Program-made: the position numbers and the translations under genes | The notes under the pieces: model-generated | What the model saw: the letters and a program-made list of their open reading frames with translations, nothing else | Told to the model about the DNA's origin: nothing | The model's database searches: none | Shown: one piece after another, positions 1 to 64,000 of the stretch | Position numbering within the stretch: position 1 is the first letter of the stretch | Layout: every line of letters starts with the position of its first letter | NCBI GenBank assembly: GCA_016794625.1 | Contig: JAEUGY010000004.1 | Span: 13,287-77,286 of the forward strand | DNA: 64,000 nt | Direction: 5' to 3' | DNA from: Opitutaceae bacterium | GTDB taxonomy: Bacteria > Verrucomicrobiota > Verrucomicrobiia > Opitutales > Opitutaceae

Positions 1-166
1 CGGCGCCCTCCAGGGATCAACGCGGCCTCATCGAGGCCGCCTACATGGGTTCACCCGCAGGGTGTGCTGGTGCCAAACCCGCGGCCTCGGCGAGGCCGCC
101 TACAACAACAGGGTACCCGAAGGGTTGAAGGATGGAGGGCGTCGCTCCGTCGACGCCGCGGGGACG
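1..166. repeat. Cluster of GC-rich palindromic intergenic repeat modules (REP-like)
   Basis: 1-15 is the tail of the motif GACGGAGCGGCGCCCTCCAGGG. There are two hairpin modules, GCGGCCTC-N3-GAGGCCGCCTACA, at 22-45 and 81-104. The motif GGAGGGCGTCGCTCCGTCGACGCC lies at 134-166. The same modules recur at 9.5, 18.5, 36.2, 54.6 and 59.4 kb. Confidence 0.7.
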
Positions 167-212
167 CACACCGCGATACACCGCCGGGTGGGTGGTCGGG
201 AAATCCGCGGGG

Positions 213-1586
213 TCAGGTGAGCACGGCGCGGATGGCGCGGGAGAGGTGGTCGTCGACCTCCGGGGAACAGAAGGCCACACTCACCTCATACCCTCCCTGG
301 GCGTACGCCGCACGCACGGGCACATACCACGGACCTCCGTCGCCATAGGCCGCCGTCGCGACCCAGCGGGACGGCGTCACCCGCTGCGCCAGCAGCTGGT
401 ATTCAAGAAAGGACTCCGCCGGGAGGTGCAGGAGGGAAACGTCATCCAGCTCCAGGGCACTCACCACCAAGGGCACGCGGCTCTCGACCCGCTCGCGCCA
501 CGACAGCCGCATGGCGGCGATGGTGCGCAACGCCCGTGTCTGCGTGGTGTCCGCCAAGGTCGCCCGAAGAGCGTCGACCGTGAACGCCGGATCGGCCGGG
601 GGCAGGATCTCCGACGTGCGCCACTGCACCCGCCGCAAGGGCCGGGGCGTCAACCCGCGCTCCGACGCCTCCATGCCCGCGTGGATCCGGTCGGTCAGGC
701 GGATCTTCGCCTCGGGCGAACCATTGTTGTACTTGCCCGCCGCGATATTGCCCGCCGCCCCGGTGAAATAAAGGTGGGTGCAGCCCGGCTCCGCCGCCTG
801 CCGCCGCCGGCGGGCGAGGCCGACAAAGTCCGCGCCAACCCGGCCCTTGCCGTAACTGCTCATCGGATGCGTGGCGTAGTAGTGACACGCGACGATCTTC
901 TCGGTCCCGGAATAAAAGGCCACGGTGCGCAGCAGCGGATCGACGAGTCCCTCCGGCAGCGCGATCAGCTCGGCATCGACGCTGGAGCTTCCACGCATGC
1001 GCACCACCTTGCCCGCGGCATCAAAGAGAACGCGGCGGTTCGACGCCACCTGTTCAACCACGGCCTCCCCGCGGGCCACATGGGTGAGCGGCTTCGCCCC
1101 GGCCAGGCAGGCGCGCGCCGCGGATGCCACGCGGTCGACCGCCGTGGCGAAAAACTCGGGATCCATCACACCGAGCTGGTGCTCGAGCGTGAGCGCATGC
1201 GCGCGCAGGCAGACAAAGGGAGCGTCATGCTGATGCACGCACTGCAAGGCCACCCGGTCCGGGGTCGTGCCGACCGCCGCCGCCAGCGCCGTCCGCCAGC
1301 GCACGTGCGCCTCGTTGAGCACCCCGGTCCAGTCCAGCGCGCACACCACGATGGGCCGGCCGGCGCCGAGCAGCACGTAGCCGATGGCCTCCAGCGGATC
1401 GGCCATTTCCTTCATCGGCGTGATCCAGCCGCCGCAGAGGGGATGGCCGATCGGCGTGGTCACATCCGCGCGGAAGGTGGCGATCCGCAGCGGCGCAGAA
1501 GAGTCGGCGGCACGGAGCGGCGACACCAGCGCCGCCCCTCCGAGAACCGTGGCTTGAAGAAAATCGCGGCGCGTGAGCGAGGACAT
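213..1586 (-). CDS. Tat-signal secreted protein of unknown function (possible hydrolase; weak resemblance to the neutral-ceramidase-like N-terminal region)
   Basis: 457-aa ORF. The N-terminus MSSLTRRDFLQATVLGGAALV is a twin-arginine signal. The composition is non-repetitive and protein-like, unlike the overlapping Arg/Gly-rich shadow ORF 132-1634(+). Confidence 0.6.
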   Translation of the reverse strand: MSSLTRRDFLQATVLGGAALVSPLRAADSSAPLRIATFRADVTTPIGHPLCGGWITPMKEMADPLEAIGYVLLGAGRPIVVCALDWTGVLNEAHVRWRTALAAAVGTTPDRVALQCVHQHDAPFVCLRAHALTLEHQLGVMDPEFFATAVDRVASAARACLAGAKPLTHVARGEAVVEQVASNRRVLFDAAGKVVRMRGSSSVDAELIALPEGLVDPLLRTVAFYSGTEKIVACHYYATHPMSSYGKGRVGADFVGLARRRRQAAEPGCTHLYFTGAAGNIAAGKYNNGSPEAKIRLTDRIHAGMEASERGLTPRPLRRVQWRTSEILPPADPAFTVDALRATLADTTQTRALRTIAAMRLSWRERVESRVPLVVSALELDDVSLLHLPAESFLEYQLLAQRVTPSRWVATAAYGDGGPWYVPVRAAYAQGGYEVSVAFCSPEVDDHLSRAIRAVLT

Positions 1587-1678
1587 GGCGTAAACGGAGG
1601 AAGAGATCGGGACAACGGGGCGGGCACACCCTGACGGGGCAACGCGGTCTTGTCGACCCCCGAGGACGTCCCTCGCGC

Positions 1679-4600
1679 TCAGCCCTGCAAGCCTTCGATG
1701 AAACTCAGGAGATCCGCCATGGCCTGTGCATCCAGTCCCTGCTCCAGCCCTTCCGGCATGAGACTCTTGCCCTCGGAGGAGGTGCCCTTGATCTGCGCCC
1801 GGGCGAGGGAGACCTGGGTGCCTCCCATCAGGGTGAGCGCCACGCCCGTGGCATCGTCGCGACTGATGAGCCCGACCATCGTGGCACCTTCCTGGGTCGA
1901 AACGGTGTAGGCCACATAGGCCGGCACGACCTCACGGTGCGGATCGACAATGGCCGCCAGCAGCCCCTCGCGTCCCCGCGTTTTCACCGTCACGAGATCA
2001 GGCCCCACCGCCATTCCGCGGCCCTCCGCCCGGTGACACACGAGACAGCGTTGCTCGTAGATCTCCCTCCCCTTGTCCGTGCGCCCGGACAAGGCCAGGG
2101 CCGGACGGAAGGAAGCCACCACGGCCTCGCGCGACACCGGACGCGTCGCCGCCAGCAATCGCCGGGCCCGCTCCGCCACCGGAGCGTTGGGATGACTCCA
2201 GAGCGCCTCGCGCTCGGCCGCCCCCAAGTCCGCTAGGGCCACGTCCCCGGACTCCAAGGACGCGAGCAGCAGGAGACTGCGCTCAGGCCGCGCCAGCATC
2301 CGGTTCAGCGCGGCGGATCGCGCCGCGGGTTTCAACCCCACCCAACGCGTCAAGGGCAGCCGTGCCGCCTCGTCGTTGGAAAACCGTGCGATCAGTTCGA
2401 TCGCCGCCACCTGCACCCGCTCGGTCGCGCCCGGCGCGCTGCCGGCGGACGCGGCCGCACGAGCCACGGTCCACGGGGCCAGCCCGAGCACACCCAGGTA
2501 TTCCACGCGTTCTGCGTCGCTCTTGTCCGCCGCCATCACCGCCGCCGTGGCGCGCTGAAACAACGGAGCGAACAGGGCTTCGTCCTCCGGACCGGCCAGC
2601 AGCGCCGTACCCGCGCGTTTGAATCCTTCCTGCAACGCCTGCAGCCACTCCACCCGGGGTCGGCCCTGCAGCACCGCGGTGCGCAGCGCACGCCCCAGCT
2701 TCGGGGACGAGTCCGCCGCCGCCACGGTTTCGAGCAACGAGGCCACCCAAGCGGGAGGCAGCGCCGCGAGGTCGCGTTCCAGGGCGAAGAAGAGCCCGGC
2801 GTCCGCGCCATGCAACAGCGCAGCGCCCAGCCAGCGATCCGCCGCGTCCACGCGGGCCTGGGAGGACATCAACCGAACGCGCAACGCGGGCTCCAGGTAG
2901 TGGGTGGCCAGGTACGCATGGAACCGGACCCGGGGATGGGCGTCCGAGGTGCACCCGGCGACAGCCGCCGCCACGTCGGGAGCGAGCCGGACGGGTGACG
3001 CCGGGACGGTTCGGACCCGCGCCTGGCGAAGCACCGCCGTCAGCGCCCGTTCCCGCACGCCGGCATCGAGATCGCTCAACGCGGCGACCAGGCTGGCGTC
3101 GTCAAGCGCCTGCAGCCCCTCCAGCGCGGCGAGGGCATGGGCGCGCGCCACCGGCGTCACTCCGGAGCGTCGCAGCAGAGCGCGCAGGGGCTCCACCGCC
3201 GCCGCATCCTGGCGCTCGTACAGCAGCCGGCCGGCGGTGTCCCGGTGCCAGCCGTTCGGGTGGGACAGCAACGCCACCAGGTCGGCGGTCGCAGCCCGGT
3301 CGAGCGCCACCGACGTGCGCCGCACCCAGGACGGATCGTCAGGGACGACCCGATACAGGCGTCCGCGTTCGCGACCGGAGGTGAGGTCGAGGTGTTTCTT
3401 GATCGCCTCGGGAATGCTCCACGGGTGCTCGATCACCTCGCGGTACATGTCGCACACATACAACGCGCCATCGGGCGCGTTGGCAAAGGACACGACCCGC
3501 ACCCAGGGATCCGTGCTGGCGGCAAACTCGCGGCCCGTTTCGCCGGGTGCCCGGCGGCCGACGAAGCTGACGCCGTCGGGGGTCAGCACCTTGCGGTGCA
3601 CCAGTTGTCCACCGGCATCTCCGGTGAAGGTTGAAACAGGAAACTCCGGCCCAAACGCGTCGCCGCGGTACACCGTGGTGCCCGTGGCGCCGGTGAAGTA
3701 CCCCGAGACGCGTCCGCCGCCCTCCACCAGGCCCGCCACCACGCCGCCGACCCGCCAGCGGGTGCGCACAATGCGCCACGGCTCGTCGGGGCTGATCCGG
3801 AACACCTCGGCCGCGCCGCCATCGGCTGCGATGCTGGTGCGGGGCGCCGGCAGGGCGAAGGCGGAGCCGGGCGGCACGAGGGTGTCATCGTAAACAAAGA
3901 GCTGCAGGTGGTCGCTGTTGCTGCAGGCAAAGCGACGTCCCCAGGAATCGAAACTCATGCCGTATTGGGCGCCCCCGGCGTCGACCCCAAACTCGCGGGT
4001 GCGCGGATCGAACCAAAAGTCCTTTCCACCCAGTTCAACGCCGGGGAGGTCGGGTCGGGTGGGACACGTGATCACGCCGCGATTGCCCCCGCCGGTTTGC
4101 AGGTGGATGCGGTTGTCGAGTCCCCACGTGGCCGAGTTTAGCAGGGTTTGCACGTTCAGTCGGGCGAGTCCGGTGCCAAAGCCCGTAAACGCCACCTCGC
4201 GGCGATCAGCCACGCCGTCGTCATCCGCATCGGCGAGGAACATCACATCCGGCGTCGAGGCGACATAGACCCCGCCACCCGCACAGATCACCGCCGTTGG
4301 CCAGGCGAGCTGGTCGGCAAACAGCGTGCTGGTCTCATACCGACCGTCGCCATCGCGGTCCTCCAGCCGGGAAATGCGACCCAGATGCGGGGTGACGTCC
4401 CGCTGCTCCGGGTAGTCCACCATTTCGCAAACGAACATCCTTCCCCGTGCATCAAACGCCACCGCGATGGGCGATCGCACCTGCGGCTCGTGCGCCGCCA
4501 GCTGCAAGGCAAACCCCGGACGCACCTGCCACGTGGCCAGCGCAGCGGAAGGTTCGGTTGGGTCGACCCGAGGAAGCTCGCGCGCCGGGTCCAGGCTCGG

Positions 4601-4705
4601 TGGTGGTTTGGACCCGGCCGGGACCGCCACCGCTCCACGGATCGAGGCCCCTCCGCAGGTCGCAAGGAACGTCAGCGTCAGCCAAAGAGAAAGGCGCAGG
4701 GTCAT
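1679..4705 (-). CDS. PVC-type heme-binding CxxCH protein (membrane-bound dehydrogenase-like beta-propeller + HEAT-like repeats + C-terminal cytochrome c)
   Basis: 1008-aa ORF with an N-terminal signal peptide. The propeller-like region contains FVCEMVDYPE and ALYVCDMYREVIEHP. A long Ala/Leu helical repeat region follows. The C-terminal heme motif is CLVCHRAEG, with a downstream SLMPEGL Met ligand region. Confidence 0.85.
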   Translation of the reverse strand: MTLRLSLWLTLTFLATCGGASIRGAVAVPAGSKPPPSLDPARELPRVDPTEPSAALATWQVRPGFALQLAAHEPQVRSPIAVAFDARGRMFVCEMVDYPEQRDVTPHLGRISRLEDRDGDGRYETSTLFADQLAWPTAVICAGGGVYVASTPDVMFLADADDDGVADRREVAFTGFGTGLARLNVQTLLNSATWGLDNRIHLQTGGGNRGVITCPTRPDLPGVELGGKDFWFDPRTREFGVDAGGAQYGMSFDSWGRRFACSNSDHLQLFVYDDTLVPPGSAFALPAPRTSIAADGGAAEVFRISPDEPWRIVRTRWRVGGVVAGLVEGGGRVSGYFTGATGTTVYRGDAFGPEFPVSTFTGDAGGQLVHRKVLTPDGVSFVGRRAPGETGREFAASTDPWVRVVSFANAPDGALYVCDMYREVIEHPWSIPEAIKKHLDLTSGRERGRLYRVVPDDPSWVRRTSVALDRAATADLVALLSHPNGWHRDTAGRLLYERQDAAAVEPLRALLRRSGVTPVARAHALAALEGLQALDDASLVAALSDLDAGVRERALTAVLRQARVRTVPASPVRLAPDVAAAVAGCTSDAHPRVRFHAYLATHYLEPALRVRLMSSQARVDAADRWLGAALLHGADAGLFFALERDLAALPPAWVASLLETVAAADSSPKLGRALRTAVLQGRPRVEWLQALQEGFKRAGTALLAGPEDEALFAPLFQRATAAVMAADKSDAERVEYLGVLGLAPWTVARAAASAGSAPGATERVQVAAIELIARFSNDEAARLPLTRWVGLKPAARSAALNRMLARPERSLLLLASLESGDVALADLGAAEREALWSHPNAPVAERARRLLAATRPVSREAVVASFRPALALSGRTDKGREIYEQRCLVCHRAEGRGMAVGPDLVTVKTRGREGLLAAIVDPHREVVPAYVAYTVSTQEGATMVGLISRDDATGVALTLMGGTQVSLARAQIKGTSSEGKSLMPEGLEQGLDAQAMADLLSFIEGLQG

Positions 4706-4891
4706 GGGGAGAGGCCGGACCCTAGCCGGGACGCCCCCCCACGGCCAAGACTCGAATCACGCGGACGCGATTTCCCGCAGCCCGGGGCGGACGACCGGGC
4801 CGAAGACGCCCGACCGCTGATCACCCGACAACGAAAGAATCCGCCGCCGCGCTTTCTTTTCCGGCCGGTTCGAGTACGGTTCCGCCGAACC

Positions 4892-5170
4892 ATGTTTGCG
4901 AACCTGCTCCACCTGTTCACGCGATCCAGCGCGTCTGTCCGCGACTATGATCGTGCGTTTGTCCAGGACGTGGCGGTGCAAGCCGTTGAACCGCGGAGCC
5001 GTCGGGTGGAGCGCGCCCTGCTCATCGGTTGGATTCTGATTGTCATCAAGTGCCTGTTGACCGCGTGGGCGGTGTCGCACTACCACCTGCCGATCCGCGC
5101 CTCGTGGATCATCCTGCCGACGATCGCCATGGCCGCCGCCTGCACGGTGATCTACCTGCGTCGGCCGTAA
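4892..5170 (+). CDS. Small two-helix membrane protein (hypothetical)
   Basis: ATG at 4892 lies inside ORF 4148-5170. Only this last 92-aa part is free of overlap with the 1679-4705 gene. It has two hydrophobic helices, LLIGWILIVIKCLLTAWAV and WIILPTIAMAAACTVIYL. Confidence 0.4.
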   Translation: MFANLLHLFTRSSASVRDYDRAFVQDVAVQAVEPRSRRVERALLIGWILIVIKCLLTAWAVSHYHLPIRASWIILPTIAMAAACTVIYLRRP

Positions 5171-5363
5171 CCTGGACAGCGCCCCGCTGCGAGAGCACGG
5201 GAAAAATCTCGCTCGCGGAACGTCTGACGCTCCGGCCCGGACGCCGGCCAACGTTGCAAAGTGCAACGCTGACAAGTGACGATTCCTTTTCCAGCCTCGG
5301 TCCACCTCGGGCTCCGCGGCTGGCGCCCGGGCCCACCGACTCGTTCGTCTCCTGTCTTTATTC

Positions 5364-7883
5364 ATGTCCACGTCGCCTTCCTCTTCCAAACGCCGGATCC
5401 GGATTCTCGGCTTCTCCTTTTGCGCGGTGGCCATCGTCGTGCTTGGGGTGTTTCTCTGGATCTGGATGCGGTTCCAATCGAGCCTGCCGCAGTTGGAGGG
5501 CACGGCGGTGGTCACCGGGCTGAGCGGAACGGTCACGGTGGAACGGGACGCGACGGGCATCGTCACGGTGCAGGGCCCGACCCGTCTCGACGTCGCCCGC
5601 GGCCTTGGCTACGCCCACGGGCAGGATCGATTCTTCCAGATGGACCTCCTGCGACGACGGGCTGCGGGCGAGATCGCTGAGCTCTTCGGTCCGGCCGCGC
5701 TGCCCTTGGATCGCGGCGTGCGCATGCACGAGCTGCGCCGCCTTTCGCAGCAGGTGGTGCAACGCCTGACGCCCACGGAACGCGACCAGCTCGAGGCCTA
5801 CGCCGCCGGCGTCAATGCCGCCCTGCAAAACGAGGGACGCCCCTGGGAGTACGAGGTCCTGCGCGTCGACCCGCGGCCGTGGTCACCGGAAGACAGCACG
5901 CTCTGTCTCTACGCCATGGCCCTGGACCTGCAGGACGAGACCGGCAGCTATGAGCATCACCTGGTGACCCTGCGCGACGTGCTCGGCCCGGCGCCCTACG
6001 CCTTTTTTGCCCCGCTCATCGGGCCCGCCGACGCCGCACTCGACGGCTCGACCGCGCCGCTGGCGCCGATTCCCTCCGCCCGCGCGATCAATCTCCGCAG
6101 CGGGGCGTCGGCCGCGGCCTCCGCGAGGCCGCCGACAACGGGCCGGACCCTCGATCCGCGGGGCGGCGCCGCGGAGGAGCCCCTGTTCGCCGAGTACGAT
6201 GCAGGGGCGATTCCGGACATCCGGCCGGGATCGAACAGCTTTGGGCTCGCCGGCATTCCCGGCCAACGCCCCGCCGTGCTGCAAAACGACATGCACCTCG
6301 GCCTGAGCGTACCCACCGTGTGGTACCGGGCGCGACTGCGCTGGCCCCGCACGGACGATCCCACCCGGTTTCACGAGATCAACGGAATCACCCTGCCCGG
6401 CGGTCCGGCCGTGGTGGTGGGGAGCAACGGTTCGATCGCGTGGGGATTCACCAACAGCTACGCCGACACCGGTGATCTCGTGCTCGTCCAGCCGGACGCC
6501 GTGCTGCCGGACCAACTCTACGGCGAAGGCACCCGCCCCCGCGAGTTCGAGGTGCGAACGCAGAGCATCAAGGTCAAGGGAAAGCCCGACGAGGTCATCT
6601 CCACCCGCTGGACCGTGTGGGGTCCGGTCATCGGTGAGACGACCCGCAAGCGGCCCCTCGCGCTCAAATGGACGATGCACGATCCCGCGGCCGCCAACTT
6701 CCGGCTGATGAACCTGGAGACCGCCACGACCGTGCCCGAAGCGATCACGATTGCGCACGAGATGGGCATCCCCGCGTTGAATTTTCTCGTCGCCGATCGC
6801 GAAGGCCGGCTGGCCTGGACCATCGCCGGCCAGCTGCCCAACCGGTTTGGTCATGACGGCCGCCAGCCGGTGCCCTGGGCCTTTGGCGACCGCGGCTGGC
6901 GGGGGTTCCTGCCCGGCGCGGAGGTCCCGGTGATCCACGCCGAGCCCGGAGCCCCCCTCTGGAGCGGCAACCAGCGCAAGCTTGGAGGCGAGGCTCTCCG
7001 GAAACTGGGCGACGGCGGCTACGAGGCGCCGCCGCGGGCCGCGCGTATTCGCGATCTCATGACCGAGCTGGCCGCCCGCCCTGCCGACCGTCCGCCGACT
7101 CCGGCCGACCTGCTCGCGGTGGCCCTCGACACCCGCAGCCTGCTGCTCGACCGCTGGCAGCAGCGCCTGCTTCAGGTCCTCTCCCCCGAAGCGCTCGCCG
7201 GCCGGCCCGAACGCGCCGCCCTGCGCCGGCAGGTGGAGACCTGGCAGGGTCGCGCCGACGTCTCCTCCACCAGCTACCCGCTCGTGCGACACTGGCGGCT
7301 GCGGGTGGCCGCCCGCGCACTGGAACCGATCTTCGCCCCCTGCGTCGACGCCTGGCCGGGCTTCAACTACCGCGCGCTGCCGCTGGAACACCCACTGTGG
7401 ACCCTGCTGGAGGAAAAACCGCTGCACCTGCTCGCGCCGGACTATGCCTCCTGGGACGCGCTGCTGCTGGCGGCGGCCGACGATGTGATGGCGGACTTGG
7501 AAAAACGCGGAACACGTCCCGAACAGGCCACGTGGGGACAGCGCAACACGCTGCGCATGCGCCATCCGTTCAGCCGCGTCCTGCCGTCCTGGATCAGCCC
7601 CTACCTCGACATGCCGGCCCAGCCGATGCCCGGCGACTCCCATCTGCCCCGGGCGCAGTCGCCGACCGACGGCGCCAGCGAACGTTTCGCCGTCACCCCG
7701 GGCCGGGAGAACGAAGGCATCCTGCACATGCCGGGCGGTCAGAGCGGGCACCCGCTCTCGCCCTTCTACCGGGCGGGGCACGACGCCTGGGTCAAGGGCG
7801 AGCCGACCCCGCTGCTGCCGGGCAAGACGCTGCACACGCTCACGCTCACCCCGGCGGCCCCAACGGCCCCTGCCGCCCGGTAG
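5364..7883 (+). CDS. Penicillin acylase family Ntn-hydrolase (possible acyl-homoserine-lactone / beta-lactam acylase)
   Basis: 839-aa ORF with an N-terminal signal anchor. The beta-subunit N-terminal nucleophile context is PGSNSFGLAG. Length and layout are typical of PvdQ/QuiP-like acylases. Confidence 0.8.
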   Translation: MSTSPSSSKRRIRILGFSFCAVAIVVLGVFLWIWMRFQSSLPQLEGTAVVTGLSGTVTVERDATGIVTVQGPTRLDVARGLGYAHGQDRFFQMDLLRRRAAGEIAELFGPAALPLDRGVRMHELRRLSQQVVQRLTPTERDQLEAYAAGVNAALQNEGRPWEYEVLRVDPRPWSPEDSTLCLYAMALDLQDETGSYEHHLVTLRDVLGPAPYAFFAPLIGPADAALDGSTAPLAPIPSARAINLRSGASAAASARPPTTGRTLDPRGGAAEEPLFAEYDAGAIPDIRPGSNSFGLAGIPGQRPAVLQNDMHLGLSVPTVWYRARLRWPRTDDPTRFHEINGITLPGGPAVVVGSNGSIAWGFTNSYADTGDLVLVQPDAVLPDQLYGEGTRPREFEVRTQSIKVKGKPDEVISTRWTVWGPVIGETTRKRPLALKWTMHDPAAANFRLMNLETATTVPEAITIAHEMGIPALNFLVADREGRLAWTIAGQLPNRFGHDGRQPVPWAFGDRGWRGFLPGAEVPVIHAEPGAPLWSGNQRKLGGEALRKLGDGGYEAPPRAARIRDLMTELAARPADRPPTPADLLAVALDTRSLLLDRWQQRLLQVLSPEALAGRPERAALRRQVETWQGRADVSSTSYPLVRHWRLRVAARALEPIFAPCVDAWPGFNYRALPLEHPLWTLLEEKPLHLLAPDYASWDALLLAAADDVMADLEKRGTRPEQATWGQRNTLRMRHPFSRVLPSWISPYLDMPAQPMPGDSHLPRAQSPTDGASERFAVTPGRENEGILHMPGGQSGHPLSPFYRAGHDAWVKGEPTPLLPGKTLHTLTLTPAAPTAPAAR

Positions 7884-7999
7884 CGCTCCGGGGGACGCGC
7901 GCCCTCCCGGTCCCGATCGCCCGATCTGGCCTTGCCCTTGTCCTCGCCGCGGGCCTTGTTCTCCCCCGTCGTGCACCGCTCACCGTCGAGCCGTTCCGG

Positions 8000-8704
8000 A
8001 TGAAAACCAAAAACAAGAGCTACTCCGTCTATTTCGCCAGCGAGCTCTTCAGCGTCAAACACCTGATCGGAAACGCCTACCTTGCGGAGGCGATCTACGA
8101 GCGTTCGCACGGACGGTTCCTTTGCCGGCTGCCCCAGGACTTCGAATTGCAGGGCAAACACCCGCAGACCATCCGCGACCAGGACATCCGGGCGCTGCTC
8201 GACAGCGATCTCGCCGTGTTCAGCTTTGACGGCACCGAGCTGGACAGCGGCACGGTCGTCGAGTTCATGTTCGCCAAGTTTGCCGACATCCCCGCGGTCG
8301 TCCTGCGCAGTGACCCACGCGGCGCCGGCAGTCACCGCCGGGGAAACCCGTGGAACCTGATGGCGAGCTACTACCCGCGCACCGCCCTGGTGTCCGTGGA
8401 GAGCCTGGTGCATTACCGCACCCTGCGCAGCCGCCGCGGCATGAGCCGCCCGGCCGACCCGGTTGTGCACCTCGCCGGCCAGCACGCCACGGCCACCGCC
8501 GCGGTCATCTGCGACCAGCTCGCCGACGGCGTCGTGCGGGCCTTGAACAAGGTGCTCGCGCTCGAACCGGTCATGCCCCGCCACCTCCAGGAGGAGGTCT
8601 ACCACTGGCTCTCCCGCATGCCCGGCCTGCGCGGCAAGGAAAAGGCGCTGCGCAAGGAGCTGGAGCGGGCCCTCGAGCGCAAGGTCGACCGCGGTCTCCT
8701 CTAG
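8000..8704 (+). CDS. Nucleoside 2-deoxyribosyltransferase-like protein
   Basis: Internal ATG at 8000 of ORF 7397-8704; the upstream part overlaps the acylase gene. Family-like motifs are SVYFASELFS and FDGTELDSGTVVEFMFA. Confidence 0.65.
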   Translation: MKTKNKSYSVYFASELFSVKHLIGNAYLAEAIYERSHGRFLCRLPQDFELQGKHPQTIRDQDIRALLDSDLAVFSFDGTELDSGTVVEFMFAKFADIPAVVLRSDPRGAGSHRRGNPWNLMASYYPRTALVSVESLVHYRTLRSRRGMSRPADPVVHLAGQHATATAAVICDQLADGVVRALNKVLALEPVMPRHLQEEVYHWLSRMPGLRGKEKALRKELERALERKVDRGLL

Positions 8705-8742
8705 CCGGATACGCCGGCCACTCTCTTCCTTCTCCGCCTCCG

Positions 8743-9357
8743 ATGCTCCACGTACTCAACCATCCCCTGGGCGCGCATACGATCACCCATCTGCGCGACC
8801 AGACGACCAAGCCGGCCTTGTTCCGCACGCTTTCCTACCAGATCAGTCTGCTGCTCGCCCTCGAGGCGACGCGCGACCTGCCCACGCGCACCCTCGCGGT
8901 GCAGACGCCGCTGGAACCGGTCGCGAGCCAGGTGCTCGATCAGCCTCTCGTGGTGGTGCCAATCCTGCGGGCCGGGCTGGGCATGGTGCAGCCCTTCACC
9001 GACCTATTTCCCGATGTGAGCGTCGGCTACATCGGTCTGGAGCGCGACCATGCCACCGCGGTGGCGCGCAGCTACTATTGCAAGCTGCCTCTGCTGGAGG
9101 GCCGCCGTATCCTCGTGGTCGATCCCATGCTCGCCACCGGTGGCAGCGCCGTGCAGGCCCTGTCGGTGATCAAGGAACGGGGCGGACGCGAGCTGCGCCT
9201 GATCTGCATCGTGAGTTCGCCCGAGGGCGTGGCCGCCGTGGAGGAGGCCCACCCCGACGTTCCTATCTACACCGCCGCCCACGACCGCGAATTGAACTCC
9301 CGCAAGTACATCCTGCCCGGTCTCGGCGACTTCGGCGACCGCCTCTACGGGACGTGA
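8743..9357 (+). CDS. upp: Uracil phosphoribosyltransferase
   Basis: ATG at 8743 within ORF 8350-9357. The 204-aa product contains VVVPILRAGLGM, the PRPP-binding loop ILVVDPMLATGGSA, and the C-terminal YILPGLGDFGDRLYGT. Confidence 0.9.
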   Translation: MLHVLNHPLGAHTITHLRDQTTKPALFRTLSYQISLLLALEATRDLPTRTLAVQTPLEPVASQVLDQPLVVVPILRAGLGMVQPFTDLFPDVSVGYIGLERDHATAVARSYYCKLPLLEGRRILVVDPMLATGGSAVQALSVIKERGGRELRLICIVSSPEGVAAVEEAHPDVPIYTAAHDRELNSRKYILPGLGDFGDRLYGT

Positions 9358-9480
9358 GCGGCGCGGAGCGCGCCGAAGGGCGAAGAGCGAAACGTGAAAG
9401 GCCGGATGTGCCTCACCTCCGAGTGTAGGGCTGCCCCTGGCGGGCACGCCTCGCGTCGAACGCCCGATCGACCCCAAAGC

Positions 9481-9563
9481 CGGTTGCGCGTTGCGTTGAC
9501 CAAGAGCGTACGGACGCAGGGTTGCAGGGTTCGTCCCCCGGCGTCGACGGAGCGACGCCCTCC
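9481..9563 (-). repeat. One-ended copy of the MITE-like element
   Basis: The reverse complement of 9481-9563 aligns to 36203-36285 with 5 mismatches in 83 nt by my hand alignment. It includes the terminal motif GGAGGGCGTCGCTCCGTCGACGCCGGGGGACG. Confidence 0.75.
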
Positions 9564-9744
9564 ACCCGAACTAATCTGGCATAGCTTCAGTCGAACGGAG
9601 GGCTCCCCTTGTTTCTTGTGCTAGCGCTTATGCGTCGGCGACCCCGCCTCTAGCGGGCGCGTGAGGCCGGCCTCACGGCAAAATACGCCCATGCCTCGTC
9701 AAGCCATGCGGAGCAGCAGAGATCCTTCCGGGGCATACTGGGGC

Positions 9745-11172
9745 ATGATCTCCCCACAAGATCTCGGCTCTGCCTCTCCTCCTCCCGCCTTCGCTGGTCC
9801 TACCACGACCCTCGATCTGGACCTGATCCGCAAATACTCGGGTCCGGCACCGCGGTACACGTCGTATCCTCCTGCGACGCAGTTCCATGCCCAGTTTTCG
9901 ACCGCCGATATCGAAGCGGCGATCGCGGACGATAATGGCGCGGAGGCCGGACCCATCTCACTCTACCTGCACCTGCCGTTCTGTGAGACGCTCTGCTGGT
10001 ACTGCGGGTGCAATACCGTCATCACCCGGCAGCACGGCGCCGCCGATGCCTACCTGGACACCCTGACCCGGGAACTTGACCTGACGGTGGCCCGGATGGA
10101 ACGGACACGGCCGGTCACGCAGCTGCACCTGGGCGGCGGCACCCCGACCTTCCTGAACGCGGAACAACTGCTGCGTTTGAGCGACTTGCTGAAGTCGCGC
10201 TTCGTGTTTGCACCGGATGCGGAGATCAGCGCGGAGATCGATCCGCGCCGTCTGACCGGTGAACAGGTCGCCGCCTTGCGCTCCCTCGGCATGAATCGCG
10301 CCTCCCTCGGGGTGCAGGACACCGACGAACGCGTTCAGCGGGCGATCAACCGGATCCAGCCCCAGGAGACCAATCAGCGGGCGGTGGAGTGGCTGCGCGC
10401 AGCCGGGGTCACGTCGATCAATCTCGATCTGATCTACGGTCTGCCGCTGCAGACGCCCACGACGTTCGATCGCACCTTGGATGACATCCTCGCGCTGCAG
10501 CCGGACCGGCTCTCCGTGTTCAGCTACGCGCATGTGCCGTGGATGAAGCCCTCGCAGAAGATCTTTGAGCACCGCAACCAGCTGCCGGTCCCGGAGGGCA
10601 AACTGGCCATGTTTGCGTTGGCGCATGAGCGGTTGACGCAGGCGGGGTTCCTCGATGTCGGGCTCGACCATTTCGCCCGTCCGGGTGACGAACTCGCCCT
10701 CGCGCTGCGCGAGGGCACGCTCCACCGCAACTTCCAGGGCTACACCACGCGGGCCGGCGCTTCGCTCTACAGTTTCGGGCTTTCGTCGATTTCGCAGACC
10801 GCCACCACCTACCGGCAGAACCACAAGACACTGGGCGCCTGGCGCGGAGCGCTCGAAAACGATCTCTTCCCGGTCGAGCGTTTCCTGCGCCTGACCGACG
10901 AAGACGTGCGCCGGCGCGAGCTGATCATGAGCCTGATGTGCCGCCGCGAACTGAACTTCGCCGACCTCAATCGCCGCCTGGGCGTCGATGTCGCCACCCA
11001 GTATGCCCCGGAACTCGCGTCCCTCGTCGACCTCGAAGCCGACGGCCTGATCGAGACCAGTCCGCACGGCGTCAAGGTCACCCCGCGGGGCTCGCCCCTC
11101 CTCCGGGTCGTCGCCTCCCGCTTCGACGCCACCTTCCAGGCCGCCGCCCGCCGCCACGCCCAAGCCGTGTAG
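9745..11172 (+). CDS. hemN: Oxygen-independent coproporphyrinogen III oxidase (radical SAM)
   Basis: The N-terminal HemN signature is GPAPRYTSYPPATQF and the radical-SAM cluster motif is CETLCWYCGC. The ORF opens at 9661 (GTG). I placed the start at the ATG at 9745, but the start is uncertain. Confidence 0.88.
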   Translation: MISPQDLGSASPPPAFAGPTTTLDLDLIRKYSGPAPRYTSYPPATQFHAQFSTADIEAAIADDNGAEAGPISLYLHLPFCETLCWYCGCNTVITRQHGAADAYLDTLTRELDLTVARMERTRPVTQLHLGGGTPTFLNAEQLLRLSDLLKSRFVFAPDAEISAEIDPRRLTGEQVAALRSLGMNRASLGVQDTDERVQRAINRIQPQETNQRAVEWLRAAGVTSINLDLIYGLPLQTPTTFDRTLDDILALQPDRLSVFSYAHVPWMKPSQKIFEHRNQLPVPEGKLAMFALAHERLTQAGFLDVGLDHFARPGDELALALREGTLHRNFQGYTTRAGASLYSFGLSSISQTATTYRQNHKTLGAWRGALENDLFPVERFLRLTDEDVRRRELIMSLMCRRELNFADLNRRLGVDVATQYAPELASLVDLEADGLIETSPHGVKVTPRGSPLLRVVASRFDATFQAAARRHAQAV

Positions 11173-11192
11173 CCGCCTCGCGGACGAAGCGG

Positions 11193-11214
11193 CCAGCCCC
11201 CCGGGGGGGGCTGG
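11193..11214 (+). terminator. GC-only palindrome just downstream of hemN (possible terminator stem, no U-tract)
   Basis: CCAGCCCCCCGGGGGGGGCTGG starts 21 nt after the hemN stop. It is a perfect inverted repeat and is not followed by a T-run. Confidence 0.3.
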
Positions 11215-11247
11215 AATGACGAATGTCGAATGACGAATGACGAATGG
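11214..11247. repeat. Heptanucleotide tandem repeat (GAATGAC), about 5 units
   Basis: GAATGAC GAATGTC GAATGAC GAATGAC GAATGG. This is the reverse complement of the downstream array unit. Confidence 0.9.
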
Positions 11248-11422
11248 ACGATCCCCGGCAACTACGAGCCACGCGCCAACTCCGAACGCTTTGAGGCTCG
11301 CGCGGACGAAGCACCAGCGCAGAGCGCGAAGGTCGAAGCGTGGCAATCACGGGCCCCTGATCGGGCGGTGCGCCTCACACCTAAAACGTTGAGTCCCACC
11401 CCAAAACCCACTAGCCTCCACC

Positions 11423-11524
11423 TTCGTCATTCGTCATTCGTCATTCGTCATTCGTCATTCGTCATTCGTCATTCGTCATTCGTCATTCGTCATTCGTCAT
11501 TCGTCATTCGTCATTCGTCATTCG
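11423..11524. repeat. Heptanucleotide microsatellite (TCATTCG), about 14.5 units
   Basis: 102 nt of perfect TCATTCG repeats, ending 17 nt before the queD ATG. It reads as HSSFVIR repeats in the ORF track. Confidence 0.95.
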
Positions 11525-11541
11525 CCCTTCCCCTTCCCCCA

Positions 11542-12003
11542 ATGCCTTTCCGCATTGCCAAGTCCTTCATTGTTGAGAGCGGTCATATTCTTTCCAAACA
11601 CCCGGGTTCATGCCGGTTTCCTCATGGGCATAGTCGCACGGTGGAGATCGTGCTGGTGGCCGACACGCTGGACGCGCGGGACATGGTGGTGGACTTCAAG
11701 CTGTTGAAGCAGGCGGTGGGGGCCTATGTGGATCGCTTTGACCACAGTCTGGCCGTCAATTCCAACGACGCCCAATTCACCACGCTCCAGACGGCCTACG
11801 GCGACCGCATTCTCCGGTTTGAGGGGATCGATCCGACGAGCGAGGTCATGGCCAAGCTCATCTTTCAGCACGCCAGTGAGGCCTTGCGGCGTCTGAGTCA
11901 TGAGGCCCCGGCGGACGCGCTTTATCCGGTGCGACCGGTGGTGCGGGTCGAAAGGGTCCGCGTGACCGAAACTGCGTCCAGCTGGGCGGAATACTGGGAA
12001 TAA
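11542..12003 (+). CDS. queD: 6-carboxy-5,6,7,8-tetrahydropterin synthase / 6-pyruvoyl-tetrahydropterin synthase family
   Basis: ATG at 11542 within ORF 11230-12003. The 153-aa product contains SGHILSKHPGSCRFPHGHSRTVEI (Zn-binding His cluster), DFKLLK and FDHSLAVNSND. Confidence 0.8.
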   Translation: MPFRIAKSFIVESGHILSKHPGSCRFPHGHSRTVEIVLVADTLDARDMVVDFKLLKQAVGAYVDRFDHSLAVNSNDAQFTTLQTAYGDRILRFEGIDPTSEVMAKLIFQHASEALRRLSHEAPADALYPVRPVVRVERVRVTETASSWAEYWE

Positions 12004-12064
12004 CGGGCCGTCCCGCCCCGTTCGGCTGGTTTTGGTTTGACGTCGCCCGAGGTTTTCCAGCTCC

Positions 12065-13291
12065 GTGCGCATCGCCATGCGTACACCACCCCGTTTCGCC
12101 GCCTGGATCGCAGGCGCGCTGATCCTTGCCTGCGGTCCGCGTTTGTCGGCCGCCGATCTCCGCCTCACGCTGTCTCCGGCCCCCATGGACCGGGCTGGAC
12201 AGGTGATCTCCTTCACCCTGCCGCCCAACGCCCCCGCCCAGCCCGCCTTGCTCGATGCCCAGGGCCAACGGCTGCCTTTGCAAGTGGGTCCCGACCGCAC
12301 CGCCCGGTTCATGCTGGCCTGGCAGGCCGCCGGCACCTCGCCCACCTTTACGCTGACCAAGGGTGGCCCCGCACCCGACCAGGTCACGGTCAAACCCGAA
12401 GGCGGAGACCTCGCCATTCAGGTGGGCGGCAAGCCGGCCTTTTCGTACCGCATGGATCGCGAAAAGCTGCCGCGCCCCGACATCAAACCCGAATACAAGC
12501 GGGCCGGTTACCTCTATCCCATCGTCTCGCCCTCGGGGCGACCGGTGGCCGACGACTATCCGGTCCAACATGTGCACCACCATGGCATCTGGTCGCCCTG
12601 GACGAAGACCAAGTTCCAAGGCCGCACCCCGGATTTCTGGAACATGGGACAGAAGACGGGCACGGTGGAGTTTGTCGGCCTGGAGCGGAGCTGGAGCGGC
12701 CCGGTCGCGGGTGGTTTTGTCGCGCGCCATCGCATGGTCGACCTCTCCGCCCCCACGCCGGTGGTCGCTTTGCACGAAACCTGGGAAGTCACCGCGTACC
12801 ACGTCGGCACGGCAAGGCAACCGGTGCAGCTCTTTGAACTGGTGCTGACCCAAACGTGCGCAACGAACGATCCCTTGATCCTGCCCGAGTATCACTACGG
12901 CGGGCTGGGGTTCCGTGGATTGGGAAACTGGCTGGGTGAAAAGAACTCGCAGTTCCTCACCTCCAATGGCGAAACGGACCGGGTCAAGGCCCACACCAGC
13001 CGCGTCCGGTGGATCCATCAATACGGCCAGGGCGAAGGTGGCGTGGTCGGTCTGACCATGATGGATCATCCCGGCAATTTCCGCGCCCCGCAGCCCCTCC
13101 GCGTGCATCCGAAGGAGCCGTTCATCTGTTTCGCGCCGTCGCAGCTCGGCGACTGGTCGATCGAACCCGGCAAACCTTATGTCGGCCGGTACCGCTTCCT
13201 CGTGCAGGACGGCCCGCCCGACCGCGCCCTGCTCGACGCCTACTGGGCGGGGTACGCCCAGCCCGCGACCGCGACGATCAGTTCGCGTTAA
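12065..13291 (+). CDS. PmoA-family (DUF6807-like) secreted protein
   Basis: 408-aa ORF with a signal peptide. Motifs are VHHHGIWSPWTK, FWNMGQ, EYHYGGLGFRG and MMDHPGNFR, typical of the family annotated as methane oxygenase PmoA-like in PVC bacteria. Confidence 0.7.
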   Translation: MRIAMRTPPRFAAWIAGALILACGPRLSAADLRLTLSPAPMDRAGQVISFTLPPNAPAQPALLDAQGQRLPLQVGPDRTARFMLAWQAAGTSPTFTLTKGGPAPDQVTVKPEGGDLAIQVGGKPAFSYRMDREKLPRPDIKPEYKRAGYLYPIVSPSGRPVADDYPVQHVHHHGIWSPWTKTKFQGRTPDFWNMGQKTGTVEFVGLERSWSGPVAGGFVARHRMVDLSAPTPVVALHETWEVTAYHVGTARQPVQLFELVLTQTCATNDPLILPEYHYGGLGFRGLGNWLGEKNSQFLTSNGETDRVKAHTSRVRWIHQYGQGEGGVVGLTMMDHPGNFRAPQPLRVHPKEPFICFAPSQLGDWSIEPGKPYVGRYRFLVQDGPPDRALLDAYWAGYAQPATATISSR

Positions 13292-13363
13292 GGAGCCGCG
13301 GCCTGCACGCCGCGACCTCGCACCGGGTCGTTCGCCGGCATGCTCGGCGCCGCCTCCCGCTCC

Positions 13364-14311
13364 TCACGTGAAAAAGTATCGCGTGAGGTGAAAGAACAAG
13401 GGCGCGGAAAAACAGAGAGAATCGATCCGGTCGAGCATGCCGCCGTGGCCCTCGATCAAGGCGCCAAAATCCTTCACGCCCCGGTCGCGCTTGATCGCGG
13501 ACATGACCAGCCCGCCGCTGAACCCCATCAGGCAGATCGCCAGCGCCATGCCCGCCGCCTGCCACGGGGTGAACGGCGTGATCCACCACAAGCCGGCCCC
13601 AAGCGCCACCGCCGAGGCGATGCCGCCGGCAAAACCCTCGACCGTTTTGCTGGGGCTGACCCGCGGCGCGATCGGGGTGCGCCCGAACAGCTTGCCCCAG
13701 ACATACTGCAGGACGTCGCTCATCTGCACGACACACACGAGGAAGAGCAGGAGTTTGGCATTCTCCCCTTCATAACCCGGGATCGGCAGCGTCAGCAGCG
13801 CGGGCGCATAACTGACGAAGTAAATGCAGACCAGCAATCCCCACTGCACGCGGGCGGTGCGGGCGAGGAAATCCTCCGTCTCCCCCGCCATCGCCGCCCG
13901 GATCGGTATCCAGAGGCAGGCATACACCGGGATCAGGATGCTGAAAAGCCCGTACCACTCCGTCCAGACGAAGTAGTAGTGCACGGGCAGGATGACGAAG
14001 AAGGACCAGAACAGCGGCCGGTGGTCGCCGCGGCGGGTCGGCACCAGGGTGACAAATTCGCGCAGAGCCAGGAACGACATCGCCGCAAAGAGCAGCACCG
14101 AGGCCCCGTGCCCGGCCACGACCGCCGCGCCAAAGAACGCCGCCATGAACCACCAGGCCCGGATGCGGGCGTTGAGGTTTCGTACCACCGACTGCCCGGC
14201 TTCGCTGCGGGTGGTCCGGGCGAGCAGGGCGCCCACCAGCGACGCCACCACCAGCAGCCCCAGCACTCCCGCAAAAAACCACCGGGCCTCAAGATCGAGC
14301 AACAGGTTCAT
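13364..14311 (-). CDS. cdsA: Phosphatidate cytidylyltransferase (CDP-diglyceride synthase)
   Basis: 315-aa polytopic membrane ORF. The C-terminal signature is SPSKTVEGFAGG ... SAIKRDRGVKDFGALIEGHGGMLDRIDS. Confidence 0.9.
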   Translation of the reverse strand: MNLLLDLEARWFFAGVLGLLVVASLVGALLARTTRSEAGQSVVRNLNARIRAWWFMAAFFGAAVVAGHGASVLLFAAMSFLALREFVTLVPTRRGDHRPLFWSFFVILPVHYYFVWTEWYGLFSILIPVYACLWIPIRAAMAGETEDFLARTARVQWGLLVCIYFVSYAPALLTLPIPGYEGENAKLLLFLVCVVQMSDVLQYVWGKLFGRTPIAPRVSPSKTVEGFAGGIASAVALGAGLWWITPFTPWQAAGMALAICLMGFSGGLVMSAIKRDRGVKDFGALIEGHGGMLDRIDSLCFSAPLFFHLTRYFFT

Positions 14312-14340
14312 GAAATGGAATTCCCTCCCGCGGGCCGGTG

Positions 14341-14946
14341 TCAGTGTCCCCGCAGCGCGATCACCGCCGCGCGGGCGCGTTCAGCAAAGGCTTCCTTGGT
14401 TTCCCCTTCGATGCGCGCCAGCGGCGCACCCAGGGTCACCGAGCAGAGGAAGGGAATGGCGATCAGCTCGCCCTTCGGCAGGACGCGATTGAGGTTGTCG
14501 ATCCAGACCGGCACCAACTGTGCGCCGGGTTGCTCCAATGCCAGGTGAAACAGGCCGCTCTTGAAGGGCATCGGCTCCGGCTCGGAAAACCGTCCGCCCT
14601 CCGGAAAGAGGATGATCGAGTCACCCGCCTGCAGCACCGCCCCAAGATCCCGGACCGGGTTGTTCGCCCGCGTGACCTGCTTCCGCTCGATCAGGACAAC
14701 GTTGAACACCGAGGATGCCAGCCAGCGACGCACCGGGCCGCCGTTCCAGTAGTCGCGCGCCGCCGCCGCCCGGGTGCGGCGGCGCACCGGCGGAGGCAGC
14801 ACCGACCACAACACGACGAAATCGAGATTGCTCGTGTGGTTCGCAAAAAAGATCCGCGGAGCCGGCGCGTCCAGCAGCCCTTTGGGCCAGCGGGCGTGGG
14901 CGCCGGTGAACAACCGAATCCACCAGGCGAGGAAGGTCGCAATCAT
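14341..14946 (-). CDS. plsC: 1-acyl-sn-glycerol-3-phosphate acyltransferase family
   Basis: Internal ATG at 14946 of ORF 14341-15363. The HX4D motif is ANHTSNLD and the FPEG motif is ILFPEGGR. Its ATG overlaps the upstream gene's stop (ATGA at 14943-14946). Confidence 0.82.
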   Translation of the reverse strand: MIATFLAWWIRLFTGAHARWPKGLLDAPAPRIFFANHTSNLDFVVLWSVLPPPVRRRTRAAAARDYWNGGPVRRWLASSVFNVVLIERKQVTRANNPVRDLGAVLQAGDSIILFPEGGRFSEPEPMPFKSGLFHLALEQPGAQLVPVWIDNLNRVLPKGELIAIPFLCSVTLGAPLARIEGETKEAFAERARAAVIALRGH

Positions 14947-15590
14947 CGGGCCAGAAGGTGACGGGCGATGCGCCGCAGCCGTCGCACCGCAGTGACCGCG
15001 GTGCCGGCCGCGATGATGCCGAGGCCGGCCGCCAGCAGCAACCGTTGTTCGGATACCAACGCCTCGACGGCCGCAGCTAGGCAGGACACGGTGAGGAAAA
15101 ACATACGATGCTGTTTGGCCATCGGCCCGCAGAAGTCCTGCATCAGTCCGAGGCTGCCGCCAAGCACGCGCACATAGGCGGTGCCGACCGCCAGCAGGGC
15201 CGCGGCGGCACCCAGGGCCGGTCCCCAGGGACTCAGCGTGGCGAAGCCCGCACCCACGAGGAAGAGGGTGTCCTCGATCCGGTCCGGGACCTCGTTGAAG
15301 AGGTCCCCCAGCTTGCCTTTGAGTCCGCACTCCACCGCAATCAAGCCGTCGAGCATGTTGCACAGGAGTCGGAGTTGGATGCCCACCGCCCCGGCGGCAA
15401 GCCAGCCCGCCCGCTCACCGCCATCGGATCGCCCGGCCAGCACCAGACAGGCGCACCCGCCAAGGGAAACGAACACCCCCAGCACCGAAACGCCATTCGG
15501 GGTGCATCCCACCCGCGCCAGCATCCTCGCCAGGGCCCCTGCCCAGGCGGCGGAACGGGTCTTGAGGGGCCGGCGGTTGGTCACGTCCAT
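14943..15590 (-). CDS. CDP-alcohol phosphatidyltransferase family protein
   Basis: Internal ATG at 15590 of ORF 14943-15692. The signature D-G-X2-A-X8-G-X3-D-X3-D is seen as NMLDGLIAVECGLKGKLGDLFNEVPDRIED. The protein has multiple TM helices. Confidence 0.8.
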   Translation of the reverse strand: MDVTNRRPLKTRSAAWAGALARMLARVGCTPNGVSVLGVFVSLGGCACLVLAGRSDGGERAGWLAAGAVGIQLRLLCNMLDGLIAVECGLKGKLGDLFNEVPDRIEDTLFLVGAGFATLSPWGPALGAAAALLAVGTAYVRVLGGSLGLMQDFCGPMAKQHRMFFLTVSCLAAAVEALVSEQRLLLAAGLGIIAAGTAVTAVRRLRRIARHLLAR

Positions 15591-15601
15591 GCTCCGACTC
15601 A

Positions 15602-17827
15602 ATGATCCTGTCCGGCAAGGACAAGCCGTTACGCCACGCTCGACGCCCTTGCCTCCGGGCCGGGCCCACCCGGCCGGCACGCTTGCCTTCATTTTTCTCC
15701 TTCCGCCCCCCTGTCCGGTTCCCCATCGTCAGCCGCTTCCGCCCGGGCTCCCGCCCGGGTGGCACGTTGTCCCGCCTGGTCGTCCTCCTCGTTCCTCCGC
15801 CGCTTTCCACCGTGGATCTCGCGCCCGCCTCCTCCGGCTCCCCCCCGACGCCCTCCGCGGCAGCGGTGGATTCCCTTGCGGCCCGCGTCCGGACCCTCGA
15901 ACAGGCCGTCACCGCCCTGGAACGCGCCCAGGCCGTCGCCCACGTCGGCAATGTCGAGGTCGATCTCGACGACGGCACCCGTACCTGGTCGGCCGAGGTG
16001 TATCGCCTGCTCGGATTCGATCCGGCGGGCGGCGTGCCCACGCTTGAGGCCATCTTCGAACGGGCCCACCCGGAGGACCGCGAACGCTTCACCGAGGTGG
16101 TGCGCGACAGCTATGCCGGGCGGGCGGGCGAACCGTTTGACTACCGCACCGTGCTGCCCTCGGGCGACCTCCGCTGGATCCGCTATGTCGCCCAGGTGTT
16201 TGACGATCCGACCACCGGCCGGCGCCGGCTCTCCTCCACCCTGCAGGACGTCACCCCGCAAAACGAAATCGCCGCCGCCCTCGGCCGCACGACCCGGAGG
16301 CTGACCCGGGCGCTCGCCGTCGGGCGCATGGGGTTTGTCGACATCGACCGCCGTCTCGGCACCCGGATCTGGTCGCCGGAAATGTTCGCCCTCTTCGCCT
16401 TTCCTCCGGCTGCGCATCCACCGTCGCTCGAGCTCATGCTCAGCCGGGTTCATCCCCTCGACCATGCGCGGGTCCACACCATTTTCGACCGCAGCTACGC
16501 GACCGGTGAACTGGCGGGCACAATCGAATTCCGTCTTCTCCTGCCCGACGGCCGCCTCCGCTGGGTGCGCAATGTGGCCCAGCACGAGGAAGGCAACCGC
16601 GACCGGATCATGTCGATCTACCTCGACATCACCGACCTGAAACTCGCCCAGGACGCGGAACAGCGCCGCATGCTGGAACTGGCCTCGACCGTCGAGCACC
16701 TCGAACGCACCCGCGAGCGACTCGAACGGGCCCAGCGCCTGGCGCGCATGGGCGACGCCGAGCGCTACGTCGGCGAACCGCACCGAGTCTGGTCCGGGCA
16801 GATGCTCAAGCTGCACGGCCTCGCCGCCACCGACGCCATGCCCAGCCGCGAGGCGTTCCTCGAACGCGTGCACCCCGACGACCGGGAACGCCTGCTCGAC
16901 GCCCTGCGGCGCGCCGACACCGGAGAGCCGGTTCCCACCTTCGACTACCGCATCGTTCTGCCCTCCGGCGAGGTCCGCTGGCTGCGCGTCCACACCGAAA
17001 CCTCCAAGGATCCGGTCCGCGGCCATGTGCGGGTGGCCTCCTCGACCCTCGATGTCACCGAGCAGAAACTGGCCGAGCAGGAGATGCTCCGCTCCCTCGA
17101 GCGCGAACGGGAACTCGGACGGCTGAAGGCGGATTTCCTGCACATGGTGACCCACGAATACCGGACTCCGCTGGGCATCATTGTATCCGCAGCTCAGATT
17201 CTGGAGCGCTATCACGAGCGGCTGACCGCGGCGGAGCGGGCCGTCCACCTGACCGACATCCGCGCCAGCGCCCGCCGGCTCGCGGATCTGATGGAGGAGG
17301 TCCTCTTCCTCGGCAAGGTCGAGGCGGGGTCCCTTTCGCTCGAACTGCAGCCGATCGACTGCGCCGCGCTGGTGCGCGAGGTGGCGCACGAAGTGGTCAC
17401 CACCTTCGGCCCGGATCGCGAGGTCCGCATCGATTCCGGCGAGACCGACGCCACGGTGGTCGCGGATCGGCGGCTCCTGCACCACATCCTCGCCAATCTC
17501 ATTTCCAACGCCCTCAAGTACTCCACCGCACCCCAGCCGGTCTGGGTCGAAATCCGGGCGGACCCCGCCTCGTTGCGACTCGTGGTGCGCGACGCCGGCA
17601 TCGGCATACCCCAGCGCGACCAACCGCAGTTGTTCGAGATGTTCCGTCGCGGTTCCAATGTGGGCGCCGTCTCCGGCACCGGCCTTGGCCTGGTCGTGGT
17701 CAAGCGCTGCGTCGACCTCCACGGCGGCACCCTTTCGTTGCAGAGCGTCGAGGGTGAAGGCACGGCGTTCACCGTGGTGCTCCCCCTCCACTCCCCGCCG
17801 GACCCGGCCCGCTCCCTTTCTCCCTGA
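15602..17827 (+). CDS. Multi-PAS sensor histidine kinase
   Basis: There are four PAS-like units: FERAHPEDRE, LSRVHPLDHA, LERVHPDDRE, and an additional unit before the first. The HisKA H-box is HMVTHEYRTPLG. HATPase N/G boxes are NLISNALKYS and GTGLGLVVVKR. The start codon is uncertain. Confidence 0.85.
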   Translation: MILSGKDKPLRHARRPCLRAGPTRPARLPSFFSFRPPVRFPIVSRFRPGSRPGGTLSRLVVLLVPPPLSTVDLAPASSGSPPTPSAAAVDSLAARVRTLEQAVTALERAQAVAHVGNVEVDLDDGTRTWSAEVYRLLGFDPAGGVPTLEAIFERAHPEDRERFTEVVRDSYAGRAGEPFDYRTVLPSGDLRWIRYVAQVFDDPTTGRRRLSSTLQDVTPQNEIAAALGRTTRRLTRALAVGRMGFVDIDRRLGTRIWSPEMFALFAFPPAAHPPSLELMLSRVHPLDHARVHTIFDRSYATGELAGTIEFRLLLPDGRLRWVRNVAQHEEGNRDRIMSIYLDITDLKLAQDAEQRRMLELASTVEHLERTRERLERAQRLARMGDAERYVGEPHRVWSGQMLKLHGLAATDAMPSREAFLERVHPDDRERLLDALRRADTGEPVPTFDYRIVLPSGEVRWLRVHTETSKDPVRGHVRVASSTLDVTEQKLAEQEMLRSLERERELGRLKADFLHMVTHEYRTPLGIIVSAAQILERYHERLTAAERAVHLTDIRASARRLADLMEEVLFLGKVEAGSLSLELQPIDCAALVREVAHEVVTTFGPDREVRIDSGETDATVVADRRLLHHILANLISNALKYSTAPQPVWVEIRADPASLRLVVRDAGIGIPQRDQPQLFEMFRRGSNVGAVSGTGLGLVVVKRCVDLHGGTLSLQSVEGEGTAFTVVLPLHSPPDPARSLSP

Positions 17828-18456
17828 TGAACCCAAACCTCCGCATCCTGGTCGTGGAAGATGAACCGCGCATGCGCGCGAATCTGCTGACCATCCTCCG
17901 TCTCGAAGGCTTCACTCCGCTGGAGGCCCGCGATGGCCGCGAGGGGGTGGAGACCGCCCGCCGCGAGCAGCCCGACCTCATCCTGTGCGACATTTCCATG
18001 CCTGCGATGGACGGACACGCCGTGCTCGCCGCCCTGCGCTCCGAACCGGCGACCGCCGCCATCCCGTTCATTTTCCTCACCGCCCGCGGAGGCGCGACCG
18101 ATGTACGTTCCGGCATGAACCTCGGGGCGGATGACTACCTCGTGAAACCGGTGGAGGTGGACGACCTGCTGGCCGCAATCGACGCACGGATGAAGCGCAA
18201 GGAGCAGCTCATCCCGGCCCCCAAGCCGCGGGTTGAACCCTCTCCGGCCCTGCTCGTGCCGCTCGGGCTGACCGAGCGCGAGGCGGAAGTGCTCTTCTGG
18301 CTGGCGCAGGGCAAAACCAATCCCGAGCTCTGCATCCTGCTCGGCGTCCAGTTGACCACGATCAAGAAGCACCTCGAGAGCATTTTCCAGAAACTCGGAG
18401 TCGAAAACCGGACCAGCGCCGCCGCCATCGCCCTCGATCGCATGAACCGCGCCTGA
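17827..18456 (+). CDS. Response regulator, NarL/LuxR-type HTH output
   Basis: The REC domain is ILVVEDEP ... LILCDISMPAMDG ... YLVKP. The LuxR HTH is LTEREAEVLFWLAQGKTNPELCILLGVQLTTIKKHLESIFQKLGV. Its start overlaps the kinase stop by 1 nt. Confidence 0.9.
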   Translation: MNPNLRILVVEDEPRMRANLLTILRLEGFTPLEARDGREGVETARREQPDLILCDISMPAMDGHAVLAALRSEPATAAIPFIFLTARGGATDVRSGMNLGADDYLVKPVEVDDLLAAIDARMKRKEQLIPAPKPRVEPSPALLVPLGLTEREAEVLFWLAQGKTNPELCILLGVQLTTIKKHLESIFQKLGVENRTSAAAIALDRMNRA

Positions 18457-18506
18457 CCCAGGGCGCGCAGAGGACTGCCTGGATGGGAGTTGGTTCGGGC
18501 TCCGAT

Positions 18507-18611
18507 GGAGGGCGTCGCTCCGTCGACGCCGGGGGACGATCCACGAACCACGGCGAACGACCGTTTGGGTATCCGCGACGCGTAACCGGCGCCGACGGAG
18601 CGGCGCCCTCC
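18507..18611. repeat. About 105-bp MITE-like element with about 26-bp terminal inverted repeats
   Basis: The left end is GGAGGGCGTCGCTCCGTCGACGCCGGGGGACG. The right end is CCGGCGCCGACGGAGCGGCGCCCTCC, its imperfect reverse complement. The element is intergenic. Confidence 0.8.
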
Positions 18612-18662
18612 AGGGAGATAGAATCGAGGGTCCCGCGCACGATCCTCGGGTCGGCGCCCCGG

Positions 18663-19667
18663 TCAGATCTCCACCGGGACGAAATCCGAGGCGTTTGGCG
18701 TTCGGAGGCGTTCGCGCAGGAGGTCGCGCTCGCGCGAAAGCTCAGGGCGTCCGCCGTCGCGGGCGGTGGGAAGGGGAGCCTCGCTGGTCCAAACCAGCGT
18801 TGCCATGTAGGCCGCCGTGGCGCCGGCCGTGTCACCCGCCTGCCGCAGGCGCAGCATGCGCCCCGCGTAAAGGTCCGCGATGCTCGCCGCCACCTCGCCC
18901 GGCGGCACCCCGTTGCGAATGACCTGCTCCGCCTCCTTCAGTTTGCCCGCCGCCTCCAAGGCACGCGCCTCGTGCCACCAGGCGGGTTTGTCCAGCGGCG
19001 CCGGTGCGTGCAGCGGACGGTCGGGAACCCGGTCAAAGTCCATGGTCTTGAGCATGCACTCCGCCAGCCGACAGGCCATGGCACTGCGTTCGGGCGTGGC
19101 GGTCACGCGGGCCCGCAGCACGAAGTCCCGCCCGCGGCCGGGGACAAGCAGGTGATGCTGTTCGAGCGACTGACCGCCATCGTCGAGGCCACGCACGCCC
19201 AGCCAGTGAAGCGTACCTTTTCGGATACGCGAAAACACCGGCGCGGCATAACTTCCCCGGGCCTCGGCCTCAATGGCGTCGAGCATCTCGTCCTCGCGGC
19301 GGCCCTCGCGCGGCAGCAGGTTCAAGTTGATCTGCACCTCGCCGGACGGGTCAAACACCAGGACGCGGCGGCCATCGTCAATCGCGTGCCAGCCATGCGG
19401 CACTCCAAACCGCGCGTGGATCGCCTCGGCCGCCACGATGGCGCGCCGCCGCACGGGATCGTTCGCCACCACCGCCGGCACGCGCCCCACGCCTCGGTTG
19501 TGCAGCGTGGCATTGGTCGGATGGGCCGGATCGAGCGCGTCGGCGGTTTCCGCCAGAGCAAACTCCGCCAGTCCCCGCGCGGCCCGGGCTGCCACCTTCG
19601 CCCGCGAGGAGTCCGCGGCCGGACGCGGCCGAGGGGGTCGAGGGAAAAGGGAGGACGAATCAGGCAT
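18663..19667 (-). CDS. Hypothetical protein (no family recognised)
   Basis: ATG at 19667 within ORF 18663-19994; the longer version would overlap the LuxR gene. The 334-aa product has ordinary composition. Confidence 0.5.
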   Translation of the reverse strand: MPDSSSLFPRPPRPRPAADSSRAKVAARAARGLAEFALAETADALDPAHPTNATLHNRGVGRVPAVVANDPVRRRAIVAAEAIHARFGVPHGWHAIDDGRRVLVFDPSGEVQINLNLLPREGRREDEMLDAIEAEARGSYAAPVFSRIRKGTLHWLGVRGLDDGGQSLEQHHLLVPGRGRDFVLRARVTATPERSAMACRLAECMLKTMDFDRVPDRPLHAPAPLDKPAWWHEARALEAAGKLKEAEQVIRNGVPPGEVAASIADLYAGRMLRLRQAGDTAGATAAYMATLVWTSEAPLPTARDGGRPELSRERDLLRERLRTPNASDFVPVEI

Positions 19668-19771
19668 GCAGCGGATCCCCGGAGGGACCGCCTCTACGCT
19701 ACCACCGGCCCGGGGTCTTTGCCCTGGGCCAATCGGCCACCCGCAGCCGACTGCCCTGCGTCCATCCGTGG

Positions 19772-20665
19772 TCAGGGCAGGCCCAACACCTCGATCGCCT
19801 TCAAACCCGCGGCATGGCGGGTCTCCACCGCGAGCTTGGCAAAAATGCGCTCGAGATGGGTGCGGACCGTGTAGGGCCGGATGCCGAGGATGCCCGCGAC
19901 CTCGGGATTGGTCTTGCCCTGCGCCACCCACAGCAACACCTCGGCCTCGCGCGGGGTCAGGCCGAGCGCCTGCTCCAGCGGATCCGGCACCCACTCGCGC
20001 GCAGGAATCGGCGCCGCGGCGGATTGCCGGCGGAGATCCCGGATCATGCGGGTCAACGACCAGGCCTGCCGGAAATGGGGGCGGAGCGCATTGAACAGCT
20101 CGCGTTCATCCCGGCGGAAGCCCCGCTTGCGGCGCAGGGTCGCGATGCAGATCACCTCGTCGCCCCGCCGGAGGTTGACACTCAAATCGTCCGCCACGCC
20201 GATGGGCCGGTAGTATTCGTTGAAGAGTCCGAGACGATGCAGTGAAGCGGTCGATACAAAATCGGAGAGCGCCAGCGCTTCGCCCGAGCGGGTCAATTGG
20301 CGGTAGTCGGCGGGGGCGAATTCCTGAAAGTGCGCAAAAAACGCGGGCATCAGTTTTTCATGCTCGACGCTGGCCGGCCGCAACGCCACCTGCCGGCGAC
20401 CCTGGCCGTTCTCCCGCACCACCACGCCATGGGACTCGCCGGGGATGAGGTCGCTCACCACCTGCAGAAACGTGCCTGCCAGGTCACCCGACTCCGACGC
20501 CGCATACACGGTGGGCAGAACCCGATGAAGCGCCCGCAAGCTGGTCGCCGAAAGGCGCTCGGTTCCCCGGGCGCGGGAGGACGGGATGCGGGTCGCTTGC
20601 ATAAACCGATATGCAAAGGGACTACACCGAGACAGGGCAAGCCTCGGTGTACGAACCTGGGCCAT
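19772..20665 (-). CDS. LuxR-family transcriptional regulator with an uncharacterised (GAF-like?) N-terminal sensor
   Basis: The C-terminal HTH is LTPREAEVLLWVAQGKTNPEVAGILGIRPYTVRTHLERIFAKLAV. There is no REC domain. The start is uncertain. Confidence 0.75.
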   Translation of the reverse strand: MAQVRTPRLALSRCSPFAYRFMQATRIPSSRARGTERLSATSLRALHRVLPTVYAASESGDLAGTFLQVVSDLIPGESHGVVVRENGQGRRQVALRPASVEHEKLMPAFFAHFQEFAPADYRQLTRSGEALALSDFVSTASLHRLGLFNEYYRPIGVADDLSVNLRRGDEVICIATLRRKRGFRRDERELFNALRPHFRQAWSLTRMIRDLRRQSAAAPIPAREWVPDPLEQALGLTPREAEVLLWVAQGKTNPEVAGILGIRPYTVRTHLERIFAKLAVETRHAAGLKAIEVLGLP

Positions 20666-20811
20666 TCGGCCCCCCGGTCGTCCCCCAACCGTCGTATGGT
20701 CCGTCCCATCGGAGCGTGATAAAACCAGTGCCTGTCGCGGGAACCCTCGCTCGAGCAGGTTGCCGCCGTTTCTCCATCACACCTCGATTCCCAGAAAATC
20801 CCTTCTTCATC

Positions 20812-21984
20812 ATGACGATGCATTCCTTTTCCTCATTCTTGGCGACCAGCCTGGTGCTGGCACCTCTCGCGGCCTTGGGCGCACCCAAGGTCACCACCGC
20901 GTCCGGTCCGGCCGCGGCTGACATCAACGCCGCCGTGGCCGCATTCCGGCTCGAAATCGGCTTGGGTGGTCCCGGCAACACCACGAACGGCCCGTTCTTC
21001 AATGGGCTGCGCAACATCAACTGGGACGGCACACCCGACACGTCCTCCGCTCCGAACGCGATGCCGGCGGACTTCTTTAACAACAATGTCCGGCGCGGTG
21101 CCGTCTTTACCTCCCCGGGCGGCAGCGTCCAGGTCAGCGCGGATTCCGACAATCCCACCGCCACGGCGGTCCGGTTCGGCCACCTCGATGCCTCTTACGC
21201 GACCCGTTTCAAGGCGTTCACGGAACAACGGTTGTTCGCCGCGGTGGGCAGCACGGTGATCGACACCCAGTTCTTTGTGCCTGGCAGTCCGGCCACCCCC
21301 GCCACCGTGAACGGCTTCGGCGTGGTGTTCACGGATGTCGATCTGGCCAACGTCAGTTCGATCGAGTGTTTCAACGCCCAAGGTCAGTCGCTGGGCCGGT
21401 TCTACGCCCCGGTGTCCGACAATGGGTTGTCCTTTGTCGGCGTGTTTTTCCAGGACGGTGAACGCGTCGCCCGGGTCCGCGTCACGCATGGCAATCTTCC
21501 GCTCGCCGCCGGCGCGGTCGACACCGCTACGCTCGATGTCGTGGCCACGGATGACTTCATGTTCGGCGAACCGTTGCCGCTGACCACGAACGCGACCCTG
21601 ATCAATCTCTCCACCCGGGCCCGAGTCGGTACGGGTGAAGACGTGGCGATCGCCGGTTTCGTGGTCGGAGGCTCGCAGCCCAAGCTCTTCCTCGTCCGCG
21701 CAGGCGGCCCGGCTCTGGCTCAATTTGGCGTCGTCGGCACGCTCGCCAATCCGCAACTGACGCTGCAAACGGCGGCCGGGGAGGTCGTCGCGACCAACGA
21801 CAACTGGAGCAACCGTCCGGAGCTCGCTCAGGCCGCCACCCGCACCGGCGCCTACCCGTTCGCCGCGGGCTCCAACGATGCCGCCGCGCTGGTGGTGCTA
21901 AATCCGGGCGCTTATTCCCTGCTCGTTTCCGGCGTCAGCGGCAGCACGGGCATCGCGCTGCTTGAAATCTACGAAGTCAATTGA
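20812..21984 (+). CDS. Secreted protein with a C-terminal about 130-aa domain shared with the giant Ig-repeat protein
   Basis: ATG at 20812 within ORF 20611-21984. The signal peptide is MTMHSFSSFLATSLVLAPLAALGA. The C-terminus LINLSTRARVGTGEDVAIAGFVVGG...LVRAGGPAL...NDNW...PGAYSLLVSGVSGSTGIALLEIYEV parallels the end of the 44804-49249 product. Confidence 0.75.
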   Translation: MTMHSFSSFLATSLVLAPLAALGAPKVTTASGPAAADINAAVAAFRLEIGLGGPGNTTNGPFFNGLRNINWDGTPDTSSAPNAMPADFFNNNVRRGAVFTSPGGSVQVSADSDNPTATAVRFGHLDASYATRFKAFTEQRLFAAVGSTVIDTQFFVPGSPATPATVNGFGVVFTDVDLANVSSIECFNAQGQSLGRFYAPVSDNGLSFVGVFFQDGERVARVRVTHGNLPLAAGAVDTATLDVVATDDFMFGEPLPLTTNATLINLSTRARVGTGEDVAIAGFVVGGSQPKLFLVRAGGPALAQFGVVGTLANPQLTLQTAAGEVVATNDNWSNRPELAQAATRTGAYPFAAGSNDAAALVVLNPGAYSLLVSGVSGSTGIALLEIYEVN

Positions 21985-22166
21985 TCAGCCCCACCCTTGA
22001 GACCGGAAGTCCGCGCCTTCCAACGGCTTCAATGCCAACGGCGAGGCGCGGTCCTTCCTTCGTTCTTTGACCCGATCGACCCGGTTCCGGAGTTCATTCT
22101 CCGGTCCGCACTTGGCAAATTCCGGCCGGTCCGTAGCGTGACTCGTTCCGTGTTCCGCCTTCCTTC

Positions 22167-22613
22167 ATGAGCGACCTCACCGATCTCTACCAACAGGTCA
22201 TTCTCGATCACAATCGCCGCCCGCGCAATCGGGGCGTTCTGCCCAAGGCCAACCGGGTGGCGCACGGAGACAATCCGACCTGCGGGGACCAATGCAGCGT
22301 GTACCTACGCGTGGAGGGCGACCGGATCGCGGAGATCAGTTTCGACGGCCAGGGTTGCGCCATCTCGCAGGCGAGCGCCTCGCTCATGACCACGCAGATC
22401 AAGGGCAAGACCGCCCTAGAGGCCCGCGCCCTTTTCGAGTCGTTCCATCACATCGTCACGTCAGGCGAAGCCCCGGAAGACATCAGCGATCTTGCCGCGT
22501 TCGCCGGCGTGCACGCCTTTCCGGCCCGCATCAAGTGCGCCACGCTGGGGTGGCATGCCGCGCTCGAGGCCCTGTCCTCGCCCGCGGCGGTGTTGCCCAC
22601 GTCCAGCAGCTGA
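22167..22613 (+). CDS. sufU: SUF-type Fe-S cluster assembly scaffold/sulfur acceptor (NifU/IscU-like)
   Basis: 148-aa ORF with LYQQVILDHNRRPRN, NPTCGD, GQGCAISQASAS and IKCATLGW, which carry the three conserved Cys. Confidence 0.88.
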   Translation: MSDLTDLYQQVILDHNRRPRNRGVLPKANRVAHGDNPTCGDQCSVYLRVEGDRIAEISFDGQGCAISQASASLMTTQIKGKTALEARALFESFHHIVTSGEAPEDISDLAAFAGVHAFPARIKCATLGWHAALEALSSPAAVLPTSSS

Positions 22614-22931
22614 AGGCCGGCGTTCGCGCCGGGCCTCGGGAATCCGTGGTCGTTGGGACCTGCGGCACGCGCTCGATGCGCCGGGGCCGGCCCTGCGCCC
22701 TCGTTTCGCCTGCCACCTCCCGTCCGTCATGCTGCCTGCACCGCCCGGGGCGGGTCACCGGCGCTTCAGGCCTGACGGGGCGTCCCTTCTCTGTCACTCT
22801 CCCCCAAATCAAGGCGGCCTCCCCTGCCCGCCCGTTTGAACCGCGCCGTCATCCGTTCGCGTTGTCTCTTGCCGTCTCCCGCGCGTCGGGAGGACGTCTT
22901 CATTGAACCCTCATCTTCCTGTTTTTCTGCC

Positions 22932-24662
22932 ATGAACTCCCACCGCTCCGTCGCATCCCAGCGCGACTCGTATTCATCCCATCAATTCACCGTTTCCGCT
23001 CCGCGCGCCCTGTCCCTCGCCCGAACCGGCCTGGGCCTGCTCGCCGGCCTCCTCCTTGTCCCCGCGGGCGCAGGCGCGGCCACGCCGCCGGCCGGTCTGC
23101 CCGCACCGGTGTTCGAGCAGCTCGGCCGTCACCATCATCCGGTGACCACGCGTTCCCCGGAGGCCCAGCGGTACTTTGACCAGGGCCTGCTGCTGCTGTT
23201 CAACTTCAACCACCAGGAGGCCATCCGGTCGTTCCGCGCCGCCGCCCAACTGGATCCTGACTGCGTCATGGCGTACTGGGGCGAGGCGTTCGCCTACGGA
23301 CCCCACGTCAACGCACCCATGTTCGACGAAGCCATCGCCCCGGCCTGGGCCGCCTTGCAGGCCGGCCTGGCACGGCGGGCGCTCGGCAGCCCGCGGGAGA
23401 GGGACTACCTGGATGCGCTCGCCCGGCGCTACGTCGCGCCCGGTCAATCGCACGACCGCGCGGCCCTCAACCAGGCCTTCGCGGACGCCATGCGGGGCGT
23501 GGCGGAGGCGCATCCGGATGATGCCGATGCCACCGTCTTCTTCGTCGACGCCGTGATGAATACCACGCCTTGGGACTACTGGCAGCCCAACCGCACGGAC
23601 CCGAAGCCGGTCATCGCCGACGCACTGCGCCGCATTGATGCCGTGCTCTCCCGACAGCCGGACCATCCCGGTGCCAACCACCTCAACATCCACCTGGTCG
23701 AGGCCGGTCCCGACCCCGCGCGCGGTCTGCCCAGCGCGTCACGACTCCGTCGTTACGCGCCCGCCGCCGGGCACCTCGTGCACATGCCTTCGCACATCTA
23801 CATCCGCGTCGGCCAGTATCAGGACGCGATCGAGGCCAATCAGGAAGCCGCGCGGGCGGACCGCCAGTACATCAGTGCCTGCCGCGTCCAGGGCTTCTAC
23901 CCCGGCGTGTACTACCCGCACAATCTGCACTTCCTCTGGTTCGCCCACCTCTTCCAGGGCCAGGCGCAGGCCAGCCTCGACGCCGCCCACCAGGTCGCCT
24001 CCTACGCCCTGACGCCGCTCTGCGGCACGCCGGTGTTGGAAAAGCCGCGCTTCACGTGGCTCCCGCTGGTGACCCAGCTTCGGTTCGGCCGCTGGGACAC
24101 CGTGCTGTCGCAGCCGGAGCCGCCCGCCGACCAGCCGTTCGACCGTGCGATCTGGCGCTACGCCCGCGCCCGCTCCCTAGGAGCGCGGGGCGACGCCGCC
24201 GCGGCCCAGCGCGAGGTCGACGCCTTGGAGAAGCTGGCCGCGTCGGCGGACGTCAAGGCCGTGGACAATCCCGCGTTTCCCGCGTCACCCACCCTGGAGG
24301 TCGCCCGACACCTGGCGCGCGCCAGCGTTGCGCAAGCCCGAGGGGACCGGGACGGTGAGATCGCACACCTGCGGGCGGCCGTCGCGGCAGAACAAGCCCT
24401 GCCCTACATGGAACCCTCCTTCTGGTGGTATCCCACGCGTCAATCCCTCGCCGCCGCGCTCGCCCGGGCGGGCCGGTGGACCGAGGCGGAACAGGAATTC
24501 CGCCGCGACTTGGTGGAGTTTCCCCGCAACGGCTGGTCGCTCTTCGGTTTGCTGCACTGCCTGCGCTCGCAGAAGAAAACCGACGCCGCCCGCCTGGTGG
24601 AGGCCGAGTTCCAACGCGCCTGGTCCCACTCCGATGTGAAGCTCCAGCTGGAATGGCTCTAG
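22932..24662 (+). CDS. TPR-like repeat protein, probably exported
   Basis: ATG at 22932 within ORF 22836-24662. A hydrophobic signal-like segment is LGLLAGLLLVPAGAGA. The protein is helical-repeat-rich, with motifs such as YFDQGLLLLFNFNHQEAIRSF. Confidence 0.65.
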   Translation: MNSHRSVASQRDSYSSHQFTVSAPRALSLARTGLGLLAGLLLVPAGAGAATPPAGLPAPVFEQLGRHHHPVTTRSPEAQRYFDQGLLLLFNFNHQEAIRSFRAAAQLDPDCVMAYWGEAFAYGPHVNAPMFDEAIAPAWAALQAGLARRALGSPRERDYLDALARRYVAPGQSHDRAALNQAFADAMRGVAEAHPDDADATVFFVDAVMNTTPWDYWQPNRTDPKPVIADALRRIDAVLSRQPDHPGANHLNIHLVEAGPDPARGLPSASRLRRYAPAAGHLVHMPSHIYIRVGQYQDAIEANQEAARADRQYISACRVQGFYPGVYYPHNLHFLWFAHLFQGQAQASLDAAHQVASYALTPLCGTPVLEKPRFTWLPLVTQLRFGRWDTVLSQPEPPADQPFDRAIWRYARARSLGARGDAAAAQREVDALEKLAASADVKAVDNPAFPASPTLEVARHLARASVAQARGDRDGEIAHLRAAVAAEQALPYMEPSFWWYPTRQSLAAALARAGRWTEAEQEFRRDLVEFPRNGWSLFGLLHCLRSQKKTDAARLVEAEFQRAWSHSDVKLQLEWL

Positions 24663-24675
24663 TCCCCCGCGCCCC

Positions 24676-24710
24676 GGAGCGAGTGTCATCCCGCCGATGA
24701 CACTCGCTCC
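24676..24710 (+). terminator. Perfect 15-bp stem / 5-nt loop hairpin just after the TPR gene stop
   Basis: GGAGCGAGTGTCATC ccgcc GATGACACTCGCTCC begins 14 nt after the stop at 24662. There is no U-tract. Confidence 0.5.
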
Positions 24711-24930
24711 AGGGGCACCCGCGGTTTCCGCTCCAACCGGCCGGGCCTTTCCCGGTCAGGGCCCCGGTCGCCGGGGATCCCGAAACGCCGGCTCCCTGCG
24801 GCAGGCAAGACGGTCCGCGTGGCCAAAATTGTCACTCGGTCGGCCGGGGCGGCACCGGACAGCCACCGCGCTTCTCCGGGCACGGGCCCCGTTTGGCGTC
24901 CCACCAAATAATGCCATCACGCAGCAATGG

Positions 24931-24975
24931 AGTCTTATCTAATTCTAAAATAACATTTTAAGAACTTGTTTCGTT
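24931..24975 (+). promoter_or_regulatory. AT-rich island upstream of the transglutaminase operon (candidate promoter/UP region)
   Basis: agtcttatctaattctaaaataacattttaagaacttgtttcgtt is a sharp local drop in GC about 125-165 nt upstream of the 25098 start. I could not pin down convincing -35/-10 hexamers. Confidence 0.3.
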
Positions 24976-25097
24976 CACCCCTGGAGAGGAGCCGTCCTTT
25001 CGTTGACGATCAGCGATGAATTTCTTTCACACGAAGCGATCGCCATTGGGGTTGGTGGCGCGGGATTCGCTACGGTAAGACAGCCCACCTCTGTCTC

Positions 25098-28000
25098 ATG
25101 GCCATCCACGCCGCTCTCCATCACAAGACCGCATACCGTTACGACCGCCCGGTCGGACTTGGCCCCCAGGTGGTACGCCTGCGGCCGGCTCCGCATTGCC
25201 GGACGCCGATCGTCTCGTACTCGCTGCGGGTGTTTCCCGAGCAGCACTTCATCAACTGGCAGCAGGACCCACACGGGAACTACCAGGCGCGCCTGGTCTT
25301 TCCCGAAAAGACGCGCGAGTTCTCGATCGAGGTCGACGTGGTGGCGGAGATGGCGGTCTACAATCCATTCGATTTCTTTCTCGAGGCCTCGGCCAACCAG
25401 TATCCGTTTTCGTACGAAACGGTCACGGCCGAGGAGCTCGCCCCTTACCTGCGCAAGGATCCACTCAGTCCGCGGCTGGCCGCTCTGCTCGAATCCATCG
25501 ACCGCAAGCCCACGGCGACGATCGATTTCCTGGTCGCCCTCAACCAACGCCTGCAGAAGTCGGTCCAGTACCTGATCCGGCTCGAGCCCGGCGTGCAAAC
25601 CCCCGAGCAGACCCTGGAGCTGGGGTCGGGCTCCTGCCGCGATTCGGCGCTGCTGCTCGTGCAGGTGCTCCGCCACCTTGGCCTCGCGGCCCGGTTCGTA
25701 TCTGGGTATTTGATTCAGCTGCGGCCCGACCAGAAGTCGCTCGACGGGCCGTCGGGCGCGGAGTCGGATTTCACGGACCTGCATGCGTGGACCGAGGTCT
25801 TTCTGCCCGGCGCCGGCTGGGTCGGCTTCGATCCGACCTCGGGCCTGCTCGCCGGCGAAGGCCATCTCCCGCTGGCCTGCACGCCGGAGCCGTCCGGAGC
25901 GGCGCCGATCAGCGGCGGGGTCGAAAAGTGCGAGGTCACGTTCGACTTCTCCATGGAGGTGCGCCGGATCCACGAGTCTCCCCGCGTCACCCTGCCCTAC
26001 ACCGACGCCCAGTGGGACGCCATCAACGCCCTCGGCGCACGGATCGACCAGCGCCTTCGCGCGGGCGACGTCCGGTTGACCATGGGCGGTGAACCCACGT
26101 TCATTTCGATCGACGACATGGACGGCCCGGAGTGGAACACCGCCGCCGTCGGCCCGACCAAACGACGGCTGGCCGACCAGTTGATCAAGCGCCTCTGGCA
26201 GCATTACGGCGAAGGCGGCTTTATCCACTACGGTCAGGGCAAGTGGTATCCGGGGGAATCCCTGCCCCGTTGGGCGCTGACCTGCCTGTGGCGGCGCGAC
26301 GGCCAGGCGGTCTGGAAGGATCCCGCGCTGCTGGACAATTTCGACCGTGCCGCCGGGCTGAGTTCGTCCGATGCCGAACGATTCGCCCGCACCCTCGCGC
26401 GACGCCTGGAACTCGATCCACAGTGGCTGATGCCGGGATATGAGGACACCTGGTACTACCTTTGGAAGGAGCGCCGCCTGCCGGCCAACGTCGATCCGCT
26501 CAAGAGCCGGCTGCGGGAGGCGGAGGAACGGGCGCGACTGGCAAAGGTGTTTGAACAGGGGCTCGACCGCGTCGTCGGTTACGCCATCCCCATTGAACGC
26601 GCCATCCGGGGTCACCGGCTCGGCTGGACCTCCGGCCCCTGGTTTCTGCGACCGGGCACGCTCTTTCTCATTCCCGGCGACTCGCCCATGGGCTACCGGC
26701 TGCCGCTGGAGTCGCAGCCGTGGAGCGCGCCGGGCGACCAGCGATTCGGTATCGAGCCTGATCCTACGCTTGAGCTTCCGCCGCTGCCCGATCGCGACGC
26801 CCTCGCCCGGCAGTACTTCCGCGCCGTCGACCCGTCCTCCGGCCCGGGCGCGGCTTCGGCGCGCACACAGCCGATCGACTTGAGTGGATGGCCCTACGCC
26901 GCCACCCAGGACGGCCAGCCGGGCCAGCCCACGCTGCCCGCCCACTACCGGCCCCGGCCGGTTAGCCTGCCGGCGGCCGACACCGCGCCGGCGCCGCAGC
27001 AATCGGCGTCGTGGATCGTGCGCACCGCGCTCTGCGTCGAGGCGCGGGAAGGCCACCTCTTCGTCTTCATGCCACCGGTGGCGACCACCGAGGACTACCT
27101 CGACCTGCTTGCCGCCATCGAGGCCACCGCGGCCGAGTTGTCGCTGCCCGTGGTGATCGAGGGTTACCTGCCACCGCACGATGCCCGACTCAACTCCATC
27201 AAGGTCACGCCCGATCCCGGCGTGATCGAGGTCAACATCCACCCATCGTCCTCCTGGCCCGAACTCGTCGAGAAGACCGAGACCCTCTACGCCGAGGCCC
27301 GGCTTTGCCGCCTCGGCACGGAAAAGTTCATGCTCGACGGCCGGCACACCGGCACGGGCGGCGGGAATCACATCGTGGTCGGCGGGGCGACGCCGGGCGA
27401 CAGCCCGTTCCTCCGACGGCCACACCTGCTCAAGAGTTTGCTCGCCTACTGGCACAATCACCCGTCCTTGAGCTACCTGTTCTCGGGTCTGTTCATTGGA
27501 CCGACCTCGCAGGCTCCCCGCGTCGACGAAGCCAGAAACGACAGCCTCTATGAATTGGAAATCGCGTTCCGCGAGCTGGACCGGTTGACGGCGGACGGCG
27601 GACGGGTCACCCCGTGGCTCGTCGACCGCATTTTCCGCAATCTGTTGATCGACGTGTCCGGCAATACGCACCGGGCGGAGTTCTGCATCGACAAGCTGTA
27701 TTCGCCGGACTCCGCCAGCGGACGCCTCGGCCTGCTCGAACTGCGCGCCTTTGAAATGCCCCCGCATGCACGCATGAGCCTGGCGCAGCAACTCCTGCTG
27801 CGGGCGTTCATCGCGCACTTCTGGGAACACCCCTACGCACCGGAACGCCTGGTGCGCTGGGGCACCGATCTGCATGACCGGTTCATGCTGCCCCATTACG
27901 TCCGCGCCGACTTTGCGGATGTGATCCAGGACCTCAACGACTGGGGGCTGCCGTTCCGGCTGGAGTGGTTTGCGCCTCACCTTGAGTTCCGTTTCCCGGT

Positions 28001-28550
28001 CAATGGGCACGTCGCGTTTCGCGGCATGACCCTCGAAGTCCGGCACGCCCTCGAGCCCTGGCATGTCATGGGGGAGGAAGGAGCGGCGGGCGGAACGGTG
28101 CGCTTTGTCGACAGTTCCATTGAGCGAGTCCAGGTGTTGGTCACCGGTTGGGTGGGTGAACGGTACCAGGTCACCTGCAACGGCCGGCGCGTTCCGCTCC
28201 AGCCGACTGGCGTCAATGGCGAGTTCGTCGCGGCGGTGCGCTACCGCGCCTGGCAGCCGGCCTCCTGCCTCCACCCCACGATCGGGGTGGATTCGCCGCT
28301 GGTGTTTGATGTGGTGGACACGTGGAACGGCCGCTCCCTCGGCGGGTGCACCTACCACGTCGCCCACCCCGGTGGACGAAACTATGTGACCTTCCCGGTC
28401 AACGCCTATGAGGCCGAGTCCCGCCGCCTCGCCCGTTTCTTCCCCCACGGACACACCCCGGGCCACAGTTTGCCACCGGCCCCCCGCGACCTCGCGCCGG
28501 AGCTCCCGCACACCCTCGACCTCCGCGCCCCAAGCACCGTCCGCCGCTAG
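25098..28550 (+). CDS. Large transglutaminase-family protein (N-terminal Bact_transglu_N + transglutaminase core, C-terminal DUF2126-like region)
   Basis: 1150-aa ORF. The N-terminus is HHKTAYRYDRPVGLGPQVVRLRP. The catalytic core is GSGSCRDSALLLVQVLRHLGLAARFVSGYL ... DLHAWTEVFLPGAGWVGFDPTSG. A long conserved C-terminal extension follows. Confidence 0.88.
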   Translation: MAIHAALHHKTAYRYDRPVGLGPQVVRLRPAPHCRTPIVSYSLRVFPEQHFINWQQDPHGNYQARLVFPEKTREFSIEVDVVAEMAVYNPFDFFLEASANQYPFSYETVTAEELAPYLRKDPLSPRLAALLESIDRKPTATIDFLVALNQRLQKSVQYLIRLEPGVQTPEQTLELGSGSCRDSALLLVQVLRHLGLAARFVSGYLIQLRPDQKSLDGPSGAESDFTDLHAWTEVFLPGAGWVGFDPTSGLLAGEGHLPLACTPEPSGAAPISGGVEKCEVTFDFSMEVRRIHESPRVTLPYTDAQWDAINALGARIDQRLRAGDVRLTMGGEPTFISIDDMDGPEWNTAAVGPTKRRLADQLIKRLWQHYGEGGFIHYGQGKWYPGESLPRWALTCLWRRDGQAVWKDPALLDNFDRAAGLSSSDAERFARTLARRLELDPQWLMPGYEDTWYYLWKERRLPANVDPLKSRLREAEERARLAKVFEQGLDRVVGYAIPIERAIRGHRLGWTSGPWFLRPGTLFLIPGDSPMGYRLPLESQPWSAPGDQRFGIEPDPTLELPPLPDRDALARQYFRAVDPSSGPGAASARTQPIDLSGWPYAATQDGQPGQPTLPAHYRPRPVSLPAADTAPAPQQSASWIVRTALCVEAREGHLFVFMPPVATTEDYLDLLAAIEATAAELSLPVVIEGYLPPHDARLNSIKVTPDPGVIEVNIHPSSSWPELVEKTETLYAEARLCRLGTEKFMLDGRHTGTGGGNHIVVGGATPGDSPFLRRPHLLKSLLAYWHNHPSLSYLFSGLFIGPTSQAPRVDEARNDSLYELEIAFRELDRLTADGGRVTPWLVDRIFRNLLIDVSGNTHRAEFCIDKLYSPDSASGRLGLLELRAFEMPPHARMSLAQQLLLRAFIAHFWEHPYAPERLVRWGTDLHDRFMLPHYVRADFADVIQDLNDWGLPFRLEWFAPHLEFRFPVNGHVAFRGMTLEVRHALEPWHVMGEEGAAGGTVRFVDSSIERVQVLVTGWVGERYQVTCNGRRVPLQPTGVNGEFVAAVRYRAWQPASCLHPTIGVDSPLVFDVVDTWNGRSLGGCTYHVAHPGGRNYVTFPVNAYEAESRRLARFFPHGHTPGHSLPPAPRDLAPELPHTLDLRAPSTVRR

Positions 28551-28625
28551 CCGGCGGACGACCCGCGCATCGTCTCGCCAAGACTCCGGCCCACCCTCCG
28601 GCCGAGGCCCCGGCGCGACCAAATT

Positions 28626-28721
28626 AAGGGACAGGCCGAAAAAGAGCAATCGCCAGAGACTGCATTTAAGGGACAGGCAAAATAAAAGCAACCCCTAGAG
28701 ATTGCCCAAAAAGGGACAGGC
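28626..28721. repeat. AT-rich 42-43-bp tandem repeat (2.3 units) with core AAGGGACAGGC
   Basis: AAGGGACAGGC occurs at 28626, 28668 and 28711. Units 1 and 2 also share the downstream pattern aaaa-a-agcaa-c-cc-gaga-tgc. It lies in a 520-bp spacer inside an otherwise compact operon. Confidence 0.85.
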
Positions 28722-29071
28722 CGATTTCGCTCGAGCTCCGGACGGGGCCTCGATCCGCCAGGCTGGGCCGCGAACGGGGGCGAGAAGGCCGGGTGACGCC
28801 GCGCACCGACAGCGCCACGGAGCGGGATCAGAGGCTCGAGGTGCTTGAGGAAAAGGATCTGGAAAACTGCGGGGAAAGGCGGAGGATGGTGGCGGTTGAG
28901 ACTCCGGCTCCCTCCCGCACCCCCGCCTCCGTTGCAAATCGTCCGGCCCGGCTCTCCCGGTTGCATGCTTTCCGACCTGACCCTCCTCCCCGCCCTCACC
29001 GTCAACCGCGCGTCGAAAATTGACCGCGCAACGCCGGGCGGCTGGCACGGAGTCTGCAAACGCTACCGGCG

Positions 29072-31549
29072 ATGATTCCGCCCCCGGCCTCATTTTCTTC
29101 CCCGTTGCTTCGCGGTTATCGCGGACTCGCCGGGCGGCATGACGAAGCGGTGGCGGCCGACGGCACCGTGCGTCCCGCCTGGCAGGAATTTACCCGCTCC
29201 CTCGGCGACGACCCCCTGGCGACCCTGCGCGCGGCCAGCGACGCCGCCCGCCGGGCCATCGTGGAACAGGATGTCAGCCTCAATCTCTACTCCGCCGAAA
29301 GCTCCGATTCCATCGCCTGGCCCCTCGACGTGGTGCCGCTCCTGCTCGGCGGCGAAGACTGGAGCCGCCTTTCCGCCGGTCTCCGCCAGCGCGCCCGGTT
29401 GTTCAACCTTCTCCTGCAGGACCTCTACGGTCCGCAAAAGATGCTCCGCCAAGGGCTGCTGCCCGCGGCCCTCGGCATGGCCAACCCCCACTTCCTGCGC
29501 GCCTGCGCGGGACTGGGCAAGTCCCGCCAGCCCTTCCTCCACACCTACGCCGCGGACGTGGCGCGATCCCCCGACGGACGGTGGTGGGTCCTGCAGGACC
29601 GCCTCGATGCGCCGTCCGGGCTCGGGTACGCCCTGCAGAACCGCACCATCGTGCGCCAGGTCCTGCCGGGCGCCTTCCATCACGCGCCGGTCAGTCGGCT
29701 GTATCGGTTCATTCGCGACTTCCGTGAATCGCTCGACGTGCTCCAGGCGCAGAGCGAGTCATCGCGGCTGGTGCTGCTCACGCCCGGTCCCGCCAACGAA
29801 TCGTACTATGAACACGCCTACCTCGCGCGCTACCTGGGTTGCCCGCTGGTGGAGGGCGGCGACCTCACCACGCGGGACCGCCAGGTCTTTCTCCGGACGG
29901 TGGGTGGACTCCGCCAGGTAGGCGTGATCCTCCGACGGCTCGACTCCGAATTCTGCGATCCGCTCGAACTCGACCCCCGATCGCTGCTCGGCGTGCCCGG
30001 GCTGGTGCACGCCGCGCAATCGGGCCGCGTCGCCATCGCCAATCAGCTCGGCGGCCGGGCCCTCGAAAGCACGGCCCTCCTGTCGTTCCTGCCCTCGCTG
30101 TGCGAACACCTGCTCGACGAGGAGCTGCTTCTGCCCAGCGCGGCCACCTGGTGGGGCGGGCAGGTCTCGGCCCGGGACTACATCCTCGACCACCTCGGGG
30201 AACTGGTGATCAAGCCCACCTTCAGCGGCGCCAGCGCGCCCGCCACCGTCTACGCCGGCGGACTCGACCCCGCGCAGCGCGACGCCCTCGCCGCCCGCAT
30301 CGCAGCCGAGCCCGCCGCCTACTGCGGCCAGGAACGCGTTTTGCTCGGCACCACACCCGCCTGGGACCCCGACGCCGCGTCCCTGCGCCCGACTCCCTTC
30401 GTCGCGCGCCTTTATCTCTCCGCCCACGACGGGGAGTTTCAGGTGATGCCCGGAGGGCTCGGCCGCTTCAATCTTTCGGGCGAAGACGCCATGGTCTCCC
30501 TCCAGAGCGGCTCCGTATCCAAAGACGTCTGGGTGCTCTCCAGTCAGCACAATGACGATCCGCCCGCCCACTTCGCCGCCGGTGCCTCCGAACGGCGACA
30601 CGGGGCGGCCACGCCCAGCCGGCTGGCCGACAACCTGTTCTGGCTGGGCCGCTACCTCGAGCGCACGAGCCAGGTGACACGACTCCTAGCCAAGCTCCAT
30701 CCGTTGCTGCGCGATGAGATCGCGGTGCTCGATCCCGGCGTCGCAGAGGACACGGTGGCGTTCATCCTGCGGCTCCAGGATCTGCACCAGCCCGTCACCG
30801 GGTCCCTCGATGAGCGAGCGGACTTCGTCCGGCGGATCGCCGGAGACCGCACCCGCCCCGGCAGCCTTGCGGCCAACCTGCTCCGCCTCGCCCGCACCTT
30901 GGAAACGGCGAAGGTCCGGCTACCTCCCGAGGCCTGGCGCGTCGCCCGCCACCTGCGCCAGTTGAGCCAAGGCACTCCGGACTTCGCCGAGGTTCAGACC
31001 CAGCTTGCCCAGCTCGACGGACTCGCTGCGGAGACCATGGTCCATGACACCGGCTGGCGCTTCCTGGATCTGGGCCGCCGGATCGAGCGCGCGGTGCACA
31101 TTCTCCAGCTCATGCGCGCGTTGCTGGAACGGCCCACCGGCGACCCCGAGCCGACCGAGTTCCGGCTTCAGACCTGCCTGCACCTCGCGGACAGCCTGTT
31201 TACCTATCGCGCCAGCTTCAGCGGTGCCTTTCATCCCGCGAGCGTCATGGCTTGGATGCTGGCCGAGCCCGAGAACCCACGCGGCCTGCGCTTTCAGGCC
31301 GAACGGATCACCGAACACCTGGCCGCCCTGCCCGATGAACTCGCCCCCCGCCCCGTGGAGTTGCTGCGGACCACAGTCTTCCGATTGCTGAGCTCGGTCC
31401 GCCTGGCCGACATGCAAACCCTTGCCTCCACACCGGAACAAGCCTCCGAACTCTGGAACGATCAACTCGCTCTGCTCGCCGACCTGAACGACCGGTTGAC
31501 GCAGATCTACTTCGCCCACACCGAGCCTTCGGAGAACGGCGCCGGCTGA
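29072..31549 (+). CDS. Fusion of a circularly permuted type-2 ATP-grasp (COG2308-like) with an alpha-E domain (COG2307-like)
   Basis: 825-aa ORF. The N-terminal half has the layout of the circularly permuted ATP-grasp family. From about 30600 the alpha-E signature LADNLFWLGRYLERT begins, followed by WRFLDLGRRIER. Confidence 0.85.
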   Translation: MIPPPASFSSPLLRGYRGLAGRHDEAVAADGTVRPAWQEFTRSLGDDPLATLRAASDAARRAIVEQDVSLNLYSAESSDSIAWPLDVVPLLLGGEDWSRLSAGLRQRARLFNLLLQDLYGPQKMLRQGLLPAALGMANPHFLRACAGLGKSRQPFLHTYAADVARSPDGRWWVLQDRLDAPSGLGYALQNRTIVRQVLPGAFHHAPVSRLYRFIRDFRESLDVLQAQSESSRLVLLTPGPANESYYEHAYLARYLGCPLVEGGDLTTRDRQVFLRTVGGLRQVGVILRRLDSEFCDPLELDPRSLLGVPGLVHAAQSGRVAIANQLGGRALESTALLSFLPSLCEHLLDEELLLPSAATWWGGQVSARDYILDHLGELVIKPTFSGASAPATVYAGGLDPAQRDALAARIAAEPAAYCGQERVLLGTTPAWDPDAASLRPTPFVARLYLSAHDGEFQVMPGGLGRFNLSGEDAMVSLQSGSVSKDVWVLSSQHNDDPPAHFAAGASERRHGAATPSRLADNLFWLGRYLERTSQVTRLLAKLHPLLRDEIAVLDPGVAEDTVAFILRLQDLHQPVTGSLDERADFVRRIAGDRTRPGSLAANLLRLARTLETAKVRLPPEAWRVARHLRQLSQGTPDFAEVQTQLAQLDGLAAETMVHDTGWRFLDLGRRIERAVHILQLMRALLERPTGDPEPTEFRLQTCLHLADSLFTYRASFSGAFHPASVMAWMLAEPENPRGLRFQAERITEHLAALPDELAPRPVELLRTTVFRLLSSVRLADMQTLASTPEQASELWNDQLALLADLNDRLTQIYFAHTEPSENGAG

Positions 31550-31579
31550 ACACCGCCGCACATCGACGCCCGGGTCGTC

Positions 31580-32467
31580 ATGCCTGTCTATCGTATTCGC
31601 CACTCCACTCTCTACCGCCACGGCACCGCTGCCGCCATGGCCTGGCAGTCCTTGCGGCTGCAGCCCCGCCGCGAGGCCAACCAGGAGTGCCTCGAATTCG
31701 AACTGGAGCTCAATCCCCGGCCGGCCGACCTGTCCGTTCGCACCGACTACTTTGGCAACACCCAGCATGTCTTCACGGTCCGGGCCGTGCACCGGGAGTT
31801 CTCCATTCAGGCGCACAGCCTGGTGCGCCGCGATGAGCCGGCCCGTCCGGCACCCGACGCGGCACTCACCGCCGCGGCGACCTCCGACGCCATCGATCGC
31901 GAGGTGCTGCAGGGCGATTTCGCCCTCGAACAATACCGGCACCCCAGCCCGCTCGTCCCCAGCTTTCCCGCCGTCGGCAGCCTGACCGGCGTCGTGGATC
32001 CGGCGCTCCCGCTGCTGGAATGGATGGACGCCTTCGGCGCCGTGTTCTCCCGCACGTTTCGCTTCGACTCCACCGCCACGCTCGTCTCCACCCCGCTCGA
32101 GGAAGTCCTGCGGCTGCGACGCGGGGTCTGCCAGGATTTCGCCCATCTCTACATCGCGGGAGCGCGTTCCCTGGGACTCGCCGCGGCCTATGTCAGCGGA
32201 TACCTGCTGACCCAGCCTCCGCCCGGCCGGCCGCGCTTCGTGGGCGCCGATGCCATGCACGCCTGGGTTTCCATTCATGTGCCCGGAGCCGGCTGGGTCG
32301 ACTACGACCCCACCAACCGGTGTTTCGCCGGTTCCGGCCACCTCGTCGTGGCCCGCGGTCGCGACTACAGCGACGTCAGTCCCACCCGGGGCGTATTCAA
32401 TGGGGGCGGCGCCCAGACGCTGTACCTGGGTGTCACCGTCGAGCCCGAGGACGTAGCGGCCCCCTAA
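31580..32467 (+). CDS. Transglutaminase family protein (Bact_transglu_N + core)
   Basis: 295-aa ORF. The N-terminus is YRIRHSTLYRH. The Cys-His-Asp core is RGVCQDFAHLYIAGARSLGLAAAYVSGYL ... HAWVSIHVPGAGWVDYDPTN. Confidence 0.88.
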   Translation: MPVYRIRHSTLYRHGTAAAMAWQSLRLQPRREANQECLEFELELNPRPADLSVRTDYFGNTQHVFTVRAVHREFSIQAHSLVRRDEPARPAPDAALTAAATSDAIDREVLQGDFALEQYRHPSPLVPSFPAVGSLTGVVDPALPLLEWMDAFGAVFSRTFRFDSTATLVSTPLEEVLRLRRGVCQDFAHLYIAGARSLGLAAAYVSGYLLTQPPPGRPRFVGADAMHAWVSIHVPGAGWVDYDPTNRCFAGSGHLVVARGRDYSDVSPTRGVFNGGGAQTLYLGVTVEPEDVAAP

Positions 32468-33138
32468 ACCGGCGCCCTCGAGCCGCCTCTATCCACCGCT
32501 GCGCGCTTCGCGGGTGCCACGTGGCGCCAATGCAGGAAGATCTCCGCGAGGAGCAACGGCAAGACCCAGCACATCCAGCCGACGGCGGCATACTTGGTGC
32601 GTCCGAGACCGTTGAAGACATCAAGCTCCACCACGTATCGAAACGTGACAAAGCCGAACGTGACGATGTAGCTGCGGATCATCCAGTCGCGGTGGGCGTC
32701 GAATCGCCGGTTGCGAATCGCCACCAGCGCCATACCCAGCGTCAGCCACCAGGCGACCCCGAGGAAGAACAGGCTGAATCCGAAGTCGGGCAGGCTCGAG
32801 CGCACCGCAAGGACAAAGGCCGTTCCGCCGCCAGCGATGATCCCAAGCGCGTAGGCGTAACCCAAGGTTCGGTGGGCCCTCGGCCAGCGCAGCTTGAAGC
32901 CCGACCAAAATTGCACCGGCCCCAGGATCAGCGCGAGCGTCCCGCCGGCAATGTGCGCGACCAGCCAGAGGCGATTGGGCCAGTAGCGGCGATAACCCGC
33001 CTCGCTGTAGTTGGTCAGGTAGCGCACCGCGCTGTCCCACCAGAAATGGACCGCCACGCCCAGCAGCGCGACCACCACCATCAGGAGCACGATCGACGAC
33101 GGCGACATCGGCTTCGCGGGCCGGAGAGTTGTATCCAT
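32464..33138 (-). CDS. DUF2306-like polytopic membrane protein
   Basis: ATG at 33138 within ORF 32464-33336. It has five to six TM helices. Motifs are HIAGGTLALILGPVQFW, AHRTLGYAY and HRDWMIRSY. Confidence 0.65.
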   Translation of the reverse strand: MDTTLRPAKPMSPSSIVLLMVVVALLGVAVHFWWDSAVRYLTNYSEAGYRRYWPNRLWLVAHIAGGTLALILGPVQFWSGFKLRWPRAHRTLGYAYALGIIAGGGTAFVLAVRSSLPDFGFSLFFLGVAWWLTLGMALVAIRNRRFDAHRDWMIRSYIVTFGFVTFRYVVELDVFNGLGRTKYAAVGWMCWVLPLLLAEIFLHWRHVAPAKRAAVDRGGSRAPV

Positions 33139-33226
33139 AATGCAGGATCCAAAAGGTCCAGAAGGCGGCCGGAATCCTATGCCAGCGGTAGGGCTGCTCC
33201 GCACCTGCCGCAAGCCCGAACTGGTC

Positions 33227-34270
33227 CTAACACCCAAATCGACAGCCGTGGGCGCTGAATCCGGCCCCGAAGCCGACCAGCCACCAATCCTCTCCGGGTG
33301 TCGGCGGGCCTTGCTCCAGCTCATCGGCCAGCGCAAACAGCACCGAGGGGCTGCTCATATTGCCGAAGCGGCGCAACACGTCCTTGCTCGCTCGTAAGGA
33401 CTGACCGGGTAACGCCGTCTCGAGGGCGCGCAGCACATCGCGGCCGCCGGTGTGGGACAACACCCGTCCGAGCGGTCGCTCGCCGACCTGGGCCGACGCC
33501 CGCGCGTGCAATGTCGATACCGCGGCTGCCGCAAGCTGGGGCACCGAGGGGTGCAGCAGGTTCCGCAGCTTGCCGCCACGCTGCTCGAAGCGGATGCGGT
33601 CGCGATCGGCCGGACGATGGAGGGTGTCGAAACCGTGACATCGCCAGCCTTCCGGCCCCGGGGTGGAGCGCCATACGGCGGCCGCGGCCCCGTCGCCAAA
33701 AAGACATGCACTGAACAACACGCCCAGGTCGTCGTCCAAATAGAAGGCCGAGGAGCAAATCTCCACCGCCACGGTCACCACGACTGCGTCCGGCTGCGCC
33801 GCCAGCAACGCACCCGCCGCCCGCAGGGTGGGGATGGCCGCGCCGCAGCCCAAGCCCACCAAGTCCTGAAGAAACGTGTTCTCGCGCAGACCGAGCTGCT
33901 CGGCGACGTAGCTGCTGACGCCCGGACAAAGGTACCCCGTACAGGTGCAGACCAGCAGCGCGTCCACCTCGCCCGGGGACACACCGGCGCGGGCCAGCGC
34001 CTCCGTCACCGCCTCGCCCGCCAGCCGCGGCGCGGCCTGCCGGAACGACTCGTTCAGCTGGTCGGAGTCGAGGTCGAGGATGCGCTCCACGTCGCGGGCC
34101 GCAAAGTGCCGGGTTTCGATGCCGGAATCGCGGGTCAGCACCGACTGCAGGATGAAGAGTGATTTCCGGGACAGGCGTTTTCTGATTTCGGAGCGCTGCA
34201 CCATGTCCCAACACTGGGCCTGGGTGTAGCGATCCGGCGGCACGGCGGTGGCGAGGGCGTGAAGGTACAT
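33227..34270 (-). CDS. Type III polyketide synthase (chalcone/stilbene synthase superfamily)
   Basis: ATG at 34270 within ORF 33227-34465. The 347-aa product has catalytic Cys in LVGLGCGAA, His in LSHTGGRDVL and Asn in FGNMSSPSVLF, plus the C-terminal GFGAGFS. Confidence 0.88.
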   Translation of the reverse strand: MYLHALATAVPPDRYTQAQCWDMVQRSEIRKRLSRKSLFILQSVLTRDSGIETRHFAARDVERILDLDSDQLNESFRQAAPRLAGEAVTEALARAGVSPGEVDALLVCTCTGYLCPGVSSYVAEQLGLRENTFLQDLVGLGCGAAIPTLRAAGALLAAQPDAVVVTVAVEICSSAFYLDDDLGVLFSACLFGDGAAAAVWRSTPGPEGWRCHGFDTLHRPADRDRIRFEQRGGKLRNLLHPSVPQLAAAAVSTLHARASAQVGERPLGRVLSHTGGRDVLRALETALPGQSLRASKDVLRRFGNMSSPSVLFALADELEQGPPTPGEDWWLVGFGAGFSAHGCRFGC

Positions 34271-34287
34271 GAAGTGGTTTTTTGGAT

Positions 34288-35316
34288 TCAATGCAGCAGG
34301 CGGTAGAAGAGGCGGAAGGGCAGAAGTCCGGTCCGGGAAAGCCCGGCGAGCCAGGGTTGAAGCCGCGGCTCCACCAGGAAGCGGTGAACTTGGCGGGCGA
34401 GGAGCAACCGGCGGCGAAATCGCGACTTCAACCCGCGGTGGGCACGCCGCGTGGCCTCGTCCCATTCCAGGCGCCCGCCCGACCAGGCCACCAGGGGTTC
34501 AACCACGGTGACCGCACCCTGGAACGCCATGGCCATGCCATGACCCGTAAACGGCGGGATGAGCGCAAAGGCGTCACCAATGGCGAGGCGTCCCGGCGCC
34601 CACCCGGGTGTCTGAAAGTGGATCCCGGCCACCGAGGAAATCGAGGTGCCATCCGTTTCGGCGTCTTCAATCCGCCCGGCCAGGTGTTGCAGTCCCGCCG
34701 CGCGCAGGTGACGCACAAGGACGGTGGCCGGCGCGCCCGCCTGCAGCGCTTCGCTCCGCCGAAACAGGCCGCATACATTCACGTCATCACCTTCCACCCC
34801 GCATAGCCCCACATAGGCGCCAGCGCCCAGATGAAGTTCCAGGTCAGCGGCGAGCGGCAGGTTGGAAACGTGCAGCTTCAGACCGACCCAGTCCGAAGCG
34901 GCGCGATGTCGTCCCGCCGCCACCACCCGCCCGGGCGCCGTTTCCTTCAGCTCCCTCCGTGCTCCCGTATGCAAGACTCCGCCCGCAGCACAGAACGCCC
35001 GGGCCAGCTGTTGGTCCAGCAGGTGCCGACTCACGCCCAGCGCGGCCTCCGGCAGGGTCGAGACGCCCGCGGCACGTCCCTGGTGAAACCAGGCCAGCGT
35101 GCGATGCCGGCGGGCGGACGCCAGCACGGCGCCGATTCCAAGCGCCTCCGCCGTCGCCCGGTCGAGCCCGGTGATGAACTCGCCGCAGACGCGGTGCCGC
35201 GGGTAGTGGCCCGCCTCCCACACCGTCACCGGCACGCCGCGACGTCGCAAGGCCAGACCCAGGGACAGGCCGGCCAGTCCGCCGCCCACCACCTCGACGG
35301 AGCGACCGCCGCTCAT
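34288..35316 (-). CDS. FAD-dependent oxidoreductase / monooxygenase-like flavoprotein
   Basis: ATG at 35316 within ORF 34288-35703. The Rossmann dinucleotide motif is VEVVGGGLAGLSLGLAL, with a later GDAFALIPPFTGHGM motif. Confidence 0.8.
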   Translation of the reverse strand: MSGGRSVEVVGGGLAGLSLGLALRRRGVPVTVWEAGHYPRHRVCGEFITGLDRATAEALGIGAVLASARRHRTLAWFHQGRAAGVSTLPEAALGVSRHLLDQQLARAFCAAGGVLHTGARRELKETAPGRVVAAGRHRAASDWVGLKLHVSNLPLAADLELHLGAGAYVGLCGVEGDDVNVCGLFRRSEALQAGAPATVLVRHLRAAGLQHLAGRIEDAETDGTSISSVAGIHFQTPGWAPGRLAIGDAFALIPPFTGHGMAMAFQGAVTVVEPLVAWSGGRLEWDEATRRAHRGLKSRFRRRLLLARQVHRFLVEPRLQPWLAGLSRTGLLPFRLFYRLLH

Positions 35317-36089
35317 GGTTCGATCCTTTGGGCCACGAGCCGGTATACCCCTCGCACCGAAGTCGAAGCCGACCACGCCCAGCGTCGCGGCGACAACCCG
35401 AGCAGCGCAGGAAGTTCGGACCCGCGAAATCCGGCCGCGATGCTGACGTGGCCGTCGTGCCGGCTCACGTGATTGGCGCGAATCAGACTGCAGACTCCGC
35501 GAAACACCCACTGCCACCGACGCCGCCGCGTCGGCTCGCACGCCACCAGCACTCGCGCATGGCCGTCGAGTTGCCGTCCCAACGCCATCAGGTCGGCGTC
35601 CGTGAGATGGTGCAGGACGAGGTTGGCCACCACGACGGGATAGTTCTCCCACTGGGAAAAGTGGCGCAGGTCGGCCTGGTGCCAGTCCCACGAAACGGGC
35701 CACCGCCCAGGACGCGCCACGAGATCAAGACCCGACCACCCCAGGCCCAAATCCCCGAGGGCCAGCGCCACCTCACCCGTGCCGGCCCCGAGTTCGAGCA
35801 CGCGCTCGTTCTTCCTGACCACCTGCGGCAAGGTGCGCCGCAGCCAGGCGGGGTTTCCCATCACGTGGTTGAACAGCTTGAGATCGCGCCGGCTATGGGC
35901 CGCATCGGCGCACTCGGGCGGCAACGAGTCCAGCAGTTCAGGGGTGAGACAGCGATTCTGCACGGGGGCGCGGAAGAAAGAGTCCGTTCGGTTGGGCGGC
36001 GGGCGTGGTACGCCGTGAGATCCATCGGGAGATAGACTGGGTTCACCTAATGACACCGCGATCGAAGTGCAACCGGACCCACCAATCAC
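35313..36089 (-). CDS. Class I SAM-dependent methyltransferase
   Basis: SAM-binding motif I is VLELGAGTGEVALAL. Its stop overlaps the flavoprotein start (ATGA at 35313-35316). The start codon is uncertain. Confidence 0.75.
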   Translation of the reverse strand: MIGGSGCTSIAVSLGEPSLSPDGSHGVPRPPPNRTDSFFRAPVQNRCLTPELLDSLPPECADAAHSRRDLKLFNHVMGNPAWLRRTLPQVVRKNERVLELGAGTGEVALALGDLGLGWSGLDLVARPGRWPVSWDWHQADLRHFSQWENYPVVVANLVLHHLTDADLMALGRQLDGHARVLVACEPTRRRRWQWVFRGVCSLIRANHVSRHDGHVSIAAGFRGSELPALLGLSPRRWAWSASTSVRGVYRLVAQRIEP

Positions 36090-36202
36090 CCGGCCGTGCC
36101 GAGGAAGGTCCGTTGGAGGTGGGGTCGGCGAGCCATCGGCGTTAACTTAAGGCGCAGGTGGAGTCCTCAGTTCAACTGAAGATACGCCGGAATGGCTCGG
36201 GT

Positions 36203-36308
36203 GGAGGGCGTCGCTCCGTCGACGCCGGGGGACGAACCCCGCTACCCTGCGTCTGCACGCTCTTGGTGAACGCAACGCGCAACCGGCGTCGACGGAGCGA
36301 CGCCCTCC
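36203..36308. repeat. About 106-bp MITE-like element with near-perfect terminal inverted repeats
   Basis: GGAGGGCGTCGCTCCGTCGACGCCGG at 36203 pairs with CCGGCGTCGACGGAGCGACGCCCTCC ending at 36308. Its left 83 nt are about 94 percent identical to the copy at 9481-9563. Confidence 0.85.
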
Positions 36309-36421
36309 ATCTATCCTACGCTCACCGCGGTGGTCTCCGCCGCGTCTTTTCTCAAAGTAAACGCTTATGGGTCGGCGACCCCACGGGGATGGGCTTGGCG
36401 AAGGAATCGGACAGCGGAGAC

Positions 36422-36465
36422 GGGCCTAGCGGTCCCGTCGCGGCCGCAGCGAGGCCACCTCCAAC
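36422..36465. repeat. REP-like module GGGCC-N-GGTCCCGTCGCGGCC-N-GCGAGGCCACCTCCAAC
   Basis: It shares a backbone with 54674-54694 and 59497-59538. The related half-site GTTGGAGGTGGGGTCGGCGAGCC lies at 36112-36134. Confidence 0.65.
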
Positions 36466-36597
36466 GAGGCCATTGCCGCTCTGCTTACGCGGAAGCACAC
36501 GCGCGGCCGCGGGACGGGGATACCCTGGCTTGCGAGCGGTCGTCCGGTGCTTTTTTAACCCTTCACCTTTCCCCATTCGGCGTTCAGGCTTGGACGC

Positions 36598-37830
36598 ATG
36601 TTTGCCGGTCGCGACGTCCGCTCTGATTTTCCAACCCTGCACCAACTGGTGGGAGGGCGCCCGCTGGTGTACCTCGACAACGCGGCCACCACCCACAAAC
36701 CCCAGGTGGTGATCGACGCGCTGACTCGTTACTACGAAAAGGATAACTCGAACGTGCATCGTGGGTTGCATGCACTTTCGATGCGCGCCACCGACGGCTA
36801 TGAAGCTGCCCGGGCCCGCGCAGCGGTGTTCATCAATGCCAGTTCCCCGTCCGAAATCATCTTCACCCGCGGCACCACGGAATCCGTCAATCTGGTCGCG
36901 CAAAGCTGGGGGCAGGCGAACCTCAAGCGCGGCAACGTGATTCTGCTCACGGAAATGGAGCATCACTCCAATCTCGTCCCCTGGCAGGTGGTGGCCGAAC
37001 GCACCGGGGCTGTCGTCAAGTACGTGCCCGTGGTGGGGGACAATGCGGAGCACGGCCTGGATCTGGACCGCCTGGACGCCCTGTTGACCCCGGAGGTGAA
37101 GCTCTTCGCTTTCACGCACGTGTCCAACACCTTGGGTGTGATCAACCCCGCCGCCGAGCTCTGCCGGCGGGCCCGGGCCGTCGGTGCGCTCACGCTCATC
37201 GACGCCGCGCAGTCGATCGGCCACGAGTCCCTCGATGTGCAGGCGCTCGGATGCGACTTCCTTGTCTACTCCGGCCACAAGATGGTCGGCCCCACCGGCA
37301 TCGGCGTGCTCTACGGACGCCGCGCCCTGCTTGACGCCATGCCCCCCTGGCAGACCGGCGGCGGCATGATCAGCGTGGTGGAGTTTTCGGGCAGCCGCTG
37401 GAAACCGGCTCCGGAGCGTTTTGAGGCAGGCACACCCAACGTGGCCGACGCCATCGCCCTCCATGTTGCGATGGATTATTTGGATACATTGGGCCGTCCG
37501 GAAATCGCGCTGCACGACCACGCGCTGGCCGAGGCGGCCTACGGGGCGCTGGCCGAACTGCCGGGGGTCCGTCTCCTCGGTCCCAAGGGAAAGCGCGCCG
37601 GTCTGGTCAGCTTCGCCCTGAAAGACGCCCATGCGCACGACGTCGTGACCTTCGCCGACCAGGATGGCATTGCGTTGCGGGGCGGTCACCACTGCAACCA
37701 GCCCTTGATGAAGAAGCTCGGCCTGCCGAGTTCGGTGCGCGCCAGCTTTTACGTGTACAACACGCCCGAGGAAATCGACCGCCTGCTGGCGAGCCTGCGC
37801 AAGATCGTGGCGTTCTTTGGCCGCGGTTGA
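36598..37830 (+). CDS. sufS: Cysteine desulfurase, SufS subfamily (class V aminotransferase)
   Basis: 410-aa ORF with DFPTL, YLDNAATT, NSNVHRGLHALS, the PLP-Lys context SGHKMVGPTGIGVLYG and the active-site Cys loop RGGHHCNQPLM. Confidence 0.9.
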   Translation: MFAGRDVRSDFPTLHQLVGGRPLVYLDNAATTHKPQVVIDALTRYYEKDNSNVHRGLHALSMRATDGYEAARARAAVFINASSPSEIIFTRGTTESVNLVAQSWGQANLKRGNVILLTEMEHHSNLVPWQVVAERTGAVVKYVPVVGDNAEHGLDLDRLDALLTPEVKLFAFTHVSNTLGVINPAAELCRRARAVGALTLIDAAQSIGHESLDVQALGCDFLVYSGHKMVGPTGIGVLYGRRALLDAMPPWQTGGGMISVVEFSGSRWKPAPERFEAGTPNVADAIALHVAMDYLDTLGRPEIALHDHALAEAAYGALAELPGVRLLGPKGKRAGLVSFALKDAHAHDVVTFADQDGIALRGGHHCNQPLMKKLGLPSSVRASFYVYNTPEEIDRLLASLRKIVAFFGRG

Positions 37831-37848
37831 ACGCGGCCCCGCCGGCGC

Positions 37849-38595
37849 CTACTTCGCCGCCTGGCGGCCAAAGATCTCCCAGATCAGCACCGCGCTCGCG
37901 ACCGACACATTGAGGGACTCCACCTTGCCCGTGCCCGGCAGGGTCACGAGGCGGTTGCAGGCGGCGGCGACGTCCGGAGCCATGCCGGTTTCCTCGTTGC
38001 CCAAGACGAGCGCGAGCGGAGCGGACGAGGCCCGCAACGCGTCGGGCCGTCCGCCGCGCGTCGCGGCTCCGATGACCTCGTAGCCGGAGGCGCGCAGCTC
38101 CTTGAGCCAGGCGCCAAGCCGGCCGACCCGCCAGATCGTGACATGCTCCAGTCCGCCTTCCGAGACCCGGTAGGCCGCCTCGCTCGGCAACGCGGCCTCC
38201 GGCGACACGGGGATCACCAGATGGGCGATGCCGAAGAAGGCCGCGGTCCGCGCGATCGCGCCGAGGTTGTGGGCGTTGCCGATGCGATCCAGCACGAGCA
38301 AGGGCGCGCGGGCCGCCACCCAGCGCGCCACGTCGCCCGCGACCGGGGCGCGCAGCACGGGAGCTGTCACCACCGCCACGATACCGCCATGGTGCACCGT
38401 GCCAGACACGGCCTCCAGTTCCGCCGGGGGCACGCAGCGGTAAACCTTGCGCGCGGCCGCGAGCGCCTTGCACAGAGGGCCGACCTTGCGCGCCGTCTCC
38501 TCGTCGAAAAAGAGACGCAGCACCGAGGCCGGATCCCGTTCAAACCGGGCCCGCACCGAAGGCAGGCCGCACATCACCAGTTCGTTGCGATTCAT
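37849..38595 (-). CDS. TrmH/SpoU-family RNA 2'-O-methyltransferase (RlmB-like)
   Basis: 248-aa ORF. SPOUT motifs are DRIGNAHNLGAIARTA, LVLGNEETGM and VTLPGTGKVESLNVSVASAVLIWE. Confidence 0.82.
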   Translation of the reverse strand: MNRNELVMCGLPSVRARFERDPASVLRLFFDEETARKVGPLCKALAAARKVYRCVPPAELEAVSGTVHHGGIVAVVTAPVLRAPVAGDVARWVAARAPLLVLDRIGNAHNLGAIARTAAFFGIAHLVIPVSPEAALPSEAAYRVSEGGLEHVTIWRVGRLGAWLKELRASGYEVIGAATRGGRPDALRASSAPLALVLGNEETGMAPDVAAACNRLVTLPGTGKVESLNVSVASAVLIWEIFGRQAAK

Positions 38596-39632
38596 GGTTT
38601 CACCTCGCCGACCACCGTCAGTTCCTCCCGATCATGATAGAGATGGCTCACCCGGAAGCCCGGGGCATAGCGCGCGAACACGCCCTGCGGCGAGCGCACC
38701 TCGGCCAGAAAAGCCTGCGGGGCCACACGGCCGAACTTCAGATTGACGATGAACCGCCGACACCAGTGCCGGCTCAGCCACGGTTCCACCAAGTTGGAGA
38801 GCACGTGGTGGGGATCCTCCACCAGATCGCAGAAGAGCCAGTCGAAGCACTGTCCTGGCTCAGGTTGGAAGCCGAACGCGTCGACCCGACGGTGCTCGAT
38901 CTGCGGATGCCCCAGCGCGCCCCCCTTGAGCGGACCATTGTCCAGAGCCAGCACTTGCGCCCCACGCTTCGCGGCGCTGTAGCTCCATCCCCCGGGCGCG
39001 GCGCCGAGATCCACCACGGTTTCGCCCGGCTGGGGTTCGCGGCCGGCCAGCACATAGGCCTCCTCGACTTTGAGATAACTGCGCGACGGCGCCCGGTCAT
39101 CATCCGCCATCCGCCGCGGGCCGTGGATCTGGAGAGTCCTCGCGGCGAACGCGCGATCAAAGTCCACAAAATAGACCATCCACCCCCGATGTTCCCCGAG
39201 TGCCCGCGGCAGATCGGACACCGCCAGTTTCGAGACCCGCGACAGCCGTTTGCGCAACAGCTCGTGAAACGCCCGTTCCACGCTGGCGACCCGGCGACCC
39301 AGGCCGACGATCTCGGCGGGACAATGAAACACACACGGCCAGGCGGACTCGATCCGCTCGCCCCGGACGGCGGCGAGCATCGCCTCCACCAGCCCCTGAG
39401 CCAGGGCATTGACCGAACTGCCCTTGATCTCACGCGCATCCGTCAGCGTCACATGAGCAAACGCCCAGTCCCCGGCCGCCACGGGTGTCGGCGTGCCATC
39501 GGCCGCGGGTGCGGCACGCCCGGCCGGTTCCAACCGCACCCAGCCCGGACCTTCCTCCGCCACGGCATGGCCAAGCGCGGCCAGCTCGCCGGCGAGCAAA
39601 TCCTGGAACCCTGCCTGACAGGTGACGATCAT
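38592..39632 (-). CDS. rlmM: 23S rRNA (cytidine2498-2'-O)-methyltransferase
   Basis: Blocks match my recollection of E. coli RlmM: APSRSYLKVEEA, VVDLGAAPGGWSY, LDNGPL, FCDLVEDP, VNLKF and HLYHDREELTV. Its stop overlaps the next gene's ATG (ATGA at 38592-38595). Confidence 0.85.
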   Translation of the reverse strand: MIVTCQAGFQDLLAGELAALGHAVAEEGPGWVRLEPAGRAAPAADGTPTPVAAGDWAFAHVTLTDAREIKGSSVNALAQGLVEAMLAAVRGERIESAWPCVFHCPAEIVGLGRRVASVERAFHELLRKRLSRVSKLAVSDLPRALGEHRGWMVYFVDFDRAFAARTLQIHGPRRMADDDRAPSRSYLKVEEAYVLAGREPQPGETVVDLGAAPGGWSYSAAKRGAQVLALDNGPLKGGALGHPQIEHRRVDAFGFQPEPGQCFDWLFCDLVEDPHHVLSNLVEPWLSRHWCRRFIVNLKFGRVAPQAFLAEVRSPQGVFARYAPGFRVSHLYHDREELTVVGEVKP

Positions 39633-39703
39633 GCCCTGAGCACACCGTCCCCGCCGAACTGCGCAACTCGCAATTCGGGAAACACTCGTCCCCGGACCGC
39701 GGA

Positions 39704-42058
39704 TCAGGAGTGCACCGCTTCCGGACGATCCGTCTCCGTCGTCGCCACCACGGCGGCGACGTCGGTTGAATGCAGCGTGCGATACGCGGTCTCCAGACTG
39801 GCCAGCAGCGAGTCCGATTTGAAGGGCTTGGAAATATAGTCGTTCATGCCCGCCGCCAGGGCCCGTTCGCGGTCATCGGCCAGCGCGTTGGCCGTCAAAG
39901 CCACAATCCAGGGCCGGATGGCGACGCGGCCGCCCCGGATGCGGCGGGCCGTTTCCAAACCATCGAGCTCCGGCATCTCCACATCCAGAAACACCACGTC
40001 GTAGTTCGCCCGCTCCAAGGCATCGAGCACCTCCAGGCCATTCGCCGCCAGATCCGCCTGGTAACCGAGGCGGCGCAGCGACATCTGCGCGACCTTGATG
40101 TTCACATGATTGTCATCCGCGACGAGAATCTTGAGCGGCCATCGTTCCGCAAGGTTGGCGAGGACCACCGGATCCGCGGCCCGATTGACCGCTGGCTCGC
40201 AAGGATTCGCGAGCACATCCACAAGTGCATTCGCCAGCGCGAGGTACTTGACCGGTTTGACCAGCGTCGCCGCGTACAGGTGCGCGCCCGCGCGCCGCGT
40301 GAGCGAATTCATCAACAGCAGGGGAATCCGGCTGCAGCCCGACTTGGCGCGTATCCGCACGGAGAGGCTGTCGCCGTCCAGACCGGCCAGAGTATCGTCG
40401 ACCATGATCAGGTCGAAATTCTGCCGTCCATCGAGCAGCGCCAGCGCCTCCGCGGCCGACTCGACTTCGATCGAACTGACCCCCAGGTCGCGCAGATTGG
40501 CGGACAGGCTGCGTCGCGAAGCCGCATTGTCATCCACCACTAGGACGCGCACGCCCTGCAGGACCGCCCGGTCAAAGGTAGCCTGTTCGCTGATACGGGG
40601 CGGACAGGAGGCGGCAACAATCGTAAAGAAGAAGGTCGAGCCCCGCCCCTCCAGGCTCTCCACCCACATGCGCCCGCCCATCAATTCGGTCAGTCTCCGG
40701 CTGATGGCGAGTCCCAGTCCGGTGCCGCCGAACTGGCGGTGGGTCGAACTGTCGACCTGCGAGAATGATTTGAAGAGCCGGTCCAAGCGGTCGGCGGGAA
40801 TGCCGATGCCCGTGTCGCGCACGCCAAACTGCAGCGTGAGGGCAGGCCCGTGGGAGGCCACGACGACCGACAACTCGACCTCGCCCCGCGCGGTGAACTT
40901 CACCGCGTTGCCAAGCAGGTTGGCGAGCACCTGCCGCAGGCGGGTGACGTCCGCGACCACCCAGCCGGGCACGGTGGCCGGGAAGTGACACACCAGTTCC
41001 AACTTCTTTTCCGCGGCAACCACCGAGACCAGATCGAGCGCCTCCTCCAGGCACTGCCGCAGATCGAAAGGCGCGTTCTCCAGGTCAATCCGACCCGCTT
41101 CGATTTTCGAGTAGTCGAGGATGTCGTTGATGATCGTGATCAGCGCTTCGCCACTCGTCTCAATGGTGCGGACATAGTCGCGCTGTTGGGGCGTCAAGGA
41201 CGTGTCTCGCAACAAACTGGCCATGCCGATCACGCCGTTCATTGGCGTGCGAATCTCGTGACTCATGGTGGCGAGAAAGATGCTCTTCGCCTGATTGGCC
41301 GCCTCCGCCTGATCGCGGGCACGCACGAGCTCCTCCGCGTTCCGCTGGTCGCGCTGCAAACTCGCCGCCGCCGCGACGCGCAGGCGCCAGACGGCGATTC
41401 CGATGCTCAGCGATAGCGACGTCACTCCGGCGAGGGAGAGGATGATCGCCCAGCGAATCGGGCTCTGGCGCCCGAGCACATCCGTCAGCTCCAAATCGAG
41501 GCCGACCACCCCGACTCGCCGCCCTTCGCGATCGTAGAAGGGGGCAAATGCGCTGAGAAACGTGCCCTGGGCGTCGGTGACGGGTTGGGCGTTGGCGAGA
41601 TCGACCCCCTCGCGCAGGGCCCGTTCAAATTCCACGTCCACCCCATCATAGGGCGTCATGATTGGGTCCACCGGCTGGTTGTCCTTCGGATTGGGCTGCA
41701 GGTAGTCCGTGCCGAGAACAATGTGAATCCGGTTTTCGTGCAGAACGGCGGTGTAGACGTAGTAGAGATTGGGATTCGCCCGATGGAAGGCGACCATCGG
41801 CGCTAGCGCCTTCAGATGCTCCGGCGTGCCCATTTGGCGAGGCGACGTCAGGGTGCGATGCAAATCGCCATCCATTTGAACAGCCAAGGAACGAGCGAGC
41901 GAGGTCAACTCACTCCGGAGTGCCTCCACCTGCGCCCGACGAACGAGGTGGTAGAGGAGCGCGAGTCCCACACACGCGACAAAAAACACGGTCGCCGCGG
42001 CAAGGAGGCCTTCCCGCCGCGGGCGAACTGCGTGAAATGTGGGAGCTGGTTCGTCCAT
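39704..42058 (-). CDS. Hybrid sensor histidine kinase with a periplasmic Cache-like sensor and two receiver domains
   Basis: ATG at 42058 within ORF 39704-42589. The layout is TM, about 160-aa extracytoplasmic region, then TM. The H-box is [14 protein letters not shown]. HATPase motifs are [10 protein letters not shown] and [12 protein letters not shown]. Two REC domains are VLVVDDN... and [10 protein letters not shown]...[12 protein letters not shown]. Confidence 0.85.
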
Positions 42059-42186
42059 CGGCAATGCCGTGTCATTATCGGCCCGCGAAGCCCTTCGCTT
42101 CAGCGGAAAGCTCCCCGGGGGGGACGAACCGTACCTTCCCAGGGTCCCGGCGCCGGAACCGTCGGCCCCGGCGCTGAGAAAAATCC

Positions 42187-44610
42187 TTATGCCGGAACCC
42201 CCGGGCCCGACTCCGCGGCCACCGTGGGGGGGCGGGGAAACAGGACACGGAAGGTGCTGCCTTTGCCCGGGGTGCTCGTCACTCGAATCTCGCCCCCGTG
42301 GTTGAGCACAATGCCCTGGACCACGGACAGGCCCAATCCGGTACCTTGACCGGTCGGCTTGGTCGTAAAAAAGGGATCGAAAATCCGCTTCACCGTTTCC
42401 GCATCCATGCCGCAACCGCGGTCCTCCACCTCCACACAGGTCCCGAAACCCTCCGGGGTATCGCCTTCGGACAGAAGCCGCACCGTGACTACCACCCTCG
42501 CCTCCCCCGTTTCCCCGCCCGCCTGGGCCCCGTTCAGGCAGAGGTTCATCAGCGCCTGTTGCAACCGGCCGTGGTCGCCCAGCACCCACGCCGGCTGGTC
42601 GGGCAGATGGGCGACAAACCGGCTGCGTCCCGGAGCGCTGATTTCCAACAGGGGCAGGGTCTCGCGGACGAGACTCACCAGGTCGATTCGCTGGCGTTTG
42701 CTTTGCGGCAGACGCCGGGCGTAAACCAGAACCCGGTGGACCAGGTTCGCCGCCGCCTGCCCCCCGCTCAGCGCGGATTCCAGATCGGACCGCGACGGGT
42801 GTCCGGCCGGCAGATTCTCCCGGGCGAGCTCAATGTAGCCGTTGATGCCAGTCAGCAGGTTGTTGAAGTGATGGGCAAACCCGCCCGCCAGCGTGCCGAG
42901 CGTTTCAAAACGCTGCGCGGCCCTGACCTGCTCCTCGCGGGCCTCGCGCTCACTCTCCGCTCGCTTCCGCTCGTTGATCTCCCGCTGCACGGCGACGAAG
43001 TGCGTGCACGTCCCTTTGGTATCCAATACGGGAACCAAATCCACCTCGACCCAGTACGCCGAGCCTCCTTTGCGATAGTGGATCAACTCAACCCTCGCCG
43101 CCGAGCGTTCCCGGAACGCGGTCTCCAGGGTCTGCGCGGCATCGAGCGGGGTCGCTCGTCCCTCAAGGAAACGCGGCCCGCGCCCCAACGCCTCCTGCGC
43201 CGAATAACCGGTCTCCCGCGCGAACGCCTCGTTGACATACACAATGCGTTCCGGGACTTCGCCGCTGGAGGCGGAGCAGATCATGACCACATCGTTCGAG
43301 CGCGAGAGGCAGAGCTCCAGCAATCGCAACCGCTCTTGCTCCGCCAGCCGGTCGGTGATGTCGGTGTGGGAACCGGCCATGCGCACCACCCGTCCGAGGG
43401 AGTTCCGGATCGCCTCTCCTCGGGAGAGAAACCAACGGTAGGCCCCGGACTTGGTGCGCATGCGCAACTCGACCGCATAAGGCGCCTTTTGGTGGAAATG
43501 GCGCTGGAGCGCTTCCTCGACCCCGGGCCGGTCCTCCGGATGCAACAGCCCAAACCAGGCGGCGCCATGGGTGAACCGCGGCCAGTCCTCCGGTGCGTAT
43601 CCGAGTTTCGCCAACCAACGTTGCGGATGATACACCTCGTCGGTCACGACGTTCCAGTCCCAATACCCATCGCTCGACCCCCGGACGGCGAGTTCGATGC
43701 TCTCCTGATTCTCCCGCAGCAGCTGTTCCGAGCGGTCGCGCGCCCGTTGCAGACCCATCACAAGCCAGCCAACCAGCATCACCGACAAAAGGAAAAGGGT
43801 GATGTTCAGCAGCTCGAGCGAACGTTCCGGTTGGACAAAGGGACCGACCCGGAGCGCGAGACCGAGAACGGCCAGGCCGCAGATGAGCAGCACGCCGAAG
43901 GTCATGCCGAGCAGCCCGAACCGCATCCCCGCCCACGCGGCCAGGGGCAGGACGAGAAACGCCAGTGGCAAGGTGCCCCGTCCGAGGGCGAGCGTATCGA
44001 GGAAGATGATGCCGCTCGCAACCACCGCGAGCACGCTCCAGACGCCAAACTCCCAGAGTCGCGAACGCATCGCGGCCCGCTCCGGGCGGCGCAGGCTGAG
44101 GAGAAAGGGCGTGACGAGCAGGACGCCGGTGCAGTCGCTCAGCCACCACGTCAGCCACGTCTCAAACAATTCGCGGAGCTGGCCATCCCCCCGCCAGAGG
44201 CCCAGGGTGCCGCCACTCGCCATCACGCACATACCCAGCAGTGAAGCCGACAGGAACAGGAACAGGTCGCGGCCGCGGGCAAAACCCGGATCAAATCGCC
44301 ACGAACGGAGCAGCCAAACCGTCAGCACGGGTCCGATGGTATTGAACAACGCCAGGACGACGCCGCTGCTCAGTTCGGTTCCCATCCGCAGCGAGACCAG
44401 CGCGGATCCCGCCAGGATCGCCGGCCAGAAGCGAACGCCCCATTGGAAGAGCGCAAACACGGCAAGACCCGCGGGTATCCATATCAGGGCAAAATGGCCG
44501 GAGTATCGGGGCAGGACCAGACCCGCCATCCCGGCTAGCGCGTAGGCCACCGACAATCCAACCCCTCGCAAAAGCAAATCCCTTCCCCGACCTGCAGCAG
44601 GCTCGCGCAT
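42187..44610 (-). CDS. MASE1-PAS-PAS sensor histidine kinase
   Basis: 807-aa ORF. The N-terminal about 300 aa is a polytopic MASE1-like domain ([12 protein letters not shown]...IWIPAGLAV). It has two PAS domains ([10 protein letters not shown]). The H-box-like motif is FAHHFNNLL and the HATPase motif is [11 protein letters not shown]. Confidence 0.85.
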
Positions 44611-44803
44611 TCACCCCTTACTTGGTGCGACTGCGCTGCAAGTCAAGGATTTGCAGTTCAATGGAAATTTCCCAGTGTCACTGATCCACCGTTACGGGCC
44701 CCGAGCCTGCCTTTAGGCCGGGCTTGGGATGCAGCGGCGAACGCGGACGGGGAGCTCCAACCCCGCCCGCGTCGCCTGAGCAGACACCACCTGGCAATTC
44801 AGA

Positions 44804-47800
44804 TCAGGGCTGGACCTCAAACACTTCGATCAGCGCCTCCCCGACGGCGCCAGCGACGCCGCTGACCTGCACGGTGTACCCACCGGGAGGCAGGGACAGG
44901 ACCGTCGCGGCATCCCGGCTGCCCTCGGGCAGGCCAAAGGCTCCCACCCGGGCAAAGAGGGGCGCGAGGCTCGGCGACCACGAGTCATTCTCCGCCAGTC
45001 GGGTCGAACCCGCATAAACCTCAAGTTTGGGATCATCCAGCACGGCCGGCACGCCGAACTGACCAAGGGATGGTCCGATCGCCCGGATCAAGACGGTCTT
45101 CGCCGCCCGGCCTGAGATGGTGAAGCCGGCGATGAGCACATCCGCACCGGAACCCACGCGATTGCGGGCCGAGATGTTGGTCAAACGCTGGGTCATGCCC
45201 CGCCCGGCATCATAGACCTCGACCAGCACGCGGCCTCCAATCCGTCCGTGGATTTGAGCGGTGCGACCGCCGCCCACCGAACTCACCAGCGCGGCGTCGA
45301 GACTGTTCGGTGCGAGGCCAAAGGCGCCCACCGACGCGGAGAGTTCCACCATGGATCGCTCGCCACCCCAGTTGTCATTCCAATCCAGACGGGTGCCGCC
45401 CTGATAGAGGACGATCTCCGGATCCGGCATCGTCTGCGGCACCCCAAAGGCATCCAACCCCGGGCCCACCGCCCGCAACAGGAACGACTTGTCGCCACCC
45501 GAGACGTTGAATCCGACGACGAGCAGTTGTTCCGCGGCCAGGTTCGTGACGACAGAAACGTTGGTGATCGCGCTGGCCACACCCTGGGTCACCGCCAGGG
45601 TCGCCACGGCGCTGACGACGCTTCCGGAGGAATTCGACACCGTGACGGTATAGTCGCCGGCGTCGGAAAGTTGCACCCCCGTCAAGGCGAGCTGCGCGGC
45701 GTTCGCACCCGGCAGGACAAGACCGCCCTTGTGCCACTGATACGTCAAGGAGCCCGAACCCGTCGCTTCGACGGCCAGGGTGACGGATGCACCCTGGACC
45801 ACCGACTGGCCCAGCGGCTGCACGAGGATGGACGGACCCACCGCGGGGGTCACCTGGACGTGAGCGACATGACTGTGGATGGACCCGAGCTCGTTGTGCA
45901 CGATCACCCGGTAGGCCCCTCCAGCCGTCTCATCGACTCCGGTCATGACCAGCACCGAACCGGTTGCACCAGGGATCGCGGAGCCATTCCGGGTCCACTG
46001 GTATGAGAGCGGGCCTGTACCGGTGGCGACGGCGGTCAGCGTGACCGTGTCATTGGGCTGTGCGGTCTGGCTCATGGGGACAACCGAAACGGAGGGAGCC
46101 GCCTGCCCGGTGGAAAGCGTCAGCGATGCGGCACTACTTTGCGCGGATCCGGCCGGATTCGTCGCCACCAATCGGTAGGATCCAGCCGAAGCCTCCGTAA
46201 CGACAGGGAGGGTCAACGTGGACGAGGTGGCACCGGGAAGAGCACTACCGTCCTTGAACCACTGATACGTAATCGGGCCGCTCCCTGAGACGAGCGCCGA
46301 GAACGAAGCCGCTCCCCCAACCGCAACGGTTACACTGACAGGCTGCGAGGTGAATTGCGGCGCGACAACGGCTTCGGTCACGGTCAGACTAGCGGAATTG
46401 CTTTGGGCGGTGCCCGCGGCGTTCGTCGCGCTCAGCCGATATGATCCGGCCGAAGCGAGCGTGACGGCGTTCAAGGTAAGCGTCGACGACGTCGCTCCGG
46501 CGATCGGTGCACCGTCCTTCGTCCACTGGTAGGTGATCGGCGCGGTGCCGTTCGCCGCGGCTGAGAACGCCACGGTGCCTCCCACGGTCGCCGTCGCGTT
46601 CGCCGGCTGCGTGGTGAAGCTCGGCGCCACGGTCGCTTCGGTCACCGTCAGACTGGCGGGATTGCTTTGGGCAGTGCCCGCGGCATTCGTCGCGCTCAGC
46701 CGATACGATCCGGCCGAAGCTAGGGAGACAGCGTTCAAGGTAAGCGTCGATGACGTCGCTCCAGCGATCGGTGCACCGTCCTTCGTCCACTGGTAGGTGA
46801 TCGGCGCGGTGCCGTTCGCCGCGGCTGAGAACGCCACGGTGCCGCCCACGGTTGCCGTCGCGTTTGCCGGCTGCGTGGTGAAGCTCGGCGCCACGGTCGC
46901 TTCGGTCACCGTCAAGGTCGCAGGATTGCTTTGGGCGGTACCCGCGGCATTCGTCGCGCTCAGTCGATACGATCCGGCCGAGGCCAGCGTGACGGCGTTC
47001 AAGGTAAGCGTCGTCGACGTTGCACCGGCGATGGGTGCACCGTCCTTCGTCCACTGGTAGGCGATCGGCGCGGTGCCGTTCGCGGCGGCTGAGAACGTCA
47101 CGGTGCCGCCCACGGTCGCCGTCGCGTTCGCCGGCTGCGTGGTGATGCTCGGCGCCACGGTGGCTTCGGTCACCGTCAGACTGGCGGGATTGCTCTGGGC
47201 GGTGCCCGCGGCGTTCGTCGCGCTCAGCCGATATGATCCGGCCGAAGCGAGCGTGATGGCGTTCAAGGTAAGCGTCGACGACGTCGCTCCGGCGATCGGT
47301 GCACCGTCCTTCGTCCACTGGTAGCTGATCGGCGCGGTGCCGTTCGCCGCGGCCGCGAACGTCACGGTGCCTCCCACGGTCGCCGTCGCGTTCGCCGGCT
47401 GCGTGGTGAAGCTCGGCGCCACGGTGGCCTCGGTCACCGTCAGACTGGCGGGATTGCTTTGGGCGGTGCCCGCAGCATTGGTCGCGCTCAACCGATACGA
47501 CCCGGCCGAGGCTAGCGTGACGGCGTTCAACGTAAGAGTCGTCGACGTCGCTCCGGCGATGGGTGCACCGTCCTTCGTCCATTGGTAGGTGATCGGCGCG
47601 GTGCCACTGGCGGCGGCCGAGAAGGTCACGGTCCCGCCGACCATCGCCGTCGCGTTCACCGGCTGCGTGGTGATGCTCGGCGCCACAACAGCTTCGTTCA
47701 CCGTCAGGCTCGCCGGATTACTCTGTGCGGTGCCCGCGGTATTGGTTGCGCTCAACCGATACGATCCCGCCGAGGCCAGGGTGACCGCGTTCAACGTCAG

Positions 47801-49249
47801 CGTCGTCGAGGTAGCTCCGGTAATCGGTGCTCCGTCCTTCGTCCACTGATAAGTGATCGGCGCGGTGCCACTGGCGGCGGCTGAGAAGGTCACGGTCCCG
47901 CCGACCGTCGCCGTCGCGTTCACCGGCTGCGTGGTGATGCTCGGAGCCACGGCTGGTTCCGTGACCGTGAGCGTGGCCACGGCGCTCTGCACCGAGCCCG
48001 CGGCGTTGGTCGCCGTCAGCTGATACGATCCCGCTGAGGCGAGGGTGACCGCGTTCAGCGTCAACGTCGCTGCGGTCGCTCCGGGCACTGCGGCGCCATC
48101 CTTCGTCCACTGGTAGGTGATTGGCGCGGTTCCGCTCGCGGCGGCCGAGAAGGTCACGGTGCCCCCCACGGTCGCTGTCGCGTTCACCGGCTGCGTGGTG
48201 ATGCTCGGCGCCACGGCTGGTTCCGTGACCGTGAGCGTGACCACCGCACTTTGCGCCGAACCGGCGGCATTGGTCGCCGTCAGCTGGTACGACCCCGCTG
48301 AGGCGAGGGTGACCGCGTTTAGCGTCAACGTCGCTGCGGTCGCTCCGGGCACGGCGGCGCCGTCCTTCGTCCACTGGTAGGTGATCGGTGCAGTGCCACT
48401 GGCGGCGGCCGAGAAACTGACGGTTCCTCCCACCGTCGCCGTCGCGTTCACCGGCTGGGTGGTGATGCTCGGGGCGATGGCTGGCTGGGTCACCGTGAGG
48501 GTGGCAGCGTTGCTGGTCGTCGAACCACCGGCGTTGGTGGCGACGACATCATAGGAACCCGCGGAAGCGACGCTGACATTCGTCAGGCCAAGGGTCGCCG
48601 CGGTTGCGCCCGCGAGCGCGGCGCCATCCTTCCTCCACTGATAGGTAATGGTGCCACCGGTCGCTGCAGCGGTGAAATTGACATTCGCCCCCACATTGAC
48701 CGACGCGCTCGCCGGATGCGCGGAGAAGGTAGGCGGAGCCACCGCCCCACCCTGCACATTGATCTGCACGGTGAACGTAGGAGTGCCTCCATCCCCTCGT
48801 TTGTTGGTACTGCTCCACGCTCGAATGGAGAGCGAGTACGAACCCGCGGTGGTCGGAGTGCCGGTGATGGTCCCCGTACTCGCGTTGAGCAGATCGCCCA
48901 CCACGCCAGGCACGCTCAATCCTGGCGGAAGCGTGCCCTTGATCTCGTAGGAACGCGCCGCCGACGGGGCCCCGGTCAGGGCGAAGGCGAGCGAAAAGGA
49001 CTGACCGACCGTCGCACTCGCCGGTGTGGCCGGGCTGGTCGAAAGTTGCGTCGCACCCGCGAGCGCATGATAGCCGCCAACCGCGGCGACCGTAAACGCC
49101 GAACGCAGCAACGCACTCACGCCGCCACCCAGCGTGGATTCCGCGGTGGCCAGAAGCCGGACCAAGGGTGCGCGCTGCAGGATGACCGAGAGGAGCGAGG
49201 CGGGCAGATACACCCACCGCAGACGCTGAAAGAGAAAGATAAAGTTCAT
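44804..49249 (-). CDS. Giant secreted/surface protein: He_PIG-like N-terminal Ig domain, 12 tandem I-set-like Ig repeats, two copies of a C-terminal about 130-aa domain
   Basis: 1481-aa ORF. Twelve repeats of about 88 aa have the pattern TTQPxNATATVGGTVTFSAAAxGTAPITYQWTKDGAPIxGATxxTLTLNAVTLASAGSYRLSATNAAGTAQS. The C-terminus is ...GGYTVQVSGVAGAVGEALIEVFEVQP. Confidence 0.9.
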   Translation of the reverse strand: MNFIFLFQRLRWVYLPASLLSVILQRAPLVRLLATAESTLGGGVSALLRSAFTVAAVGGYHALAGATQLSTSPATPASATVGQSFSLAFALTGAPSAARSYEIKGTLPPGLSVPGVVGDLLNASTGTITGTPTTAGSYSLSIRAWSSTNKRGDGGTPTFTVQINVQGGAVAPPTFSAHPASASVNVGANVNFTAAATGGTITYQWRKDGAALAGATAATLGLTNVSVASAGSYDVVATNAGGSTTSNAATLTVTQPAIAPSITTQPVNATATVGGTVSFSAAASGTAPITYQWTKDGAAVPGATAATLTLNAVTLASAGSYQLTATNAAGSAQSAVVTLTVTEPAVAPSITTQPVNATATVGGTVTFSAAASGTAPITYQWTKDGAAVPGATAATLTLNAVTLASAGSYQLTATNAAGSVQSAVATLTVTEPAVAPSITTQPVNATATVGGTVTFSAAASGTAPITYQWTKDGAPITGATSTTLTLNAVTLASAGSYRLSATNTAGTAQSNPASLTVNEAVVAPSITTQPVNATAMVGGTVTFSAAASGTAPITYQWTKDGAPIAGATSTTLTLNAVTLASAGSYRLSATNAAGTAQSNPASLTVTEATVAPSFTTQPANATATVGGTVTFAAAANGTAPISYQWTKDGAPIAGATSSTLTLNAITLASAGSYRLSATNAAGTAQSNPASLTVTEATVAPSITTQPANATATVGGTVTFSAAANGTAPIAYQWTKDGAPIAGATSTTLTLNAVTLASAGSYRLSATNAAGTAQSNPATLTVTEATVAPSFTTQPANATATVGGTVAFSAAANGTAPITYQWTKDGAPIAGATSSTLTLNAVSLASAGSYRLSATNAAGTAQSNPASLTVTEATVAPSFTTQPANATATVGGTVAFSAAANGTAPITYQWTKDGAPIAGATSSTLTLNAVTLASAGSYRLSATNAAGTAQSNSASLTVTEAVVAPQFTSQPVSVTVAVGGAASFSALVSGSGPITYQWFKDGSALPGATSSTLTLPVVTEASAGSYRLVATNPAGSAQSSAASLTLSTGQAAPSVSVVPMSQTAQPNDTVTLTAVATGTGPLSYQWTRNGSAIPGATGSVLVMTGVDETAGGAYRVIVHNELGSIHSHVAHVQVTPAVGPSILVQPLGQSVVQGASVTLAVEATGSGSLTYQWHKGGLVLPGANAAQLALTGVQLSDAGDYTVTVSNSSGSVVSAVATLAVTQGVASAITNVSVVTNLAAEQLLVVGFNVSGGDKSFLLRAVGPGLDAFGVPQTMPDPEIVLYQGGTRLDWNDNWGGERSMVELSASVGAFGLAPNSLDAALVSSVGGGRTAQIHGRIGGRVLVEVYDAGRGMTQRLTNISARNRVGSGADVLIAGFTISGRAAKTVLIRAIGPSLGQFGVPAVLDDPKLEVYAGSTRLAENDSWSPSLAPLFARVGAFGLPEGSRDAATVLSLPPGGYTVQVSGVAGAVGEALIEVFEVQP
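46269..48380. repeat. About eight near-identical 264-bp tandem DNA repeats (coding, Ig units)
   Basis: Antisense ORFs at 46533, 46797, 47061(+12), 47325(+12), 47589 and 48117 are spaced at exact multiples of 264 nt. Their translations differ at only a few residues. Confidence 0.9.
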
Positions 49250-49274
49250 GACGCGTGATGTCTACGACGACGCT

Positions 49275-49556
49275 TCAATTGCAGCCGCAGCCGCTGCCAC
49301 CCACCCCGCGTCCGCCCGCCGAGGCCTCGCGTGAAAAGAAGATGTGTTCACCCATCGCGCCGGCCAACGGGTCCCGGTCCGGCCGCATCGCATAACTCGT
49401 CAAGGTTGCCCGCTCCCATGGATGAACCGCCGAGCAGCCGACTCCGGCCATCGCGACCGCCAGCAGCACCAAGCCACGCAGTCCCCAGCGCACCGCTGAT
49501 CGCGAATCCAATCCGCTCCACTCTGCCGGCCGCCGGTCTGACGATAATGTATTCAT
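49275..49556 (-). CDS. DUF4266-like small lipoprotein
   Basis: 93-aa ORF. The lipobox-like segment is LLAVAMAGVGCSA. The characteristic C-terminus is GGSGCGCN. It lies in the usual DUF3570/TlpA neighbourhood. Confidence 0.75.
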   Translation of the reverse strand: MNTLSSDRRPAEWSGLDSRSAVRWGLRGLVLLAVAMAGVGCSAVHPWERATLTSYAMRPDRDPLAGAMGEHIFFSREASAGGRGVGGSGCGCN

Positions 49557-49657
49557 AACTCGTATATCCTTGTTTCTTGATTCACACCGCTGTTTTTGGG
49601 CACGGCACGCCCCTGCGCACCCGCGCAGTGTCTGGAAAGGGAGGTCTGATTCGGGTC

Positions 49658-50254
49658 CTAGGGCTTTTCGGCGAGCAAGACGCTCACCTGGTCTCGCAAA
49701 AGTTTGGCCGAGGCATCTCCATGGTAGCCTTCATGGATGTGCCGGACGACGCCGCGGCGATCGATGACATAGGTGGTGGGCATCTTCGGTGCGCGCACCA
49801 CCTTGACCAACCGGTGCACGGCATCACGCACGGTCGGAAACACCGGCGCATGCTTGCGCAGGAAACCTTCGTAAGCGCCCTTGTTCTCATCGACGCTTAC
49901 GCCGAGGACGGTCAATCCGGCGGAGCCGAGTTCCGTTTGCAGTGACATGAGCGTGGGAAACGACGCCTTGCACGGGCCGCACCAGGAGGCCCAGAAATCG
50001 AGGACGACGACCCGTCCGGCCAAATCCGCCGGTACCTGGCCCTCCAGCGAAAACTGGCTTAACACCGGCACGGAGTCGCCCACCTTCAATTGAGCCCTCG
50101 CCCCGGGCGCCGTCGCCAGCATCCCCAGCACCAGAGCCGCCGGCCAGGCACGCCACCACCGTTGCTTCGGTGCGGACTGACCGGGCCGGAATGAACAGGG
50201 AAAAGACGCTGAGTTCAGGGAGGTGTTCATGGGAAAAGAGAGCATGCGATTCAC
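49658..50254 (-). CDS. TlpA-family thiol:disulfide oxidoreductase (thioredoxin fold)
   Basis: It has a signal peptide. The active site is VLDFWASWCGPCKASFP. The start could be the GTG at 50254 or the ATG at 50245. Confidence 0.85.
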   Translation of the reverse strand: MNRMLSFPMNTSLNSASFPCSFRPGQSAPKQRWWRAWPAALVLGMLATAPGARAQLKVGDSVPVLSQFSLEGQVPADLAGRVVVLDFWASWCGPCKASFPTLMSLQTELGSAGLTVLGVSVDENKGAYEGFLRKHAPVFPTVRDAVHRLVKVVRAPKMPTTYVIDRRGVVRHIHEGYHGDASAKLLRDQVSVLLAEKP

Positions 50255-51414
50255 CAGGAGAAACGGCCGCCGAGCGTGAAGACGTTTGCGTCCGGATACG
50301 CGCTGGCCGAAGTCTTGCCGTCACGACCGCGCATCAGGTACCGTTCGTAGGTCGCATCGACCACCAGCCGGTCCGGCACGATCGTCCAGATGACCTTCAG
50401 GCCGGCATTCACGGTGTCGAGGTCCGAGAGCCGATAGTCCGCCGAGTAGTACGGTGCGCTTCCGCTCGCGTCATCGCCCGGCACGATCGACGTGCCATCA
50501 AGCGTCACGTGATAGAAGTCGGCCGCCGATTGGCGGTAAAAGCGCAGACCCGGACGCACGAGCAAGCGACTTCCCACCTGCTGGAACCACTCGAGGGCGA
50601 GCGCATGACTGGTCACCCCCCAGTCGTCGCGATACAGCCGATAGCTGGCGTCGAGCGCGCCCTTCACTCCTTCGAACGCCACATTCGCGCCGGAGAAAGC
50701 CACCCACTTGGATCGCCGCTCCGGGCGGTTTTCGGGGAAGGTCAGAGGGAGAAAGAGCCCCGGAAAGATCTCGGTGTTTTTCTGGATGATCTTGTAGGGA
50801 TCGGACAGGTAGCCGTCCGCCACGCCCCGGGTCACATTGAGCGTGAGCGAAATCCGGGAGTTGATCAGCTGGGTGAAGCCCAGCACGACGTCGTCACCCA
50901 CCTTGATGCGGGGCGCCGGCAGGAACCTCGCGGTGATGTCGTCATCGACCCGGGCGTAGCCGAGGAGCAGCGTGGTGTTCTTTTCGTTGAAGTCCGTCAG
51001 GGTGTTCACCGACCACCCTTTGGAGATGTAGTCACTCTCCCGGCTCACCGCATACCCCAGCGCCACGTTGATGCGTTTGAGCTGATGGGAGAAGTCGGCC
51101 GACCAGGCCTTGCGCTTGTCGGTCAGCCGGGAGAGCGGCACCTGGTCGCTGCCCTCCTCGGCCGGCTGTCCGTTGGGCGTCGCCCCCGCAATGGCGTCGA
51201 CCAGGCCGGTGACCTTCAACTTGGTCTCCAGGCCCAGATCCTTCTCGAGCAGGGCGTAGTGGGCGTCGACCCGGATGCGCCCGCCCTCCTCCTGCCACGA
51301 CTGGAACTTGTAGCTGACGAGATCCTCGGTCCGGGCCGGCTTCGGCATCAAACTGTATATCAACCCAACCACTACAATTTTTCTCTTCAGACTCGACAAA
51401 TGCGTGCGTGTCAT
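50251..51414 (-). CDS. DUF3570-like outer-membrane beta-barrel protein
   Basis: 387-aa ORF with alternating beta-strand-like sequence rich in Y/D/G and a C-terminal aromatic end (...TLGGRFSW). Its stop abuts the TlpA start. Confidence 0.75.
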   Translation of the reverse strand: MTRTHLSSLKRKIVVVGLIYSLMPKPARTEDLVSYKFQSWQEEGGRIRVDAHYALLEKDLGLETKLKVTGLVDAIAGATPNGQPAEEGSDQVPLSRLTDKRKAWSADFSHQLKRINVALGYAVSRESDYISKGWSVNTLTDFNEKNTTLLLGYARVDDDITARFLPAPRIKVGDDVVLGFTQLINSRISLTLNVTRGVADGYLSDPYKIIQKNTEIFPGLFLPLTFPENRPERRSKWVAFSGANVAFEGVKGALDASYRLYRDDWGVTSHALALEWFQQVGSRLLVRPGLRFYRQSAADFYHVTLDGTSIVPGDDASGSAPYYSADYRLSDLDTVNAGLKVIWTIVPDRLVVDATYERYLMRGRDGKTSASAYPDANVFTLGGRFSW

Positions 51415-52018
51415 GGTGCTTGGCTATCCGCGACGACACGAGTGTCGAGGAATTCCTGCTTACAAAGGAATAGGGAACCGAAACGAAACATCTGGGTCCG
51501 TCAGCCCACGATCGCATCGTGTCTGATTTTTAACTACAGTATTGCTGTTACAAGCGATTGTCCGTCCAGCCGGCGGTTTCGTGGGGTGAAACACCCAGGG
51601 CACGCCCGCCCTTCCGCCAATCGCGGGTGCGACACGGGCCGCGGGGAGCGACGCGAACGAACGGCCGAGACGAGCGACCGCACAATTTGCACGATGTGGG
51701 CGTGCACATTGCAACGCCGCCGGGAAAACCCGTGGGGGGGGGAAATTCCACGCGATTTCTGCGTATTGGCGCCGCGGCGCGTCTCGCGCCGGTCGCGACT
51801 CCTACACTTTGGGCATTTCTTTACGAACCCGCCTCGTCACACCCGGCGGCGCGCGGCGGCCGGAAAACACCGACGATCTGAACCTCCAGGACCCGGAGCG
51901 CCCCCCGGATCGCCTGACAGGCATTCTCCGATGCCTGACAGTGCACATGGGTGAAAACCTGACGTTCGTATCCATCCTTTTGGTTCATGCAGCGGGCGGG
52001 AGTGACGAATTCAGGTCC

Positions 52019-54505
52019 ATGAAGTTGCGAACCCGGCTCGTGTTCGCAGGTGTGGCTTTGTCTGCCCTGCCCCTGGCGACCGTCTGCGGCGTGCTCTGGC
52101 TGCAGGGCAGCCGGCTGGCCACACGTTCCGCGGAGCAGGTCAATCATCTTGTCCTGGAGAGCCTCGACGACCGGTTGCGCCAGTCCATCGCCCTCGCGGA
52201 TGCGCTCCGCTCGGAGCTGGAGCTCGAAACACGGAGCCTGCTCGCTCGTCTGACCGCGGATGTGGCCCGAGCGGGCGGCATCGGCACCGTGGCTTCCGCC
52301 GTGGCGGACTGGGAGTCCACCAACCAGTTCAACCAGGGCAAGAGTCGGATCTCCCTTCCCACCCTCGTGGTGGGCGGAGTAAACCTGCCCGCCCAGAGCG
52401 ACCCCGCCGTGCCGGTTCCATTTGTGGACGATGTCCTGCACCGTCCCGGGGCCACCGCCACCATCTTCCAGCGAATGAACGAGTCCGGGGACATGCTCCG
52501 GGTGGCTTCAAGCGTGCGCAATGCACAGGGACGAAGGGCGATCGGAACCTACATCCCGACGGCCATGCCGGATGGAAAACCGAATCCCGTCCTCGCCACG
52601 GTGCTGAAGGGGGAGCGTTTTGTCGGCCGCGCGTTCGTGGTCAATCAGTGGTACGTCGCCGCCTATCAGCCGTTCCGGGACGCGGCGGGCAAGGTGGCCG
52701 GCATGCTTTATGTGGGGATTCCTGAAGCCACGGCCCTGGAGAATGTGAAGGCCGCCTTCGGGCAAACCGCAATCGGCGAACACGGGCACTTGTTTGCCAT
52801 TAACACCAAGGGCGCGGACGCCGGCCGGTACGTCATTTCGAAGGGCGGTACGCAGGATGGGCAGCTGATGCCGGACGAGACCGGCACGGATGGCATCAAT
52901 CTGGGCCGGACGCTGATCGCGACCGCACCTACGCTCGCCCCCGGAGCCACGGGCGGACTCAGGCACCTCGGACGGGAAAACAAGGACGCCGCGCTCCGGC
53001 CGCGGATCCTGCGCTACACCTACTATGCTCCGTGGGACTGGGTGGTCGCAGCGGTGGCTTACGAGGACGAAATCGGCCACGTCCAGGCCACCCTGACCGA
53101 GGGCATCCGCTCGTTCCTGCTGGTGAGCGGCGGCGTCGGCGCGGGCCTGGTGGTGCTCGGCGGCCTCGTCACGCTGATCCTTGGTCGTTGGTTCGGTCGA
53201 AAACTGGAATCATTTTCGGTGGAGCTCGCGGAGGGCGCCGGTCAGGCCACGGTTGCCACGGATCGCGTCATGGCCTCCGCCCAGACGCTCGCCCATGGCC
53301 AGGGCGCGCAGATCCAGGCGCACGACGAGGTGAGCGAAGCCTTGAATGGTCTGGTGGCCAAACACAGCGAGCGACTCTCCCTGGTGGAGGATGCCCGCCG
53401 ACTGGCCGATGCCACCCAACAGGCGGCGGAGTCATCGGCGGCCAGCATGAACCGTCTCGAATCCTCGCTCGCCGGCATCCAGCAATCGGGCCAGGAAATC
53501 GGCCGGATCATCAGCGTGATCGACGAGATCGCATTTCAAACCAATTTGCTCGCGCTCAACGCCGCGGTCGAGGCGGCCCGGGCCGGCAGTTCGGGAGCCG
53601 GCTTTGCCGTGGTCGCCGATGAGGTGCGAGCCCTCGCCCAGCGCAGCGCCGAGGCGGCCCGCAATTCCCGCGATCGCATCGATGACGCCGTCACCCGTTC
53701 CTGCCAGGGTTCCAGCATTGGCAAGGAAGTGGCCCAAGCCTTGCAGGGCATGGCGACGAACGCCCAGCAGACGCGGGCCCGGATCGCCGAACTGGTCACC
53801 GCGACGCAGTCGGAATCCGAAGTCGCCCATCGCTCGCTCGACACGCTGGCCAAGACCCAGGAAATCGCCCATCACAACGAATCCGCCAGCGAAGCACTCT
53901 CCGAAGCGGTCGCCGTGCTGCGGGAGAGCGAAACCTCGCAGCGCACCGTGATTCGCGACATGCGCGGCCTGGTGTCAGGCCATGGCCTCTCCGCCGGCAA
54001 GGCCGCCGCTGCGCGCGGGACAACCTCCGGCGCCTCCGCTGCCTCCGGCTCCGGTCCGGCATCCGTCGACGCCGAAGAACTCGCCCCGGCCGGACTGCGC
54101 TACGACCCGGACACCATGGCCACCGGCAACGAAAAGGTCGACCGGCAGCACCAAGGCCTGATCGATATCATCAACGAGATCGAACGCGCCCAGCTCAACC
54201 AGTGGCCCGCGGCGCGGGTGACCCCATTGCTCGATTCTCTCGCGAACTACACCGTGAATCACTTCCGCGATGAAGAGCAGATCATGGAGGCGACCGGCTG
54301 CTCCGCCGCCAAACGCAATTGCAAGGCCCACGCCGCCCTGATCGCCAAGTACACCGCCTGGCGCCAGGACTACGACGCCAAGGGACAGCCGACCGAACTC
54401 GTCCGGGACCTCCACCAGTTCCTCACCCAGTGGCTGGTCGGCCATATCTGCCGGATTGATACCTGCCTCAAATCCTGCCAACGCGGCCAGCTCCAGGCCA
54501 GCTGA
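52019..54505 (+). CDS. Methyl-accepting chemotaxis protein with a Cache-like periplasmic sensor, HAMP and a C-terminal hemerythrin domain
   Basis: ATG at 52019 within ORF 51809-54505. The MCP hairpin core is [47 protein letters not shown]. The C-terminal hemerythrin ligand pattern is DRQHQGL, NHFRDEE, KAHAAL and GHICRID. Confidence 0.85.
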
Positions 54506-54534
54506 GGGTTCGCCCGGGAAAAGCGCCCGTGTCC

Positions 54535-54960
54535 GCGGGGTCCGCGACCCCATCTGCATCGGACACTGTCCGCGACGCGCCACCGGCGCCGACGGAGCGG
54601 CGCCCTCCAGGGGAGCACCCTGCGGGTGGCCTGTAGTCCGCGGCCCGTTGGGGGTGGCCTCGCCGAGGCCGCGACGGGACCCACCGGTCCCGCCTCCGTC
54701 CGCCGACGGCTTCACGCGATTCGCCTCTCCGCGGGGTCCGCGACCCCATCTCCAGCGGACACTGTCCGCGACGCGCCACCGGCGCCGACGGAGCGGCGCC
54801 CTCCAGGGGAGCACCGTGCGGGTGGCCTGTAGTCCGCGGCCCGTTGGGGGTGGCCTCGCCGAGGCCGCGACGGGACCCACCGGTCCTGCCCCCGTCCGCC
54901 GACGGCTTCACGCGATTCGCCGCTCCGCGAAGTCCCCACCCCCACCTCCAGCGGACACCG
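54535..54960. repeat. 196-bp tandem duplication (2 full copies plus a degenerate partial third) built from REP-like modules
   Basis: Copy 1 is 54535-54730 and copy 2 is 54731-54926, with about 6 mismatches by hand alignment. A degenerate start of a third copy runs to about 54960. Confidence 0.9.
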
Positions 54961-55020
54961 CCCCACTCCACGCAACACGGTTGACCCTGCCCTCCTTTCC
55001 GTGACACGCTTCCGGACGCC

Positions 55021-56250
55021 ATGGGCGCGCCGCAACCGAGTTTGAACGATCTTCGAATCGCACGTGATGCCCGGCCGGCGGCACGTGCCTCCTGGGGGCG
55101 CCGGGGACTGATCGGCGCTCTGCTGCTGGTGCTCGGCATCGCCGCAATCGTTTGGTGGCTGCGGCGTCCGGCCCCCACCGCCCTGACGCTGGACGTGGCT
55201 CGGGAGGCGGTCTCCGGCTCCGGCGATCGCACCTTGCTCAACGCCTCGGGTTACGTGACCGCGCGGCGGGAGGCGACGCTTTCGTCCAAGATCACGGGCC
55301 GGGTCACGGAGGTTCTGATTGAAGAAGGTCAGGCGGTCATCGCGGGACAGGTCATCGCCCGCCTCGACGACACCAATGTCCGGGCCAACCTGCTCCTCGC
55401 CCGCGCCCAGGTGGAAGCCGCGGTGAGCGCCCAGGAGGAGAGCCGCGTCCGGATCCGGGAGGCCGAACTGGATATGCAACGTCAGTCCAATCTGCTCACG
55501 GCCAAGGTGTCGCCGCAGTCCGATTTCGATCGCGCCGAAGCCTCCCTGCTCGCCTGGAAAGCCCGTCTTGCCCAGCAGCAAAGCGAGCGCGTGGTGGCCG
55601 AACGCAATGTCGCCATCTGGGAGCAGCAGCTCGCCGACACGGTGATCCAGGCGCCCTTCGCCGGGATCGTGACCTCCAAGAACGCCCAGCCGGGCGAGAT
55701 GATCTCTCCCATGTCCTCCGGCGGCTTTACCCGCACGGGGATCTGCACGATTGTCGACATGGAATCGCTCGAGATCGAAATCGATGTGAACGAGAGCTAC
55801 ATCAACCGGGTCAAGCCGGGCCAACCCGTCGAGGCGGCCCTCGACGCCTACAGCGAGTGGAAAATGCCTTGCAAGGTGATCGCGATCATTCCCACCGCCG
55901 ACCGCCAGAAGTCCACGGTCCGGGTGCGCGTCGGATTCAATCAGCTGGACCCGCGGATTCTGCCGCAAATGGGTGTAAAAGTAGCCTTCCGCGAGGTCGC
56001 GGGACCGTCCGCGGGTCCTCCGACCGCCCGCGGCGTGTCGGTGTCCTCCCGGGCGGTGCGCCGGGTGGACGGGCGCGATATCGTCTTTGTGATTAGCAAC
56101 GGGCGCGCCGAGCGTCGCGCCGTGACCGTCTCCGAAACCCGGGAAAACGAAGTTGTCATCAGCGCCGGCCTGTCCGCCGGGGAAACGGTGGCGGTCAACC
56201 CACCGGCCGACCTGGTCGACGGCGCGGTCGTTGCACGAAGCACTCCATGA
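55021..56250 (+). CDS. Efflux transporter periplasmic adaptor (HlyD/MacA family)
   Basis: It has an N-terminal TM anchor, the lipoyl/barrel-sandwich motif [20 protein letters not shown], a coiled-coil hairpin, and APFAGIVTS. Confidence 0.85.
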
Positions 56251-56963
56251 GCACCACGAACGAAACCCAACCCCAGGACAGCGCCTTGGTTCGCATTGAA
56301 GGCGTGGAGAAGACGTTCCGGCGAGCCTCCGAGGACGTCCATGTGCTGGCTCGTCTGGACCTGGTCGTGCCGCCCGGCGAGTTCCTCGCCCTGATGGGCC
56401 CGTCCGGCTCCGGCAAGAGCACCCTGCTCAATCTGATCGGCGGGCTCGACCGTCCCACCCAGGGCAGCGTCACGGTCGCAGGCGAACGCATCGACACCCT
56501 TTCCGATCGGCGCCTCGCGGATTGGCGGGCGCGCCACATCGGATTCGTCTTCCAGCTCTACAATCTCATGCCGGTTCTGACCGCCGAGCGGAATGTGGAG
56601 CTGCCGTTGCTGCTCACCCATCTGGGCAAGGCGGAACGGCAGAAACACGTGGCGACTGCCCTGGCCATGGTGGGTCTCTCGCACCGCGCAAAGCACTACC
56701 CGCGCACCCTTTCGGGCGGCGAACAGCAGCGCGTCGGCATCGCCCGGGGCATTGTCACCGATCCCACGCTCCTGCTCTGCGATGAACCGACGGGCGACCT
56801 CGACCGCAAGGCCGGGGACGAGATCCTCAACCTGCTCCAGGCGCTCAACCGCGAGCACGGCAAGACCATCATCATGGTCACCCATGATCCGCACGCCTCC
56901 GCGCGGGCGTCCCGCACGGTCTATCTCAACAAGGGTCGTCTGTCGAACGAGCCCGTGTCATGA
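56247..56963 (+). CDS. ABC transporter ATP-binding protein (MacB/LolD-like)
   Basis: Walker A is [12 protein letters not shown], the signature is [14 protein letters not shown] and Walker B is [12 protein letters not shown]. An ATGA overlaps the adaptor stop. Confidence 0.92.
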
Positions 56964-58108
56964 AATACGCCCATCTGGTCTGGGGAAATCTGAAGCGCAA
57001 GAAGCTGCGCACGCTCCTGACGCTGCTCTCCATCCTCGTCGCCTTCGTCCTGTTCGGACTGCTCTGTTCCATCCGCCAGGCCCTGGTCGGCGGAGTCGAA
57101 CTCGCCGGGGCCGACCGGCTCGTGGTGCGACACAAGGTCTCCATCATCCAGTTGCTGCCGGAGAGCTACCAGGCGCGCATGGAACGCATCCCCGGCGTGG
57201 ATCTGGTCGTGCACCAGACCTGGTTCGGCGGCGTGTATCAGGATCCCAAGAACTTCTTCATGCAGAACCCGGTGCAGCCGGAACCCTTCCTCGCCATGCA
57301 TCCGGAGATCGTGCTGCCGCCGGCCCAGCGCGACGCCTGGCTCAAGACCCGCACCGGGGCGATCGTCGGTCGGACCACCGCGGAGCGTTTTCAGTGGAAG
57401 GTCGGCGATCGCATTCCGATCCGCTCGCCCATCTGGGGACAGCGCACGTGGGAATTCGACCTCGTGGGCATCTACGAGGGTCGCGACAAGGGGACCGACA
57501 CCACGCCGATGTTTTTCCGCTACGACTATTTCGACGAGATGCGCGAGGAGGGTCGGGGCCGGGGTCTGGTCGGGTGGTACACGATCCGCGTCAAGGACCC
57601 CTCCCGGGCCGCGGAGATCGCCCGGCTCGTCGACCAGGAATTTGAAAACTCGCCGGCCGAAACCAAGACGGAGCCCGAGGGGGCGTTCGCCCAGGCCTGG
57701 GCGCGGCAGATTGGCAACATCACCCTCATTGTCGCCGGCATCCTCGGAGCGGTGTTTTTCACCATCCTCCTCGTGACCGGCAGCACCATGTCCCAGGCCG
57801 TGCGCGAACGCATCGGCGAACTCGGCGTGCTCAAGGCCATCGGTTTCACCCCCGCCCAAGTGCTGGGACTCGTGCTCGCCGAATCCTGCACCCTCGCCGG
57901 GCTCGGCGGTGGACTCGGACTCGCCCTCGCCTGGCTGCTCACCGTCAACGGCGACCCCACCGGCGGGCTGCTGCCCCTCTTCAATTTCCGCACCGCCGAC
58001 CTGCTGCTTGGCGTCGGGCTGTGCGTGGTTCTGGGCGTAGTGACCGGTCTGTTACCCGCACTGCAGGCGATGCGCCTGCGCGTGGCCGACGCCCTGCGGA
58101 GGTTGTGA
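56960..58108 (+). CDS. ABC transporter permease (FtsX/MacB-type)
   Basis: The layout is an N-terminal TM, a large periplasmic domain, then a C-terminal three-TM FtsX-like bundle (GVLKAIGFTPAQV). An ATGA overlaps the ATPase stop. Confidence 0.85.
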   Translation: MKYAHLVWGNLKRKKLRTLLTLLSILVAFVLFGLLCSIRQALVGGVELAGADRLVVRHKVSIIQLLPESYQARMERIPGVDLVVHQTWFGGVYQDPKNFFMQNPVQPEPFLAMHPEIVLPPAQRDAWLKTRTGAIVGRTTAERFQWKVGDRIPIRSPIWGQRTWEFDLVGIYEGRDKGTDTTPMFFRYDYFDEMREEGRGRGLVGWYTIRVKDPSRAAEIARLVDQEFENSPAETKTEPEGAFAQAWARQIGNITLIVAGILGAVFFTILLVTGSTMSQAVRERIGELGVLKAIGFTPAQVLGLVLAESCTLAGLGGGLGLALAWLLTVNGDPTGGLLPLFNFRTADLLLGVGLCVVLGVVTGLLPALQAMRLRVADALRRL

Positions 58109-58135
58109 GGAGAGACCCCGGCGACCCGCAAGACC

Positions 58136-59335
58136 ATGAACACCCTGATGAACTGGCTCTCGCAGATCGGATCCATCGTGAAATTCGGCCTGTTGAGCAT
58201 CCCGCAGCGACGCGGCGCAGTCGCCGCCACCGTCATCGGCATTGCCGGGGTGGTGGTGGTGCTGGTCGGCGTGCTTTCGATCGCCGCCGGATTCCGGCGG
58301 GCGATGACGGCGTCCGCCGCCCCGGACTCAGCCATTGTGCTGCGCAGCGGAGCCGACACCGAGATGGTGAGCGGATTCGGGCGCGATCAGGTGCGACTGA
58401 TCGCCGACGCCCCGGGAGTGGCCCGCGGGCCGAAAGGTCCGCTCTCCTCGGCGGAGCTGTTTGTGATCATCAATCTGCCGAAGCGCTCGACCGGCACCGA
58501 CGCCAATGTGCCCTTGCGCGGCGTGGAACCTGCGGCCACTGCGGTGCGCGACCAGCTTACCTTGGTCTCAGGTCGCATGTTCGAATGGGGGCGCACGGAG
58601 GTCATCGTCGGGGCGGGCGCCGCCCGCGAGTTCGCCGGGCTGGAGGTGGGCTCGCAGATCAAGGTGGGACGCGCTTCCTGGCCGGTGGTCGGCATTTTTA
58701 CTGCGAATGGCGGCGTGGCCGAGTCGGAGGTGTGGACCGATGCGGCCGTGTTGCAGGGCGCCTACAACCGGGGTCAGTCGTTCCAGTCCGTGTACACCCG
58801 ACTTACATCGGCTGAAGCCTTTCAAACGTTCAAGGACGCGCTCACGACGAACCCGCAGCTGAGTGTGAAGGTCCTGCGGCAATCGGACTACTATGCCGAG
58901 CAATCGGAGACGCTGACGCGACTCATCACGACCCTCGGGGTGCTCATCGCCAGCCTCATGGCGATCGGCGCCGTCTTTGGCGCTCTGAACACCATGTACA
59001 GTGCGGTCGCGACCCGGACGCGCGAGATCGCCACCCTGCGTGCGCTCGGTTTCGGCCGCGGGGCCATTGTCATCGCCCTGATGGTGGAGTCGCTCGTCAT
59101 CGCCCTCCTCGGCGGGGCCCTCGGCGGGGCGCTGGCCTACGCCGCTTTCAACAACTTCCAGGCTGCGACCATGAACTGGCAGAGTTTCAGCCAGGTGACT
59201 TTTGCCTTTGCGGTCACACCGCCGCTGCTCGTCCAGGGCATCGTGCTCGCCTCCCTCATCGGCCTGATCGGCGGCCTCCTGCCCGCGATCCGCGCCGCCC
59301 GCCAGCCCATCGCCTCCGCCCTGCGCGAACTCTGA
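58136..59335 (+). CDS. ABC transporter permease (FtsX/MacB-type), second copy
   Basis: It has the same topology as the preceding gene, with the FtsX motif ATLRALGFGRGAIV. Confidence 0.85.
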   Translation: MNTLMNWLSQIGSIVKFGLLSIPQRRGAVAATVIGIAGVVVVLVGVLSIAAGFRRAMTASAAPDSAIVLRSGADTEMVSGFGRDQVRLIADAPGVARGPKGPLSSAELFVIINLPKRSTGTDANVPLRGVEPAATAVRDQLTLVSGRMFEWGRTEVIVGAGAAREFAGLEVGSQIKVGRASWPVVGIFTANGGVAESEVWTDAAVLQGAYNRGQSFQSVYTRLTSAEAFQTFKDALTTNPQLSVKVLRQSDYYAEQSETLTRLITTLGVLIASLMAIGAVFGALNTMYSAVATRTREIATLRALGFGRGAIVIALMVESLVIALLGGALGGALAYAAFNNFQAATMNWQSFSQVTFAFAVTPPLLVQGIVLASLIGLIGGLLPAIRAARQPIASALREL

Positions 59336-59388
59336 GCGCAGTCGGCGCCGCGAGCGGCGCGTGTGCGTCGTAGGCTGGACGCGCAGCG

Positions 59389-59538
59389 CGGCCTCAGCGA
59401 GGCCACCTCCAACAGAGGCACAAACCTTCCGTTGGAGGTGGGGTCGTCGACCCCGCGGAGATCGGCATCGCTAGAACTGAACGGATGAAAAGAGGCGGGA
59501 CCGCGGGTCCCGTCGCAGCCTCAACGAGGCCGCCTACA
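59389..59538. repeat. REP-like modules between the ABC operon and the STAND gene
   Basis: GCGGCCTCAGCGAGGCCACCTCCAAC is at 59389-59413. Its partner GTTGGAGGTGGGGTCGTCGACCCC is at 59431-59454. GGGACCGCGGGTCCCGTCGCAGCCTCAACGAGGCCGCCTACA is at 59497-59538. Confidence 0.7.
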
Positions 59539-59580
59539 GCGACGAATTCCGAGAACGACGCCCGGCCAGGGGCACCGTCC

Positions 59581-62500
59581 TCAGTCGGCGCCGCCCAGCC
59601 TGGCCAGTTCCTGCTCGACGGCTTTGCGCAGCTCGCGCACGGAACGAAGCTTTTGGGGCTCGGCCGGCATGGAGGTGAGGTCCGCGAGCGCGGCGGTGAA
59701 GAGGCGGCGTTGTTCGACCGGGTTCGTCTCGATCAGACCTTGGCCGAAGACCACCAGGGAATAGTCGTAGCGAGAAAACGAATCGTTCGCCCCGCCCCTG
59801 CGCTGTGCGTCGATCGTCTCGTAGGCCTGGGCGATCAACACCTTCGCTTCGTCGAACACGCCGGCTCGTGCCAACGCCACGCCGGCCAGTGCGCGATCGT
59901 TGGCGAGATCGTAGAGCGCGTCCCGCGACTGGGCACCGGGCCTGGGCCGACCCCGCACGAGTTCACGCGCGGGAGCCACCGCTTCGCTCCAGCGCTGGAG
60001 AATAAGAAGACTGGATACCATGACCCGGTTGCAGTTGTCCAGCAACCAGTCCTGCCCCTGCGTCTCGGCACCGGATACCGGCTTCAGGTTATCCAGTCGG
60101 TTTCGGACCGAAACCGCTAGTTCCAGAGCCTCGGCTACGCGGCCGGCGCCGAGGAGGTATTGTGATTTCACGCCGTCATCCCAGGCAGGCAGCACGAGGC
60201 GGAAGTAGCTTTCCGGATCCACCTGCGCGCTGGCCAGGGCCCGCAGACGTCGGCCGGCGGCCAGAGCGGAGTCAATGTCGGTGTCACGACCTACCTCCAG
60301 CTCGGCCTCCAGATTGTCGACCTGGCTCACCTCGAAAGCCGTGCCGCGCAGCGTGCTGGGGGAACCGCCCTCTGAAATCGCGGACCTGACGTTTTCGCGC
60401 GACTGGGCGATGGCCTCCCGCAAGCGACCCTGGCTCGCCATCGCCCGCGCCGTCATGCCCAGAGCGACCCGGCGATTGTTCCGGGCCGCGTCGTTGGTCG
60501 GGTCAAACCGGAGGTACTCGACCCAGTCCGCAGCGGTTTCACGGGCACTCTTCTCCGCCGCGACGGCGTCGTGCCCATCCAGCGCAATCTGGCCGAGCCG
60601 GCTTTTGAGCAGCGCGCGCGAGCGCAGGGCGCCGAGATTGCCCGCCTCGGCCGTGACCGCCTCGTCCGCGATCAGGATGGCCTCGGCAAGCAGCTGCTTG
60701 GTTTCGGCATCACGACCGAGACTGCGCAGCGTCTCCGTCAGCCAGGCGACGTTTTCACCGTGCAATACCCGGGCCCGCTGCCGCGAGTCGTCGCTTTCCA
60801 TCAGTTCCCGAAAACAGAGGCGCCCACGCTCAAGGACCTCCAGCGCTTCGGAAAAACTGCGGTCGCGCATGAGCACGAAGCCGAGGTTCATCAACTGGCG
60901 CCCCAGCTCCATCTTGAAACTCAGTGGGGCACCGGGCCCCTTCGCGGGAGGATCGATCAAAGCAAGTCCACGCCTACCCAGTGCCACGGCAGAAATCGGT
61001 CGGTTCTGGCTGTAGGCGTTGCGACTCTGCTGGCGAATCACGGCGGCCAATCCGAGAATCACCTCCGGCGTCGTCGTTCCCGAAGCCGAGAGTTTTGTGA
61101 ACAGGGCCTCGGCCTCCTGCAGGGGCGCCTCCGCCTCCCGCGTTTTGCCCTGCAGCGACAACGCCGCGCCCAGCCGGCCGAGCGCGATCGCCCGGTAGCG
61201 ATCGCTCTGCTCATTTCGCAGCTCAGGGGGGAGGGCATCGAAGTAGGCGAGGGCCCGCCGAGCCAGGCCGCTGACAATCTCAATCCGACCGGTCGGTTCC
61301 AGCTGCGTGTAAAGATCGTCGAGGAGGAACGTGACCAGCTTCTCCGCCTCGCCCCGCGAAAGTTGCGCGCGGTCGCGCTCCATCGCGACCCGCTCCTCGG
61401 CCTGGCGGGCCCGGCGCAAATTGACATAGCCCCAGACCGCCGCCCCGATCGCGCCGACCGCCAGCACGGTGCACACGCCGGCCACCAGGCGCGCCCGCAC
61501 CGCCGCCGCCCGCGCCAGCGACTCCTGGGCGCGCGCGCCCGCGAGTTGGGCTTCGGTTTCCTCGCGGCGACGCGCCTCGGCCGCCCGGGCCTCGCGCTCC
61601 TGGCGGATGTCGCGGCTGGCCCGCACCACGCCGCAGAGCACGTCGTGCGTCAGCTCCACGCGGCGCAGGTCGAGGCGATCCTCAACGCGCAGCAGGCGGC
61701 GGTCGACCAACACGGCGAGGGCCTCCGCACTGGCGCCGGCCGCGGCAAAGGCCTTTTTCACCCGTTCCTCGGCGATGCTCTCGCGGTAACCGGAATCGGT
61801 CAGGAGCTCGTCTTCAATGAAGGTGCGCACGCCGTCCGGCTGATCGGCAAGGGCGCGACGGTAGAACTCCGTCAAAATTGTCTCGCGCGAACCCGCAAGC
61901 AGGTCGGCGGAAATCGTCGCATGCCCTTCGGCCTGGCGCACGGTGTTCAGCTCGCGGCAGATCAGGCTAAGGAGCGAAGGCTCCACCTCGGCACGTTCCA
62001 GCTCCGCGCCGCCGGCCACGAACCGGACGATCGCCGCGGCCACCTCCGGACTGACGAGCGCGCCGCCGGGACCGGTGACCGCGGTGAGCGCCTGGGGGCC
62101 CGTCATGCGGGCGAGGCGCATGCGGTTCTGCGTGACCGAGGGCATCTTCGCCTTCAGTCCCTCGAGGTGGGCGAGGTAGTCCTCGCGCAACGCGATGAGC
62201 AGGCGGTAGTCGGCGCGGGTGAAGTCAAACCGCTCAAGGTCGGCTTCGTCCTTTTCCAGTTTGGCCTCGAGGGCCCGCGGTGGACGGTTCTCGACCAGGT
62301 CGGCGAGGTCCTCGATGAACTGCGCCGCCCGCTGGCGGCCGAAGTCATCGCTCTGCGCGAGGGTGAAGATCTCCTCGAACTGGTCGAAGATCAGCAGCGG
62401 CACGAGCGTGCGGCCGTCCGCGTCCTTCAGCACGTCATCGCGGTGGTGCAGGAATTCCCAGAGTGTTTCCCCCGCGGTGGACACCCCCGCCTGCGTCCAG

Positions 62501-62853
62501 TGTCCCGCCGACCGGGTGGTGCGCAGGATGGCCTGCTTGATCTGCTCGGAGGGTGGGGCCGACTCGCGACTGTAGTCGATGCGCACGTACACCGGGCAGT
62601 AGCCATCGGGCCGCAGCCGGGGCACGAGCCCCGCGCGCAGGATCGAGGTTTTTCCCAGGCCGGACTGGCCGAACAGGATGGTCAGGAGTTTGCGCTGCAC
62701 GCGCCGGCCGAGCTCGGCCACCTCCTCGTCGCGACCGTGAAAGTACGCGCGGGTCTCCTCCGTGAACGACGCCAGGCCCAGCCAGGGGTTGGTCGGATCG
62801 ACGGAGGGTGAACGTTCGGCCTTCACGGGGGATGCGGGCGGGCGGTGGCTCAC
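59581..62853 (-). CDS. STAND-type P-loop NTPase (nSTAND1-like) with an internal hydrophobic helix and a C-terminal TPR-like array
   Basis: 1090-aa ORF with a GTG start. The N-terminus is NPWLGLASFTEETRAYFHGRDEEV. Walker A is GQSGLGKTS, Walker B is LLIFDQFEE, followed by LIALREDYL. An Arg/Glu-rich coiled coil follows, then LVAGVCTVLAVGAIGAAVWGY, then about 600 aa of helical repeats. Confidence 0.85.
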   Translation of the reverse strand: MSHRPPASPVKAERSPSVDPTNPWLGLASFTEETRAYFHGRDEEVAELGRRVQRKLLTILFGQSGLGKTSILRAGLVPRLRPDGYCPVYVRIDYSRESAPPSEQIKQAILRTTRSAGHWTQAGVSTAGETLWEFLHHRDDVLKDADGRTLVPLLIFDQFEEIFTLAQSDDFGRQRAAQFIEDLADLVENRPPRALEAKLEKDEADLERFDFTRADYRLLIALREDYLAHLEGLKAKMPSVTQNRMRLARMTGPQALTAVTGPGGALVSPEVAAAIVRFVAGGAELERAEVEPSLLSLICRELNTVRQAEGHATISADLLAGSRETILTEFYRRALADQPDGVRTFIEDELLTDSGYRESIAEERVKKAFAAAGASAEALAVLVDRRLLRVEDRLDLRRVELTHDVLCGVVRASRDIRQEREARAAEARRREETEAQLAGARAQESLARAAAVRARLVAGVCTVLAVGAIGAAVWGYVNLRRARQAEERVAMERDRAQLSRGEAEKLVTFLLDDLYTQLEPTGRIEIVSGLARRALAYFDALPPELRNEQSDRYRAIALGRLGAALSLQGKTREAEAPLQEAEALFTKLSASGTTTPEVILGLAAVIRQQSRNAYSQNRPISAVALGRRGLALIDPPAKGPGAPLSFKMELGRQLMNLGFVLMRDRSFSEALEVLERGRLCFRELMESDDSRQRARVLHGENVAWLTETLRSLGRDAETKQLLAEAILIADEAVTAEAGNLGALRSRALLKSRLGQIALDGHDAVAAEKSARETAADWVEYLRFDPTNDAARNNRRVALGMTARAMASQGRLREAIAQSRENVRSAISEGGSPSTLRGTAFEVSQVDNLEAELEVGRDTDIDSALAAGRRLRALASAQVDPESYFRLVLPAWDDGVKSQYLLGAGRVAEALELAVSVRNRLDNLKPVSGAETQGQDWLLDNCNRVMVSSLLILQRWSEAVAPARELVRGRPRPGAQSRDALYDLANDRALAGVALARAGVFDEAKVLIAQAYETIDAQRRGGANDSFSRYDYSLVVFGQGLIETNPVEQRRLFTAALADLTSMPAEPQKLRSVRELRKAVEQELARLGGAD

Positions 62854-62860
62854 GGTAGGG

Positions 62861-64000
62861 TCAGCGCGGACGGGCCGCGATCAGTTCCTTGATTCTCCGG
62901 GCAAAGTCGGGCGTGACCTCGCCGCCGGGCAGGCGGGTGAAGTGCACAGCCGTGAAACGCTCCGGCACCAGGGCGCCGGATTCCGGGGTGGAGTCGATGC
63001 AGACCGGCAGGATGAACACCGCGCCCTCGGCAAAGTTGCGGACCCGGTCGACGGCATAACTCCACTCGCGCCGGAAGTACGCCTCGAGCCGGCGCTGAGT
63101 CGTGGCCGAGATCACCGGCACAAAGTAGGCGCAGCGGGCGATGTTCTGGCGGATCTTGCGGTCATAGTCGTCGCCGCCTTCCAGCCGGTCCATGTCGAAC
63201 CACGTGGTGACCTCGGCGGCGTCGAGTCCTGCCTTCAGTTTCTGCACCGCCGCCAGGTCCTCGCGCGCGTAGCTGATGAACACCGCGTTTTCCGGCATCT
63301 CCCGCTCCGGCGGCAGAAAGCGCAACGGCTGGACCGCTGGCGCGGCCACCGGCGCGAGGGTGTCGCGTCCGCGGCGGCGCATCCATCGGGTATGCAGCTC
63401 CTCGACGAACTTCTCCGCGCCGGAATAGACCCGGGTGCGCACACTGACCTGCTGCAGAAAGGCCATCAGCCGCTGATCCTGCAGCGACTGGCTGTCGGCC
63501 ACGATTTCCCCGACATCGCGCGGGTCGGACAGCCGGCGGCGTTTCGCCATGCGCAGGAAGAGCCGGGCGAGCCAGTTCGAGAAATTGCTGCCGATGAGCA
63601 GGAGGTGGTTGTGCTCCAGCTCGTGGAACAGCTTCTCCGGCGTAAGGTGCTCGCTCTGGAGCGCGCACACGAACTCCAGCGTGTCCTCGTCGGAAATGAC
63701 ATAGGTGGGCGAGGCCGACAGCCGGCCCAGCAGGTGGTACACCACGGGCCGGACCTGTTGTTCCCGTTCGACGGTGAGATCGGCCACGCGATTCGGGGAA
63801 TAGGCGATGACCTCGGTCGAGGCGGCGCCGGCGAAACGCTCCGCATTGATCGCCTGCTCGAGCAGCGGATCGAATGTCGTGGTGATGAACAGGTCGAAAT
63901 CCGAGATCTGCGCCAGCTGTCGCAGCGCCCGCGGCACCGCAAAGGTCGTTTCCCGCAGGATCGTGCGGAGCCGGGTGTACGCTTCCTCGCGCCGGCCGCG
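62861..64000 (-). CDS. SIR2-like (SIR2_2-type) + TIR domain fusion protein, N-terminus beyond the window edge
   Basis: The frame stays open to nt 64000 (…RGRREEAYTRLRTILRETTFAVPRALRQ…). SIR2_2-like blocks are DFDLFITTTFDPLLEQAI, VVYHLLGRL and HLLLIGSNFSNW. The TIR-like C-terminus is AVFISYAREDLAAVQKLKAGL…YFVPVISATT…FRREWSYAV. Its stop lies 7 nt before the next gene's start. Confidence 0.82.
   Translation of the reverse strand, partial: RGRREEAYTRLRTILRETTFAVPRALRQLAQISDFDLFITTTFDPLLEQAINAERFAGAASTEVIAYSPNRVADLTVEREQQVRPVVYHLLGRLSASPTYVISDEDTLEFVCALQSEHLTPEKLFHELEHNHLLLIGSNFSNWLARLFLRMAKRRRLSDPRDVGEIVADSQSLQDQRLMAFLQQVSVRTRVYSGAEKFVEELHTRWMRRRGRDTLAPVAAPAVQPLRFLPPEREMPENAVFISYAREDLAAVQKLKAGLDAAEVTTWFDMDRLEGGDDYDRKIRQNIARCAYFVPVISATTQRRLEAYFRREWSYAVDRVRNFAEGAVFILPVCIDSTPESGALVPERFTAVHFTRLPGGEVTPDFARRIKELIAARPR

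Follow-up and report, generated by a model that had tools for sequence, protein, structure and literature searches.

Related cassettes and pathways

The Mycobacterium tuberculosis cluster Rv2566/Rv2567/Rv2569c includes Rv2567, presumably a fused ATP-grasp/alpha-E protein, and Rv2569c, which we take to be transglutaminase-like. Profile analysis of the 'Rv2566 family' (Iyer, Burroughs and Aravind 2008, PMC2588565) placed DUF2126 in the glutamine-synthetase (GS)/PafA superfamily, with GCS2, and described Rv2566 as adjoining an ATP-grasp protein and a small partner gene, with no further conserved neighbours. Rv2567 has since been picked as an ATP-binding-domain candidate and was negative in a GABA-trehalose test (bioRxiv 10.64898/2026.04.15.718621). 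According to one report, Rv2569c is a serine protease of the cell wall that cuts E-cadherin; the presumed transglutaminase fold goes undiscussed there (PMC11081392).

A second relative is the Anbu operon, in which an ATP-grasp protein (COG2308), alpha-E (COG2307) and a transglutaminase-like protein (COG1305) accompany Anbu (Valas and Bourne 2008; Iyer et al. 2009; PMC6376114, PMC5666114). It is equally viewed as an amide-bond system of unknown function, and its induction by nitrogen starvation has been reported. ATP hydrolysis has been shown for the ATP-grasp protein of the Yersinia operon (PMC6376114). In Burkholderia cenocepacia H111, a 'transglutaminase-like domain' cluster, I35_5080-5083 (BCAM1235/1236), depends on sigma-54 and NtrC under nitrogen limitation (PMC5491218); I35_5083 can be assigned to the DUF2126 family by its description only. 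In marine metagenomes, the domains of the cassette co-vary with urea-metabolism domains (PMC3597751).

PDB 3N6X, a 'putative glutathionylspermidine synthase', is a stand-alone circularly permuted (CP) ATP-grasp protein with neither alpha-E nor an assigned reaction. Among better-known enzymes, the GS, GCS2 and PafA ligases form an acyl-phosphate and then an amide. In PuuA/PuuD-type gamma-glutamylation, a GS-like ligase is paired with a thiol amidohydrolase. The same acyl-phosphate chemistry, pairing of a ligase with a Cys-based hydrolase and link to nitrogen status are predicted for the cassette described here.

Domain architecture and the fused gene

The Opitutaceae (Verrucomicrobiota) locus lies in a 64-kb window, the whole stretch of DNA that was analysed, and consists of three co-directional genes whose coordinates and lengths match the sequence-only reading exactly (Table 1). 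Pfam profile searches recovered all of the domains predicted there with very strong E-values, and every motif it quoted was found. The three proteins give end-to-end profile matches from full-length ORFs free of stops and frameshifts. We regard the locus, very probably, as an intact, ordinary copy of a widespread 'Rv2566/Rv2567/Rv2569c-type' cassette. The likeness to the M. tuberculosis cluster is one of description: the phylum differs, the first junction in Opitutaceae is long and carries its own promoter-like element, and E-cadherin cleavage has no counterpart in a free-living member of this family.

Table 1. Features of the Opitutaceae cassette and its flanking elements
Feature	Coordinates	Strand	Details
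Sigma-54-like -24/-12 element TGGCGCGGGATTCGCT	25056..25071	+	motif match; starts 42 nt before P0001 ATG
P0001	25098..28550	+	1150 aa; ORF as first given
P0001 Bact_transglu_N	25116-25349	+	residues 7-84; Pfam 7e-26
P0001 Transglut_core	25482-25835	+	residues 129-246; Pfam 7.5e-19; C180, H229, D245
P0001 DUF2126, predicted amidoligase module	25923-28526	+	residues 276-1143; Pfam E=0, 1345 bits, full-length profile
Non-coding spacer separating P0001 and P0002	28551..29071		521 bp; atypically long, poorly conserved
AT-rich 42-bp tandem repeat	28624..28721		2.3 units; core AAGGGACAGGC x3
Sigma-54-like -24/-12 element TGGCACGGAGTCTGCA	29043..29058	+	motif match; ends 13 nt before P0002 ATG
P0002	29072..31549	+	825 aa; ORF as first given
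P0002 CP type-2 ATP-grasp (CP_ATPgrasp_2)	29336-30469	+	residues 89-466; Pfam 9.8e-132
P0002 Alpha-E	30614-31513	+	residues 515-814; Pfam 1.3e-58; motifs WLGRYLER and GWRFLDLGRRIER
P0003	31580..32467	+	295 aa; ORF as first given; 30 nt after P0002

P0001 is 59-82% identical over ~1143 aa to homologues from Verrucomicrobiota, Pseudomonas, Burkholderiales, Acidobacteriota, Planctomycetota and Desulfobacterota. The sequence-only reading had described a transglutaminase core with a long C-terminal extension; the core stands, and the extension was undersold, being the predicted ligase DUF2126 (PMC2588565), which a beta-sandwich closes. Its Pfam label is likewise of the carboxylate-amine ligase type. 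With an AF2 model (pLDDT only 75), Foldseek returned glutamine synthetases as the top and recurrent hits (best E 0.15, probability 0.82, ~280-300 columns), with TM-scores low and E > 0.1 for every match. GS-like motifs can be picked out by eye, in the order known from GS (GGEPTF, IEVN, GGGNH, THRAEF...LELRAFE). A DUF2126 profile search against PDB sequences gave no matches, hhalign of DUF2126 with three GS sequences was negative, and the PDB yielded no solved DUF2126 or alpha-E structure. The fold search, short of significance, weakly favours DUF2126 as a GS-like, second predicted ATP-dependent carboxylate-amine ligase, in which case the cassette would have two ligases, not one.

The small transglutaminase P0003 matches Bact_transglu_N (1.3e-21) and Transglut_core (4.3e-17) in Pfam and, weakly, PDB 3ISR, a putative cysteine protease. 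Its triad (C184/H227/D243) and that of P0001 (C180/H229/D245) occupy alignment columns that either never vary or reach at least 95% conservation. The cassette combines two unrelated predicted ATP-dependent carboxylate-amine ligases, DUF2126 in P0001 and the CP ATP-grasp in P0002, with two papain-fold transglutaminase-like enzymes that have complete Cys-His-Asp triads, one at the P0001 N-terminus and the other P0003.

Residues 23-490 of P0002 align with residues 10-473 of 3N6X (5.5e-71); P0002 additionally has alpha-E. The PDB holds no structural analogue of alpha-E, so any role assigned to this domain is a guess. Fusion of the two modules had been taken as specific to this locus. It is instead the rule beside DUF2126 genes: the order transglutaminase-DUF2126, fused ATP-grasp/alpha-E, small transglutaminase was found at 69 of 80 loci, at least six phyla being represented, and most of the other 11 are cut by contig ends; a P0003 homologue sits at the same position in ~65 of the 80. 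In a sample of 151 Verrucomicrobiota genomes, all 20 that bear DUF2126 also encode the fused form, which makes up ~26 of ~62 alpha-E copies in that sample; two copies occur in the genome studied here. In the ATP-grasp tree, the fused proteins, P0002 included, form one clade (SH-aLRT 100), apart from solo ATP-grasps.

Could the 825-aa ORF be a sequencing or assembly frameshift that joined two genes? Stand-alone genes do exist, including one ATP-grasp and alpha-E pair elsewhere in the genome, and we found no evidence that supports an artefact here. An independent assembly contains a 94%-identical protein, also of 825 aa; the best 120 of 3819 matches all carry both domains, at 813-854 aa; and the linker is in frame and stop-free in 68/68 aligned fused proteins. 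Given also the locus survey and the single, fully supported clade, the fusion is ancient, and we give the artefact reading practically no chance. These comparisons show the fused protein to be the ancestral architecture of all DUF2126-linked copies. The locus is thus an ordinary member of an already known, functionally unsolved system, and the fused gene is the normal form of its cassette.

Predicted chemistry and candidate substrates

From superfamily membership, the ligases would convert a carboxylate to its acyl-phosphate and couple this with an amine; the product would be an amide bond of gamma-glutamyl or isopeptide type. Hydrolysis or transfer of such bonds, by way of a thioester, would fall to the thiol enzymes, and ligases and thiol enzymes together could run a build-and-trim cycle on one conserved substrate. 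This substrate would be cytoplasmic; a signal peptide-like N-terminus is absent from all cassette proteins. Relative to PuuA/PuuD, the predicted hydrolase is papain-fold and transglutaminase-like, not a class-I amidotransferase, the GS likeness is weakly supported, and no oxidoreductases or transporters are conserved beside the cassette in the 80 loci.

Our literature search for a substrate, product or phenotype of any cassette member found none beyond the Yersinia ATP hydrolysis and the negative Rv2567 test, in agreement with the sequence-only reading. The link drawn there to Iyer and Aravind's predicted gene neighbourhood is supported, as is the absence of Anbu: a proteasome-family (Anbu/HslV) search of the 95%-complete genome was empty, whereas control genomes were detected. 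The cassette differs from the Anbu operon in this respect, and also in the fused ATP-grasp and alpha-E, the separate clade of the fused proteins and the presence of DUF2126 as a second ligase. The two share the CP ATP-grasp, alpha-E and Bact_transglu_N/Transglut_core domains.

We lean, tentatively, towards a substrate that is either a short peptide or a small nitrogen-containing compound, because neither a small ORF nor any further conserved neighbour accompanies the cassette in 80 loci and the genome has no proteasome-like partner. A pupylation-like system is possible, and we rate it lower; a further share of the probability lies with neither. In such a system, DUF2126 and/or the ATP-grasp ligase would modify target proteins by linking an amino acid or peptide to their side chains, the papain-fold enzymes would remove or process this tag, and turnover would recycle amino acids in nitrogen starvation. 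DUF2126 has been placed in one superfamily with the Pup ligase PafA and with GCS2 (PMC2588565), and protein substrates are usual for PafA-like and papain-fold transglutaminase-like folds. The sister Anbu operon joins ATP-grasp, alpha-E and transglutaminase to a proteasome-like particle, and a tagging role has been proposed for this operon (PMC6376114, PMC5666114). The ~60% identity that is kept over 1100 aa between phyla points to a macromolecular partner that is itself very conserved. However, the survey contains no conserved small tag gene, the genome lacks a proteasome, Anbu or HslV family gene, and the Yersinia Anbu-operon proteins showed neither stable complexes nor peptidase activity. 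The one candidate for a substrate-like gene, P0124, has a Lys/Ala-rich tail and sits within the cassette of a few relatives; it is absent here and from the 151 genomes of the phylum.

The long junction and its sigma-54-like elements

The spacer said to break the operon is real. At the same junction in 66 other loci, the median is ~60 bp and the length is at most 271 bp in 59; in two genomes of the same genus and one 94%-identity relative, it is only ~245 bp. In the spacer (28551-29071), we found neither a convincing ORF nor a match to Rfam. The extra DNA relative to these relatives includes the 42-bp repeat, a dispersed family with ~10 weaker copies on other contigs that is absent from the relatives' spacers. 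DNA-level matches to the junction flanks occur in only 3 of 14 same-genus genomes. The long spacer reflects a loosening of the junction particular to this lineage.

Such an insertion, with R316 of P0002 replaced by Q, might indicate a decaying or functionally altered locus whose genes are relics, the ATP-grasp having lost a conserved catalytic Arg. This reading we consider very improbable. The ORFs are intact, both triads are retained, and R316 is the only residue at least 95% conserved among 68 fused homologues that P0002 has not kept. Moreover, Q or H at this position is common to the whole Opitutaceae clade (at least 85 homologues, 56-94% identical), which also carries an Arg of its own 14 residues further on (GSG to GGR). 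The pairing has the look of a compensated change maintained by purifying selection; catalysis could be altered by the absence of R316. The P0002 unit also has its own conserved promoter-like element.

That element (29043..29058) is the spacer's only well-conserved block. It has one mismatch to TGGCAC-N5-TTGCW, and only one other match of that quality occurs in the 64-kb window; the element before P0001 has two mismatches, with GG-N10-GC intact. At equal distance from the ATG, relatives have TGGCACAAACCCTGCG (L002) and TGGCACAACCTTTGCG (L001), and in the close relatives L001, L019 and L021 the upstream element is matched only at three mismatches. Across loci, 48 of 91 have a sigma-54-like element 27-103 nt before the P0001-homologous gene, compared to 11 in the reverse-complement control and 5 in the intragenic control; the motif is not enriched across the whole window (30 matches versus 25 expected). 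The cassette of Burkholderia, Caballeronia and Paraburkholderia (L028, L046, L085, L100) also has such elements, and this enrichment fits the published NtrC/sigma-54 control of the Burkholderia cluster (PMC5491218).

The Opitutaceae genome carries an rpoN gene. Sigma-54-type promoters probably drive expression of the cassette, which would place it in the nitrogen-limitation response. The interrupted operon is better read as two putative sigma-54-type transcription units, into which the loosened, repeat-invaded junction would have split the cassette in this lineage. For the second unit, the predicted transcription start lies only ~2-4 nt before the annotated P0002 ATG, implying a leaderless mRNA or a downstream start.

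Domain content and setting of the cassette

Few unexplained multi-enzyme systems of bacteria are as well conserved as cassettes of this class. Their large protein is ~60% identical across phyla, they are also found in pathogens and in model Pseudomonas, and they appear tied to nitrogen limitation. The cassette in the window is a further copy of this known, still unsolved system, as the sequence-only reading had recognized. It comprises genes for a 1150-aa transglutaminase–DUF2126 protein (P0001), an 825-aa ATP-grasp/alpha-E fusion protein (P0002) and a 295-aa transglutaminase-like protein (P0003). What the copy adds is little: an ancestral fusion, cross-phylum support for predicted sigma-54 control, and a lineage in which the ligase genes are split. 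Nor is the question of the substrate more tractable here than through the copies of model Pseudomonas or Burkholderia.

Features of the cassette and its junctions in the window
Feature	Position	Strand	Remarks
Sigma-54-like element TGGCGCGGGATTCGCT	from 25056		start 42 nt before P0001 ATG
P0001 ORF	25098-28550	+	co-directional with P0002 and P0003
42-bp AT-rich tandem repeat	28624-28721		core AAGGGACAGGC three times, short hairpin per unit; extra DNA of the window spacer
Sigma-54-type -24/-12 element TGGCACGGAGTCTGCA	29043-29058		before P0002 ATG; one mismatch; in conserved spacer block
P0002 ORF	29072-31549	+	co-directional with P0001 and P0003
Q316 of P0002	30017-30019		just upstream of conserved Asn324; Arg in ≥95% of fused homologues
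R330 of P0002	30059-30061		14 residues downstream of Q316
P0003 ORF	31580-32467	+	co-directional with P0001 and P0002

Pfam recovered every domain that had been assigned from sequence alone. P0001 contains Bact_transglu_N, Transglut_core and DUF2126 in one polypeptide, with profile positions 1–826 of 826 covered in the last case (E=0, 1345 bits); it thus has the Rv2566-type architecture (PF09899), in which full-length DUF2126 follows the other two domains in one polypeptide of ~1100–1200 aa. In P0002, CP_ATPgrasp_2 (9.8e-132, 439.8 bits) is followed by Alpha-E (1.3e-58, 199.5 bits), which places the protein in the fused subfamily, defined by both domains above the Pfam cut-off in a single polypeptide of ~820–900 aa. 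P0003 consists of Bact_transglu_N and Transglut_core. No NCBIfam model matched any of the three proteins. The Cys-His-Asp triad is complete in both transglutaminase-type proteins: C180/H229/D245 of P0001 are invariant across 11 phylum-wide sequences, and the columns of C184/H227/D243 in P0003 are conserved.

The window is ~65–70% G+C. Its cassette is bordered on the 5′ side by a 435-bp intergenic region and a TPR protein gene; on the 3′ side lie a type III PKS cluster and a DUF2306 gene convergent with the cassette. The canonical Anbu operon includes a gene for the Anbu proteasome-like Ntn-hydrolase, whereas a search of the whole 95%-complete genome for the proteasome family (PF00227) gave zero matches at E ≤ 0.01, the family being detected in 10 of 14 control genomes. 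The earlier remark that Anbu is absent therefore extends from the window to the genome.

Age of the ATP-grasp/alpha-E fusion

The earlier reading took the fusion to be specific to this locus and left its frequency to a survey. The P0002 search returned 3819 significant homologues among 8000 scored candidates, and the best 120 of these are all 813–854 aa long with both domains present. The closest named homologues belong to the Opitutaceae (among them Opitutus sp., Opitutaceae bacterium TAV3/TAV5 and Geminisphaera colitermitum), and an independent assembly encodes a protein 94% identical to P0002. Among 151 sampled genomes of the phylum, alpha-E occurs in 38, with ~26 copies in frames of ≥800 aa (fused) and ~36 standing alone; DUF2126 occurs in 20, all of which also encode the fused protein.

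Scanning one genome per species with a degenerate pattern yielded at least 599 P0001 relatives, from which 80 loci were retained, their P0001 homologues being 59–82% identical over ~1143 aa. These loci come from Verrucomicrobiota, Pseudomonas, Burkholderiales, Acidobacteriota, Planctomycetota and Desulfobacterota. The order transglutaminase–DUF2126, fused ATP-grasp/alpha-E and, usually, small transglutaminase was seen in 69 of the 80; among the 11 that remain, at least 7 are interrupted by the end of a contig. A separate ATP-grasp and alpha-E gene pair adjoins the cassette in ~35 loci; when flanking ORFs were clustered, this solo pair was the sole neighbor recurrent across phyla. In a tree of the ATP-grasp domain, the DUF2126-linked fused proteins form one clade (SH-aLRT 100), P0002 among them with Opitutaceae and other Verrucomicrobiota, and the solo proteins stand apart (100); just two 'solo' entries fall within the fused clade, and both are ORFs truncated by the end of a contig. 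Because the fused proteins form one clade, the gene order is so widespread and the best homologues all have two domains, the fusion is ancient, and these comparisons show the fused protein to be the ancestral form. What the sequence-only reading observed (genes, domains, lack of Anbu, spacer) stands, and its interpretation holds in part: the fusion is the rule next to DUF2126 genes rather than a trait of this locus. A frameshift artefact joining two genes is ruled out by the 94%-identical independent protein, the 120 fused homologues, the conserved gene order and the fused clade.

P0002 aligns over residues 23–490 with 3N6X, a solved stand-alone circularly permuted ATP-grasp protein (5.5e-71). 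The alpha-E part was modeled confidently as a 15-helix bundle (pLDDT 89.6). A PDB fold search with this model gave no significant analogue (best E 0.076; CHAD-domain matches at a probability of ~0.15), and a sequence-level search for solved alpha-E structures found no link. Its conserved residues are mostly Arg and Glu (SR, WLGRY.ER, GW.F, GRR.ER), and we would guess at a role in substrate recognition or ligase regulation.

P0002 keeps the alpha-E motifs WLGRY.ER and GW.F...GRR.ER as well as the ATP-grasp core residues. Of all columns ≥95% conserved in 68 fused homologues, it departs from one, with Gln in place of Arg316. Of the 86 retrieved Opitutaceae-clade homologues with a matchable flanking motif, 84 have Gln or His at this position, and at the site of R330 the aligned Opitutaceae sequences have GGR for GSG (ANALGSG to ANQLGGR). 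Given that the clade is still 56–94% identical over 825 aa, we read the paired changes as probable compensation, not decay, and R330 may be the active-site arginine, relocated.

First junction and predicted sigma-54 control

Between P0002 and P0003 there are 30 nt. The first junction, described earlier as a 520-bp break in the operon, measures 521 nt and is indeed atypical: the median in 66 other loci is ~60 nt, with 59 gaps at ≤271 nt and the remaining 7 at ≥986 nt, holding unrelated inserted genes. In two same-genus genomes and in the 94%-identity relative the junction is ~245 nt, and the window spacer is barely alignable with the relative's save for a block directly before the ATG. The tandem repeat belongs to a dispersed family, since other contigs (C112, C51, C49, C73, C8, C5, C28 and C74) carry ~10 weaker copies. 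As it is missing from the shorter spacers of the genus relatives, it resembles a REP/MITE-like element, small and dispersed, that has inserted in the junction. A hidden gene or RNA in the spacer was considered and rejected, the ORFs there being of low quality and typical of antisense or GC-rich noise; Rfam gave no match to the 521 bp at E ≤ 1.

In three Verrucomicrobiota loci (L001 6957-7871, L021 10607-11611 and L025 10485-11543), a gene of the P0124 family lies between the DUF2126 and fused genes. The encoded proteins (304–352 aa) have a conserved ~250-aa N-terminal domain and a long Lys/Ala/Pro-rich, histone-H1-like tail, with no Pfam match. Because such a gene is absent from the window's genome and from the 151 sampled genomes, we regard it as a sporadic insertion and discard it as a fourth cassette component; tblastn of the spacer found no remnant of it. 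Occupants of the first junction in other phyla include a small ORF with a 294-aa ORF, alpha/beta-hydrolase-like by eye, in Pelomonas (L092 10702-11889), and a hybrid PAS histidine kinase/response regulator in Aquabacterium (L039 12282-14246). By these comparisons, insertions seem to recur at the first junction.

The conserved block before the P0002 ATG contains a sigma-54-type element, with counterparts before the fused gene in two other loci (TGGCACAAACCCTGCG in L002, TGGCACAACCTTTGCG in L001). It would leave a leader of just ~2–4 nt before the annotated ATG. For the DUF2126 gene, a sigma-54-like element was found ≤250 nt upstream in 48 of 91 loci, compared to 11 in a reverse-complement control and 5 in an intragenic control, and its position in these 48 falls between –27 and –103 with one exception. 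Most loci lacking the element have the solo gene pair upstream. The window's genome encodes RpoN; the motif shows no window-wide enrichment, and a sigma-70 promoter scan of 24500-33000 found none. These motif matches in cross-phylum loci support the predicted sigma-54 control of the cassette, and the window's lineage documents two ligase genes as putative separate transcription units. A strongly AT-rich stretch (24880-24990; aataatgcc...taattctaaaataacattttaagaac) lies ~110–220 nt upstream of the first sigma-54-like element. This is the place to expect a site for an enhancer-binding protein or IHF.

Published data point the same way. Under nitrogen limitation, the genes that depend most strongly on NtrC and sigma-54 in Burkholderia cenocepacia H111 include a cluster of four with the description 'transglutaminase-like domain', one of them for a 'large protein' (PMC5491218). 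That cluster is presumably homologous to the cassette, NtrC/sigma-54 induction being a feature of the Burkholderia cluster. In marine metagenomes, Bact_transglu_N, alpha-E and circularly permuted ATP-grasp domains co-vary with urea-metabolism domains (PMC3597751).

Ligase chemistry and substrate

A published analysis assigns the C-terminal DUF2126 module to the glutamine-synthetase/GCS2/PafA carboxylate-amine ligase fold (PMC2588565). An AlphaFold2 model of P0001 residues 276–1150 (44 sequences; pLDDT 75) returned glutamine synthetases in Foldseek as the best match and at least 10 of the top 50, all weak (219–304 columns, E 0.15–1.2, TM <0.3), and the C-terminal part of the model matched Ig-like beta-sandwiches. 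A sequence-profile search of the PDB came back empty, relaxed Pfam scans of DUF2126 pieces returned DUF2126 alone, and hhalign against three glutamine synthetase sequences was negative. By eye, the invariant motifs GGEPTF, IEVN, GGGNH and THRAEF...LELRAFEMPPH look like those with which glutamine synthetase binds metal and phosphate, and they would follow one another as they do in that enzyme. A second ligase in P0001, with DUF2126 as a candidate glutamine-synthetase-like carboxylate-amine ligase, is thus weakly supported, mainly through the published fold assignment (PMC2588565).

The cassette joins two predicted ATP-dependent ligase modules with two complete thiol triads, extremely conserved together and with no further conserved partner. 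The ligases would make amide bonds via acyl-phosphate intermediates, and the papain-fold enzymes would hydrolyze or transfer these bonds, probably in the cytoplasm under nitrogen limitation. We tentatively prefer a substrate that is a small nitrogenous compound or a peptide, as there is no tag-like small ORF, no proteasome-like partner is encoded in the genome, and the company in the regulon is nitrogen scavenging. A protein tag strikes us as less likely, albeit kept alive by the fold families and by the sister Anbu operon. Regarding related enzymes, the ATP-grasp protein of the Yersinia Anbu operon releases phosphate from ATP (PMC6376114), and neither Rv2567 nor Rv2411c makes GABA-trehalose (bioRxiv 10.64898/2026.04.15.718621). 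The boldest proposal, to which we give very little credence, is an Opitutaceae cassette rewired through two sigma-54 units, a relocated Arg316 and a junction hot spot, with the P0124-type tail protein as the physiological acceptor substrate; if true, this would open a first experimental route to the targets of the ligases.

The window's genome holds three paralogous sets, the window cassette and two more. Stand-alone ATP-grasp (497 aa) and alpha-E (328 aa) genes lie ~460 bp apart on contig C4 (L007 7787-10725), without an adjacent transglutaminase. A second, divergent fused ATP-grasp/alpha-E gene (881 aa) is on C68 (L006 8654-11299), unlinked from a transglutaminase and short DUF2126 (742 aa) on C113 (L018 5214-8299). 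A typical type I glutamine synthetase was not seen in the 95%-complete genome, where Gln-synt_C (PF00120) has a single, weak match (C104, 14893-15585; E 1.2e-12, 368-aa frame); most same-genus genomes are similar in this respect. In other genomes (L016 and L017), one operon comprises the fused gene, two transglutaminase genes and the short DUF2126 gene, in that order.

What the first reader, a model, noticed from the sequence alone, without database searches (positions are those of the whole stretch)
59581..64000. SIR2-TIR fusion + STAND NTPase-TM-TPR gene pair: candidate undescribed NAD-targeting defence/conflict system
Seen in the sequence:
- Two co-directional minus-strand genes are separated by only 7 nt. 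The stop TGA is at 62861-62863 and the GTG start is at 62853.
- The upstream product combines SIR2_2-like blocks (DFDLFITTTFDPLLEQAI, VVYHLLGRL, HLLLIGSNFSNW) with a C-terminal TIR-like domain (AVFISYARED..., YFVPVIS..., REWSYA).
- The downstream 1090-aa product has the N-terminal signature of nSTAND1-type NTPases: LGLASFTEE..YFHGRDEE, Walker A GQSGLGKTS, Walker B LLIFDQFEE, then ALREDYL. A coiled coil, one hydrophobic helix and a long TPR-like array follow.

Established knowledge:
- TIR and SIR2 domains are NAD+-consuming or signal-generating effectors in Thoeris, DSR1/2, SIR2-HerA, short-pAgo systems and some Avs proteins.
- STAND NTPases with repeat arrays act as ligand-sensing switches in Avs and in the nSTAND conflict systems catalogued by Kaur, Burroughs, Iyer and Aravind (2020).

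Inference:
- The STAND-TPR protein would be the sensor and the dual SIR2+TIR protein a trans-acting effector.
- As far as I recall, this does not fit named systems. There is no SLOG or Macro partner as in Thoeris, no HerA, and no Argonaute. The effector is not fused to the NTPase as in typical Avs.
- The right-hand context is outside the window, so additional components cannot be excluded.
Basis: partly seen in the sequence, partly recalled or inferred. Interest (0 to 1): 0.85.

Follow-up and report, generated by a model that had tools for sequence, protein, structure and literature searches.

The report
Membrane STAND sensor with pseudo-SIR2–TIR partner
This is a real, always-paired and widespread two-gene module that no tool or paper I could consult names: a membrane-anchored ATPase switch and a partner enzyme whose TIR half looks active while its SIR2 half has lost the known catalytic residues, most likely an immune-type NAD+ signalling system, though nothing has been tested experimentally.

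Summary
**Observation.** Confirmed. The domain calls, motifs, coordinates and 7-nt spacing all hold.

- The SIR2–TIR gene runs off the window. About 89 N-terminal residues are missing; full length is about 468 aa.
- The SIR2-like domain has a ThsA-like fold. The two catalytic residues of ThsA align with Thr and Leu, and GAGxS is replaced by IIGxEL. A double NADase is therefore unlikely. The TIR keeps its catalytic Glu.
- One hydrophobic helix is present in every complete homologue. It separates the NTPase from a fast-evolving TPR-like solenoid, so the sensor is probably outside the cytoplasm.
- The nSTAND1 name comes from Kaur 2021, not Kaur 2020.

**Linkage.**
- All 76 informative loci out of 80 species-representative genomes keep the pair.
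- The two relatives checked at 38–40% identity keep it too.
- One protein fuses the two halves.

**Accessory partners.** Relatives add a TPR-S–cyclase gene in Proteobacteria, or a SLATT pore protein with an unassigned N-terminal domain in Opitutaceae. These resemble Thoeris type VII/VIII effectors. In the nearest strain, 99.1% identical, the SLATT gene is truncated.

**Cautions.** The pair is not in defence islands and is absent from phages. It is under very strong purifying selection.

**Verdict.** A new variant of STAND-gated TIR conflict systems. Interest 0.6.

The parts
62861..64000 (-). 3' part (379 codons plus stop) of the SIR2-like–TIR gene. The 5' ~270 nt lie beyond the window edge.
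   Evidence: The frame is open to base 64000. It is 99% identical to P0001 (468 aa) and 96% identical to P0002. The full gene is seen in strain L088, which is 99.1% identical in DNA.
63368..64000 (-). SIR2-like domain, residues 90-300 in full-length numbering. ThsA-like fold without the canonical catalytic residues.
   Evidence: Pfam SIR2_2 matches at 3.8e-12. The AF2 model has pLDDT 90. The top Foldseek hits are ThsA 8bto/7uxt/6lhx, EfAvs5, KomC and DSR2.
63869..63883 (-). 'TTTFD' motif. T131 (63875-63877) occupies the position of the catalytic Asn of ThsA (TTNYD).
   Evidence: Shown by the profile alignment to SeThsA 7uxt. Chain residue 137 equals N113 after a tag offset of 24. The column reads T41 S5 N3 among 53 representatives.
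63725..63739 (-). 'YHLLG' motif. L180 (63728-63730) sits at the position of the catalytic His of ThsA (KLHG). H178 (63734-63736) lies two residues upstream.
   Evidence: From. The L180 column reads L24 F21 M7. The H178 column reads H36 Q10.
62903..63292 (-). TIR domain, residues 326-455. The presumed catalytic Glu E401 is at 63065-63067.
   Evidence: Pfam TIR_2 matches at 2.4e-17. The best solved relatives are SPARTA TIR-APAZ, E 3e-11. E401 aligns with their Glu77, whose E77A mutant lacks NADase activity. E401 is conserved in 52 of 53 representatives.
59581..62853 (-). nSTAND1–TM–TPR gene: 1090 aa from the GTG at 62853, or 1081 aa from the GTG at 62826 as annotated at NCBI.
   Evidence: From. 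It is identical to P0271, 'hypothetical protein JNJ82_00755 [Opitutaceae bacterium]'.
61573..62787 (-). nSTAND1 NTPase module, residues 23-427. Walker A GQSGLGKTS is at 62644-62670 (K68 at 62650-62652). Walker B LLIFDQFEE is at 62371-62397.
   Evidence: Pfam PF20703 matches at 1.3e-30. The Walker residues are invariant in 40 homologues. dN/dS is 0.04.
61423..61488 (-). Single hydrophobic, presumably transmembrane, helix LVAGVCTVLAVGAIGAAVWGYV (residues 456-477).
   Evidence: A helix in this position is present in every complete homologue. Net positive charge lies on the N-terminal side.
59584..61296 (-). C-terminal TPR-like alpha-solenoid, residues 520-1090. This is the fast-evolving presumed sensor and is probably extracytoplasmic.
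   Evidence: AF2 pLDDT is above 90. Foldseek matches are TPR superhelices. Identity to proteobacterial homologues is 25-35%, against 72-80% for the NTPase. dN/dS is 0.20 against 0.04.
59496..59512 (-). Terminator-like hairpin with a T-rich tail, about 70 nt after the nSTAND1 stop codon.
   Evidence: From. The number of such sites in the region is not above chance, so this is only suggestive of the operon end.

Best explanation
**What it is.** A two-gene operon encoding a STAND-gated TIR conflict (immune-type) module.

**Sensor switch.**
- The nSTAND1 protein has a cytoplasmic P-loop NTPase and one transmembrane helix.
- Its variable TPR-like solenoid most likely faces the periplasm.

**Proposed steps.**
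1. On sensing its cue, the NTPase part oligomerises. This is inferred from how STAND proteins work.
2. The oligomer recruits and activates the separately encoded partner.
3. The partner's TIR domain, with its catalytic Glu intact, cleaves NAD+.
4. The partner's SIR2-like domain lacks the Asn, the His and the glycine-rich loop. It would serve as a non-catalytic docking, assembly or ligand-binding domain.

**Output.**
- Relatives place TPR-S–cyclase or SLATT genes beside this TIR clade, so the TIR product is probably an NAD-derived signal read by such effectors.
- Where these are missing or truncated, as in the window's lineage, NAD+ depletion itself, or an effector encoded elsewhere, would be the output.

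**Shown versus inferred.**
- Shown: domain identities, obligate pairing, motif states, the conserved helix, and accessory gene linkage.
- Inferred: topology, activation by oligomerisation, signal production, and a defence role.
For: **Domain identities.**

**Obligate pairing.**
The best 80 loci are 74-94% identical.
- 76 of these 80 loci have an nSTAND1 gene directly downstream. The other 4 end within about 200 nt.
- Relatives at 38-40% identity keep the partner, which is itself 40-45% identical.
- Stop and start codons overlap by 4 nt in L004 and L090.
- P0193 fuses an nSTAND1 NTPase to SIR2–TIR.

**Effector-type variants.** One inserts bDLD3 between SIR2 and TIR. Others add a caspase domain or an extra TIR.

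**TIR is competent.** E401 aligns with SPARTA E77 and is conserved in 52 of 53.

**SIR2 is degenerate.**

**Sensor features.**
- A TM helix is present in every complete homologue.
- Charge bias fits N-terminus-in topology.
- The C-terminal array evolves about 5 times faster than the NTPase.

**Accessory partners.**
- TPR-S–cyclase is found in 42 loci, either downstream or divergently upstream.
- A TPR-S gene heads the operon in P. caribensis.
- A SLATT gene lies divergently next to TIRs of this clade.
- Yirmiya et al. 2025 showed that TIR+SLATT (type VII) and TIR+TPR-effector (type VIII) Thoeris systems signal by cADPR.
Against: - Only 3 of 76 immediate neighbours hit any PADLOC model. The other neighbours are metabolic genes.
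- There are no matches in 50,697 phage records, and only one distant match, on a 2.5-Mb chromid, among 72,556 plasmid records.
- Purifying selection is very strong: dN/dS 0.007-0.03 for SIR2–TIR.
- SIR2–TIR is 74-94% identical across two phyla. This would be unusual for a defence gene.
- SIR2 inactivity rests on one weak profile alignment (E 0.005). The aligned motif columns are high-confidence. H178 lies on the same strand and might substitute.
- Topology is predicted only from hydrophobicity and charge. AF2 confidence in that segment is below 50.
- The closest solved relatives of the TIR are NAD-depleting effectors (SPARTA), not ThsB.
- No experiment exists.
Confidence: 0.5

Rival explanations
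1. Both SIR2 and TIR are active NAD+-consuming domains. Together they form a doubly armed effector that a cytoplasmic Avs-like STAND-TPR sensor activates in trans.
For: - Pfam SIR2_2 scores above its cut-off.
- The fold is closest to the active NADases ThsA, DSR2, Avs5 and KomC.
- D133 of TTNYD is conserved, and H178 is present in the window's subfamily.
- The SIR2-like part is as strongly conserved as the TIR.
Against: - N113 and H153 of SeThsA align with Thr and Leu/Phe/Met. N112A and H152A abolish BcThsA activity.
- GAGxS is replaced by IIG-x-E/D-L.
- H178 is Gln, Lys or another residue in 17 of 53 representatives.
- The sensor array sits behind a conserved TM helix.
Confidence: 0.12
2. This is not an anti-invader system but a physiological transmembrane signalling pathway. 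An extracytoplasmic TPR receptor with an NTPase switch would report an envelope or environmental cue through NAD-derived and/or cNMP second messengers.
For: - Neighbours are housekeeping genes and there are no defence islands.
- The pair is absent from phages and nearly absent from plasmids.
- Constraint is strong and the pair is present in hundreds of species.
- A class III cyclase partner occurs in 42 loci.
Against: - Genomic context differs even among Opitutaceae.
- The sensor array diversifies, and one MAG carries two copies of the pair (L055 and L065).
- Family variants carry Death-like bDLD3 and caspase domains, which are typical of conflict systems.
- The SLATT pore partner is a cell-killing effector type.
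Confidence: 0.2
3. The pair is only the upstream half of a three-part Thoeris-like pathway and cannot act without a signal-reading effector. In the window's lineage the SLATT effector gene is truncated, so this copy would be crippled or rewired.
For: - L088 is 99.1% identical to the window. It keeps only the first 159 residues of the SLATT protein upstream of the pair.
- The full SLATT gene is present in L085, L001, L005, L007, L009 and L010.
- TPR-S partners persist down to 31% identity.
Against: - Both genes are intact and under strong purifying selection in this lineage.
- Many loci have no third gene at all: L012, L015, L017 and L022.
- An effector could be encoded elsewhere in the genome.
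Confidence: 0.15

Closest known systems
Avs/AVAST and other bacterial NLR-like STAND defence proteins, including SIR2–STAND EfAvs5 and TIR-bearing Avs
   Same: - A P-loop STAND NTPase with a C-terminal TPR-type repeat sensor controls an NAD-targeting effector domain.
- The SIR2-like domain resembles the SIR2 of EfAvs5 in fold.
   Different: - The effector is a separate protein rather than an N-terminal fusion.
- The NTPase belongs to the nSTAND1 clade and has no PADLOC Avs hit.
- A conserved TM helix puts the repeat array outside the cytoplasm.
- The SIR2 part lacks the catalytic residues.
Thoeris type I (ThsB TIR + ThsA SIR2–SLOG)
   Same: - It uses TIR and SIR2 domains.
- The whole SIR2–TIR protein is structurally closest to ThsA, matching over both domains. 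Its C-terminal Rossmann-like domain aligns with the SLOG domain.
   Different: - TIR and SIR2 are in one polypeptide.
- The roles look inverted: SIR2 is degenerate, and the C-terminal domain is a TIR with a catalytic Glu rather than a ligand-binding SLOG.
- A STAND NTPase partner is obligatory.
- The ThsB model matches only marginally, E 0.0036.
Thoeris types VII and VIII (TIR + SLATT effector ThsH; TIR + TPR-containing effector ThsI; Yirmiya et al., bioRxiv 2025.12.03.692087)
   Same: Relatives of the pair have a SLATT protein or a TPR-S protein next to the TIR gene. This matches the effector types shown to respond to cADPR.
   Different: - The TIR carries a pseudo-SIR2 domain and needs an nSTAND1 partner.
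- The TPR-S partner carries a nucleotide cyclase rather than a CMP hydrolase.
- The window itself holds no such effector.
- No sequence comparison with ThsH or ThsI was possible.
nSTAND1 NTPase–FGS / EAD (bDLD3) counter-invader systems of Kaur, Burroughs, Iyer and Aravind 2021 (PMC8195603)
   Same: - The NTPase clade is the same.
- Effectors such as TIR are coupled to the NTPase by fusion or by adaptors.
- One family member carries bDLD3 between SIR2 and TIR.
   Different: - The sensor is a TM-anchored TPR-like array, not an FGS lectin domain.
- The window's proteins have no Death-like adaptor.
- No diversity-generating retroelement was seen near the pair.
SPARTA TIR-APAZ
   Same: It is the closest solved TIR by sequence, E 3e-11. 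The catalytic Glu77 aligns with E401.
   Different: There is no APAZ domain and no Argonaute partner. Activation is presumably by the STAND partner rather than by nucleic acid.

Membership tests
Pfam nSTAND1 (PF20703) STAND NTPase | Profile match above the gathering score, with intact Walker A and Walker B motifs | tested here: met
   The score is 107.8 bits against a cut-off of 27.1. GQSGLGKTS and DQFEE are invariant in 40 homologues.
SIR2_2 (PF13289) defence-type sirtuin NADases (ThsA, DSR2) | Profile match and SIR2 fold | tested here: met
   The score is 46.9 bits against a cut-off of 24.5. Foldseek gives ThsA, Avs5, KomC and DSR2 at probability 1.00.
SIR2_2 (PF13289) defence-type sirtuin NADases (ThsA, DSR2) | Catalytic Asn (TTNYD) and His (KLHG), plus the glycine-rich NAD loop | tested here: not met
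   N113 aligns with T131 and H153 aligns with L180. The loop reads IIGxEL. This rests on one profile alignment with E 0.005, but with high posterior probability at both motifs.
TIR NADases (TIR_2, PF13676) | Profile match and the catalytic Glu | tested here: met
   The score is 64 bits against a cut-off of 28. E401 aligns with SPARTA E77 and is conserved in 52 of 53. Enzyme activity was not tested.
Avs/AVAST | A single protein with an N-terminal effector, an Avs-type STAND NTPase and a cytoplasmic TPR sensor, recognised by the Avs models | tested here: not met
   The nSTAND1 protein has no PADLOC hit. The effector is a separate gene. A TM helix lies between the NTPase and the repeats.
Thoeris type I/II | ThsB TIR together with ThsA (SIR2–SLOG or Macro–TM) | tested here: not met
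   The ThsB1 model matches only at E 0.0036, and there is no ThsA hit. The window holds no SLOG or Macro gene.
Thoeris type VII/VIII-like (TIR + SLATT, or TIR + TPR effector) | An effector gene with a SLATT or TPR sensor next to the TIR gene, and a cADPR signal | tested here: inconclusive
   SLATT or TPR-S genes are adjacent in relatives. The window has none, and the SLATT gene is truncated in the nearest strain. The signal molecule cannot be tested here.
Defence-island resident system | Enrichment of known defence genes among the neighbours | tested here: not met
   Only 3 of 76 immediate neighbours in 38 loci hit a PADLOC model at E<=1e-5. No background rate was computed.
SIR2–HerA, DSR1/2, short pAgo (SPARSA/SPARTA) | A HerA, long DSR C-terminal region, or Argonaute/APAZ partner | tested here: not met
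   The only PADLOC hits are partial TIR-domain hits, plus E>0.02 traces for LmuA and Aga_SIR2. The neighbouring genes are an ABC transporter and an MCP.

The most novel reading that the evidence does not exclude
**The reading.** The pair would be the core of an 'outside-in' bacterial immune receptor pathway.

**Proposed steps.**
1. A transmembrane NLR-like STAND protein reads an extracytoplasmic cue with a periplasmic, diversifying TPR array. The cue could be phage adsorption or injection, envelope damage, or a competitor's molecule.
2. It passes the signal across the membrane to its NTPase.
3. The NTPase switches on a cytoplasmic TIR enzyme held by a pseudo-sirtuin domain.
4. The NAD-derived product is read by TPR-S or SLATT effectors.

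**Why it would be novel.** Together with the neighbouring TIR–TM–TPR proteins, this would be a prokaryotic counterpart of Toll-like-receptor topology: outside repeats, one TM helix and an inside TIR. Here that topology would be combined with NLR-type gating.
Probability: 0.3. Interest if true: 0.85.

Novelty: new variant of a known kind. Interest (0 to 1): 0.6.

Why it matters
**What would be new if the model holds.**
- It would add a widespread module to the bacterial NLR/TIR immune repertoire. The module is present in hundreds of species of Opitutaceae, Casimicrobiaceae, Usitatibacteraceae and Steroidobacteraceae.
- It would be a STAND sensor that looks outward through the membrane.
- It would be a pseudo-enzyme sirtuin domain used as a scaffold next to an active TIR.
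- It would link STAND gating to Thoeris-like second-messenger effectors, namely SLATT and TPR-S.

**Why it may have been missed.** The pair is not on mobile elements and not in defence islands, so guilt-by-association screens would tend to miss it.

**Experimental entry point.** A cultured carrier of a distant version exists, Paraburkholderia caribensis MBA4.

Tried and rejected
- **Exact look-up of the 1090-aa product.** It failed because the public record starts at the second GTG. This was solved through P0271.
- **SIR2 part against solved structures.** A single-sequence search of P0001 found only TIR hits. A family profile was needed to reach SeThsA.
- **N-terminal domain of the SLATT protein.**
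  - Pfam gave only sub-threshold cpYpsA and Nuc_deoxyrib_tr hits, E 0.02-0.06.
  - The profile search against PDB found nothing.
  - None of the 120 listed homologues had a precomputed Pfam domain other than SLATT_1/SLATT_3.
  - 'SLOG-like' therefore stays a motif-based guess.
- **Shared sensor module.** I tested whether the nSTAND1 repeat array is homologous to the TPR array of the neighbouring TIR–TM–TPR protein. BLASTP found no similarity, so this idea was rejected.
- **Other downstream genes as third components.** The genes in Opitutaceae loci are Met-zincin, PQQ dehydrogenase, amidohydrolase, ankyrin/cytochrome and aminotransferase. They are ordinary and not shared between loci.
- **Neighbour scan.** The first set of 150 ORFs exceeded the residue limit. 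It was redone with 76 ORFs.
- **Fold search with the full nSTAND1 model.** TPR proteins dominated the results, so it said nothing about the NTPase clade.
- **Literature.**
  - No paper held the terms 'SIR2-TIR' or 'TIR-SIR2', the Pfam name pair, or 'TPR-S' together with 'TIR', with 'conflict systems', or with 'STAND', 'SIR2' and 'TIR'.
  - Burroughs & Aravind 2020 (J Bacteriol 202:e00365-20) is cited by Yirmiya et al. for a TPR domain predicted to take part in TIR signalling. I take it to be the source of TPR-S. It is not held, so I cannot exclude that the TPR-S/SIR2–TIR/nSTAND1 triad is catalogued there.
- **DefenseFinder.** It was not available.

Full report
**1. What is in the window**

- Two minus-strand genes lie at the right edge of the window.
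- The downstream gene spans 59581-62853 and encodes 1090 aa from a GTG.
  - An identical NCBI protein, P0271 'hypothetical protein JNJ82_00755 [Opitutaceae bacterium]', starts at the second GTG, nine codons further in, giving 1081 aa.
- The upstream gene ends with TGA at 62861-62863, 7 nt before the first GTG.
  - Its reading frame stays open to base 64000, so the window cuts it.
  - Full-length relatives are 462-473 aa. P0001 is 99% identical and P0002 is 96% identical. About 89 N-terminal residues are therefore missing.

**2. Domain identities**

- Pfam supports SIR2_2 (3.8e-12), TIR_2 (2.4e-17) and nSTAND1 (1.3e-30), all above the curated cut-offs.
- PADLOC-DB 2.0 gives only partial TIR-domain hits for the first protein and nothing for the second. 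NCBIfam gives nothing meaningful.
- An AlphaFold2 model of the full-length partner, built from 53 diverse relatives, has mean pLDDT 90.
  - Its best structural matches are ThsA (8bto, 7uxt, 6lhx, 8wc0), matched over both domains.
  - Next come EfAvs5 (SIR2–STAND), KomC and DSR2.
- The model of the nSTAND1 protein has mean pLDDT 80.
  - Residues 520-1090 form a regular helical-hairpin solenoid with pLDDT above 90.
  - That solenoid matches TPR superhelices such as Ctr9, Ski3 and OGT.

**3. The SIR2-like domain lacks the known catalytic residues**

- A profile of the family's SIR2 part finds one solved relative, SeThsA 7uxt (E 0.005). The alignment has high posterior probability at both catalytic motifs.
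- Chain residues N137 and H177 are N113 and H153 of the native protein, after a tag offset of 24. These are the catalytically important residues of SeThsA.
- The equivalent N112A and H152A mutants of BcThsA lose NAD+ cleavage.
- In the alignment they pair with T131 and L180. Among 53 representatives at 50% clustering or lower:
  - the T131 column reads T41, S5, N3;
  - the L180 column reads L24, F21, M7.
- The three members that keep Asn (TTNYD, TTNLD, TTNPD) support the register of the alignment.
- The His of 'YHLLG' (H178) lies two residues upstream and is His in only 36 of 53.
- The first Rossmann loop reads V-I-P-I-I/V-G-x-E/D-L instead of GAGxS.
- The domain is nevertheless at least as conserved as the TIR. 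Mean column identity is 48% for the SIR2 part against 40% for the whole protein. It is therefore functional but probably not a canonical NADase.
- I cannot exclude that H178 substitutes, because it lies at the end of the same strand.

**4. The TIR looks competent**

- The closest solved TIRs are SPARTA TIR-APAZ chains (E 3e-11), followed by PdTIR, AbTir and Cat1.
- E401 aligns with Glu77 of TIR-APAZ. I counted this from the printed alignment, which starts at chain residue 3.
- E77A abolishes SPARTA NADase activity.
- E401 is conserved in 52 of 53 representatives.

**5. The pair is obligate and ancient**

Of these, 562 encode a relative.
- The best 80 loci are 74-94% identical. They come from Opitutaceae, Casimicrobiaceae, Usitatibacteraceae, other Burkholderiales and Steroidobacteraceae.
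- In 76 of these 80 loci an nSTAND1 homologue follows directly on the same strand. The other four contigs end within about 200 nt.
- Two relatives with only 38-40% identical SIR2–TIR proteins are followed by nSTAND1 genes that are 40-45% identical.
- In L004 and L090 the two genes overlap by 4 nt.
- The 50%-clustered library holds 1649 clusters with E<=1e-30. The listed full-length hits keep the roughly 460-aa architecture down to 38% identity.
- One protein, P0193, fuses an nSTAND1 NTPase to SIR2–TIR.
- Other variants insert a bacterial Death-like domain (bDLD3) between SIR2 and TIR, or add a caspase domain or a second TIR. bDLD3 and caspases are hallmarks of the counter-invader systems in which nSTAND1 was defined.

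**6. The sensor is behind a membrane helix**

- Every complete homologue has one strongly hydrophobic segment 20-30 residues after the NTPase module.
- The flank on the NTPase side carries more net positive charge than the other flank. This fits N-terminus-in, C-terminus-out topology.
- Sequence conservation falls along the protein.

| Residues | Mean column identity |
|---|---|
| 51-400 | 0.82-0.92 |
| beyond 800 | 0.44-0.48 |

- Against proteobacterial homologues the NTPase is 72-80% identical, while the array is 25-35% identical.
- Between the window and L001, dN/dS differs by region.

| Region | dN/dS (window vs L001) |
|---|---|
| NTPase | 0.04 |
| Residues 441-560 | 0.07 |
| C-terminal array | 0.20 |
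| SIR2–TIR | 0.03 |

- SIR2–TIR gives dN/dS 0.007 against L085.
- The pattern is a constrained switch and effector with a diversifying sensor. The sensor's position outside the cytoplasm is inferred, not shown.

**7. Accessory genes and what lies beyond the window**

- Proteobacterial loci:
  - Forty-two carry a roughly 630-aa protein with a TPR-S domain and a class III nucleotide cyclase domain.
  - It sits either directly downstream on the same strand or divergently upstream. Adjacency kept across two arrangements argues for a functional link.
- Paraburkholderia caribensis MBA4 is a cultured strain:
  - Its SIR2–TIR is only 31% identical.
  - The operon is TPR-S/MAP3K_TRAF_bd, then SIR2–TIR, then nSTAND1.
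- Opitutaceae closest to the window (L001, L005, L007, L009, L010, L085):
  - They carry a divergent 495-aa protein with SLATT_3 and SLATT_1 domains.
  - Its conserved N-terminal domain has a GxTGHR…GGD…GGT pattern. That domain gives only sub-threshold cpYpsA/SLOG-type hits.
- The SLATT family always sits next to TIR genes of the same clade:
  - TIR–TPR in L089 and L091;
  - a TIR–TPR, SIR2–TIR, nSTAND1 operon in L090.
- The TIR of the neighbouring TIR–TM–TPR protein in L085 is 49% identical to the TIR of SIR2–TIR.
- Yirmiya et al. (bioRxiv 2025.12.03.692087) showed that TIR+SLATT (Thoeris type VII) and TIR+TPR-effector (type VIII) systems signal with cADPR. They note that this TPR domain had been predicted to take part in TIR signalling. 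I take it to correspond to TPR-S.
- Strain L088 is 99.1% identical to the window in DNA:
  - It has an identical nSTAND1 protein and the same left-hand synteny.
  - It shows the missing right-hand context: the full SIR2–TIR gene, then only the first 159 codons of the SLATT gene, then the end of an unrelated gene whose product I did not run against any library.
  - In the window's own lineage the pore part has therefore been lost.

**8. Context argues for caution**

- Of 76 immediate neighbours in 38 loci, 15 are TPR-S proteins, 12 carry cyclase domains and 3 are SLATT proteins. The rest are metabolic or transport genes.
- Only 3 of the 76 hit any PADLOC model.
- The window's flank is a MacB-type ABC exporter and a Cache–MCP–hemerythrin gene. 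That flank is shared only with the nearest relatives, L001 and L005. Other Opitutaceae have different flanks.
- There is no phage match, and only one distant match on a chromid.
- These facts, together with the very strong purifying selection, leave room for a physiological signalling role.

**9. Interpretation**

- The best-supported reading is a STAND-gated TIR module.
  - The sensor array is transmembrane and probably faces outward.
  - The NTPase switch is cytoplasmic.
  - The trans-acting partner has an active TIR half and a scaffold-like or ligand-binding SIR2-like half.
- The recurrent TPR-S and SLATT partners point to an NAD-derived signal rather than, or in addition to, plain NAD+ depletion.
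- It works like Avs or TIR-NLR systems in its gating, and like Thoeris types VII/VIII in its downstream logic.
- It fails the membership tests for Avs, Thoeris I/II, DSR, SIR2–HerA and pAgo systems.
- No held paper describes it.
- One relevant paper, Burroughs & Aravind 2020, could not be read.

**10. Verdict**

- It needs three corrections: the SIR2 half is a pseudo-SIR2, the sensor is extracytoplasmic, and accessory effectors exist in relatives.
- I rate it a new variant of a known kind, with interest 0.6.

Noticed in passing
window 54532-54958: A 196-bp tandem repeat with 2.2 copies and 94% matches. It lies in the spacer between the Cache–MCP–hemerythrin gene and the HlyD-type gene. The 99.1%-identical strain L088 appears to hold one copy fewer, judged from overlapping BLAST pieces.
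   Followed up: partly
L088 336-911 (just beyond the right edge of the window in the nearest strain): A remnant of the SLATT gene. Only the first 159 residues are kept, 91% identical to the L085 protein. The two SLATT membrane domains are gone.
   Followed up: partly
L085 166-3405; L089 4922-6844; L090 4589-6913; L091 2985-6754; L008 9833-12184: N-terminal TIR followed by a long TPR array; in L085 a hydrophobic stretch (RVAIILALAGAALAAGVVAFL), which I take to be a TM helix, separates them, and the other loci were not checked for one. Where a TM helix is present the layout is like a Toll-like receptor. In all but L008 these genes sit next to the SLATT gene (in L008 downstream of the pair). The L085 TIR is 49% identical to the TIR of SIR2–TIR.
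   Followed up: partly
L073 11341-17761; L055 and L065: One locus has two tandem nSTAND1 paralogues after a single SIR2–TIR gene. One MAG, MFD02134.bin.1.210, carries two separate copies of the pair.
   Followed up: no
L092 (Paraburkholderia caribensis MBA4 chromid NZ_CP012748, 371058-386356): A cultured strain carries a distant three-gene version: TPR-S/MAP3K_TRAF_bd, then SIR2–TIR, then a shorter 660-aa nSTAND1. The stretch is unannotated in the PLSDB table.
   Followed up: partly
proteins P0193, P0234, P0248, P0239: Architectural variants of the SIR2–TIR family: an nSTAND1–SIR2–TIR fusion, SIR2–bDLD3–TIR, caspase–SIR2–TIR and TIR–SIR2–TIR.
   Followed up: partly
window 51809-54505 (+): A methyl-accepting chemotaxis protein with Cache sensor domains and a C-terminal hemerythrin domain. 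It is unrelated to the finding.
   Followed up: no
Foldseek hit 8rw5 (rank 49 for the nSTAND1 model): A weak structural match of the repeat array to the transmembrane anti-sigma factor DdvA. I note it only as another transmembrane protein with a helical repeat domain.
   Followed up: no
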